Source of the DNA: a virus | Lineage: Duplodnaviria; Heunggongvirae; Uroviricota; Caudoviricetes | IMG/VR virus record: IMGVR_UViG_2541047880_000004 | Location: 1 to 38,694 of that record | Direction: 5' to 3' (one strand) | DNA: 38,694 nt | Part shown: one piece after another, positions 1 to 38,694 of the stretch | Layout of the letters: each line of letters opens with the position of its first letter | How positions within the stretch are numbered: the first letter of the stretch is position 1 | The notes under the pieces: generated by a model | What the model was told of the DNA's origin: nothing | Seen by the model: only the letters and a program-made list of their open reading frames with translations | The model's database searches: none | Position numbers and translations under genes: made by a program

Positions 1-1806
1 TTATAGGTTTTCGAGTTTGTTCAATCTTTGCTCTAACCCCTCTATCCTTGAAAATGCAACATCTATAGCCTTTGTAACAAACGGTATAACCTGTTCGTAG
101 GCAATTGTTTTTACATCGCATCCATTGTTTACTAGATGATCTTGATATATACCACAGTCAATTCCAAGTCGATCAAGTAATTCTTTAACTTGCTGTGCAA
201 GATACCCGGCATGTTCTCTTTTCCTTTTTCTACTGCCATCTTTTTCATGTTGATGAATTCTAGTTTCAAAAATCGGATTGCCATTAGAATCATCACCAAT
301 TTTTACATTGTATTCTTCTATATAATCATCACGAAAATCCCACTTATAAAAATATGGGATTATTCCACGGACGAATGATACAGCAAGTTCTCCGTCTATT
401 ATTCGTTTATCTGCTTTATCACGCTCATCAGACCGAGTTTGCACCGTACCATATACATAAACTGTCTGAGAAGAATTTCCTAACTGAATCTCATGATCTC
501 CACCAACTCTGGCACGGTAGCCTAAAGCTACACAATTTAATTTCTCTTTTGCAGGTGTCCCATCAATCAAAAACCTACCAGCTTGATGTCCAAGATATAC
601 TAATTGGGTTCCAGTAGTCTCACTATCTCCTGACGCTGCACCAACAAAAACATTATCACTTCCTGTTGTTAAATTAAAGCCGGAAGCCCTACCAATAAGA
701 ACTGAATCATTCATTTTTGTTGCTTTATATCCTGCTTGCATCCCACAAAAAACAACACCATTTAATCCATTCTGTGACCATGCAGCTTGATACCCTATAG
801 CAACAATATTATTGGGAGATTCCCCATATGAAGACAAACCAAGAGAAGCCTCACGTCCTAGTGCAACGTTTCCAGAACCATCCACATTTCTAAATAAGGC
901 AGAGCGACCTGCAGCAAGATTATTACCGCCAGTTCCCGTCTCAGCACCAGAGAATGCTCCTATATAGGTATTACCACCACCAGTTGAGTTATTTTGCATT
1001 GCTGCTTGACCGACAGCAACGTTATCTCTTCCTGTTGTTGTTTGTGACCCAGCATCCGTACCAACTGAAACATTTCTCTCTCCTGATGTTAATAGTTTGC
1101 CAGCGTTATAACCAACCACTACATTATAACTACCGGTTTTATAGTTGGCATAAGAAGAACTTTGAGCGTAAATAAAAATATTATAACTACCTGTAGTTAA
1201 CAGTGCTCCAGCCTCATGTCCAAGTAGAACATTGCGCTGTCCTGTTGTAAGGCTTGCACCGGCTCGTCTACCAATACCAGTATTTTCCGCACCAACAGCC
1301 TCATCTGACTCGTTACCTATAATTGATGATCCTGCTCCAACTCCGAAAAAAGCATTATTTTTCGCATATTCATTAGAAGAAAATGCATCAATTCCCCATA
1401 CCGTATTACTTGGGTCAGCATAACCAGGAGAATTTTCACCAGAAAAATTGGTTAATTCCTGCCTTAACTGATCTGGAGCATATTTCATTACATTTGGGAA
1501 ATAGTGCTGCTGAGAGCCATACGCATCAAAAATCGCCATTGAGTGATTTTTTATAGTCGCAAACTTACCGAATTGACCATTCAATACAGGTTGTCCAGCT
1601 TGACTTATTTTTATTGGTTGAGAAACCTTAATATATTTTCCATTCTCATTCTCAAAATAAACATCCACTTGATTATCTGGATTAGTCGGATCGGTATCAG
1701 GCTTCCCGATATAAATGCTTCCATTCGATACTGATTTAAATGTTCTTGACATTGTGAACAATTGATTAGGCATGGAAACTATAATGTTAGGTATAATGTC
1801 TGTCAT
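1..1806 (-). CDS. Tailspike/tail fibre protein: P22 gp9-type N-terminal head-binding domain, Gly-rich repeat body, C-terminal intramolecular chaperone-like domain
   Basis: N-terminus MTDIIPNIIVSMPNQLFT...KYAPDQLRQ resembles P22/Sf6 tailspike head-binding domain; body shows repeated G-x-x-A-G-x-x-x-T-T-G-x-x-N units; C-terminal ...RSDERDKADKRIIDG...YFYKWD... resembles S74-type chaperone; stop codon at 1..3. Confidence 0.85.
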   Translation of the reverse strand: MTDIIPNIIVSMPNQLFTMSRTFKSVSNGSIYIGKPDTDPTNPDNQVDVYFENENGKYIKVSQPIKISQAGQPVLNGQFGKFATIKNHSMAIFDAYGSQQHYFPNVMKYAPDQLRQELTNFSGENSPGYADPSNTVWGIDAFSSNEYAKNNAFFGVGAGSSIIGNESDEAVGAENTGIGRRAGASLTTGQRNVLLGHEAGALLTTGSYNIFIYAQSSSYANYKTGSYNVVVGYNAGKLLTSGERNVSVGTDAGSQTTTGRDNVAVGQAAMQNNSTGGGNTYIGAFSGAETGTGGNNLAAGRSALFRNVDGSGNVALGREASLGLSSYGESPNNIVAIGYQAAWSQNGLNGVVFCGMQAGYKATKMNDSVLIGRASGFNLTTGSDNVFVGAASGDSETTGTQLVYLGHQAGRFLIDGTPAKEKLNCVALGYRARVGGDHEIQLGNSSQTVYVYGTVQTRSDERDKADKRIIDGELAVSFVRGIIPYFYKWDFRDDYIEEYNVKIGDDSNGNPIFETRIHQHEKDGSRKRKREHAGYLAQQVKELLDRLGIDCGIYQDHLVNNGCDVKTIAYEQVIPFVTKAIDVAFSRIEGLEQRLNKLENL

Positions 1807-1954
1807 TTAATTTGCTCCAGATAGAAGGAATCGCCGCAGCATTGCCGCAGTGATGCATTTTTAATCAAAAAAAATACGACCACCGTGGTCTTATTGAGGA
1901 TGAAACCAGCAGATAATAAGATGCCGATCCACTCACAAAAGCGAGGCATCAAGA

Positions 1955-2206
1955 ATGGGAAGAGATGACCCGCAATTTAATCTGCGGCTACCTTACGAAT
2001 TAAAGGAAAAACTAAAACAGCGAGCCAAATCCAATGGCCGCTCTCTTAATTCAGAATTAGTTCAGATAGTGACTGATGCTGTATCAAGGCCATCCAAAAT
2101 TTCAGGCTATCGAGACGATGCGGAACGCATCGCTGATGAGCAGTCAGAGCTTGTTAAGAAGATGGTGTTTGATACGCTGAAGGATTTGTACAAAAAACCC
2201 ACCTGA
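1955..2206 (+). CDS. mnt: Mnt repressor (ribbon-helix-helix)
   Basis: 83 aa; MGRDDPQFNLRLPYELKEKLKQRAKSNGRS...DAERIADEQSELVKKMVFDTLKDLYKK closely matches remembered P22 Mnt. Confidence 0.85.
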   Translation: MGRDDPQFNLRLPYELKEKLKQRAKSNGRSLNSELVQIVTDAVSRPSKISGYRDDAERIADEQSELVKKMVFDTLKDLYKKPT

Positions 2207-2221
2207 TGGTGGGTTCCATTT
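2192..2221. terminator. Candidate bidirectional rho-independent terminator between mnt and the minus-strand lipoprotein gene
   Basis: AAAAAA-CCCACC-tgat-GGTGGG-TTCCATTT; A-run on one side and T-rich run on the other; overlaps the mnt stop codon. Confidence 0.5.
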
Positions 2222-2222
2222 A

Positions 2223-2642
2223 CTAGTCTTGCTTTGTGGACGGTATAAGGGATGCATTTGCCTCTTTAGGCTTCAAGGTATACATCCCGCCATTAAATGG
2301 ATCTACAGCAAGCCAACCAATTAACCCACCAAACACAAGGTTTCCACCAATATACCAACCATTAGCATTGGCTTTGATTGGCAGGGTAACTGGTTCGTAC
2401 CCATCCTTCTCCATAGTGATCTGGTAGCTCTTTTTGCCAAAATAACTACCATCTGACTTGGCAAGAGTTACTCCTTGCGGGGTCTTACCTTGCGCAACAA
2501 TCACGCCTGATTCGTCTTTTACCTTAAAGCTCGCGCCGGAAGGATTGCTGTTCACTTGCACAAGCTGTGTTTCGTCACCAACAATAGTTGCGCACCCAGA
2601 TAACAATATAGCGCCAGCAACGACGCCGATAATCCTCTTCAT
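2223..2642 (-). CDS. Lipoprotein of unknown function (moron)
   Basis: 139 aa; N-terminal signal peptide with lipobox LLSGC; no homologue recognised. Confidence 0.7.
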   Translation of the reverse strand: MKRIIGVVAGAILLSGCATIVGDETQLVQVNSNPSGASFKVKDESGVIVAQGKTPQGVTLAKSDGSYFGKKSYQITMEKDGYEPVTLPIKANANGWYIGGNLVFGGLIGWLAVDPFNGGMYTLKPKEANASLIPSTKQD

Positions 2643-2776
2643 ATTACTTTCCGTTTTGTTAGAATCAGAAAGATCTTAATAATAAAAAGTATTTTCGTGA
2701 AGATATTGTCGATTGAGTTAATAACTCATTTACACCCAACAGTGCCATGATGGCAAAGATAAGGAGAGTTAATCAT

Positions 2777-3262
2777 ATGAAAAAATCACTGTTAATTATC
2801 CCGCTTCTGCTGGCAGGGTGTGCAAAGGTTAGCGACTATCAGGCAAATTGCGAACAACGCTATCCAAAGCTTAGCGATATGGCTAATTGCCTTGATGCTA
2901 GCGTGAAGAACGACTCACGCATGGCATCAGCACCAACACCTAAGTTATATGTCCTTGCTGCGAAGATGCTCGGGCAAGGTGTCGATGATGGCAAGATAAG
3001 TGACGCGCAGGCAAGACTTGAGCTTCAGAATCTTTATGTTCAACTACAAAGCCAAGAACAAGCCCAACAAATAGCGCAAAGCCAAGCATTCCAGCAGGCT
3101 TTATTGAATTATCAGGCTGTAAACACAATGCAAGCGATCGAGCAAAAAGCGAGACAGCCTGTTATAACTCAACCCTATCCAACACGAGTTGACACTTACA
3201 CAAACTGCAATTCAGGGTTTGGAAATACAGTCACATGCAACAGTAGCAGTAACATCAGATAA
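2777..3262 (+). CDS. Lipoprotein of unknown function (moron), Gln-rich C-terminal half
   Basis: Start taken at MKKSLLIIPLLLAGC (lipobox LAGC) with AAGGAGAG RBS 8 nt upstream; the ORF track begins 30 nt earlier at 2747. Confidence 0.65.
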   Translation: MKKSLLIIPLLLAGCAKVSDYQANCEQRYPKLSDMANCLDASVKNDSRMASAPTPKLYVLAAKMLGQGVDDGKISDAQARLELQNLYVQLQSQEQAQQIAQSQAFQQALLNYQAVNTMQAIEQKARQPVITQPYPTRVDTYTNCNSGFGNTVTCNSSSNIR

Positions 3263-3352
3263 CAATCAGCAAAGGTATCGCCTATGCAGAGGGATACGAT
3301 AAACCTCGCGTTCTACATATTTGGTTTTTGCACGTTCCTGGTGTTTGAAAAG

Positions 3353-5350
3353 CTATTCTGACAACGCATCAGACTTAGCCCCCTGCGTCATAGCGTTAAT
3401 TGCCTTTTGTGCCTGCTGCATGGCTTTCTCAAACGCTGTTGATCCGCGTGGGGTGTTTGCCATTCGGAGCATTGCATTTCTGAATGGCTCGCTCTCATAG
3501 GCGCGAGTAAGAAGTCCGTAGCTTACTGCTGCGCCAGTTGTCGCCGGGTTCATTGCCGTCCCATACCCAATAATGAACGGGATAGTTTGCTGCCCTGTGG
3601 GTGTTGTTACTGCCGCTTTTGCAGCCTGCTGCGTGGATTGCAGGTAGTTTTTTAATCCTTTCAGATAAGCAGCGTCCTGCCCCTTAAATGTGATGCCAGT
3701 CTGGTTTTGCAGGATGTTAAGCTGCCGAAGGAACTGGTCAGGGGATCCGCCAGATTTCTCCATCGCCTTTCCAATGATGCCATTGCGCATTTGCGCCCTG
3801 CCAACACGACCAACTGAGTTATACAGCGTCTTAATTTCCGATTTGTTCTTGCTGAATAGCATGTTGTTGACGACTTCCGGCGTCAGGTCGCCTTTCATGA
3901 GAACATTCTTCAGCCTGGTATTCTTTAGTTTCGCCGCTTCGTCAGCGTAGACGGCATTGGCCTGCTGATATTTACGGAGAGTATCGTTGCCAAGATTCTG
4001 ACCAATGGCACCATTGATATCGTCAGTCATTGCCTTGTAAACGCGCTGAATGGCAGCATCGGAACGGTTTGGTAACACTGGTCGCTCACCCTTCACGTCC
4101 ATTCTGAACTGGCTGCGCAGGTCGCTTAATTGCTTCAAATCCAGATTTACCGGACCATCAGGTCCAGCATTGCGAACAAGCTCATCACGATATGACTGAA
4201 GTTTTGAAATTGTCTCGTTATCAGCTACCTTACCAAGCTTCTGCAGATTAGATATCTCAGTATCAATCTGCTGAATTGCTCGCGCAGGCTGGATATTGAC
4301 TCCCGCCATTGCATTCTGAACCTGCTCAAGACGATTCCATGCAGCACGACGAATTCCTGATGTTTTCGCTTTAAGGCTGTCAATAACAACCGCTGGATCA
4401 TACTCACCGAATTTATCAGCAAATCTCTGCACCAACTGGCTTCTCGCTTCCTGTTGCGTTGCTCTCATTCCGCTTGTGCCAGCCAGAGGGATATTTTCTG
4501 CTGTAGTCTGCGCCATTTTTCCGACGCGGGAAGTTGGTTGTAACAGGTCTGTGGTGTGCAGAGGAACTCCTTCACGCTCTGCAAATCTGATAGCCTGCTG
4601 CGCTTCTGGCGCGATAGCACCACGAACGCCACGATAAGCAGCACCTAATCCACGTCCGGCAGCGTTAATAGCACCGCCAGCAAGTACACCAACGCCTAAA
4701 TCGGTGGCGAGTGCTTCCGCATCATCTTTCGCACTATTTGCAGCAAGTGATCCAACTGCGTTTTCTGCTAGAAGGCGAGTTGCCCCCTGAGCAATTCGAC
4801 CAGCAAGTGTTGGTGCCTGTACCGCCGCTCTCTCAACGCCAGCAGGAGTGAGATAAGGCAATGCTTCAGCAAATACCCTTCCCTCTGTCGTTTGTGGAGT
4901 CAGCGCACCTTGCTGAAGGCCAAAGTCCTGCTCTAATCCCTGCGTTGTTACTCGTGGTGCTGGTTGATATGTACCATCGCCAATACCGAGTTTACCGCCA
5001 GCCCAAGCCGCCGCGCTTGTTACAGCATCGGCAACTGATGCAGGTATGTTTGCCACGTTCACGCCAGCCTGCACCAGTCCGCGACCAGTCTCTTTTACTG
5101 CTTCACCAAGATCAGACATAAATCCACTTTGCTGTGGTTGTTGCTGTGCTACTGGTTGTTGTGTCTCCACTGGCTGCACAGATGGCAATGGATAGGCAGC
5201 ATAGAAAGCTTGCTTAGCCTGCTCTGCATTTTCTCCGGCTTGCGGGGCCACGACTTCATTGAAGTATTGCTCCTGAGCCTGCGCTTTTTGTTCTGGTGCT
5301 AACGCCTGATACTGTGGAGAGGCGATAACATCTTTCCATGCTTTAGCCAT
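3353..5350 (-). CDS. Ejection (injection) protein, P22 gp16-like
   Basis: 665 aa; position and size in conserved gp4-gp10-gp26-gp14-gp7-gp20-gp16 order. Confidence 0.8.
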   Translation of the reverse strand: MAKAWKDVIASPQYQALAPEQKAQAQEQYFNEVVAPQAGENAEQAKQAFYAAYPLPSVQPVETQQPVAQQQPQQSGFMSDLGEAVKETGRGLVQAGVNVANIPASVADAVTSAAAWAGGKLGIGDGTYQPAPRVTTQGLEQDFGLQQGALTPQTTEGRVFAEALPYLTPAGVERAAVQAPTLAGRIAQGATRLLAENAVGSLAANSAKDDAEALATDLGVGVLAGGAINAAGRGLGAAYRGVRGAIAPEAQQAIRFAEREGVPLHTTDLLQPTSRVGKMAQTTAENIPLAGTSGMRATQQEARSQLVQRFADKFGEYDPAVVIDSLKAKTSGIRRAAWNRLEQVQNAMAGVNIQPARAIQQIDTEISNLQKLGKVADNETISKLQSYRDELVRNAGPDGPVNLDLKQLSDLRSQFRMDVKGERPVLPNRSDAAIQRVYKAMTDDINGAIGQNLGNDTLRKYQQANAVYADEAAKLKNTRLKNVLMKGDLTPEVVNNMLFSKNKSEIKTLYNSVGRVGRAQMRNGIIGKAMEKSGGSPDQFLRQLNILQNQTGITFKGQDAAYLKGLKNYLQSTQQAAKAAVTTPTGQQTIPFIIGYGTAMNPATTGAAVSYGLLTRAYESEPFRNAMLRMANTPRGSTAFEKAMQQAQKAINAMTQGAKSDALSE

Positions 5351-6645
5351 TAATCACCCCATAGTGAAGAAAAGTTACTGCCAGTAGTAGATTGTTGCCC
5401 TGGCATATTCTGTACTGGCTCCTGATAATCAAACTGTTTTTTAACAGTGCTCAACTTGCTTTCAAGCTGATTTCTAATCTTTCCGATAGAGTCACGAAAA
5501 GCCTTTTCACTCATTTTGGGGCTTAGGGCACCAACCGCATCGGATAATTTTTTACCCTCAGCATCTGAAAGAGCGCCCATACCCTTCAGGGACTGCACCA
5601 TAGGAAGGAATGTTTGAGCTTTAAAGGTGTCGAGCCTTGCTTCAAAGTTAGCCGCATCAGAGCCAGGAACTGTCGGAAACGCTGAGCGAATTCCTACTGC
5701 TTTTGAAAGGCCGGGGCTTTGCTCTATCTCGTTGAGAGAATCAAGCGCGGTGCTGAACGTATCAACTGCACCCTGAGCGGCGGCCTGCCTGTCAGCGCGG
5801 GCTATGTCAGCCTTTTGCCGAACATCTGCCTGTTTCTGTTTTAGCTCTTCAAGCTTTAACTGATTGCTTTCTCTGGATATCTGTCTGTCCAGAGCCTTTT
5901 CTTGTAATTCTGCTCTTTGTATTTCGCGGGAAAGAGCAGAATTCTGTGCGCTGATGTTCTGTCCACGTATCTGGATGTCCTGACCACGCGCTGTTAGTGC
6001 TTCTCCAGCCTGATTGCTGCGGATTGTCTCTGCCAGCCTGCCTCGGTCAATTTCACGACCAGCCATCTTGTCCTGAACATTGAAGTAGTCAATCGGGCCA
6101 AGAGCAGCCATTCCAAGGTGATCAACAAACTCACCAAATCCTGAAGGATTCTGCTGATACATCTGAGCAACGCTGTTAGGGTCAACACCGACGCGAGTCA
6201 GTTCCTTGGCGTTGTTTTGCAGCCATGATTGCATTGCTTCTGGAGACGATGACGCAAGGCGTGCGCCAGCCGCTAAGGTGCCGATAGAATTACGCTGGTC
6301 TTCATCAATGAATCCCATGCCTTTACGAACGGATTCAATCTGGTCTGGATATTGAGTAGCCAACTGACGCAAAGCACCGCGATCACCAGACGCATAAGCA
6401 TTAGCGTACGCCTGCTGAAATTCTTTCTGCCGCTGAGTCTGCTTTTCCTGCTGAAACACCCCCGCAATACCTGAAAGGCCTTGCAAAGCAGTCAGCCCAA
6501 CATTGTTAGCGCCTGAACGCTCAATATCATTGTTCTGCCTGATAAGCTGAAGCGTATTGCCGATGTCATTTACGCTCGGAGCGTTTGAGTTGACGCCGCC
6601 GATACCAGCCAACAATCCGCCATTTGATCCTTGCCAAGTAGCCAT
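5350..6645 (-). CDS. Ejection protein, P22 gp20-like
   Basis: 431 aa; coiled-coil-rich; synteny. Confidence 0.8.
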   Translation of the reverse strand: MATWQGSNGGLLAGIGGVNSNAPSVNDIGNTLQLIRQNNDIERSGANNVGLTALQGLSGIAGVFQQEKQTQRQKEFQQAYANAYASGDRGALRQLATQYPDQIESVRKGMGFIDEDQRNSIGTLAAGARLASSSPEAMQSWLQNNAKELTRVGVDPNSVAQMYQQNPSGFGEFVDHLGMAALGPIDYFNVQDKMAGREIDRGRLAETIRSNQAGEALTARGQDIQIRGQNISAQNSALSREIQRAELQEKALDRQISRESNQLKLEELKQKQADVRQKADIARADRQAAAQGAVDTFSTALDSLNEIEQSPGLSKAVGIRSAFPTVPGSDAANFEARLDTFKAQTFLPMVQSLKGMGALSDAEGKKLSDAVGALSPKMSEKAFRDSIGKIRNQLESKLSTVKKQFDYQEPVQNMPGQQSTTGSNFSSLWGD

Positions 6646-6654
6646 GATTACCCC

Positions 6655-7347
6655 TTAAAACAACGAGCCAAGCAATCCGATACCAGCACCAATGCCAGCA
6701 CCCCAAGGTGTTGATGTTCCCAAAAGGCTGGCAAGACCTGCACCGGCAATCGCACCGGACGTTCCGCCGCTAATTGCTGTCTGAAGACTTGATGGTTTGT
6801 TAGCATTAGCAGCGGCAAGAGCTGCGCTTTGCTGTGCAATGCTGCTCATGTTGTTGGCGTACGTCTGCCCGGCGTTTGCCTGACCTTGCAGAGCACCAAG
6901 CCCAACGTTTGCCAGATTGTTGTAATTGCTCATCTGGTTTGATAACCAAGACTGACCGAGAGTCGGCGCGATCGTAGCCAGTTGATTGCTTGTGGCTGTC
7001 GAACCAAGTCCTCCCGTAGCCTCCGCAGCAGCAAGACTCTGGTAACGAGTCTGACCTGCAAGGTCTTTATACTGCTGAGAGTTGTAATACTGATTAAGTG
7101 CCTGCCCCTGACCTTCTAAACTGGAAAGGTTCTGAAGCTGGTTAACATACTGCTCCGCAAGAGGCGTGAACGGAGCAAGGTTTTTCATGATCGTCTGCCA
7201 CTGCTGATTTTGCAGGTCTGCGGCATACTTCTGAGCTTCTGCTGCATACTTTGCGCTTTTATCAGAACTGCCACCTTTGCCGCCTTTTTCAGGGCAATAA
7301 GGTTCCTCGCCGCGCAGCTTTCTGCCCAGCTTAAATGCATATAACAT
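6655..7347 (-). CDS. Ejection protein, P22 gp7-like
   Basis: 230 aa (P22 gp7 is about 229 aa); N-terminus MLYAFKLGRKLRGEEPY...; synteny. Confidence 0.75.
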   Translation of the reverse strand: MLYAFKLGRKLRGEEPYCPEKGGKGGSSDKSAKYAAEAQKYAADLQNQQWQTIMKNLAPFTPLAEQYVNQLQNLSSLEGQGQALNQYYNSQQYKDLAGQTRYQSLAAAEATGGLGSTATSNQLATIAPTLGQSWLSNQMSNYNNLANVGLGALQGQANAGQTYANNMSSIAQQSAALAAANANKPSSLQTAISGGTSGAIAGAGLASLLGTSTPWGAGIGAGIGLLGSLF

Positions 7348-7349
7348 GG

Positions 7350-7808
7350 CTATCTCCTGTGATTCAGGAAGTCGATTAGTTCTTCGCGTGTCGCGCTGTA
7401 AAACGTCACGTCATCCACGCCTTTGAAGTATTTCTTGATGGTTCCTACACGCTTAAGGCCAATCATTGCGCAATACATCTGACCGTGGCGGAATTTGCGC
7501 GCAGCGAACGATGTGACGCACTGAACGGTGGTGTTAGTCAGAATGTATCGCCAGAACGCCAGCCCGATTTCCTTGCTGAAGCCGCGAATCTCTGGCAGGT
7601 ACATGGCGTGGCAATCGAATGTCAGCGGCTGAATCTCCTGATAGTAAACAATGCCGCCGAACTGCCCGTGCACGTTCACCTCAAAGTAACGGCAATCAGG
7701 TTTGTAGTCGTATCCATCACCGTTGTTGCTCCCGGCAATAATGTCAGGGTGATTTCCGACTGCTTCTATCAGGTCGATGTTTCGCGTTGGTTTGAACTGA
7801 ATCATCAC
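7350..7808 (-). CDS. P22 gp14-like protein
   Basis: 152 aa; synteny between gp7 and tail needle. Confidence 0.7.
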
Positions 7809-8758
7809 TGCTCCGCGATTATCTTGATGGTTGTGGCAGTAAACGCCGCCCCATTTGACTGGATGGTTAACGTACTGCCATTTGTGGCAAGAAAGCCGTC
7901 TTTATCCACGCTGAAGAACGTAGCTAACAGGATGTTATCGGTTGTTGTCGCCGAGTTGCGACTGCTTACCAGTGTGTCAGGAACAGATCCGGAAAAGGTT
8001 AGCTGCATTGACCTGTTTGCGGTTCCGCTGGGCCACGTCCCGACAATCGACAGCTTGAAGAACAGGGTTTTGTTCTCGTTGAAAACAACCATCTTGTTGT
8101 TATCAGTATCGAAGAATGGTGCCAACGTCCCGGATGACGGCGTGAGCGTTTTCAGCAGGCTAACAAGGTTGGTCGGCGCTGTTGGAATGGTTACCGATAC
8201 TCCTGAGTAAACAACCTCTGATTTCTTGCGCGTGGTGGCATACTCAAGCGCAGATATTCTTGTTGAGTGATCACCAACTGTGCTTTGTAGCGTCGAAATA
8301 CTTCCCTCTGCCGCTGTGAGCCTGGTATCAAGTGCGTTGATATCGGTTGTATTCTGAGTTATTCGCGCATCATGGTTTGCTAACTCAGATTCATTGGCAG
8401 CAATTCGCGTCTCGTGATCAGCCAGCTCTGTTTCGGCAGCCGTAATCCTTGTTTCATGATCTGCAAGAGTGCTTTCCGCTGCTGCGATTCTATGTTCATG
8501 ATTGACGAGAATTGCTTCAGCAGCAGCAATTCTTGATTCATGGTCTGCAAGGGTGACATCCTGCTCATCATTCTTCACCTGTGCATCATAAGCCCCCTTC
8601 CCTGCTTCGTTGGCCTTGTTAGCCACGTTACCAACATCAGCACCCTGTGCGATAACGTACAGCAGATATGACTGCGAGAAGATATTGCGTGGAAGGACTG
8701 ATGTGTCGAGTCGTGTAGCCTGAATGATTACCGGCTCATTGAGATTCGAATCAGCCAT
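7805..8758 (-). CDS. Tail needle (P22 gp26-like) with extended C-terminal knob
   Basis: N-terminus [39 protein letters not shown] matches P22 gp26; ADHE(T/S)RIAAAE heptad-type repeats; 317 aa versus about 233 in P22. Confidence 0.85.
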
Positions 8759-10176
8759 TACTCGATCCTTATCTGGCAGCCTGACAGAGTGACAGGTGAC
8801 TTAGTGATAACGCGCAATTTGAAGCCGACATTTTTCCTTATTCGCCCGACGCGCTTCCACAAAACGCGTTTGTCGTAAACGAACGGTTCATTCTGCTCAA
8901 TCATCTGCTCACGCCCGTAATTGATGCCGTCAGTGGTTGCAGAGAGAAAAAGGCGGTCGGCGTACTGCGCAACGCCAGTTGACGATTCAACCTCAAAGTC
9001 AAACACTCTGGCGTTATCCGCTTTGAACAACGGAGTAAACAGCAGGTGTTCCTGCTGCTTGTCGTACTGGCTGCTGATATCGAACTGCAATTTCCCGGTC
9101 ACCGATTCCAGCTTATCGCCGCACGTTATCTGATTTCCTTCGTAAATGAAGTCGATAGCGCGGTACACATCGTCATACAAGCCTGTTTTCAGTACACACC
9201 ATTGCGGACCATTGGCGCTTGAAGATGCGTCGTACACGAGAACATGGTGAGGAAGGTGGATAATCAGCAACTCATGAGCATCAAACCGCAGCGATTCCAT
9301 CACACCATCAGCCAGTTCATCAGCAGTGTAGGAGCGGAGGATTTTCTCAATGCTCGCGCTGGCAATTGGTGACACCTGACCGGAGCCGATGATATACACA
9401 GACGGCGCACCCGTTGCCGGATTGCTGATGAACGCATACGAATCAGCAAACGGCGTTTTGCAGTAAGTCCCGGCGATGCCTTTTTGCACCATCAGTGATG
9501 GCTGTGCGACATACAAAGCAGCACCAACGGTGGTTGCGCCAGTCAGGGAGAAATATTCAATAGTCGATGAACCAAAGCAGACGATGAAGTCTCGCCATGT
9601 CCCGATACCGATGATGCCGTCCGGCTGAGACTCGGCACGATATTGTGCGCTGTAACGGTCAGGATGCGATTCGTCTTCAAGGTCAGTGATAAACCATGAA
9701 TCAGTGCCGTCTTTTGACCACGCATAACGCCCACGTAAGCGCGTAATATCGCGGACTGAGCCTAACTCATACTGCGTGAATCCGCTGTCTGTAGGCCAGT
9801 TTGAGACGGTTTTAACCGTGCCATCATAGCGATACTCGACCAGTTGACCATTAACACCTACCGCCTGTGATGTCCGACCATGCGCCATTGATACACGACC
9901 ACTTCCGGCGACGTCACCGACTTCACTTTCGCCTTTGTACAGCTTGCCACCACACACACGATAAACAGCATTCTGCGCCATGTTGTACTCGACGCCGCGC
10001 GATACGCCGTTCACATCAGAACGTTTGGCAATGCCCGGGAATGAGCGAAGATATCCGCTGCTGTTGAGGATTTCTTTGGGTGTAGCCAGCATATTCACTG
10101 GCAAATAGTCGATATAGTCAGCGTTTCGAAAGTCTTTGCCGACACCTTTCATAAGCGGAAGTTGCTGAATCGGCAT
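8758..10176 (-). CDS. Tail accessory protein, P22 gp10-like
   Basis: 472 aa, same length as P22 gp10; synteny. Confidence 0.8.
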
Positions 10177-10677
10177 TTATTCGCTCCCGTTATCACAAGG
10201 TTCCTTTCGGTGGAAGTAATTCCAACCGTTCCACTTCGCCAACTGATTACCGCTACCAACAGGCATACGGTTTGGATAACCGGACTTACATTTAGCGGCT
10301 TTTGCTCTGTCCATTGCAGACAGTTTGACGAGTCGCTCTTTCCCGTATCTGGCAGTGGTTATAAGTTTTGCTGACGATTCCAGCGCATAATCCGGAGCAA
10401 TGCGGCAGGCAAGGTTGAAAATGACGGCATTGATAGCGTTATTTGATAAACCGTGCTCATCGCCCGGATCCGGAGCGACATCTGCATCAGCAAAAATGTA
10501 GCCAACGTTGATACCAGGTGACACATCACCGCCAAGCCATTCAGCCATCATCATTTCAAGGTCGTTGACGCCGTCTTCCATAGACTGCGGTTCGACATCG
10601 GTTAACGTGGCATTTGATGCAACACCGAGCTTACGTAATGCTGCAAGGACTAAATCACCCTTCGTTGTCAGGTTCAT
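10177..10677 (-). CDS. Tail accessory / head completion protein, P22 gp4-like
   Basis: 166 aa, same length as P22 gp4; synteny. Confidence 0.8.
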
Positions 10678-10885
10678 CTGCTGCCGCCTTAGGTTTTCGA
10701 CCAGGCTTTTTACGCTGTTTTTCTTCTAGCTCTGGCTCTGCAACATCCTTCAAAAGGTCATCAGGATGTGAAAACCAGCCAGCATCCAGATATTCCTGAA
10801 GCTCTTCGGCTTTCACGATTTCAAAGTCGTATCCAACGCCTTTCCATTTCTTCATGTCTCCATGACGAAAGATCATGTGTGTCAT
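10655..10885 (-). CDS. Small hypothetical protein between coat and gp4
   Basis: 76 aa from internal Met [16 protein letters not shown]... of the 136-aa ORF; GGAGA RBS directly after the coat terminator hairpin. Confidence 0.45.
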
Positions 10886-10894
10886 GCTTGTCTC

Positions 10895-10920
10895 CAGATA
10901 AAAAGGGAGCCGAAGCTCCC
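10895..10920 (-). terminator. Candidate rho-independent terminator downstream of coat gene
   Basis: On minus strand GGGAGCTTCGGCTCCC followed by TTTTTATCT. Confidence 0.5.
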
Positions 10921-10928
10921 TCTGGTTA

Positions 10929-12224
10929 TCACGCGGTCTGATTAGGCAGACCAACACCAATTGCCTCTGGTCGTACAGCACATGCTGAATACCACACAGC
11001 AATACGGCACTTACCAGACAGAGTGTTGATATCACCCTGCGTTGCGAAGATGCCGTTAACACCAATACCAGGAATGCTGAAGGAAGACGTTTTCATGCCA
11101 GCAAACAGTTCATGGGTTACCGGGATCGGCTGAGACAGCAGACGGATTGAGTCATCAGCCCAGAACACGTTAGCGGTGGTTGTTGCCACGTTCAGAACGT
11201 TTACCGGAGTGGTATCAGCAAGAGAGGTGTTTACGTTAGCGTAAGCCTTCTCTTCTTTTGTCAGTGACGCGTCATCCAGCGCAATCGGCTTCGGCGTGAT
11301 TTCGATGTGAGTACTATCGATCACTCGGGTGATTGAGAAAGTAGCATCATCAGTCAGCACGTTCTTCGCCATCTGAGATAGGAATTTCACACCAGTGAAG
11401 CTGATTTTGTCGCCGCGCTTAAATCCGGTGGTAGATGATACGGTCACCGTTGCAACACGGTTGTCGACGTTCTCTTTGTTACCATCGGTATCAAGGGTGT
11501 ATGCCTGCGGCTTAAACTTCTGCGCACCAGAAACAGTTACACCAGTAGCGGTTGACTTGGTAACTGCCGGAAGTTTCGGTGAGCGAAGAATTTCATCAAA
11601 GCCAGCAATCTGACGCTGAATAGTACCGTTACGATACGCTTCTTCAGGAACGCGCCCAAAGATGTCACCATCTACCAGGTTGCGGCCTGCTTTGCGGTAA
11701 TCGTCAGGGTTCAGGAAGTAACTGATGCCCATATCGCGGTTTAGCTCACGGGAGAACATCAGGCGCTCTGCATCAGACACAAAATCCCAGCCAGACAGGC
11801 CAGTAGATGGACCAATTGCGCGGGTATCGTGAACAACAAGCGAGCCCATTTCAGTTGCCTGTTTGGCAATCGCTGACTCAATGTTATTCGCCAGTTTTTT
11901 GGCGGATGCCTGGATGCGGCGACGGTAAGAACGCTCATCACGCAGGTCATCTGCACGAAGCTCGAAAAAATCGTTATCCGGGTCGCCAATGTTGCATTTC
12001 ACGGAGAGTTCCAGAATCCCGGTTGCGTTGTCAGTTAAATCCCAGCCAGTCTGGGTTGGCGCTTCCTGCTCAACAGGCATCCACACGGTGTTGCTTGAAC
12101 GCTGCATGGATTCTGCCGGAGGGGTGTATTTTGTCACTTTGGACGCCATTGGCGTCAGGTTCTGGACGGTTTCGATGATTTCATCCAGAGCATACGTGAC
12201 CAGTTGACCTTCATTTAATGCCAT
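10929..12224 (-). CDS. Major coat protein, P22 gp5-like
   Basis: 431 aa; [20 protein letters not shown]... and most of the length closely match remembered P22 coat. Confidence 0.92.
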
Positions 12225-13135
12225 TATCGAATTCCTTTATTCAGTTGCGCCTTGAGCTTGCGGTACGTCTCTACATCCCCTTTGTTTGCTGCCGCTTCCA
12301 TCTGCTTTTCAATCGCAGAGATATTTGCAGCAACAGCGTGTCCCTGAATGGGTTCATCAGGTAACGGGGCTTCTGAAACAGGCTTGGCTCGAGGCTTGAG
12401 AGTTAAACGTTCTGACAGTCGAGTGAGTTCAATCAGCGCGGATTGCCCGTCCATCGCCAGCAACTGGCGTGTTTTCTCAGGATTAGCACCAAGGTGATAC
12501 ATGAGAGCAGCGGATTTCTCCGGGAAGAGACGCATGATATCGGCACCGACTGCTGGCGGCACCAGTTGCATGAATGCGTCCTCTTTCTCCTGATAGTCAG
12601 GGATATTGAGCTTTTCCGCTGCGTCGTAGTGCTTACGGGCTGCCTCGACGTATTGCGCTGATTGCTGGGTGAACTCCTGAGTTTTGCGGCCCTGCTCGGC
12701 GACAGCCTGGCTTCGTGCGTCCATAGCCTTGATCTGCCATTCACTGTTTGCCTGCTGGAAGGCAGCCAGTGCGCGGCTCTGGTCATAGTCGTACTTAGCC
12801 AGTGCGTCTTCGGAAAGATAATCGTTAGGGTCTGGTTGTTTTGGTAACTCAGGGTTCACCCGCAGGTGCTCCGGCAACTCTCCACGCTTAACCGCTTCCA
12901 TCTGCTGCTCAAGCTCACGCTGGCGTTTGCGTTCGATGCGGCGACGGGCAAATTCAGCATTAGTTGCCGGGTCTTGTTTTGGTTTCTCATCGTCTTTCAG
13001 GACAATCTCGAAGCCTTCTTCCTGACCTGCGATGTCGTTGGCATTATCGACAACGAAGCCATCAGCAGATGCCGCTGCATGATTGCCGGGCAGGGTTAAT
13101 TCTTCAGAAGCCTGAATGTCGGTGGTTTGGTCCAT
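12224..13135 (-). CDS. Scaffolding protein, P22 gp8-like
   Basis: 303 aa (same as P22 gp8); acidic, helix-rich; synteny. Confidence 0.85.
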
Positions 13136-13148
13136 GGTTAACTCTCTC

Positions 13149-15314
13149 TTATTGAGGTGTCTCGGCTACTCCGCCGGAGGGGATTTGAACTTGACGCATA
13201 AGATTCGCGAAATCCATGCGTTGTGAATGAGTCTGGTCTGCATCTTTAAGAAGCAGCTCAGCGTTAGCACGAGCATCTTTGCTGCGCTGTTGCTGGAATT
13301 GACCTACGAGCTTGAGGTACTCACGCAGTTCTGCCTGCTTGTCGAGGTCCATATTGTTGAAGATTTCCGCAATCTTCGCGGCGTTGAGTTGGTTTTGTGC
13401 TTCAACCTTGGCAGCTTCAACCTGAATCTGCGCCTGTTGGTTCTCTGCCTTGAGCAATTCAGCCTGACCTTGCAGAAGGATACCCTGCGCCTGAATTTGC
13501 TCTGCTGATGGCTGCTGCGGCTGCTGTTGAGCCTGCTGTACCATCTCCATCTCTTCAGGTGTTTCTGGTTTCTTCAGCCCCATCATCACCAGTTGCTTGT
13601 TCGCGTACTCTCGCATCATCTCGACGCCTTTACCGTCAAGCAGCGTGAAGTATTGCAGCATCAGCATCTGGAACTCTGGAGTACCTTGTGGAACCTTGGT
13701 GAGTAACTCCTGAATCTCTGCGCGGTTCTGTTCCTTCATACTCTGGAAGGATGGTCCAACATCTGTATAGCACTCATAGCGACCGCGAATGTCGTTGAGT
13801 GTGACCACATTACCGGACTGGTAATCTACAACTTGCGCGTAGAGTTGAACGTCTTTCTCGCTTCCGTCTTCAAGAGTCAGCGTTACATGGCGAGGAACGT
13901 CATAAATATCGTTGACCATTGAGGCATAAATCTCGCCATCACGTCGCATTGCGGTAGCCAGGTTATCCTGAAACACGTATGTCTCAAGGTCTGCCCGCAT
14001 GTTCAGTTGATTGACGGTATCGAAAGCGACCTGACCATTTGCCGCCTGCGCATCAACGCCAAGACTAGCCACCTCTTTCACTGCGTTGGTGGCAGCCTCA
14101 AGCATGTAAGCGTTGGCTTGCGGCACTTCAGGGTTTTCCATGTAGGAGATTGGACCAATCGGCAGGTCGTTACCGTTTTCATCGGTCTTGTTCTGCAGAT
14201 AGTACGGATAGTCATCATTTCCACCGTACATGTATTCGTAGCCTTCGATTTGCTCAGGGAAGAAGATCGGTTTCTTCTTCGGTGAACGAGCAACAATATC
14301 GGCGTTGAATGACATGATCATGTTACGAAGGCGCTGACCGTCTTTCGTCAGCCTTACCACTCCTTCGTAGCACTCCTTGTCACCAGCGAATGACCATTCG
14401 CCATACACTGGAACGATTGGAATATGCTCTCCGGCTATCTTCTCGCGGTCTTTCAGTATCTGCGTGCAAGTGATGATCGACTTATACACACGCCGACGCT
14501 TCACCTTGCGCTCTGCTACCTTAATGAATCCACGATTAGCCAGGTCGTCGATGACGTCTTTGATATCTTGCTGGTAATAGCTGACCGGCTCACCTGTCAG
14601 CGGGTCGCGGTAGATGAAGACCTTCTCTTTCTTCTCTTCGACCTCGTAATACTCAGCGACGTAGACGACATCATTCGATACCCACGGAAACAGCCATGTA
14701 TCGTTCGGATTCTGGAAAGATGGCAGCGTGTCAGGATCAATACCGTAATCCTCTGCGAACTCTTTCCAGCCATTACGTGACAAAGCGTTAATCACCGTGC
14801 AGTGCTTAGCGTCGCTCTTATCCATCTGCTTGCTGTTTGCGTCCCATATGACGTGTGAGCAGGCCTCATGGATTGGCAGGCGTCGGATTACCTGATTGTT
14901 GCTTGTTGGATCGTTGTCTTCGTACTGCGTGACCAGACGCCATGCACCAACGCCGGACTCTATCTGCTCACGAACGCCAACGTTAACGGCAATTTTTGCC
15001 GTGTTATGGCGCATATCAGTACGATACATCCCCATCAGCACATCGGCAGCATCAGGATTAGCACCGTCTTTTGGTCGGAAGAGAACGTCGATAGGGTTCC
15101 GGCGCATCTCTGCGACCAACTTCCTGACAACCGGGCGGACAACATCGAATTGTCCGCGATACTGCAGGGTGGTGTAGTTTGATAGCCAGTCATCCCATTG
15201 CGACACTCGGCTAAAATACAGGTCATTTGTCGCCTCGGTTCTGGCTTCATCGCTCGCCATCCAGTCTGCGTCAAACTTACACAGAATGGAATTGAGTCTG
15301 TTTTCGTCGGCCAT
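13149..15314 (-). CDS. Portal protein, P22 gp1-like
   Basis: 721 aa; synteny; Gln-rich C-terminal helix typical of P22 portal. Confidence 0.9.
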
Positions 15315-16814
15315 TTAAGTTCTCCGTGCGATGGGCCTGATTGGGGCTGGTATCTTTTTCTCTTTTGGTTTTTTGATGTCGCGCATCATTTTTGCGAAGC
15401 GGCGCATCATGTATGCATAGCGAACGGCGGATAGCACGTCGTCGTTAAGCTTGACGATCTTCCCGTTTTCATCACGGTGATAGAGGCGGAACTCCTCAAA
15501 GAATGGCTCACAGGTGTTGAATACTTTGAAGCGACCATCGAGCATCATGTCTCGCAATTCAGTGATGCCAGGCTCAACAGCATTACCGCCATCAGGCCAT
15601 GTCGCATGCTCCTGCAACATCATAAATCCAGCGTCTGCATACTGCCCTTTGAGCTGCTCACCACCGCCCTTCTCATGCTGGTTTCCGTCATGAGGCCATG
15701 CGGTTGGCACTTTATGCGCCCATGATTTAACAGCTCCCCACGCCTGAACGGCTGTCTTTTCTTTCGCCTTCCACACGCGTGAAACGTATATTGTGTCTGC
15801 GTCCTTATCCCACCAAAGCTGAACCTGCGCCTGCGGGTGATCCCATCCGAAATCCATCCCGCCAATTACGTAGAAGTGATCAGGGCACTCAAACGGCTGA
15901 CACTTAATCGTCTCTTCCGGTATCTGGAAGATTCGCCCGCTACCCATCGTAGGAATACCGCGAGCACGCGCCTCTCTCTCATGCTCAGGATAGGATGCGA
16001 TGATTTGCTCTTTCTGCTCGTCGGTGTAGTGCTCAGCGTCATAGATGGTCATGTTGACCACTTTCTGCGACTTGCTGGGATTCTTCAGGAACTTGGTAAC
16101 AACGTCAGACATCCCCATCAGCGGGGTAAACGTCAGAATTGAGAATTGCCCGTATTTGTTGGTACGGGTAAGACCTTCGCCATAAATGCTGTATGGTGGC
16201 TCTTCGTCAAACCACACGCCGTGGATTGTGTCACCCTGCCAGCGAGCACGGCCTTGCGAGTATGGCTTGAAGTAGCAGATTGAAATGCCATCTTCAACGC
16301 CATCAGCCGTGTGATGCTTAACCAGAAGATGATCAACAAGGTTCGGAAAGAAAGGAGACTTCTTCCAGCTAATGATGTCCTCTTTCGGTATTGAACCGTA
16401 GCCCGGTTCATCATTCTCTTCAATACGACCGCACAGGATGCGTTGAGTCGTTTTGGTTACCGTCTCGTTTGTCTCGCCGCCAATCCAGAAGACAACAGGC
16501 TCATAGAAACGCTTACCTTTCCACTCACCGCCATATTTACCATCAGCAGGATAGCCTTTTGTGCCCGGATAACGCCCTGTAAGGTGAAACGCGACTTCAG
16601 CAGCACCAGTAAATGACTTACCAAGCTGGTTACCAGCCATAAAACATCGCTCTGGATAGTCATGTCCGGCGTCGATGAACTCACGCTGTTTGCTGTATGG
16701 CGTAAATTCATATAGCAGGTGTGTGTTCCGGTAGTTATCTTCTTCTTCGAGTAGCTCGAGCAATTCGATTTGCTCTTCGTCGCTCAGGTTATCAAGAATC
16801 GCGTCCAGTTCCAC
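15315..16814 (-). CDS. Terminase large subunit, P22 gp2-like
   Basis: 499 aa, same length as P22 gp2; synteny. Confidence 0.9.
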
Positions 16815-17286
16815 GGTTGAATAGCTCCTTGATACGAGAGCGCCGCTTATCGCGATCTCCCTTATCAGGTGTCACGTCTTCAACTTGCGACTGCTCTTTG
16901 AGGCCCAAATCACGGGCGATGATGTTAGCGTTGAGAAGGTCAGCGGCAGCGCCAGAGAATTTCTGGTCGTAGATGACCTGTTCTGCTCGCGTAACGACTT
17001 CAGATAAATCTTCTCGCAGGCGATATGTGCGCCATGTTTCAAGCGTCACATCAATGAACAGAGTGAGGCCGGTAATGGTCATCGCTCGCATCTTGGCGAT
17101 AGGCTCTTGTATCACTTCACCCTGATACGAGAACGCCTTCATCTCCCATAGCGGGTTAGCTTCCACCCACTCGAAGTATTCACAACAAGCAGCCCACAGC
17201 GCCTCAGGCGATTCGAATTTAGGGTTTCGCCCATGACTACTGCGGGCCTCCCAAAATCGGTTGCCCTTTGGTGCTGCCATATTCAT
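16792..17286 (-). CDS. Terminase small subunit, P22 gp3-like
   Basis: ...[38 protein letters not shown]... matches remembered P22 gp3; true start may be the Met two codons in (17280). Confidence 0.85.
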
Positions 17287-17484
17287 CTCACTTAGTTGTC
17301 ATTTCAGGTTGAGGACTCTTTCGCGCCTTCAATCAGTGACTGCTTCAGCAATTCGAGTGTGCCAATCGCCTCACATAAACTGATTTCACCATCGTAATCA
17401 TGAATGACGCTTTCCAGCCGCTCATATAGCTCTTGAGTAATTGGGAATTTCTTCTCCTTACCCAAATTGATTACGCGGCTCACA

Positions 17485-17709
17485 TCATGTTCCGGTAGTG
17501 AACAGGTCTAACGCTTCCTTCGATTTACGCACCGCTTCGATTGTGCGGGTCGTGATATCTGAATTAGCGCCGCCTGACTGGAAGTGAATTTTGAATAGCT
17601 CAAGCTTCAGCTCGTCAGTACCAATGAATTGAAATGCTTCCTCGGCTGCTGCGTTCTGGTTCATGACCAGTTTATAAATCTCTAACTGGAATTTCTGTTC
17701 TTCAGTCAT
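17485..17709 (-). CDS. Hypothetical protein
   Basis: 74-aa ORF between lysis cassette and terminase; no homologue recognised. Confidence 0.45.
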   Translation of the reverse strand: MTEEQKFQLEIYKLVMNQNAAAEEAFQFIGTDELKLELFKIHFQSGGANSDITTRTIEAVRKSKEALDLFTTGT

Positions 17710-18084
17710 GGGAATAATCTCTGCTATTGTTGGCTCCGTTTATCCGTTAAAAGGGATGTCAGTTAAGTTATCCCGTGTAGGGTATAAGCCATTGTCGAGA
17801 CCACTCATTGAATGGCCTCTGCAATAACCGATGTCTTTCCATCAGTCCGCCACCACAAAGAATCTTTTTTGCCATAAGGCTGGAGGTTCATCTTTCAGTG
17901 GCTGCCAGTGTTATTTCCCCACTTACTGGCTTGTGTTGTTTCGTGGTGCTGCCGTAACTGGTTACCCAGAATAAATTCCGGTTTCATTATCAAGCCCACC
18001 CGTAGATGGGCTTTGTAATGGATAGCCGTTGCTCAGTTCTCGTAATGCTTTGATTTTCCCGATAACGCAGTTTTGCGTTTGCCA

Positions 18085-18606
18085 TCAGCACGCGATATCG
18101 AGAGTCAACTGCAGTTGCTCGCGCCAGTACTCGACATTTGCTTCAATAACCGGCTTATCCCATCGCCAGCGAGCCATCTCTCTTGCCCCATTGCTGGCTT
18201 TTGATTTCCGGTCATCGCGAATGCGACATGCTTGCTCATATTTCTGCTGCTCAGTCAGTTCACCGCGAAGCAGACTATCAATGTGCAGGTCGCACCACAC
18301 AGCAAAACGAGCATCACACCAACGGGCAAATGCAACTGAAAGTTTTGGATGTAGCCACGTACCACCCCCCCTGTCCTTTCGTGCCTTGCTGGTTTTTACA
18401 TACCTCGATTGTGAGGGATGTAAAATTTGAGATTCTTTCCCGGTCAACGCTTCGTCTAAAGCACGAACGTATTCAAGCGTTTCTGCCAAACGCATCCAGT
18501 TATCAATGCGTTTCCCAAATCTCTCAGCAACACCTGTGACGTTGATCCAACCATCAGTGTTGAAACTGACAAGTTCACCTTTGTAATTAAGTGGCACGAT
18601 ATTCAT
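18085..18606 (-). CDS. KilA-N domain protein
   Basis: 173 aa; ...GWINVTGVAERFGKRIDNWMRL...RGGGTWLHPKLSVAFARWCDARFAVWC... fits the KilA-N pattern. Confidence 0.65.
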   Translation of the reverse strand: MNIVPLNYKGELVSFNTDGWINVTGVAERFGKRIDNWMRLAETLEYVRALDEALTGKESQILHPSQSRYVKTSKARKDRGGGTWLHPKLSVAFARWCDARFAVWCDLHIDSLLRGELTEQQKYEQACRIRDDRKSKASNGAREMARWRWDKPVIEANVEYWREQLQLTLDIAC

Positions 18607-18807
18607 AACGTTTACCTACCATTTGAAATGAACCTTTGCCGCATAGGAAACCAGCCCACCGAGGCTCGCCAGCACTAACTGGTATCCTCAAAGGCCCATT
18701 CCAAAGGGGCAGGTTCGGTGTAAAAAACATGCGTTGCGGTACGCATTTATTGCAAAAAGCCCCGCATCGCGAGGCTCATTAAATGGACTTTGTGATTTGC
18801 AAAAAAA

Positions 18808-19245
18808 TTATTTCAGGCATTGCGTCCTGATGTATTCCTGCAGGTAGTTAACCTGCGCGGTTATCCTGTCGATTCCACTTCGGAGACGGTAATAATTGAG
18901 TTCAGCATCTGCTGTAAGTCTTGGGCTTTCTCCATCGCCCATGCTGCTGGCTCCGGTCGTTGACTTTGCACAGGTGGCGGCGACTTGCAGGCGCTTGCGA
19001 CCAGCAGAAACATCAGCACGGAGACTTTCGATAGTCGCGTTAGCATCAGCAAGCTCCTTTGTGTATCTGGCGTCGAGTTCTGCTACATCACGTTGACGCT
19101 TCTGCATGTCAGCGATTATGGATGCGGCTTTGTCGCGCTGCTCTTTATAGGCGATGGCGTTATCACGGTAATGATTAACAGCCCATGACAGGCAGACGAT
19201 GATGCAGATAACCAGAGCGGAGATAATCGCGGTGACTCTGCTCAT
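18808..19245 (-). CDS. Rz: Rz i-spanin
   Basis: 145 aa; N-terminal TM segment; follows R; lambda/P22-type spanin. Confidence 0.85.
18861..19052 (-). CDS. Rz1: Rz1 o-spanin lipoprotein, embedded in Rz in alternate frame
   Basis: 63 aa; lipobox LVASAC, Pro-rich; wholly inside Rz. Confidence 0.8.
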
Positions 19246-19718
19246 ACCTCAATCTCTCTGACCGTTCCGCCAGCTTCTTTGAATTTTGCAATCAGGCTGT
19301 CAACCTTATGCTCGAACTGACCGTAACCAGCCCCCGGCAGTGAAGCCCAGATATTGCTGCAACGGTCGATTGCCTGACGGATATCACCGCGATCAATCAT
19401 CGGCAAAGCGCCACGCTCCTTAATCTGCTGCAGTGCCACAGCGTCCTGGCTTTTCGGAGAGAAGTCTTTCAGGCCAAGCTGCTTGCGATAGGCATCCCAC
19501 CAACGGGAAAGAAGCTGGTAACGTCCGGCGGCTGTTGATTTGAGTTTTGGGTTTAGCGTGACAAGTTTGCGAGGGTGATCGGAGTAATCAGTGAATAGCT
19601 CACCACCTACAATGACGTCATAACCATGATTTCTGGTTTTCTGACGTCCGTTATCTGTTCCCTCTGACCACGCCAGCATATCGAGGAACGCCTTACGTTG
19701 ATTATTGATTTCCACCAT
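19242..19718 (-). CDS. R: Endolysin (lytic transglycosylase), lambda R
   Basis: 158 aa; [39 protein letters not shown]... near-identical to remembered lambda R. Confidence 0.95.
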
Positions 19719-20025
19719 CTTCTACTCCGGCTTTTTTAGCAGCGAAGCGTTTGATAAGCGAACCAATCGAGTCAGTACCGATGTAGCCGATGAACACGCT
19801 CGTTATATAAGCGAGATTGCTACTTAGTCCGGCGAAGTCGAGAAGGTCACGAATGAACCAGGCGATAATGGCGCACATCGTTGCGTCGATTACTGTTTTT
19901 GTAAACGCACCACCATTATACCTGCCGCGAAGGTACGCCATTGCAAACGCAAGGATTGCCCCGATGCCTTGTTCCTTTGCCGCGAGAATGGCGGCTAACA
20001 GGTCATGTTTTTCTGGCATCTTCAT
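19702..20025 (-). CDS. S: Holin, lambda S
   Basis: 107 aa; [43 protein letters not shown]... matches lambda S107. Confidence 0.95.
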
Positions 20026-20143
20026 GTCTTACCCCCAATAAGGGGATTTGCTCTATTTAATTAGGAATAAGGTCGATTACTGATAGAACAAATCCAGGCT
20101 ACTGTGTTTAGTAATCAGATTTGTTCGTGACCGATATGCACGG

Positions 20144-20180
20144 GCAAAACGGCAGGAGGTTGTTAGCGCAGCCTCTTGCC
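20144..20180 (-). terminator. Candidate terminator in Q-S late leader
   Basis: On minus strand GGCAAGAGG...CCTCCTGCC hairpin followed by GTTTTGCCC. Confidence 0.35.
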
Positions 20181-20563
20181 ACCCGCTTTCACGAAGGTCA
20201 TGTGTAGAAGTCCGCAGCATAACTATCACTGATGAATTCAGGATAGCCAGTGGCTACGGCCCAGTTTGGGTTGTGGCGGTCGGTGCTGAACTCCGACTTA
20301 ATGACGATAGGCGTGTACCGACGCCTCGTTTTACTTCCTCCGCTTTCACGGCTTCACCCTAGACCAGCTTTACGAAATCCTCGTAAACCTAACCGCGGCA
20401 GATATGACCGGCACGGTGTGCCATATCACGGACCGGCGGGTGTCTCGTTCACCTGATTAACGCATCAGCCTGCGTATTCACCACAACGATAAGAGCACTG
20501 CGCGGCACCTTTCACCAATTCCGCGAGGTCTGCGGGTTCAATGCTCTTACCTGTTGTGCAAAC

Positions 20564-20605
20564 AAAAAAAGCCACCGTTGCAACTTAAGAGTCACTAACG
20601 GCAGC
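20564..20605 (-). terminator. Candidate terminator just downstream of Q (possible tR'-like site)
   Basis: On minus strand a 9-bp stem with two G-U pairs followed by TTTTTTT. Confidence 0.35.
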
Positions 20606-20650
20606 TTATGCGAATAGTGTTGCTCATTTGCTCAATGATGTCAACACGTT

Positions 20651-21139
20651 CTATGCTACATGTTTAATTTTCTCTACACGTTTCCGGTTTTTAAACGCAC
20701 TATCCAGAACCGGGTAAATCATAAACAACGAAGCATTGAGGATTTCGTCAACTTCCCGGCGACAGGTTGCGAGCGATGGTTTTTGAATACGCCCGCCGCC
20801 ACGGCATAACATCTTGCGAGGTCTTGCGACACGATGATAGTAAGATGCAATGGCATGCTTGGAAGATCCATGAGCGTAGTAGCTGAGGAGGATGCCAAAG
20901 GCTTTCTTGTCAATGTACATGACGGAATCGACGACCTGAGAAATCAACATTCCGTCATCATCATTGCACATTGGCCTTGTCATAATTCTTCCCGGCTCTA
21001 CGCTCTCCATGAACTTCGCTATTACGCTGCTCATGCGCTTTTCCAGACGACCTGAATAAACCCATGCGCCCCACAGTTCAAGCCAGCCATTCAGCCACTC
21101 GTGCTGTTCTTTGGTGAGGTTTAGTTCTCTTATGCTCAT
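20651..21139 (-). CDS. Q: Late-gene antiterminator Q
   Basis: 162 aa; position directly upstream of the late leader and lysis genes; ...EWLNGWLELWGAWVY... resembles Q-type antiterminators. Confidence 0.7.
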   Translation of the reverse strand: MSIRELNLTKEQHEWLNGWLELWGAWVYSGRLEKRMSSVIAKFMESVEPGRIMTRPMCNDDDGMLISQVVDSVMYIDKKAFGILLSYYAHGSSKHAIASYYHRVARPRKMLCRGGGRIQKPSLATCRREVDEILNASLFMIYPVLDSAFKNRKRVEKIKHVA

Positions 21140-21324
21140 CGTCTTCCCCTCTTGCCCTGTTTGACCATCAGGACGCCGTTAACTATTACGTGACGCTCGC
21201 CTTTGCTGTCTCGGTTGTACTTGAGCACTGTTCCTCTTGCGCAGGAAAGCATCCTTGCCACTTCGGTCTGATTGCCTCGTGTCTGGATAAGAAGCTCTGG
21301 TATCGTTTGAATTGTGGCGTTCAT
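21136..21324 (-). CDS. ninH: NinH-like protein
   Basis: 62 aa; ...TIPELLIQTRGNQTEVARML...RGTV.KY... resembles lambda NinH. Confidence 0.7.
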   Translation of the reverse strand: MNATIQTIPELLIQTRGNQTEVARMLSCARGTVLKYNRDSKGERHVIVNGVLMVKQGKRGRR

Positions 21325-21683
21325 GCGTTCTCCAGTTCGGTGATTTTTATTCCAAGCCGTCCGCCTGGTACTTTCACACCACGAATTACGCGAATGTCAT
21401 CGAATTGCTCGTCGTCTTCCGCAAATCCGGCGTGGATAAGGGAGTCGAGTAAACCTTTCAGGATGTTGTCGAGGTCGCGGCGGCGAGAGTCTGGAACGTC
21501 TGCGATGACTTTGATGCGGAGTCGTGATTTGGTGAAAATGTCTAACTTGAGTTGGCGGATGATTTGCTGAACGTCTTTTCGGTATTTCTGGCCTTTATCG
21601 CTGATGTAGTATTGGCTTCCCCGTCTTCGCCAGTAGGTATTCACCGACGGTGGGTATGGAAGCACAAACTGATATTCGTTCAT
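21321..21683 (-). CDS. rusA: RusA Holliday junction resolvase
   Basis: 120 aa; ...PDSRRRDLDNILKGLLDSLIHAGF..DDEQ...GGRLGIKITELE matches RusA. Confidence 0.85.
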   Translation of the reverse strand: MNEYQFVLPYPPSVNTYWRRRGSQYYISDKGQKYRKDVQQIIRQLKLDIFTKSRLRIKVIADVPDSRRRDLDNILKGLLDSLIHAGFAEDDEQFDDIRVIRGVKVPGGRLGIKITELENA

Positions 21684-21970
21684 GACTTAATCTTCCCCTC
21701 CTTCAGCAGTATCGCCTGCGTCCTGATTACGCCTTCGAGGTGGTAAAGTCTGGCGTCTTTGTTGTCGAGGTTATGGGTGCGTCGGTCGATTTCATCGTGA
21801 CACGCGCTACAAGCCCATGCGCCGATCAGGTCGTCAGGCTTCATTCCAGTTCCGCAAATTCCAGCCATCCGGTAATGCGCCAGAACTGTAGTTTCAGGGT
21901 TGCCATTGCATACGCCGTAAATACGTACCTGACATTCTCTTCCGCGCGCTTCTTTGCGTAGGTTAGCCAT
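21680..21970 (-). CDS. DUF1364-like nin-region protein (YbcO-like)
   Basis: 96 aa; Cys/His-rich; position between the Rha/Ant protein and rusA. Confidence 0.55.
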   Translation of the reverse strand: MANLRKEARGRECQVRIYGVCNGNPETTVLAHYRMAGICGTGMKPDDLIGAWACSACHDEIDRRTHNLDNKDARLYHLEGVIRTQAILLKEGKIKS

Positions 21971-22692
21971 TAAGCAGCCTCCCCTGTTACTTTCAGCATT
22001 CCGTTATCGTGCAGCTTTCTGGTCAGCCACTGTTGACCACGCCCGGTGATTTTTGTGGTGAACGATATCTGTATTCCGTGATTTGTGTTGACCGCTGTTT
22101 CTTTTACTGTGAAATAGCCGCGATCCATATATTCCTGCATTGGCACATTTCGCCGGGAACCTGAAGCAATAAGGATTTTGTGATCGCGCATCCACGCAAA
22201 CAGTTTGTTTGGACCAATTCCAACAACCTTTGCAAAGTTTCCAATCAAAATTCCGCTGGCCTCGCCAACGCGATCGGCAAACTCAACTTTAGGTGCGGCA
22301 ATTGCGAGCTGGTTTTCCAGTTGCATTTTCTGCTCAGCAAGATCAGCAGCAAGGCGCAACGCTTCTGGTAGCGTTTTGGGGATATTAACCGCAGTTTCCT
22401 CAAGCTCTCGCCAACGGTCAACAAGACGAGCGGTGAATTCCGGCGACAACTGGGCAACAACGACAATACTGTCTCGCTTACCTTGTTCGCCTTCGAAGAC
22501 GTAATGCTCGTACTGAACATTGAACCCTAAGTTATTGATTCTTTCGGAAACCTCAATTTGAGGAAGCCGGATAACACCATTTTTAGCCAGCGTTTCGATG
22601 GTACGTTTCACATTGTCATGACGCTTACCCACCAACTCAGCGATTTCAATGCTTGTCATTTTGATAGCATTGCCATTTATTAACTCATTCAT
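21970..22692 (-). CDS. Rha-family regulator / antirepressor-like protein
   Basis: 240 aa; N-terminal Rha-like region (TSIEIAELVGKRHDNVKRTIETL) plus C-terminal antirepressor-type domain. Confidence 0.65.
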   Translation of the reverse strand: MNELINGNAIKMTSIEIAELVGKRHDNVKRTIETLAKNGVIRLPQIEVSERINNLGFNVQYEHYVFEGEQGKRDSIVVVAQLSPEFTARLVDRWRELEETAVNIPKTLPEALRLAADLAEQKMQLENQLAIAAPKVEFADRVGEASGILIGNFAKVVGIGPNKLFAWMRDHKILIASGSRRNVPMQEYMDRGYFTVKETAVNTNHGIQISFTTKITGRGQQWLTRKLHDNGMLKVTGEAA

Positions 22693-22879
22693 CGTCTTCT
22701 TCCTCGTACATTGAGCTATTCGGATCGCTCATCAGTTCTGCGCAGCAGTACTCACACACGTGAACTTCCAGCACATGCAGCTTCTGACCGCAGTTAGCGC
22801 ACGTTAAAGCTCGCTCGACGCTTTCTTGTTCGTAACTTCGATTTGGGTCAATCACCTTGTTTTCCTCATGCGGTTCCAT
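22685..22879 (-). CDS. ninF: NinF-like protein
   Basis: 64 aa from internal Met of the 154-aa ORF; ...NRSYEQESVERALTCANCGQKLHVLEVHVCEYCCAELMSDPNSSM.EEEDD matches remembered lambda NinF. Confidence 0.7.
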   Translation of the reverse strand: MEPHEENKVIDPNRSYEQESVERALTCANCGQKLHVLEVHVCEYCCAELMSDPNSSMYEEEDDE

Positions 22880-22994
22880 TTGGCCTGTAACAGCCCGTAG
22901 ACATAATCGAATGTCTTTACCTGGCTTTCTGTGGGGATTGGTTTCTTGCGGGATCTGGTGCGTTTGGTAGGAGTAAAAATCAGGTTGTCTAACG

Positions 22995-23186
22995 CTATTT
23001 GAGTAATGCTTCGTCGCTGTCTCGCCACACGTCCTCCTTTTCCTGCGGTAGTGGTAACACCCCTGTTGGTGTTCTTTCACACCGGAGACACCATCGATTC
23101 CAGTAAGGTTGCCCGGGTCGAAAGCGATCGTCTTCCTTTCGCTCTCCACATCGATAACAGTGCTTCATGCGATCACCATTTTGCAT
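22995..23186 (-). CDS. Small Cys-rich protein (ninE position)
   Basis: 63 aa with CxxC...CxxC pattern; positional call only. Confidence 0.35.
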
Positions 23187-23755
23187 GGTTTAATCGCCAT
23201 GCCGGTAGCCAGTTCAAAATCGGAGTCGCACTGATTGCCCCACATATCCCACCCGGTCACTTTGTCGCGGCTAAATAACTCACAGCGCGGCACGTCGCCA
23301 AGCAACTTAGCTAACATGTCTCTTACGATCGGTGGTTTTGCACTGTGCTCCATTCTCGGTGCGGTAAAGTGCTGGCATATGGAAGCGTCCATTCTCTCAG
23401 GCAACCGCCCTCGAACAGCAAACAAGCAATCCTCGCTATTTGCCCTGGTCATATGCCCCATTCCGATCGCACTGTTGCCTTTGTGCTTATTGGTTTTGTG
23501 CCAGGTAAAGCCTTTCATAGTCATCAACCTGAATCCCCACGCCTCAATTACCTTTAGCGCTTCGGCTGGCTGTGTCGGCACCCACCACATCGCTAACAAG
23601 CAAGATTCTGGATCCGCTAAATCCCATACTGGCAGTCGGCAAATGTCCTGAACATTCATAACATCGTATTTATGTCCAGCACCGCGATTGCCATCGTTGG
23701 CTTTGTCGCGATATTGCCAAGGCGGATCTGCGTAAATAAGTCGGTATTTGTTCAT
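23165..23755 (-). CDS. DNA N6-adenine methyltransferase, MT-A70-like (orphan)
   Basis: 196 aa; DPPW motif at N-terminus ([15 protein letters not shown]); no adjacent endonuclease. Confidence 0.75.
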
Positions 23756-24192
23756 TCAGTTTTATCTCCCCATCTCGCTTTCCACTCCAGAGCCAGTCGC
23801 GCTTCGTCTGACCACTTAACGCCATGTTCTGTACCGAATGCCTGTATAAGCTCTAATAGCTCCGCAAATTCGCTTACACGCATCCTGCTGGTTGACTGTC
23901 CTATTACCACAAAGCCATTCCCGGCAAGGTTAGGAACAACGTCCTGCTGCTTTAATGCTGCGGTAAATACACACTTCCAGCTTTCTGCATCCAGCCAGCG
24001 ACCATGCCATTCAACCTGACGCGAGACGTCACCAAGGCAAGCCCAAAGCTTTCGATTCTGGTCTAAGCTGCGGTTGAGTTCCTGAATGGTTACTACGATT
24101 GGTTTGGTTGGGTCTGGAAGGATTTGCTGTACTGCGTGAATAGCGTTTTGCTGATGTGCTGGGGATCGAATTTCAAAGGTTAGTTTTTTCAT
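23752..24192 (-). CDS. ninB: NinB (Orf-family recombination mediator)
   Basis: 146 aa; MKKLTFEIRSPAHQQNAIHAVQQILPDPTKPIVVTIQE... near-identical to remembered lambda NinB. Confidence 0.92.
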   Translation of the reverse strand: MKKLTFEIRSPAHQQNAIHAVQQILPDPTKPIVVTIQELNRSLDQNRKLWACLGDVSRQVEWHGRWLDAESWKCVFTAALKQQDVVPNLAGNGFVVIGQSTSRMRVSEFAELLELIQAFGTEHGVKWSDEARLALEWKARWGDKTE

Positions 24193-24385
24193 GACTTCCC
24201 TCTCTAACAGATTTCAGGTTATTCCACTCCGTTACCGCACTGCGATAATTCGCGGCCGCCACAACAGCGTGGTTAGCGCAGTAGATTTGGCACCCGTTCT
24301 CCATGTCGAATATTGTCGGTGATTTTCCGCACTTACATTTTTTGGCACGCGGTGCGTCTGAACACATTCCGTTAACGGTGTCCAT
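24173..24385 (-). CDS. Hypothetical Cys-rich protein (ren/ninA position)
   Basis: 70 aa; GAGGGGG RBS 7 nt upstream of ATG. Confidence 0.5.
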   Translation of the reverse strand: MDTVNGMCSDAPRAKKCKCGKSPTIFDMENGCQIYCANHAVVAAANYRSAVTEWNNLKSVREGSHEKTNL

Positions 24386-24410
24386 CAGGATCCCCCTCGT
24401 TCTTAATCCA

Positions 24411-24440
24411 ATAAAAAAGGGCTACTGTGTAAATAGCCCC
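24411..24440 (-). terminator. Candidate tR2-like terminator downstream of helicase gene
   Basis: On minus strand GGGCTA-tttacacag-TAGCCC followed by TTTTTTATT. Confidence 0.5.
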
Positions 24441-24466
24441 TGTTATTAGCTCAGTGATGTAGATGG

Positions 24467-25843
24467 TCATACGTCCGCCCCTTGTGCATATCGTCTGCCA
24501 CGCGCAGCAGGCGCATTTGATGCTGTGCAAATCTGTCTGGCTTCATCCTGGTCACATGCAACAAAGTGTCCGTTACAGAACCGCTGGTAAACCGTACCAA
24601 GCGAGCCAAAACGGTTTTTCGTCACGATGATTTCAGCAAATGGCGCGGCGCTACTGTTCTCGTCATATACCGCTTCCCGATAGAGCATGATGATTGAGTC
24701 TGCGTCCTGCTCAATGCTTCCTGAATCACGCAAATCTGCGTTTGTCGGGCGTTTGTTTGGTCGCTTCTCAACATCGCGAGAAAGCTGACTCAGGGAGATA
24801 ACAGGCGTTTTCAGGTCTTTCGCCATCGCCTTCAGGCTTCCTGAGATGTGAGCAATTGCGAGGTCGTTGCGATCTGCTTTCGGCTTCTCAATCAGGCCAA
24901 GATAATCCACCATGATGAGTGACAGGTTTGGATTTTCCTGTTTGTGCCGTTCTGCGATTGAGCGTATTTCTTCGACCGATAACCGCGAGGCATCGACTAC
25001 CCATACATCCAAATCTGCAAGCTGACTCATGCCGTTAGCAACACGCGCCCAGCCTTCGTCATCCATCGATGCAGGATTTCGCAGCACGCTAACCGACATC
25101 CTCCCGGCGTTGGCAATGCTTCGCTCTGCAATCTGCAATGCGCTCATTTCCATCGAGAAAATCAACACTCCGCGCCGGACGTCAGAACCAGGAATAACGC
25201 GGCTTGCAACGCCTTCGGCAATCTTCAGCGCCAGTTCGGTTTTCCCCATACCAGGACGAGCAGCGATTATCACAAGGTCTTCTGCGTTCATCCCTCCGGT
25301 GATGGCATCAAGTTCTTCGATTCCGGTCTTCAGGGTATCTGACTCTTCTCCGTTCCTCAGACGCCTGTCAAGCGTGTCAGTGTAGTCAGTGATGATTTCC
25401 CCTAACCGTACCGGTTTAACCTCGTCACGGGGCTTTCTGATGGCTGAGAGACGCTTTACAAACTCATCCATCGCCTGACTCGATGCGTCGATGGTTCCGC
25501 TCTGAATTGGTTCACGCATTTCATCCATGATTTCCAGCACCAGACGGCGGTGATAGTTATCCGCGACCATTCCGGCATATCCCTTCAGGTTTGCGGCGCT
25601 CGGGCAGTTTTTGCTGGTCATCAGGATTGACGTGAAATGCTCCTCTCCGCACGCCTCGGCAACCATCAGCGCATCGATTAGGTTTCTGTTTCTCGCCTGC
25701 TTGCGGATAACCTCGAAGGCTTTCCGGTAGAGCGGAATTGAAAACGCTTCCGGCTCAAGCGTTGCCAGAACGTCACTGGCAGTTGGAGTTAATCCACCAA
25801 TCAGCAGGCCACCGATAACGCTCGCTTCGATATCCTGTCTCAT
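24467..25843 (-). CDS. Replicative DNA helicase, DnaB family (P22 gene 12-like)
   Basis: 458 aa; Walker [10 protein letters not shown]; DnaB-type architecture. Confidence 0.9.
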
Positions 25844-26661
25844 GCAATCCCCCTGTCTGCAAACTTCCCTTCCCGAACTCCCGTTAACGAATCTTCCCTC
25901 AGCAGGTAATCAAAATCAGCCGTCCAGCCCGTGTCGTTGTCTCCGAAGTAAAACGGCTTGGCCTGATGCACAAACGCCCTGACATACGCCCTGAAACCGT
26001 CCACGTTTGGCGTTTTCAGTTGCGGGATGATTTTCTTCAGGCGGCGTTTGCGTTTCTCGTTGACCGCAACAGCGTGTGGAAGTCTGTCACCGACTTCGGT
26101 GTTGTAGGCGTTCAGGAAGGATTCGTAGTCGATTCGTTCTGCCTTGCGACGTTCAGGTTTAACCTGCCCATCGCCACCCCCGTTAGGGGGTAAGGGGGTA
26201 TTTGTATTTATTGTCTTTTGTATATTGTCTTTTGTGTTTAGCTGACTTGGCTTATACCCATTAGCCGACTTGGCTAATGTTTTATTAGCCGTTTTAGCTA
26301 ATGTTAAGCTGTCCTGGCTAATCCACTGAGAAACCACCTTGTTCACTCCGATTTTCACGCCATCAGCAATGAGGAATTTACGCTCGATAAGCTGGCGCTT
26401 GGCAGCGCAAACATGAGTGTGATGAATACCTGTCATGGCTGCTATCTGCGTGTTTGTGAGTCGATCCATCGGCTTATTGAATCCGTATGTCTTGCGCATG
26501 ATAGCGAGCATCACCTTCATCTGCCGGGCGGTTAAATCAGCCATCAGCAGACTGTCGGTAATCTCGTTAGCAACGCGCATGAAACCATCTTCGGTATCTG
26601 CCACGCGATGCTCCACGACCTCCAGTTGAGGCCTGTAATCAGCTAACTTAACGACGCCCAT
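25840..26661 (-). CDS. Replication initiator, lambda O / P22 gp18-like
   Basis: 273 aa; N-terminus resembles lambda O (...[24 protein letters not shown]...); ori iterons lie inside the gene. Confidence 0.85.
26198..26324. repeat. Replication origin: AT-rich tract plus four ~19-bp iterons inside the O-like gene
   Basis: Iterons ttagctgacttggcttata / ttagccgacttggctaatg / ttagccgttttagctaatg / ttaagctgtcctggctaatcc at 23-24 bp spacing (26238..26324), next to AT-rich 26198..26240 with duplicated tattgtcttttgt. Confidence 0.7.
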
Positions 26662-26809
26662 GTTTCACTCCTGCTTTGGCTAGCCTGTAAACACCAACAA
26701 GGCGCTCTGCGAACGCCCTGTTATTTGCTGCGGCTACCACTAATCCCTCAGGTGAATCAGGGTGTCGAATCTCTTCTTTTTCCTGGTATTTCTTACGACG
26801 TTTTGTCAT
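26648..26809 (-). CDS. Possible small basic protein between cII and O
   Basis: 53-aa ORF MTKRRKKYQEKEEIRHPDSPEGL... with GGAG RBS; overlaps start of O gene; below ORF-track threshold. Confidence 0.3.
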   Translation of the reverse strand: MTKRRKKYQEKEEIRHPDSPEGLVVAAANNRAFAERLVGVYRLAKAGVKHGRR

Positions 26810-26843
26810 AATTACTCCTGTGGATTGATCCAGTCTTTCTACA

Positions 26844-27122
26844 TCAGGCCTCGAAGAATTCGCCGTTCTTCGGGGCTTTTTCTTTTGTCAGCATTCTGGC
26901 TACTTTCTTAGCCAGTTCCGCCAACTCCTCGTCTTCAACACCCCATTCAAGAACAGCCAGAAGCATTCCCATTTTGGGTATGAAGCTGTCTTTCCATCGC
27001 GAAATTTGTGACTCATTAATCCCTAACGCGTCGGCAACCTTTCGCTGACCACGTACAGCAATTCGATTCAGGATGTTGCTTGTAATTGCATTCGCTTTCT
27101 TGCGAGTACTTGTAAGTTGCAT
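26844..27122 (-). CDS. cII: CII transcriptional activator
   Basis: 92 aa; ...SQISRWK..FIPKMGMLLAVLEWGVEDEELAELAKKVA... matches lambda CII. Confidence 0.88.
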   Translation of the reverse strand: MQLTSTRKKANAITSNILNRIAVRGQRKVADALGINESQISRWKDSFIPKMGMLLAVLEWGVEDEELAELAKKVARMLTKEKAPKNGEFFEA

Positions 27123-27178
27123 ATGTAAGTATTTCCTTAACTAATAAGAAGTTATGCGCATCAACTTATGCGCGTTGT

Positions 27179-27223
27179 ATTCCCGCATTTCGGCGGGAAT
27201 GAGGACCATGACTGTTAAAGAGC
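27179..27223 (-). promoter_or_regulatory. nutR (boxA + boxB)
   Basis: Minus-strand CGCTCTTTAA (boxA) followed by hairpin CCCGCCGAAATGCGGG; same hairpin recurs at nutL; lies between cro and cII. Confidence 0.6.
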
Positions 27224-27230
27224 GGTGTTA

Positions 27231-27431
27231 CTATTTGTTTTTCTTGTTGCTTGGGAAAGGACGAACTTCCTCTCCAATCACACTGCCATCAGGCTTTACC
27301 GTAACCATGATGTTACGGCCTGCCAGAATGGCCTTGCTGATAGCGCACTGGATTACACCAAAGTCACTGGCTGCTTTAGCCTGTCCATGGATTTTGGCGT
27401 AATCGGCAAGTGTCATTCGAATCATATGCAC
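27231..27431 (-). CDS. cro: Cro repressor
   Basis: 66 aa; ...[58 protein letters not shown] resembles lambda Cro. Confidence 0.88.
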
Positions 27432-27454
27432 TCTCCGTTATTAACCATGAACAA

Positions 27455-27526
27455 AGAATACTACAGGTATTCAAAGCAATCAATACTCAGGGTATTTTTA
27501 GTTTAAGTACCTTAGCTATTAGAATT
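27455..27526. promoter_or_regulatory. OR operator region with pR and candidate leaderless pRM
   Basis: Palindromes AATACtacagGTATT (27457..27471) and AATACtcaggGTATT (27482..27496), degenerate third at 27506..27520; minus-strand TTGATT-17bp-TATTCT (pR); plus-strand TAGAAT 5 nt before the cI ATG. Confidence 0.6.
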
Positions 27527-27531
27527 AAGCT

Positions 27532-28248
27532 ATGGAAAATAAAAAATCACTGACGACAGAACAGCTGGAAGACGCTAAGCGGCTTAAGGCTTTGTATGAG
27601 TCAAAAAAGAAAGAATTGGGAATAACCCAATACTCAATCGCTGATGAACTGGGTATCACCCAAGGAGCGGTAGGGCATTATCTTAATGGCAGAAATGCGC
27701 TAAACGTTGAGGTTGCATCTGGTTTTGCACGATTGTTGCAAGTCTCAATTGCTGATTTTAGCCAGTCAATTGCTGCCAAGGTTGCAGAACAGGCAGAAAG
27801 CCTTAAGAGCGATGCCAACGTAAGGTATGCAGGGGAATACAGAGCAGGAAAGAGGTATCCGGTGTTAAGCAGTATCCAGGCTGGCTCGTGGTGTGAAGCA
27901 TGCGAACCATACACCATTAAAGACATAGATGTTTGGCTTGAGTCTGACGCGCATATTCAAGGTAATGCGTTCTGGCTTAAGGTGGAAGGTGATTCAATGA
28001 CGGCACCGGTTGGGTTAAGCATTCCAGAGGGAACATTCGTTCTTTTCGATACCGGAAGGGAGGCGATCAACGGCAGCTTGGTCATAGCAAAACTTTCTGA
28101 CTCTAACGAAGCAACATTCAAGAAGCTGATAATCGACGGCGGAAATAAATACCTCAAGGGACTTAATCCTGCATGGCCTCTCGTGCCAATCAATGGAAAC
28201 TGCAAGATTATAGGCGTTGCAATTGAGACAAAACTCAGACTGGTTTGA
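27532..28248 (+). CDS. cI: CI repressor (HTH plus LexA/S24-like domain)
   Basis: 238 aa; N-terminus ...LTTEQLEDAKRLKALYESKKKELG... and C-terminal FWL.VEG.SMTAP...FKKL match lambda CI. Confidence 0.9.
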   Translation: MENKKSLTTEQLEDAKRLKALYESKKKELGITQYSIADELGITQGAVGHYLNGRNALNVEVASGFARLLQVSIADFSQSIAAKVAEQAESLKSDANVRYAGEYRAGKRYPVLSSIQAGSWCEACEPYTIKDIDVWLESDAHIQGNAFWLKVEGDSMTAPVGLSIPEGTFVLFDTGREAINGSLVIAKLSDSNEATFKKLIIDGGNKYLKGLNPAWPLVPINGNCKIIGVAIETKLRLV

Positions 28249-28266
28249 TCACGCAAGGGGGCGCTT

Positions 28267-28635
28267 ATGGTTGGAACCGCTATAGCAAGCTTTTTGGGGA
28301 TGTTGGCAATCTCAACAATTTACGGCTTAGCGCATGCTTTTATTGCGAAATCTATATCAGAAAAAATAAGCCAGGCTTGGGCGCATAGAACAGCTCGTTT
28401 CATGATTCTAGTGGTCATAGCAATACAAGGGATATCTGCATTTATCCTCTATGGATCAAGCTTATACCTATTGTATCAAGGCGCGACATTTACGCCTTAC
28501 ACCAGTGATTACGGAACCCTATACGATGGTAGTGAAGACATCTCTATGGCTTGGATCGTCTTTGGTTTATCTATGGCCGTGTCTGTTGTAGCAGACATCA
28601 TTAAGGTAATTCTCGTCTTAACCTTCGCTGACTAA
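28267..28635 (+). CDS. Integral membrane protein in rex position (lysogenic-conversion candidate)
   Basis: 122 aa, about three predicted TM helices; AAGGGGG RBS; starts 19 nt after cI stop on the same strand, upstream of OL. Confidence 0.7.
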   Translation: MVGTAIASFLGMLAISTIYGLAHAFIAKSISEKISQAWAHRTARFMILVVIAIQGISAFILYGSSLYLLYQGATFTPYTSDYGTLYDGSEDISMAWIVFGLSMAVSVVADIIKVILVLTFAD

Positions 28636-28766
28636 CCCATAATCCCGGCAGCAATAGCTATCGGGATCAACTTCACATATCCCGCATAAAAAGCACTGAA
28701 CAAGCAGACGACGAAAAAATAAATATCCTTTGTATTCATTTGCTTATCATTATTTCACCAAAAATA

Positions 28767-28809
28767 AATACCTTGGGTATTTACACAATAAAATACCTAC
28801 AGTATTCTT
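28767..28809 (+). promoter_or_regulatory. OL operators and pL promoter
   Basis: AATACcttggGTATT (28767..28781) and AATACctacaGTATT (28792..28806), same half-sites as OR; TTTACA-17bp-TATTCT reading toward N. Confidence 0.6.
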
Positions 28810-28852
28810 TAGCCATCAGCAGGACGCTGGTAGCCAAACGGAACAGATTGGC

Positions 28853-28895
28853 AGGCTCTTTAACATTGATGGGATTGTCCCGCCGAAATGCGGGA
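28853..28895 (+). promoter_or_regulatory. nutL (boxA + boxB)
   Basis: GGCTCTTTAA followed 14 nt later by hairpin CCCGCCGAAATGCGGG, identical to the nutR hairpin. Confidence 0.6.
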
Positions 28896-29066
28896 ACCAA
28901 AGAGTAGTTGGCTTTGGGGTGTGGTGAAGGGTTCATGGACGGGAATATGTCGCACGTAAAGCGGCGAGGCCTGCGGGACTATTGCCGAATTGAAGTCGGA
29001 CGAAGCGGGTCGAAATGGGCCTCCCACCTACCACACCACCAAAGCTAATCATCTGAGGAACAGAAA

Positions 29067-29186
29067 ATGTTAGACATCATGACCAACCCAATTCTCGGTG
29101 GTTTAGTTACCACATTCGCCATCTGCTTCGGTTTCACTATCTGGTCTGAAGTAGATGACTGGATGTGGGAACGCAAAAACAAATAA
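29067..29186 (+). CDS. Possible small single-TM peptide in pL leader
   Basis: 39-aa ORF MLDIMTNPILGGLVTTFAICFGFTIWSEVDDWMWERKNK; GAGGAA RBS; below ORF-track threshold. Confidence 0.3.
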   Translation: MLDIMTNPILGGLVTTFAICFGFTIWSEVDDWMWERKNK

Positions 29187-29226
29187 TCATCGACACACAA
29201 GGATGTGTACCTTCCCGGAGGTCAAC

Positions 29227-29532
29227 ATGACAGTAGTCATTACATATCTGGCTGACGATAACGCCAGAAATCGCCGCAGAGCACGCAGACAGGCTCAACG
29301 TGAACAGGCAATGCAAGAGCAGCGACTGGCGCGAAAAATTGCGCTAAAGCTCTCTGGTTGCGTCAGAGCAGATAAAGCAGCATCACTCGGAAGCCTTCGC
29401 TGCAAGAAGGCAGAAGAAGTCGAGCGTAAACAGAACCGTATTTACTACCGCAAGCCACGCAGTGAAATGGGTGTGACTTGTGTTGGTCGCCAGAAAATGA
29501 AATTAGGCAGCAAACCACTGTATGAGGGGTGA
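29227..29532 (+). CDS. N: N antiterminator (phage 21-like)
   Basis: 101 aa from internal Met of the 125-aa ORF; GGAGG RBS; Arg-rich motif NARNRRRARRQAQ; ...ARKIALKLSGCVRADKAASLGSLRCKKAEEVERKQNRIYY... matches remembered phage 21 N. Confidence 0.8.
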   Translation: MTVVITYLADDNARNRRRARRQAQREQAMQEQRLARKIALKLSGCVRADKAASLGSLRCKKAEEVERKQNRIYYRKPRSEMGVTCVGRQKMKLGSKPLYEG

Positions 29533-29535
29533 GAT

Positions 29536-29667
29536 ATGAGCTACCAAATTCAATACAGAAGTTGCGGTAGATGGGTTTGCGGAAACTCTTTCAAAACAAA
29601 AGAACAGGCTGAGCAATACGCAAAACAAACAGGTCAGGATTATCAAATTGTAAAGACAAGGAGATAA
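29536..29667 (+). CDS. Small hypothetical protein coupled to the PAPS-reductase-like gene
   Basis: 43-aa ORF MSYQIQYRSCGRWVCGNSF...; GAGGGG RBS; stop 1 nt before next ATG; AT-rich. Confidence 0.4.
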   Translation: MSYQIQYRSCGRWVCGNSFKTKEQAEQYAKQTGQDYQIVKTRR

Positions 29668-29668
29668 C

Positions 29669-30526
29669 ATGCCAGGATTTACAAGTAAATTCATACCAAG
29701 AAGAGAATTCAAGCATAATCCAGAAAGACTAAATGTTATTTCTTCCGGTGGTGGGACTCAAAGTAACGCAATAATCTGCTTAGTACATGCTGGCGTTCTT
29801 CCAAAGCCTGACATTATCGTTATGTCAGATACAGAACGTGAGGCAAGTAATGTATTTGAATATCAGAAAAAATATATAGCTCCTATTTGTGAAGATATGG
29901 GTGTTGATTACCTGATTGTTCCTAAAAGTAGATTTGCTACCTACGACATTGATGGGCCTGATCCAGACGTTCCTCTACCTGGATATTTCACAGAATACGA
30001 TGGAAGGGATTCAAAAGGAATGTGCGCTGGAAAGCAACCAGCATTTTGTTCTATAAAGTGGAAAACTGAAGTTATTCAGAGATTTTTAAATGAAAGATAT
30101 GGAGAGAAGTATCTTACAGCAAGAGGAGTGGATAGTTGGATGGGGATAAGCATTGAAGAGGCTAAACGAAGAGCGAAATACCCAACTGGCAAGTGGCAGA
30201 GGCGCTATCCACTTATTGAAATGCTAATGACTAAACAGATGGCAATTCAATGTGTCGAGGATTATGGTCTTCCTACACCACCTGCCTCGCTTTGCTGGAT
30301 GTGCCCTAACAGAGATGATGATCTGTGGCTTTATATGAAAAATAACGTACCATCTGATTTTGAAAGAGCATGTCAGCATGAAAAAGAGATACAAATGAAG
30401 TGGCCTCATTTGTGGCTTACTAAATATGGTGTTCCACTATCTGAGGCACCACTAACACCTAGTGGTGGTAAAAATGCACAAATGGATCTTATACAATTCT
30501 GCGATTCTGGACTGTGCTTCGTTTAA
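29669..30526 (+). CDS. PAPS-reductase-like PP-loop ATP pyrophosphatase family protein
   Basis: 285 aa; PP-loop-like SSGGGTQSNA near N-terminus; conserved-looking cysteines (CWMCP, FCDSGLCF); AT-rich. Confidence 0.75.
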   Translation: MPGFTSKFIPRREFKHNPERLNVISSGGGTQSNAIICLVHAGVLPKPDIIVMSDTEREASNVFEYQKKYIAPICEDMGVDYLIVPKSRFATYDIDGPDPDVPLPGYFTEYDGRDSKGMCAGKQPAFCSIKWKTEVIQRFLNERYGEKYLTARGVDSWMGISIEEAKRRAKYPTGKWQRRYPLIEMLMTKQMAIQCVEDYGLPTPPASLCWMCPNRDDDLWLYMKNNVPSDFERACQHEKEIQMKWPHLWLTKYGVPLSEAPLTPSGGKNAQMDLIQFCDSGLCFV

Positions 30527-30663
30527 GCCGAATAACCCATTAGAGCAGAAATATTCGCTAATTAAAATTGAAAGAATAATTTCATTTATAAACCAGTTCC
30601 CTGAATCTTACCTGTTTTGCGATGGTGATCGGGAAATAGCAGAGATTAAGTTTGAGGAATGAA

Positions 30664-30687
30664 GCCGAATATTCGGCCTTTATTTTT
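30664..30687 (+). terminator. Candidate rho-independent terminator
   Basis: GCCGAATATTCGGC followed by CTTTATTTTT. Confidence 0.5.
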
Positions 30688-37643: not shown

Positions 37644-38694
37644 GCGCCGGGATTTACCCCCTAACCTTTATATAAGAAACAATGGATATTACTGCTACAG
37701 GGACCCAAGGACGGGTAAAGAGTTCGGATTAGGCAGAGACAGGAGGATAGCAATTACTGAAGCAATACAGGCCAATATTGAGTTACTCTCAGACAGCGGA
37801 CGCAAATCACTGATAGACAGAATTAAAGGCGGTGACGCAATCACTCTTCATGTGTGGCTTGACCGATATGAAAGAATCCTCACCGAAAGGGGGATCAGGC
37901 CGAAAACTCTACTCGACTACACCAGCAAAATCAGGGCAATCCGAAGAAAATTGCCGGACAAACCGCTCACTGACATATCAACGAAAGAAGTGGCAGCAAT
38001 GCTAAACACCTACGTAGCAGAAGGTAAAGCAGCTTCCGCAAAATTAATCAGGTCAACCCTTGTTGACGTTTTTCGTGAAGCAATAGCCGAGGGGCATGTG
38101 GCAACGAATCCGGTAACAGCAACCCGTACAGCAAAGTCAGAAGTAAGGCGCTCAAGGCTGACAGCTAATGAGTATGTCGAGATTTACCATGCAGCCGAAC
38201 CTCTCCCTATCTGGCTAAGGCTGGCGATGGATTTGGCCGTCGTTACAGGGCAGAGAGTCGGCGATTTGTGCAGAATGAAATGGTCAGACATAAACGACAA
38301 CCATCTTCACATTGAACAGAGTAAAACAGGGGCTAAACTCGCCATTCCGCTAACGCTAACGATTGACGCGCTCAATATCTCATTGGCTGATACACTACAG
38401 AAATGCAGGGAGGCCAGCAGCAGTGAAACTATAATCGCATCAAAGCATCACGATCCGCTTTCCCCGAAAACAGTATCAAAGTATTTTACAAAGGCGAGAA
38501 ATGCATCTGGACTCTCATTTGATGGAAACCCGCCAACATTCCATGAACTGCGTAGCCTGTCAGCGAGGCTATACCGGAACCAGATTGGCGATAAGTTTGC
38601 TCAACGTCTTCTCGGGCATAAATCAGACTCAATGGCGGCGCGGTATAGGGACAGCCGTGGACGGGAATGGGACAAAATTGAAATCGACAAATGA
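37621..38694 (+). CDS. int: Tyrosine integrase, lambda Int type
   Basis: 357 aa; MGRRRSHERRDLPPNLYIRNNGYYCYRDPRTGKEFGLGRDRRIAITEAIQANIELL... matches lambda Int; stop at window end. Confidence 0.95.
   Translation: MGRRRSHERRDLPPNLYIRNNGYYCYRDPRTGKEFGLGRDRRIAITEAIQANIELLSDSGRKSLIDRIKGGDAITLHVWLDRYERILTERGIRPKTLLDYTSKIRAIRRKLPDKPLTDISTKEVAAMLNTYVAEGKAASAKLIRSTLVDVFREAIAEGHVATNPVTATRTAKSEVRRSRLTANEYVEIYHAAEPLPIWLRLAMDLAVVTGQRVGDLCRMKWSDINDNHLHIEQSKTGAKLAIPLTLTIDALNISLADTLQKCREASSSETIIASKHHDPLSPKTVSKYFTKARNASGLSFDGNPPTFHELRSLSARLYRNQIGDKFAQRLLGHKSDSMAARYRDSRGREWDKIEIDK

Follow-up and report, generated by a model that had tools for sequence, protein, structure and literature searches.

Two genes encoding predicted lipoproteins, here termed lipo1 and lipo2, stand on opposite strands in 38,694 nucleotides of tailed-phage DNA, the whole of which is referred to as the window. 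Lipo1 (positions 2223–2642, minus strand) encodes a 139-aa lipoprotein precursor beginning MKRIIGVVAGAILLSGC, belongs to PHROG 6823 and is identical in protein sequence to GALLYPH_14. Lipo2 (2777–3262, plus strand) encodes a 161-aa precursor beginning MKKSLLIIPLLLAGC, belongs to PHROG 6067 and is 98.8% identical to GALLYPH_13. They are separated by an AT-rich divergent control region of 134 bp (2643–2776), with 30.6% GC against 47.7% across the whole window. The left neighbour is mnt (1955–2206, plus strand), an Arc-family repressor gene with Arc and Repressor_Mnt domains, for which no arc or ant partner lies within the window. The right neighbour encodes a P22 gp16-type DNA ejection protein (3353–5350, minus strand; phrog_770) and is the final late-operon gene ahead of the moron region; lipo2 and this gene converge across a gap of 90 bp. 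The ORF list, the sequence and the domain assignments agree with the first-pass annotation as to both lipobox ORFs, the AT-rich region between them and the two flanking genes.

An alternative start of lipo2 at ATG 2747 would give a 171-aa reading. The start at 2777 is preferred because a predicted ribosome-binding site, AGGAG (2764–2768), stands 8 nt before it, and because homologues begin with MKK; the corresponding site predicted for lipo1 is GGAAAG (2652–2647). Lipo1 is followed by an intrinsic terminator (2192–2217, minus strand) with a core stem CCCACC/GGUGGG and then U6, whose predicted stability (dG −18 kcal/mol, z −4.5) was reached by 0 of 200 shuffles. The same element carries a terminator annotation in epsilon34, and on the plus strand the hairpin stands 3′ of mnt. 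No terminator is evident 3′ of lipo2, and the Rfam search for RNA elements at 1500–3600 returned nothing real. The best promoter consensus matches are TTCATA (2638–2643), 16 bp and TGnTAGAAT (ending 2665) for lipo2, and TTCACG (2701–2696), 17 bp and TAAGAT (2678–2673) for lipo1. These matches are at consensus level only and no more frequent than in shuffled sequence, and the divergent promoters placed in the spacer at first pass gain nothing from them. We infer promoter activity of the spacer from RNA-seq of the identical spacer in the prophage Gally.

Lipoprotein Signals and Protein Architecture

Both precursors satisfy a PROSITE PS51257-type definition of a lipoprotein, with a basic N-terminus, a hydrophobic stretch and [LVI][ASTVI][GAS]C in the first ~35 residues. 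The lipobox of lipo1 is LLSGC, with MKRIIGVVAGAILLSG preceding Cys17, and that of lipo2 is LLAGC, with MKKSLLIIPLLLAG preceding Cys15; Ala occupies +2 in each. The pattern is kept in 32/35 lipo1 and 30/30 lipo2 homologues. The earlier placing of lipobox proteins in the gene 16–gene 9 region, the site of sieA in P22, is supported. Asp is found at +2 in none of the lipobox homologues, the residue being Ala in 32/32 lipobox-positive homologues of lipo1 and Ala, Val or Thr among those of lipo2. According to the ‘+2 rule’, lipoproteins of Enterobacterales that are sorted to the outer membrane by the Lol system lack Asp at +2 after the lipidated Cys. Because Asp is absent here, Lol would be expected to deliver both proteins to the outer membrane, anchored in its inner leaflet on the periplasmic side. 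Measured against relatives about 93% identical in DNA, dN/dS is 0.03–0.05 for lipo1 and lipo2 alike, and on sequence evidence both are real genes.

The mature lipo1 protein has 123 aa. Residues ~25–93 form a transthyretin/PEGA-like, seven-stranded beta-sandwich, which is followed at 95–121 by GWYIGGNLVFGGLIGWLAVDPFNGGMY, a hydrophobic, Gly-rich segment that is better conserved across the family than any other (hydropathy averages about 1.3 over 95–113). The PEGA model (Pfam PF08308) scores 17.6 bits on lipo1, under its gathering cut-off of 20.8, and reaches E<0.01 in only 4/35 homologues. The match of lipo1 to PHROG 6823 spans the full length (E 6e-86), and lipo1 is 97.8% identical to epsilon34 gp15, for whose gene matches to bacterial genes of unknown function were remarked on in 2008. 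Matches to PDB chains are weak and confined to the beta-sandwich region.

Lipo2, whose match to PHROG 6067 is full-length (E 2e-109), has a mature protein of 147 aa, modelled as a helical domain (~18–100) with Cys25 and Cys38, then a long helix rich in Gln that ends near residue 125, and lastly a small C-terminal hairpin with Cys144 and Cys154. Fifteen Gln residues fall within 84–127, as expected from the Gln-rich C-terminal half noted in the 161-aa protein at first pass. Besides the lipobox cysteine, C25 and C38 are invariant and C144 and C154 are present in at least 90% of a wide alignment; these four conserved cysteines therefore imply an oxidising compartment. The sequence of the tip is swapped between homologues. 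Homologues of at least 33% identity are almost confined to P22-like prophages, where they nearly always adjoin gp16. Distant relatives occur on other islands, and one lies in the core chromosome of Pectobacterium. A search for distant relatives gave 252 cluster representatives; all those checked were unnamed, none with a Pfam match. A scan of viral contigs with the distant subfamily found nothing, and a metagenome scan gave 18 loci, mostly short.

Neither protein could be given a named family. Pfam searches returned nothing above threshold for either, and the families of Bor, Lom/Ail and TraT gave no Pfam match at E≤0.1. No defence-protein model of PADLOC-DB 2.0 matched lipo1 or lipo2 at E≤1, and the identities GspK and LEPBI_I2678 were rejected, their scores in the Pfam, NCBIfam and PADLOC searches being far under the cut-offs. 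Matches to the Cor family (PHROG 1119) are limited to residues 1–20 (E 0.0034) and 1–29 (E 0.08), that is, to the signal peptide. The SieA family was likewise set aside: the FxRYPxEAxxFNK motif is absent from both proteins, and their top 19-residue hydrophobic windows are the signal peptides. Structure comparison, suggested at first pass as a check, provided no function; for lipo1 the fold search gave beta-sandwiches of a generic type and, in BFVD, a single viral relative without a name, and for lipo2, for which the query model was mediocre, only generic helical bundles. By sequence profile, no PDB chain matched lipo2 at E≤1, and neither Llp nor any other PDB chain matched the two profiles at that level outside the lipo1 beta-sandwich region. 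A literature search by accession, locus tag or PHROG number found no paper. The first-pass remark that neither family is recognisable thus holds for named families (Pfam, PADLOC, Cor) and fails in that the families already exist as PHROG 6823 and PHROG 6067, with lipo1 being epsilon34 gene 15; these are family labels without a function and not explanations.

Occupancy of the Gene 16–Gene 9 Region

The region between gene 16 and gene 9 is the hypervariable “ant moron” of P22-like phages (PMC2629481). P22 itself has sieA, orf59a and mnt at this place, and hkcC was also given there (Villafane 2008, PMC2629481), in line with the earlier statement that P22 carries sieA/hkcC here. SieA is present in only 22/66 P22-like phages (PMC10883804).

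We surveyed 76 unique ant-moron regions, chosen without bias by the tailspike head-binding domain only. These fall into more than 40 gene arrangements (49 architecture strings, a count that includes crude size-labelled unknown ORFs). The commonest gene beside gp16 is lipo2 (19/76), SieA-like genes follow in 7 regions, and most other occupants encode small signal-peptide or TM proteins. Lipo2 and SieA occur together in 0/76 regions, with SieA-like ORFs (by BLASTP) only at loci without lipo2. Both lipo1 and lipo2 are present or absent at one position among close relatives, as morons are. In a second set of 82 unique regions, selected for the lipo genes, lipo2 adjoins gp16 with a single exception, in which a small 4-TM ORF lies between them, and this arrangement persists in homologues down to 33% identity. 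The gp16 genes beside one lipo2 allele are of at least 8 types. No co-variation of lipo2 with the resident gp16 was seen, and the notion of a match between lipo2 and the ejection proteins of its own phage was therefore dropped.

That the two genes form a functional pair was considered and, on their distribution, rejected: each is far more often on its own than accompanied by the other (lipo2 in 19, lipo1 in 12 and both in only 5 of the 76 regions). Among 5426 complete E. coli genomes, lipo1 is present in 124, lipo2 in 186 and the whole block in 25, the carriers including clinical, STEC and APEC isolates. Lipo2 without lipo1 is found in VSe13, Serratia, Morganella, Proteus phage Brookers, Tatumella, Providencia, E. 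coli 97-3250 and NCCP15648. Lipo1 accompanies an hkcB-like gene in epsilon34, and is combined with three other unrelated cassettes as often as with lipo2. A two-component envelope system co-regulated from a shared divergent promoter region could still be argued from the adjacency of the genes, their divergence from a common AT-rich spacer, their joint rise in strain LF82 (see below) and the 97–99% conservation of the whole block in 25 E. coli genomes and 2 phages. It is largely refuted by the distribution above; a further point against it is that in epsilon34 the DNA upstream of lipo1 is replaced past about 40 bp. We consider it very improbable.

Lipo1 ranges more widely. In E. coli, Proteus and Pseudescherichia, lambdoid siphovirus prophages carry homologues 68–78% identical, alone and in the same orientation as the tail genes. 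Some occupy the HK97 gp15 exclusion-moron slot, with the tail chaperone gene on one side and the tape-measure gene on the other, and others the HK97 gp22/23 moron slot, flanked by tail genes I and J. The HK97 gp15 moron is that of Cumby et al. 2012 (cited in PMC10883804). HK97 gp15, reportedly a 62-aa inner-membrane protein, is unrelated to lipo1 in sequence, and the insertion site is all that it shares with the lipo1 homologues. Lipo1 also has chromosomal relatives in non-prophage contexts. It is a promiscuous, general lambdoid moron.

Transcription in the LF82/Gally Lysogen

E. coli LF82 carries the prophage Gally, whose spacer is identical to that of the window and whose lipo1 and lipo2 proteins are 100% and 98.8% identical, and RNA-seq of this strain has been published as log2(fpkm+5) (PMC9928086 S1 Table). 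The lipo1 transcript stands at 5.5 in LB overnight, 10.0–10.4 in DMEM, and 11.0 and 9.4 at 1 h and 6 h in macrophages, and that of lipo2 at 6.1, 8.0–8.1, 10.3 and 8.6, respectively (PMC9928086). The C2 repressor transcript is at 9.4 in LB overnight and 9.4–12.0 over all conditions, and the gp16 homologue at 3.6–4.1 in every condition (PMC9928086). From stationary LB to DMEM both genes thus rise 4- to 30-fold, and 1 h after macrophage uptake they are near repressor levels. They are among the most transcribed Gally genes in DMEM and macrophages, roughly 20- to 150-fold over neighbouring late genes, while structural genes are at background. In stationary LB, lipo1 is 3.3x and lipo2 4.5x over background, below the 5x cut-off of PMC9928086, which reported no morons in Gally. 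LF82, which is not the window’s own host, may regulate the promoter otherwise than that host does, and the difference between LB and DMEM may possibly reflect growth phase only. Transcription from a repressed prophage, apart from lytic genes, is nonetheless seen for the same alleles, and the objection that neither gene is expressed in lysogens does not hold for LF82/Gally.

These data bear on two further explanations. In the first, the proteins would be accessories of the lytic cycle, for example by masking receptors on lysing cells, in the manner of T5 Llp, to keep progeny from being lost on debris, or by modulating the envelope or lysis late in infection. Lipo1 shares the strand of the late operon and lies between the genes for gp16 and the tailspike; Q-antiterminated late transcripts must therefore cross it in sense (Villafane 2008, PMC2629481), and its siphovirus homologues are co-oriented with tail genes. 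However, lipo2 runs antisense to the late operon, a terminator of its own follows lipo1, and both genes are highly transcribed while late genes are at background. Moreover, P22-like phages bind O antigen through tailspikes with receptor-destroying activity, which already limits loss on debris. We therefore hold a lytic role to be improbable. The second explanation, that these are virion structural or assembly components, could appeal to their location between ejection-protein and tailspike genes. They are, however, absent from P22, and most P22-like phages with syntenic morphogenetic genes lack one or both; a lipobox points to export through the Sec/Lol route of the host; both genes are expressed from a repressed prophage; and lipo1 occupies known moron sites in unrelated siphovirus tail clusters. 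This refuting possibility, raised at first pass, has scarcely any probability left.

Taken together, we put at roughly 85% the probability that the prophage is a P22-like one (Lederbergvirus) resembling Gally, that its hypervariable ant moron holds lipo1 and lipo2 as two moron cassettes independent of each other, encoding predicted Sec/Lgt/LspA-processed lipoproteins, and that their spacer-driven transcription is separate from the late operon, low in stationary LB and near that of the C2 repressor in DMEM and macrophages.

Comparison with Known Systems

P22 SieA (types A–C; Leavitt et al. 2024, PMC10883804) resembles lipo2 in position and behaviour: its gene adjoins and is convergent with gene 16, has the orientation of mnt and its own promoter, and is present in a subset of P22-like prophages, and the protein is prophage-expressed and envelope-located. 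The two proteins are dissimilar in sequence and in kind. SieA is a 164-aa polytopic inner-membrane protein with 4 hydrophobic segments (by a crude hydropathy scan) and a cytoplasmic FxRYPxEAxxFNK motif, whereas lipo2 has a lipobox, no TM segment beyond the signal peptide and a predicted outer-membrane anchor.

The first-pass annotation drew its analogy with Cor (phi80/N15/HK022) and Llp (T5), small outer-membrane-sorted phage lipoproteins that block FhuA and alter the surface for incoming phages. Mature lipo1 and lipo2 are larger than these and differ in fold, and the Cor match is to the signal peptide only. The closest mechanistic model for the role proposed below for lipo2 is Ltp of Streptococcus phage TP-J34. 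This lipoprotein, encoded by a prophage, binds the tape measure protein, part of the DNA-delivery apparatus of the incoming phage, and thereby stops injection of its DNA; unlike lipo2, it is surface-exposed on a Gram-positive host, with an HTH-repeat fold and an unrelated sequence. Lambda Bor/Iss and Lom, prophage-expressed outer-membrane proteins from morons near tail genes, provide the model for a role in host fitness.

A Possible Role in Superinfection Exclusion or Host Fitness

Since a nearly identical prophage transcribes them in the lysogen, lipo1 and lipo2 are good candidates for a protective or modifying action on the envelope of the host cell. We tentatively suggest that the envelope change would make the lysogen resist superinfection. 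As a whole, the combination of independent cassettes with superinfection resistance is our best explanation, with a chance somewhat short of even. Lipo2 could be an alternative exclusion factor acting from the outer-membrane or periplasmic side against DNA delivery by incoming P22-like phages; SieA acts on this step from the inner membrane, against the gp20/gp16 conduit. This role is proposed because lipo2 is specific to P22-like phages and occupies the exact slot of sieA, with the same orientation and convergent gene 16 junction. Its likely geometry would suit such a role, with an N-terminal lipid anchor, the helical domain, a helix stalk of ~50 residues and a disulfide-bonded tip. In lipo1, the beta-sandwich and the conserved, glycine-zipper-like loop would probably bind or insert beside a conserved outer-membrane component, and the receptor might thereby be masked or the envelope stiffened.

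A counterpoint is that slot sharing may only mark a single insertion-tolerant place in P22-like late operons (Villafane 2008, PMC2629481); if so, the slot holds one cassette, and mutual exclusivity of lipo2 and sieA is to be expected. An arms race with ejection proteins is disfavoured by the strong purifying selection and by the pairing of one lipo2 allele with at least 8 gp16 types, and a conserved host target fits these two observations equally well. The non-prophage relatives of lipo1 and the off-phage distant relatives of lipo2 count against the exclusion reading.

The same observations can be read as lysogenic conversion for host fitness, in which envelope lipoproteins switched on in eukaryotic medium and macrophages would aid the lysogen under host-associated or envelope stress, as Bor/Iss or Lom do for lambda. 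Induction in DMEM and in macrophages, seen in the AIEC strain LF82, fits host adaptation at least as well as exclusion, and the clinical, STEC and APEC carriers, the conserved target suggested by selection without gp16 co-variation, and the lipo1 homologues on chromosomes outside prophages point the same way. On the other hand, deletion of Gally left the survival of LF82 in macrophages unchanged (PMC9928086), and a CRISPRi gut-colonisation screen of LF82 that discusses Gally genes does not mention lipo1 or lipo2 in its available portion. The LB/DMEM contrast is perhaps one of growth phase alone, and confinement of lipo2 to P22-like phages and the sieA slot is left unexplained. We regard this explanation as rather unlikely, and as a little less favoured than superinfection resistance.

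Going further than exclusion in general, lipo2 might found a new class of superinfection exclusion, an outer-membrane-anchored periplasmic lipoprotein acting on the outer-membrane side to prevent assembly of, or passage through, the trans-envelope ejection-protein conduit of short-tailed P22-like phages, and taking over the function of the inner-membrane SieA in the larger share of E. coli-type P22-like prophages without sieA. Lipo1 would then be a second exclusion lipoprotein of broader range, serving podovirus and siphovirus prophages. This extension is speculative, and we think it unlikely.

Implications

The slot beside gp16 can be seen as holding a limited repertoire of proteins, exported or anchored in the membrane, that are interchangeable and have no assigned function, lipo2 being the commonest, and the question of how P22-like lysogens without sieA are protected is narrowed to a short list of candidates. 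Lipo1 and lipo2 are carried by 2–3% of complete E. coli genomes, including AIEC, STEC and APEC strains. Since both rank with the most highly transcribed Gally genes in DMEM and macrophages of LF82, the published conclusion that this prophage has no morons (PMC9928086) merits revisiting. If neither gene excludes phages, they would be candidates for condition-induced remodelling of the envelope by a prophage in a Crohn’s-associated strain.

Organization of the locus

The two lipoprotein genes lie on opposite strands between mnt (1955-2206; Arc and Repressor_Mnt domains) on the left and a P22-gp16-type ejection-protein gene (3353-5350; phrog_770, E = 5e-239) on the right, as the first-pass annotation had proposed. 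According to the ORF list and raw sequence, lipo1 (2223-2642, minus strand) encodes a 139-aa precursor starting MKRIIGVVAGAILLSGC, and lipo2 (2777-3262, plus strand) a 161-aa precursor starting MKKSLLIIPLLLAGC. The AT-rich separation is borne out as a 134-bp spacer (2643-2776) of 30.6% GC, against 47.7% for the window, and the Gln-rich stretch as 15 Q among lipo2 residues 84-127. The lipoboxes recognized in both ORFs are also conserved: a PROSITE-type lipobox is kept in 32 of 35 lipo1 and 30 of 30 lipo2 homologues, and Asp follows it in none, with both proteins probably located in the outer membrane. Four further lipo2 Cys residues (25, 38, 144 and 154) are retained in a family diverging to 25% identity, a pattern suggestive of two disulfides and, with them, of a location in the periplasm. 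The lipobox conservation, these cysteines and a dN/dS of 0.03-0.05 for both genes (versus relatives ~93% identical in DNA) show that both are real genes.

A strong intrinsic terminator of lipo1 (2192-2217; dG -18 kcal/mol, z -4.5), also annotated in the record of phage epsilon34, lies 3′ of mnt as well when read on the opposite strand. Over a 1.6-kb block, the window shows 97-99% identity to Gally, which is a P22-like prophage carried by AIEC E. coli LF82, to phage vB_EcoP-720R6 and to prophages from 25 complete genomes of E. coli. Window positions 2223-3262 correspond to LF82 1032854-1033893, where the spacer is identical at every base and identities are 100% between lipo1 and GALLYPH_14 and 98.8% between lipo2 and GALLYPH_13. 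The Gally GenBank record begins the lipo2 gene at an upstream ATG (2747; 171 aa) and RefSeq at ATG 2777 (161 aa); AGGAG at 2764-2768, the RefSeq annotation and the homologues favour the latter. In the window, as in Gally, mnt is an orphan, with no arc or ant in the interval (1807-1954) that separates it from the tailspike gene. The P22 head-binding domain of the tailspike (1-1806) shares only 64-68% identity with the common E. coli P22-like type, and the protein ends in a Peptidase_S74 domain, an intramolecular chaperone. The Gally tailspike (799 aa) is a different one although the remainder of the block matches at 97%, indicating that the receptor-binding module was swapped.

Two independent cassettes

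In P22-like phages, genes 16 and 9 flank a stretch described as the "ant moron", which is highly variable and plays no part in morphogenesis (Villafane et al., 2008, PMC2629481). A structural role for lipo1 and lipo2 is extremely improbable. ORFs were clustered from 138 unique regions among 160 IMG/VR loci fetched by lipo1 or lipo2. In this lipo-selected set, lipo2 directly adjoins gp16, convergently, in 82 regions, with one exception (L037) in which a 112-aa four-TM ORF intervenes, whereas lipo1 adjoins the 3′ end of mnt and has as divergent partner either lipo2 or any of three unrelated cassettes (c7, c11/hkcB-like, c13). Epsilon34 carries lipo1 (gene 15, 97.8% identical) beside an hkcB-like gene and lacks lipo2; it shares with the window only ~40 bp upstream of lipo1, placing the cassette joint just beyond the ribosome-binding site. 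Conversely, lipo1 is absent from a number of lipo2 carriers, namely Salmonella phage VSe13, Proteus phage Brookers, E. coli 97-3250 and NCCP15648, and Serratia, Morganella, Providencia and Tatumella prophages. Across 5426 complete E. coli genomes, lipo1 is found in 124 and lipo2 in 186, all copies being chromosomal.

The "divergent pair" of the first-pass annotation is adjacent and divergent as described, but it is not one unit, since each gene is found without the other. That these are two independent, conserved lipoprotein morons is strongly supported; a two-component pair, to which their adjacency might point, is very unlikely.

lipo2 in the sieA position

In P22, sieA abuts gene 16; it is convergent with it across a 23-bp gap, has its own promoter and runs in the same direction as mnt. 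lipo2 matches sieA in position and orientation, its gap to gp16 measuring ~60-100 bp (90 bp in the window). An unbiased set was assembled from 80 IMG/VR loci fetched only by the common tailspike head-binding domain, giving 76 unique regions. The gp16-adjacent gene was lipo2 in 19 of these, c7 (signal peptide, phrog_2651) in 15, mnt without any cassette in 9, a SieA-like protein in 7, an hkcB-like gene (N-terminal TM, phrog_5962) in 6, c13 (N-terminal TM, phrog_8100) in 3, and various small ORFs, of which several carry 1-3 TM segments, in the remainder; in three further regions the moron was absent altogether. None of the 76 regions combined lipo2 with SieA. Most genes at the gp16 junction thus have a signal peptide or membrane anchor, and their PHROGs are all of unknown function. 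The slot proteins (loci L031, L003, L123, L033, L212, L237) are interchangeable small exported or membrane proteins, for example a 129-aa signal-peptide protein (phrog_2651), a 107-aa hkcB-like coiled-coil protein with an N-terminal TM (phrog_5962), a protein of 109 aa with an N-terminal TM (phrog_8100) and proteins of 75-80 aa that have 2-3 TM segments. Considered alongside SieA and lipo2, they resemble allelic alternatives at a single locus.

As far down as 33% identity, proteins of the lipo2 type still occupy this slot, for instance at metagenome locus L302 (mnt, lipo2-like, gp16, gp20, gp7). More distant relatives (252 cluster representatives, all those checked unnamed) are found elsewhere, on other integrase-bearing islands in low-GC bacteria and, in one case, in a core chromosome. 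This one, from Pectobacterium peruviense (L038, 8001-8411), is a 136-aa lipo2 homologue without the C-terminal Cys hairpin and is not part of a prophage; judged by N-terminal sequence, size and hydrophobic-segment count, its neighbours resemble fadR, nhaB and dsbB to one side and minCDE to the other. Either the copy has been domesticated or it hints at the cellular ancestor.

gp16 itself is extremely mosaic. A single lipo2 allele (>=90% identical) stands beside at least eight gp16 types, each <85% identical and 536-911 aa long (window 3353-5350; L039-L198), so lipo2 is not matched specifically to the ejection proteins of the phage that carries it.

Transcription in the LF82 lysogen

Strand-specific RNA-seq of LF82 has been published with values in log2(fpkm+5) (Misson et al., 2023, PMC9928086, S1 Table); we take columns B1/B6 as the DMEM cultures named in its caption. 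For stationary LB, B1/B6, macrophages at 1 h and macrophages at 6 h, respectively, GALLYPH_14 (lipo1) reads 6.2/4.8, 9.8-10.5, 11.0 and 9.4-9.5, GALLYPH_13 (lipo2) 6.3/6.0, 7.9-8.2, 10.3 and 8.5-8.7, and the C2 repressor 8.9-9.9, 10.5-11.0, 12.0 and 11.2-11.3, while the gp16 homologue adjoining lipo2 stays at 3.6-4.1 in all conditions (PMC9928086). Both genes are thus transcribed in the lysogen, where silence would have spoken against the exclusion or conversion role first suggested for them. Since both rise while gp16 is flat, transcripts appear to start between lipo1 and lipo2, in lysogens, and not to stem from a lytic subpopulation or late read-through. Condition-dependent transcription from the prophage is strongly supported, and an accessory role in the lytic cycle appears unlikely.

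Gally was reported to be without morons (PMC9928086). Morons were scored there only in stationary LB with a cut-off of 5x over the median, and the two lipo genes, at 3.3x and 4.5x, fall just under it. The same study notes a 6- to 40-fold induction of "the five rightmost genes" of Gally in macrophages; going by coordinates, both lipo genes are among these, and they approach repressor levels in DMEM and macrophages. These data correct the published statement. The LB versus DMEM contrast may reflect growth phase, and the host of the window may regulate the genes differently from LF82. Also in LF82, mnt rises ~40-fold in macrophages, its deletion having no phenotype, and tailspike (GALLYPH_16) transcripts climb alongside lipo1 from log2 3.9 to 7.8 (PMC9928086); as lipo1 and the tailspike gene are co-oriented, read-through from the lipo1 promoter past the terminator (2192-2217) could yield tailspike from the prophage.

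The main rival to superinfection protection, namely that both proteins are conversion factors serving host fitness, is favoured by their induction in DMEM and macrophages, by the strength of purifying selection and by the fact that lipo2 does not co-vary with gp16. Yet macrophage survival of LF82 is unchanged on Gally deletion (PMC9928086), and host fitness leaves the restriction of lipo2 to P22-like phages unexplained; we regard it as possible but somewhat doubtful.

Predicted structures and family relationships

The AF2 model of lipo1 (mean pLDDT 75.7) is a lipid-anchored beta-sandwich (residues 25-93, pLDDT >90) rejoined by the last strands (121-131). Between them lies the family's most conserved stretch, GWYIGGNLVFGGLIGWLAVDPFNGGMY, which is Gly-rich, moderately hydrophobic and of low confidence in the model, and which might be a membrane- or partner-inserting glycine-zipper loop. 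In the lipo2 model (pLDDT 61.8), residues 18-100 form a helical domain (pLDDT 73-83), followed by a long Gln-rich helix that runs to ~125; the second Cys pair lies in a C-terminal hairpin modelled with low confidence. Among homologues this C-terminal module is swapped while the N-terminal domain is conserved, which would suit a variable "tip".

In any test run, neither protein belonged to the SieA, Cor, Llp, Ltp, Bor, Lom or TraT families; their likeness to known prophage envelope morons is by analogy only. lipo1 falls in PHROG 6823, being on record since 2008 as epsilon34 gene 15, and lipo2 in PHROG 6067.

Homologues of lipo1 with 68-78% identity occur in lambdoid siphovirus prophages, between the tail chaperone T and tape-measure genes in E. 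coli (including ED1a) and Proteus, and between tail genes I and J in Pseudescherichia; one lies in a prophage remnant. These siphovirus sites are the two annotated HK97 moron slots, gp22/gp23 between I and J and gp15 before the tape measure, and gp15 is a known exclusion protein (Cumby et al., 2012, as cited in PMC10883804). Longer homologues (168-185 aa) have chromosomal, non-prophage contexts in other gamma-proteobacteria. By its distribution, lipo1 is a promiscuous moron. In three E. coli HK97-like prophages with the lipo1 homologue before the tape measure (L006, L008, L010), the tail cluster holds another envelope moron, a porin gene (Porin_1/Porin_4, ~10261-11424) inserted between M and L.

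Proposed role in envelope protection

Our preferred reading, to which we assign a probability of roughly 0.35-0.4, is that lipo1 and lipo2 would guard the lysogen envelope against superinfection. lipo2 would act from the outer-membrane/periplasmic side as an alternative to SieA specific to P22-like phages, and the target of lipo1 would be a conserved outer-membrane component. No unusual mechanism is in evidence yet for either protein; the lead they offer is a concrete and fairly widespread one, which existing assays can test directly.

Follow-up and report, generated by a model that had tools for sequence, protein, structure and literature searches.

Organization of the late operon

The DNA analysed here, referred to as the window, is a stretch of 38,694 nucleotides from a tailed phage (Caudoviricetes), and positions refer to it unless another locus is named. 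The region under study is the late operon of a P22-like phage, with all of its genes on the minus strand. In the order of transcription, it is composed of a holin gene (19702-20025), a lysozyme gene (19242-19718), Rz (18808-19245), a gene with a KilA-N domain (18085-18606; Pfam PF04383, E=1.9e-21), a gap of 375 bp in the ORF map (17710-18084), a DUF2560 gene that corresponds to P22 orf80 (17485-17709; Pfam PF10834, E=1.1e-42, and P22 annotation), an ORF of 59 aa (17304-17483), and the genes of the small (16792-17286) and large (15315-16814) terminase subunits. The late transcript of P22 is known to span the lysis genes and to continue through this region into the head genes (PMC2629481). In the gap, therefore, the sense strand of this long mRNA is the minus strand.

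A preliminary description of the window had placed the gap at these same limits, without a convincing ORF and without AT-richness, and all three statements were confirmed: the G+C content is 45.6%, against 47.7% for the window, so that the gap is not AT-rich. In relatives the start codon of orf80 is at position 17727, 18 nt further upstream than in the ORF map, and the canonical intergenic gap is thus 357 bp long. This canonical start (17725-17727, minus strand) is preceded by a GGAG ribosome-binding site (17734-17737), and reads ATA in the window and ATG in the aligned relatives. As the next in-frame ATG (17709) has no obvious ribosome-binding site, orf80 may be poorly translated in this phage, or may use a non-canonical start. 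A second gene-free stretch, of about 200 bp, lies between Rz and the KilA-N gene (18607-18807). It is conserved upstream of the differing genes that take the place of KilA-N in other phages, and its translation recurs in relatives as a spurious N-terminal addition to those genes. Our scan called a single terminator-like site (18653-18666, minus strand), which is inside this second stretch.

The gap is non-coding and widely distributed

The ORF map of the gap contains only ORFs of 33-49 aa, and no coding signal was detected in relatives. In the two best minus-strand ORFs, the variable sites across relatives are distributed over the three codon positions as 11/10/6 and 9/6/10, and the relatives have lost start codons and carry premature stops, indels and frameshifts. 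Neither a three-base periodicity of substitutions nor a frame that is intact in relatives was found, and the 35-aa ORF diverges in sequence after codon 15 in relatives with an inserted gene (Gp49) downstream. The 30/34-aa and 35-aa ORFs were accordingly rejected as genes on the basis of their substitution pattern, indels and stops. The gap is non-coding.

Matches to the gap sequence were found in 192 phage records, with 80-99% identity, and 2,342 of 5,426 complete Escherichia coli genomes (43%) match at least part of it. The sequence, hereafter the linker, is also present in the phages HK97, HK022, HK620, Sf6 and P22. The records of these five phages annotate no feature for the gap with the exception of orf25 in P22, and among the 192 phage records and 2,342 E. 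coli genomes no gene is called inside it apart from N-terminal extensions of DUF2560. P22 orf25 (1830-1907 of the P22 locus) has its ATG in the loop of a hairpin copy, the type B described below, and runs on through the conserved block that follows; it is probably not a real gene. One of the extended DUF2560 genes, a CDS of 118 aa in Salmonella phage vB_SalP_ABTNLsp11242 (1243-1599 of its locus), was rejected as an in-frame run-on into the normal orf80 of 80 aa. It is over-extended N-terminally across hairpin B and the conserved block, and its true start is the internal MAEIT... The region is not discussed in the genome papers of phages epsilon34 and L.

A family of hairpins in the linker

The preliminary description had reported a hairpin, AGCCCA/cccgtaga/TGGGCT (17993-18012), which is real, with support from a covariance model and from folding. 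It forms the core of a longer hairpin (17984-18021) with a lower stem of 5-6 bp, a 2x2 internal loop, an upper stem of 9 bp and a loop of 4 nt, and a further copy at 17789-17827 had been missed. The first copy (type A, minus strand) reads CCAUUA-CA-AAGCCCAUC-UACG-GGUGGGCUU-GA-UAAUGA and scores 60.3 bits (E=4e-14) against our covariance model R1. The second copy (type B, minus strand), which we call the 'empty-slot' form, reads UUAUUG-CA-GAGGCCAUUC-AAU-GAGUGGUCUC-GA-CAAUGG and scores 60.4 bits (E=3.9e-14). On the opposite strand the scores are 17 and 10 bits, respectively. A search of all 38.7 kb of the window with the model gives these two minus-strand copies in the gap and no other. The comparison of relatives identifies the second copy as a diverged version of the first, 194 nt downstream of it, and further versions sit behind inserted genes in other phages. 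In total, 141 sense-strand copies were collected from 91 related loci, each locus having one or two, and in every case the lysis genes lie on one side and the packaging genes on the other. The two copies of the window are also present in HK620 and HK022; neither DLP12 nor Qin, two prophages of E. coli K-12, has any. None of the phage records examined annotates the family, and Rfam lacks it.

All types share the same architecture, with a lower stem of 5-6 bp (CCAUUA/UAAUGG), a conserved 2x2 internal loop of CA opposite GA, an upper stem of 9-10 bp with a conserved U.G pair, and a loop of 3-6 nt. Nearly every variant keeps the internal loop. Some common variants have a broken lower stem (A>C at position 6 of type A, n=27; T>C at position 5 of type C, n=18). 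A fourth type, D, was found in two loci (L006, 1970-2008; L027, 2191-2229), with upper stems CAGCCCUUC/GAGGGGCUG and GAGCUCUUC/GAGGGGCUU and with the lower stem and internal loop unchanged; the downstream genes of these two loci differ as well.

The minus-strand RNA of the first copy has a predicted folding energy of -20.6 kcal/mol (z=-5.2), and none of 200 shuffled sequences was as stable. The sense strand is the more stable one in all three common types, with sense/antisense energies of -20.6/-16.1, -18.9/-10.2 and -16.0/-13.9 kcal/mol, and the fold of the whole gap has z=-5.27 on the minus strand versus z=-3.35 on the plus strand. Among 48 distinct hairpin sequences, 96% of the cells in stem positions are paired, a percentage that is inflated because the first collection of instances required complementarity. 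Nine of the 16 pairs have changed on both sides, the covariation score was reached by none of 500 shuffles, and the signal is lost when the partners are slid against each other. A set collected with the covariance model gives the same pairing figures, but that set is fitted to the model. One pair of the lower stem is A-U in 29 and G-C in 12 sequences, and at one pair the G.U of the window's type B lies between A-U and G-C variants. Within types, the transitions at Watson-Crick pairs of the upper stem are eight C>U, which keep a wobble pair, and no G>A, which would break the pair. Compensatory changes, wobble changes and strand asymmetry, the marks of a structured cis-acting RNA, are thus all present, in a small number of independent types with closely similar sequences.

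These patterns support selection on the base pairing of the hairpin, with wobble pairs confined to the late-operon sense strand. The loci, mostly from prophages of E. coli, Shigella and Salmonella, are close relatives of one another, and the covariation therefore comes from about four hairpin types that are phylogenetically non-independent. Since G.T wobble is tolerated in single-stranded DNA too, the strand bias fits RNA and sense-strand single-stranded DNA alike, and the excess of C>T on the non-template strand could be partly mutational. The preliminary description had also considered that the region might align to ordinary intergenic sequence of related phages with no conserved structure. 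It does align to intergenic sequence, whereas the absence of structure is contradicted by the covarying hairpin.

Trailer, spacer and conserved block

The part of the gap next to KilA-N (18022-18084, minus strand) is a 3' trailer that moves with the KilA-N cassette, and is common only to relatives having this gene; homology to relatives without it begins at gap positions 60-69. The fold of the trailer contains a small hairpin, AACGCA/aaac/TGCGTT (18064-18079). Between the two main hairpins lies a conserved spacer (gap positions 123-255; 17830-17962, minus strand), which in relatives precedes a second cassette slot. The spacer ORFs show no three-base periodicity and contain indels and stops, and as the spacer is nearly invariant no structural inference can be drawn from it. 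Just past hairpin A (columns 44-70 of alignment A2, about 17955-17981), the spacer has two alleles with many adjacent differences, which predict different small hairpins, CUGG-GUAA-CCAG and GUUAAUU...AAUUAAC; HK97 has the second allele. The spacer ends at the empty junction of the second slot (17828-17830, minus strand), located by comparison with five relatives (L026, L061, L078, L034 and L017).

The second hairpin leads into a near-invariant block of about 52 nt (17739-17790, minus strand; GGCUUAUACCCUACACGGGAUAACUUAACUGAYAUCCCUUUUAACGGAUAAA). This block always stands directly 3' of a hairpin of type A, B or C, is near-invariant whatever precedes it or comes next, and ends at the Shine-Dalgarno sequence of the first gene of the packaging module. 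It has stops in all three frames (17758-17770 and 17740-17742) and a weak hairpin, GGGAU(A)/(U)AUCCC, and by itself is not significantly structured (z=-1.8). The gene past the block is DUF2560 in P22-like phages and another gene in HK97-like phages, Stx phages and O157 prophages. The block was found in HK97, HK022, Sf6, HK620, CUS-3, Stx phages and O157 prophages (strain Xuzhou21 and Sakai Sp3). In an RNAalifold prediction of the whole linker, none of the 77 predicted pairs has a compensatory change, because the full-length relatives are nearly identical. As judged from the alignments, only the two hairpins are structurally supportable in the linker, and only by comparing hairpin types.

Accessory genes at two cassette slots

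Hairpins of types A, C and D begin 0-63 nt past the stop codon of at least 12 unrelated genes, which include KilA-N, two kinds of Rha, T5orf172/MUG113, a Tad2-like gene, the Gp49/Sf6-gene-66 family, a trypsin-like peptidase and several small ORFs. These genes occupy two positions. Slot 1 holds KilA-N in the window, and in relatives Rha, T5orf172/MUG113, the Tad2-like gene, the trypsin-like peptidase or small ORFs stand in its place. Slot 2, which precedes the second hairpin, is filled in relatives with a gene of the Gp49/Sf6-gene-66 family (PGAP 'Gp49 family protein'; Pfam PF13876) or with others; in Sf6, it is gene 66 that occupies it. Type B is the form seen where no gene is inserted. The arrangement of the window, type A, spacer and type B with the slot empty, was found in 54 loci, and type A, spacer, gene and type C in 44. 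Other loci have a single B or a single C. In 23 loci hairpin A is fused straight to the block, the product that is expected of recombination between hairpin copies. Genes in both slots lie between two genes that are adjacent in related phages, as morons do. Morons also have a promoter and a terminator of their own; no sigma-70-like promoter or canonical terminator was found around the sense-oriented cassettes, and only pid of P22 has both.

When the window is compared with more than 200 related loci, homology breakpoints accumulate on either side of hairpin A, at the 5' edge of hairpin B and in its middle, and where the block ends. Starts of high-scoring pairs peak at gap positions 60-69 (111), 120-139 (87) and 250-289 (118), and their ends at positions 100-119 (70), 250-259 (52) and 340-349 (54). 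The recombination boundary suggested in the preliminary description is borne out by this clustering at hairpin edges and block end, and by the differing genes inserted at the junctions.

A moron in reverse orientation, pid, splits the 52-nt block of this linker in P22 and BTP1. It is expressed from a weak promoter of its own, with a long 5' UTR, and its terminator/3' stem-loop is needed for transcript stability (PMC8835761). The pid cassette of P22 is about 630 bp long. The RefSeq record of P22 (NC_002371) lacks a pid gene; a 104-aa ORF (1947-2261, minus strand of the P22 locus) contains the published Pid start (MSDIEQKIAHLEDI...).

Several slot-1 genes deserve mention for their own sake. The Tad2-like gene (Thoeris anti-defence; PF11195, E=3.9e-26) is found in L036, L019 and related loci, and other relatives carry the T5orf172/MUG113 protein or the trypsin-like peptidase. 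Slot 1 looks like a hotspot of defence and anti-defence genes. In Salmonella phage SEN22, a frameshifted transposase/IS element (784-1931 of its locus) replaces the slot-1 gene about 200 bp upstream of the linker.

Search for promoters, terminators and small RNAs

The preliminary description had raised a promoter and a small RNA as possible contents of the gap, and neither was found. No sigma-70-like site was detected on either strand between 17200 and 18700, where 1.9 would be expected by chance, and scans for sigma-70 promoters and terminators found none in the gap or at the equivalent sites of Sf6. The covariance-model search that had been proposed as a check gave, with the Rfam 15 families, no match at E<=1 in 17000-19000 and none at the gathering threshold in the whole window; the families include the phage small RNAs AgvB, AsxR and STnc100. 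A scan for tRNA and tmRNA genes was also negative. For a small RNA, the gap thus has no Rfam match and no promoter/terminator pair; the BTP1 transcriptome has no small RNA annotated at the equivalent site, and the Hfq-bound EcOnc RNAs listed for O157 include none at the Sp3 copy.

Some named candidates were considered and discarded. AgvB, AsxR, EcOnc and Pas RNAs are located near PR' (AgvB and AsxR 3' of PR') and the holin gene, and none of STnc6000-6070 of BTP1 maps between the lysis and terminase genes. Possible promoter hexamers in TTGATAAT and a possible IHF site in the block, read by eye, do not match the consensus spacing.

Discussion

The linker is a real element, conserved, structured and non-coding, and its location, a moron hotspot or module boundary, is of a known kind. 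We propose, with a probability of roughly 55%, that the gap is the non-coding scaffold of a hotspot of accessory genes ('morons') between the lysis cassette and the packaging/head module of lambdoid phages. This scaffold would be composed of Rz, a leader, a first cassette, hairpin A, a spacer of about 155 nt, an optional second cassette, hairpin B or C, the block of about 52 nt and the ribosome-binding site. As slot 1 is occupied by KilA-N and slot 2 is empty in this phage, the scaffold appears as a gene-free gap of 375 bp. On the late transcript, which is antiterminated by gp23/Q, the hairpins would work in cis as the stem-loop at the 3' end of each cassette, blocking 3' exonucleases and possibly providing a site of processing or attenuation that would uncouple the expression of the cassette from that of the packaging genes. 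Because the same sequence of about 40 nt stands at every junction, we infer that the hairpins and the invariant block also serve as homology patches, at which homologous recombination could swap, insert or delete cassettes with the neighbouring genes unharmed. The stops in three frames and the ribosome-binding site would then reset translation for the first gene of the packaging module, whatever stands upstream. The role assigned to the hairpin in cis on RNA is derived from substitution patterns alone. The extreme conservation of the spacer and of the 52-nt block is outside the explanation offered by this scaffold, and could reflect recent spread rather than function.

Other roles of the hairpins have to be weighed against this proposal. 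Ordinary intrinsic (Rho-independent) moron terminators would stop transcription from a cassette promoter in the lysogen and be read through by the antiterminated late polymerase. Their position directly 3' of accessory genes fits the definition of morons, the GC-rich upper stem of 9-10 bp with its loop of 3-6 nt and energy of -16 to -20.6 kcal/mol is what a terminator stem-loop requires, type C is followed by UUUGAUAAU, and intra-operon terminators of unknown role have been predicted in the P22-like phage L (PMC8022706). The run of U is missing, however: the tails of the hairpins are UUGAUAAU, CUCGACAA and UUUGAUAA, with two to four U in the 8 nt after the stem, and type B (CUCGACAAU) has none. 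The scan calls no terminator at either hairpin of the window or in Sf6, and no sigma-70 promoter was found upstream of the cassettes of the window and Sf6. Moreover, the 3' tail pairs with upstream sequence in a lower stem that covaries (A-U 29, G-C 12), which is unexpected of a U-tract. The hairpins are not canonical terminators, and this reading is unlikely. In its lower stem, its 2x2 CA/GA loop, its upper stem of 9-10 bp and its location behind a gene, the hairpin is reminiscent of irregular RNase III substrates such as those of T7 and lambda sib. A processing or retroregulation site of the lambda sib/tI type, whose full lower stem would be present only in read-through late transcripts and whose cleavage would separate or destabilise the cassette mRNA relative to the packaging mRNA, agrees with the selection on lower-stem pairing and with the internal loop conserved in nearly all variants. 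Yet a duplex of about 16 bp is short for RNase III, whose substrates have about two helical turns, and the element was not found in DLP12 and Qin, the two prophages checked of K-12, the strain in which RNase III targets have been mapped. We regard such a site as rather improbable; by analogy, a sib-like mechanism is attractive as a special case of the scaffold that we prefer.

The hairpins could also act as DNA, as single-strand or cruciform recombination signals for a recombinase (attC-like) that makes the cassettes actively mobile. The precision of the junctions, with the hairpin 0-13 nt past the stop codon of many unrelated genes, the strand-specific wobble, which also fits a folded sense DNA strand, and the arrangement classes, which are consistent with recombination between hairpins, would all agree with this idea. 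It is nevertheless improbable: no recombinase was found among the cassette genes scanned against Pfam, R and L boxes like those of attC were not noticed, the breakpoints are scattered across the hairpin and the sequence on either side, as homologous exchange would leave them, instead of falling on one nucleotide, and general phage recombination needs short homology only (PMC2839356). That the gap encodes a small RNA with a regulatory role, or that the packaging genes have a promoter in it, is very improbable. The strong structure of the sense strand (z=-5.27) and a weak hairpin followed by UUUU (17749-17774) speak in its favour, but the U-run is replaced in some relatives, neither an Rfam match nor a promoter-like site was found, BTP1 has no small RNA annotated there and the Sp3 copy no Hfq-bound RNA listed, and the late promoter of P22 is single and far upstream (PMC8022706). 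The idea of a pseudogene remnant, a decayed protein-coding gene, takes its start from an ATG at 17875 that opens the 35-aa ORF and from which one relative annotates the N-terminus of a DUF2560 protein of 118 aa. Since that product is an in-frame run-on into the ordinary orf80, periodicity is lacking, disruptions in relatives are many and the same sequence is intergenic in the curated records of HK97, HK620, Sf6 and P22, we find this origin scarcely credible.

The element is very common, with parts of the gap in 43% of complete E. coli genomes as well as in the model phages HK97, HK022, HK620, Sf6 and P22. As the linker marks a hotspot of variable accessory genes (Tad2-like anti-Thoeris, Rha, KilA-N regulators, pid), a search with its sequence is a simple way to find such genes. 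If the RNA role of the hairpin is true, the linker would be a new cis-regulatory element in the lambdoid late operon, and a tangible case of the 'linker sequences' that modular phage evolution postulates; if that role is not confirmed, the element is an ordinary mosaic joint. The surprise is modest, and its use is as a marker of the accessory-gene slot.

Comparison with known systems

Morons of lambdoid phages are a concept of Hendrix and Juhala. The nearest worked example, the pid locus of P22/BTP1 (PMC8835761), is like the cassettes described here in having an accessory gene between genes that are adjacent elsewhere, a 3' stem-loop and the same linker. The orientation of pid is opposite to that of the late operon, and it has a promoter and a canonical terminator of its own; the cassettes here run in the sense direction, with no detected promoter and a stem-loop without U-tract, and one hairpin family is reused at every junction.

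The 'boundary sequences' (bsq) of HK620 and Sf6 and the linker sequences of modular phage evolution are, like our linker, short conserved sequences at mosaic joints between modules. The linker is not an annotated bsq in Sf6 or HK620 (the Sf6 record has a bsq7 feature 1.2 kb upstream, inside Rz), and differs in having a covarying secondary structure, which a plain homology patch does not need. Like the linker hairpins, lambda sib/tI and the RNase III hairpins of T7 are irregular, contain an internal loop and follow directly on the 3' side of a gene, in the transcript of an antiterminated polymerase; the duplex of the linker hairpin is shorter, and the likeness is one of architecture alone.

In T4-type phages, a repeated intergenic stem-loop, the PeSL (promoter-early stem-loop; PMC2839356), flanks variable ORFans in a hyperplastic region and also has G-T pairs in its stems. 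PeSLs have been proposed to insulate transcription and to supply homology for gene insertion, deletion and replacement, and they mediate ORFan shuffling (PMC2839356). The linker has in common with them a repeated stem-loop that flanks variable ORFs, with breakpoints in or beside the element, but no internal early promoter was found in it. PeSLs have a strong sigma-70 promoter, an effective terminator and tens of copies per genome, whereas the linker hairpins have no promoter and no canonical terminator, and occur in one or two copies per genome at one locus of temperate lambdoid phages. A bolder reading, which we hold to be quite unlikely, would make the hairpin and block a dedicated cassette-exchange and insulation system of lambdoid phages, the temperate counterpart of the T4 PeSLs. 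A strand-selected structure of RNA or single-stranded DNA, and not homology alone, would then direct the insertion of anti-defence and accessory genes, and would uncouple their expression from the packaging genes post-transcriptionally, for example by RNase III-type processing of read-through late transcripts.

Follow-up and report, generated by a model that had tools for sequence, protein, structure and literature searches.

The rex position in lambdoid prophages and the locus analysed

Few prophage genes are expressed in each and every lysogenic cell. Those of the repressor operon are among them, and they have repeatedly proved to be defence determinants, as exemplified by rexAB. In phage lambda, rexA and rexB occupy the slot located on the downstream side of cI and upstream of OL. 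This slot is filled in various ways in other phages: gp38 of Sf6 carries a signal peptide and is secreted or periplasmic, Enterobacter phage BHUENT3 has two ORFs at this place, and the slot is empty in P22. In the LF82 prophage Perceval, cI is followed by an ORF of 340 aa and by the gene of a 168-aa TM protein, which together form a rex-like pair; we tentatively take the latter gene to be LF82_152. The locus tag LF82_152, two tags away from that of the Perceval cI, is described as a 'transmembrane protein' (Table 1, PMC9928086), and its reads are 81-fold above the prophage background in RNA-seq of the lysogen (PMC9928086). At the level of the protein, SieA of P22 is a three-TM inner-membrane protein which is alone sufficient to block DNA injection, and SieA types A-C carry a conserved cytoplasmic motif, FxRYPxEAxxFNK (PMC10883804).

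The window, that is, the whole stretch of 38,694 nucleotides of viral DNA analysed here, contains at 27.2-29.5 kb a lambdoid immunity region whose orientation is reversed compared to the usual lambda map, the remainder being a mosaic P22-like genome. Positions 26800-28929 are about 98% identical to phages HK620, HK630, HK140, mEpX2 and HF4s and to two Stx2c phages. cII (26844-27122, minus strand; Pfam Phage_CII) and cro (27231-27431, minus strand; Pfam Cro) are opposed to the cI gene (27532-28248, plus strand; Pfam HTH_3 and Peptidase_S24), which encodes a 238-aa repressor of the HK620 immunity type, 99.6% identical to the HK620 cI. A gene for an N-like antiterminator (29227-29532; PHROG 271) lies at the other end of the region. 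The cI operators OR1 (27457-27471) and OR2 (27482-27496), spaced by 25 bp, share the consensus AATAYN5GTATT, and the same pattern is found at OL2 (28767-28781) and OL1 (28792-28806), on the plus strand. When this consensus is used in a pattern search, 14 matches are obtained for 4.25 expected, a number that none of 100 shuffles reaches. A promoter-like match at 28780-28808 (plus strand) resembles pL, and the HK620 record annotates OR1, OR2, OL2, OL1 and pL at equivalent places. An Rfam E-value scan of positions 27000-30000 gives no match.

Between cI and OL lies an ORF of 122 codons with an ATG start (28267-28635, plus strand), which corresponds to hkaS of coliphage HK620 (AAK28867), so that the order of the cassette is cro, OR, cI, hkaS, a hairpin and OL/pL. 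hkaS is already known as an ORF: it is annotated 'unknown' in the HK620 GenBank entry and 'unknown' or 'hypothetical' in every phage record carrying the gene, and our literature search found no paper naming or testing it. The original prediction had placed a small membrane-protein gene directly 3' of cI and upstream of OL/pL, in the rex position, and both points hold. The cI TGA ends at 28248 and is followed, after 18 nt, by the hkaS ATG; a Shine-Dalgarno sequence read as AAGGGGG (28255-28261, plus strand) is located 5 nt upstream of this ATG; and OL2, OL1 and the pL-like promoter are all downstream of hkaS. The interval from cI to hkaS contains no ORF, and hence no gene for a RexA-like partner. 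No sieA, sieB or rex homologue is found in the window either, RexA having been searched by tblastn.

hkaS is a genuine gene under purifying selection

The 122-aa ORF is a real gene under purifying selection. Its product matches PHROG 6534 with an E-value of 2.5e-77, from residue 1 to residue 122 of a 122-position profile. It is 94-98% identical to the hkaS products of HK620, HK630, HK140, mEpX2, HF4s and some Stx2c phages, the value for HK620 HkaS being 94%. The gene is intact in all of the 80 related IMG/VR contigs. When the E. coli type is compared with the Hafnia type, dS is 0.63 and dN 0.107, which gives an omega of 0.17 (range of dN/dS, 0.15-0.2); in the comparison with the Salmonella type, 58% of residues are still identical although synonymous sites have reached saturation. 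The pN/pS ratio among E. coli sequences is 0.34 for hkaS, compared to 0.04 for cI, and the amino-acid variants of hkaS are sparse and conservative (I/V/L/M, S/T, A/S), without any hot spot. The divergence of hkaS between host genera is about fourfold that of cI, with dN values of 0.107 vs 0.024 in one comparison and of 0.346 vs 0.085 in the other.

The family is narrow. A word-indexed search for relatives of hkaS gives 11 clusters, and an HMM search run exhaustively against 1.84 billion representatives finds one other full-length representative, all of these belonging to the family itself. One further HMM match, a repeat protein of 5949 aa (P0014), was rejected: it contains nine copies of the 7-bit motif SATFQTYSSGYTTLY, and its score is a sum of chance similarities. 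No relative of hkaS is present in the GTDB species-representative genomes, and the family profile does not match any PDB sequence.

The original prediction had expected homologues downstream of the repressor genes of other prophages. They are found there in every context, yet all of them follow one repressor type and belong to the same cassette. The contexts covered (Salmonella, Hafnia-type contigs, metagenomes, 80 viral contigs and four E. coli prophages) are alike, with cro, an opposed cI, a gap of 17-20 nt, hkaS, 350-650 nt and then N, and the 79 IMG/VR loci for which flanks are available share a single cI-hkaS layout. The partner cI is 86-100% identical throughout and the operators are the same, whereas the N and replication genes that flank the cassette differ between loci. 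In diverged lineages, homology spans exactly the interval from cro to pL, corresponding to positions 27213-28865 of the window. The phages that carry the cassette include P22-like podoviruses, lambda/HK97-like siphoviruses and Stx phages. When 5426 complete E. coli genomes are searched, the DNA of cI matches 146 of them, at 147 places, and so does that of hkaS; as these counts are equal, no hkaS-less copy of the HK620-type cI is seen in this set, and hkaS lies directly behind this repressor type at 147 of 147 places. The complete E. coli genomes with hkaS amount to 2.7% and come from many sources. As judged from these comparisons, the linkage between hkaS and cI is that of one vertically inherited cassette, without independent recurrence. 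This linkage alone says little on function, because any gene placed between cI and the OL which this cI has to recognise is not easily separated from either and is bound to travel with the cassette.

The original prediction of about three TM helices agrees both with hydropathy, which gives three hydrophobic segments (aa 3-27, 44-69 and 93-121), and with the AlphaFold2 model obtained from the small family alignment, which contains three long helices and a short beta-hairpin at residues 78-86, with a mean pLDDT of 90.9. On the DNA, TM1 corresponds to 28273-28347, the cytoplasmic loop to 28348-28398, TM2 to 28399-28473, the periplasmic loop to 28474-28542, and TM3 with the C-terminus to 28543-28632. 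The loop 28-44 is basic (K28, K33, R41, R44), the loop 70-92 is acidic (D81, D87, E90, D91) and the N-terminus is uncharged, from which the positive-inside rule predicts an N-out/C-in topology. HkaS is thus predicted to be a three-TM inner-membrane protein with a periplasmic N-terminus and a cytoplasmic C-terminus. The latter is hydrophobic (…VLTFAD), and the cytoplasmic loop has only 17 aa. Invariant residues form three clusters: (i) the end of the cytoplasmic loop (KI.Q.W.H..ARF), (ii) the periplasmic loop (YLLYQGATF.PY.S.YG..Y.G), which contains many of them and bears a highly conserved, acidic, Tyr/Gly-rich beta-hairpin, and (iii) the cytoplasmic end of TM3 (D110, K113, ILVLT.A).

Expression signals, a third operator-like site and the antisense frame

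A hexamer TAGAAT (27520-27525, plus strand) is located 6 nt upstream of the cI ATG and is predicted, by analogy with lambda and P22, to be the -10 element of pRM; every diverged lineage has TAGAAT or TACAAT with the same spacing to the cI start codon. In the P22 record, the 5' end of the RM transcript is annotated adjacent to c2. Because the -10-like hexamer is only 6 nt before the cI ATG, the cI-hkaS mRNA would be leaderless or nearly so, like the pRM message of lambda. The signal scan reveals neither a promoter-like nor a terminator-like site between cI and hkaS, and the E. coli, Hafnia-type and Salmonella-type lineages all retain a Shine-Dalgarno sequence of the AAGG type, 6-9 nt upstream of hkaS. 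The layout, the conserved hexamer and the precedent of lambda and P22 argue strongly that hkaS would be co-transcribed with cI from pRM in the lysogen. Prophage NC-SV has an sRNA, svsR, that maps to the 3' end of its cI (PMC12803456).

Directly 3' of the hkaS stop codon, a hairpin at 28642-28667 (plus strand) has a folding energy of -13.7 kcal/mol (z -5.1), and none of 200 shuffles is as stable. This hairpin has no U-tract in the present phage. A post-hkaS hairpin is present in every lineage despite differing sequences, and in one of them (L021) it consists of a canonical GC stem with UUUCUU directly behind it. The cI-hkaS transcript probably ends at 28642-28667, which would then be the site of tIMM. 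In the HK620 record, tIMM is placed instead on an operator-like site, and the sequence annotated as OL3 fails the operator consensus. The hairpin is a better terminator candidate than the annotated tIMM, and the local map should be corrected in this respect, with the hairpin as the likely transcript end and the tIMM sequence of HK620 as a match to the operator consensus.

The operator-like site in question (AATATCCTTTGTATT, 28722-28736) matches the consensus perfectly and is located 45 bp from OL2, a distance kept exactly in three diverged lineages; on these sequence grounds, we infer that cI binds this site. Another operator-like site, inside hkaS (28422-28436, one mismatch), was rejected: it is absent from the Salmonella lineage, and its likeness to an operator is accounted for by the conserved IQGIS codons.

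A hydrophobic ORF of 35 aa on the minus strand (28632-28739), which overlaps the last 4 nt of hkaS tail to tail, had been proposed to be either an antisense partner or an artefact. The frame is indeed open, and it is the second proposal that stands: this ORF is a chance open frame across regulatory DNA. Of 76 close relatives, 21 (about 28%) carry a frameshift in it, located at an A-run behind codon 9, and one more has it truncated to 22 aa; in the Salmonella and Hafnia lineages, the frame is only 10-12 codons long. Even when in-frame haplotypes alone are considered, its pN/pS is 0.89, compared to 0.34 for hkaS and 0.04 for cI. It has no PHROG, Pfam or PADLOC match, and PGAP does not call it in any of the four E. 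coli prophages. Its conserved ends are the reverse complement of other elements, namely the operator-like site 28722-28736 for the 5' end (MNTKDIY) and the hairpin 28642-28667 for the 3' end (IPIAIAAGIMG). That hkaS and this ORF form a toxin-antitoxin-like or sense-antisense pair, as the tail-to-tail overlap, the hydrophobicity of the small ORF and its annotation as a CDS in one phage record (HF4s) could suggest, is hardly credible in view of these data and of the lack of any promoter-like site on the minus strand. A type I toxin-antitoxin or sense-antisense arrangement is effectively refuted, as the ORF is not conserved as a protein, and its annotation in HF4s should go.

Candidate functions and comparison with known systems

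Scans of HkaS against Pfam, PADLOC and NCBIfam give no family match, and the only PHROG matched is PHROG 6534, itself of unknown function; in particular, no profile of T4 Imm or of any other exclusion or defence family is matched in these four collections. The only Pfam hit, TssN (E 0.017), is below the TssN cutoff. Fold searches with the HkaS model return generic helical bundles only and are uninformative. The lack of resemblance to RexB and SieB noted in the original prediction is borne out by the profile comparisons: there is no Pfam match to RexB at E<=1 nor to SieB, and the hhalign probabilities against lambda RexB and lambda SieB are 0.3% and 0.9%, respectively. The value for P22 SieA is 0.25%, and the motif FxRYPxEAxxFNK is absent from HkaS. 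By these comparisons, HkaS belongs to no known exclusion family. The well-supported part of our reading is that HkaS is very probably an accessory inner-membrane protein expressed in the lysogen.

As to its function, we tentatively propose, by analogy, that HkaS could be a passive superinfection-exclusion factor of the inner membrane, which would block the genome entry of heteroimmune phages. pRM would drive the joint transcription of cI and hkaS in the lysogen, a task that pRE would perform during establishment; hkaS would be translated efficiently from its own conserved Shine-Dalgarno sequence on an mRNA with a leaderless cI, and transcription would stop at the hairpin 28642-28667. HkaS would then be made constitutively in the lysogen and would act alone at the inner membrane, where it could interfere with the ejection or tape-measure conduit, or with an inner-membrane host protein used by the invader. 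Its mode of action would be like that of P22 SieA, T4 Imm or HK97 gp15, without kinship to any of them. A passive block is preferred because HkaS has no soluble domain able to sense infection, and because a large share of its invariant residues faces the periplasm. The absence from the present phage of a sieA, sieB or rex gene of its own speaks for exclusion. Against it, no homology ties HkaS to any function, and there is no signature of an arms race, the variation not being concentrated in exposed loops. No link to a single ejection apparatus is visible either, because the cassette spans P22-like, lambda/HK97-like and Stx phages.

The membrane topology of HkaS also bears on another kind of defence, in which HkaS would be an abortive-infection effector, a latent channel or holin-like lesion triggered by a membrane cue, which would depolarise and kill the infected lysogen. 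Such an action would resemble that of RexB or P22 SieB, without a separate sensor. The rex position suits such an effector, and so do the three TM helices with their N-out/C-in topology, which match those of class I holins. Polar stripes of invariant residues within TM2 and TM3 (Q54, S65, S106, D110, K113) suit an oligomeric channel as well as they suit exclusion, and in this respect they weigh against the latter. A homologue of hkaS gives the best match to a holin model, TIGR01593, with an E-value of 0.08, far below the 40-bit cutoff. However, class I holins have a highly charged C-terminal tail, of which HkaS is devoid, and they are encoded in the lysis cassette, whereas hkaS is in the immunity region. 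The gap of 18 nt leaves no room for a RexA-like partner, a cytoplasmic loop of 17 aa is not an infection-sensing domain, and similarity to RexB or SieB is lacking. In addition, a constitutive, unregulated stand-alone pore made from pRM should be toxic, which is a further reason to prefer the passive block. We consider an abortive-infection effector unlikely.

HkaS could alternatively act on the lysogen rather than on the invader, by modulating a host transporter, a sensor kinase or an envelope process and thereby improving lysogen fitness. This role in lysogenic conversion or host physiology, which we regard as somewhat unlikely, would account for a steady purifying selection without diversifying hot spots and for the presence of the gene in E. 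coli genomes of many sources, and many lysogen-expressed prophage genes are fitness factors, like sitABCD in Perceval (PMC9928086). The divergence of hkaS, faster than that of cI, could reflect adaptation to membrane partners of the host, but fast evolution is also expected of any small TM protein. Moreover, HkaS has no homology to known regulators of host membrane proteins, and the members of its family occur in a single phage cassette only, with none in chromosomal, non-prophage contexts. A role in the prophage itself has also to be considered. The Rex proteins of lambda have been proposed to influence the transition from the lysogenic to the lytic state, and HkaS could similarly tune establishment, maintenance or induction, either through the FtsH/HflKC-dependent turnover of CII or by coupling the state of the envelope to cI function. 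Its absolute co-inheritance with one cI type, which has lasted until synonymous sites were saturated and in spite of repeated exchanges of the flanking N and replication genes, would fit with such a role, and transcription from both pRE and pRM, as inferred from the layout, would put HkaS at the decision. Physical trapping between cI and OL nevertheless suffices to explain this linkage, and no functional coupling is required; the slot behind related cI genes holds quite different cargo (Sf6, BHUENT3) or is empty (P22), and HkaS has no domain suggestive of protease or repressor binding. A modulator of the switch is in our opinion improbable.

A bolder version of the defence reading is that HkaS founds a new, sequence-orphan class of stand-alone inner-membrane defence proteins, with a mechanism unlike those of SieA, Imm and RexB: the periplasmic Tyr/Gly hairpin could capture an ejection protein, or coupling to cI could link the state of the envelope to immunity or induction. 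We mention it as a long shot. Specialists would not be surprised to find an accessory gene for a membrane protein in the rex position. Nevertheless, if HkaS excludes phages, it would represent a new protein family for superinfection exclusion at the membrane, and the results of phage typing, therapy and host-range assays would be affected in strains carrying the cassette. hkaS is a sequence-orphan and well-maintained candidate for such a family, present in tractable model phages (HK620, HK630, mEpX2) as well as in Stx2c phages, and with its 369 bp it is cheap to test with a single clone.

When passive exclusion by HkaS, our preferred reading, is set beside the known systems, P22 SieA and HkaS are both prophage-encoded and both have three predicted TM helices, a resemblance in topology only. 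SieA has 162-164 aa and is encoded beside the ejection-protein genes, under its own promoter, whereas HkaS has 122 aa and is encoded in the cI operon. The other occupants of the slot, Sf6 gp38 and the Perceval pair, are unrelated to HkaS in sequence. LF82_152 was followed as a lead to a relative of HkaS and was dropped, as the TM protein of Perceval is a different protein, of 168 aa, and provides an analogy only. Co-transcription from pRM, predicted for hkaS, would be shared with lambda rexAB. RexB is likewise a small polytopic inner-membrane protein, but with four TM helices against three in HkaS, and lambda has two genes including the RexA sensor, where a single hkaS without any RexA-like sensor is found here. 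By analogy between all these phages, the slot between cI and OL can be regarded as a recognised place for envelope or exclusion cargo expressed in the lysogen.

Probable start and end of the cI-hkaS message

All lineages of the cassette conserve a -10-like sequence, TAGAAT, located within 27520-27531 and 6 nt upstream of the cI ATG; its position suggests that the cI mRNA is leaderless, as in lambda. The gene of the three-TM membrane protein directly behind cI, hkaS (28267-28635), carries a strong SD, in contrast to the putatively leaderless cI, and in that case translation of HkaS could be more efficient than that of the repressor.

The cI-hkaS transcript is likely to end at a stable hairpin (28642-28667; -13.7 kcal/mol, z -5.1), which is found 3' of the hkaS stop but lacks a U-tract in this phage. 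At the same place, the other lineages have hairpins of non-homologous sequence, one of which is a canonical intrinsic terminator. Within the cassette, polymorphism is highest in the spacer between hkaS and OL, at about 0.34 variants per nt, vs 0.14 in hkaS and 0.06 in cI; the A-run of this spacer, at about 28706-28714, is composed of either A6 or A7 among close relatives.

Operator-like sites around and within hkaS

Two sites resembling the cI operator consensus (AATAYN5GTATT) are found in this region. The site at 28722-28736, AATATCCTTTGTATT, is a perfect match, located 45 bp from OL2, and this distance is identical in the E. coli, Hafnia-type and Salmonella-type lineages. In the HK620 record, the tIMM terminator is annotated over the equivalent stretch, and the sequence designated as OL3 does not match the operator consensus. 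The 28722-28736 site may be the actual third OL operator, with an unusual spacing. The other site, AATACAAGGGATATC (28422-28436), lies inside hkaS and has one mismatch to the consensus; it is present in the Hafnia-type lineage and missing in the Salmonella type. The conserved IQGIS codons of hkaS probably account for this site.

Early-left operon

Between nutL and N, a 286-bp stretch (28930-29215) is found in place of the 62 bp of HK620, and a different insert, of 251 bp, is present near the same position in the E. coli prophage L014. This stretch contains a 39-aa single-TM ORF (29067-29186; PHROG 7482, of unknown function), which would be the most promoter-proximal gene transcribed from pL. 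The early-left operon encodes a 285-aa ORF (29669-30526), whose SGGGTQS motif recalls PP-loop or PAPS-reductase-type enzymes; Pfam gave nothing for this ORF at E<=0.01. A PAPS_reduct gene is present further along the same operon in a Salmonella relative (L006).

Search for exclusion genes, and other cargo of the cI-OL slot

No homologue of SieA, SieB, RexA, RexB or HK620 HkaP was detectable by tblastn in the whole window. The mnt-like match at 1955-2203 corresponds to an Mnt homologue of this P22-like phage, 75% identical to P22 Mnt.

Behind the closest non-identical cI genes, those of Sf6, BHUENT3 and Perceval, the slot between cI and OL is filled by unrelated cargo. In Sf6, it is gene 38 (L019 2108-2512), whose 134-aa product carries a signal peptide, and in BHUENT3 (L018 2170-2886) two ORFs, one of 127 aa that is Cys-rich and one of 109 aa that has a TM at its C-terminus. 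Perceval carries there (L102 33309-34859) a 340-aa ORF and a 168-aa TM protein, which together form a rex-like pair.
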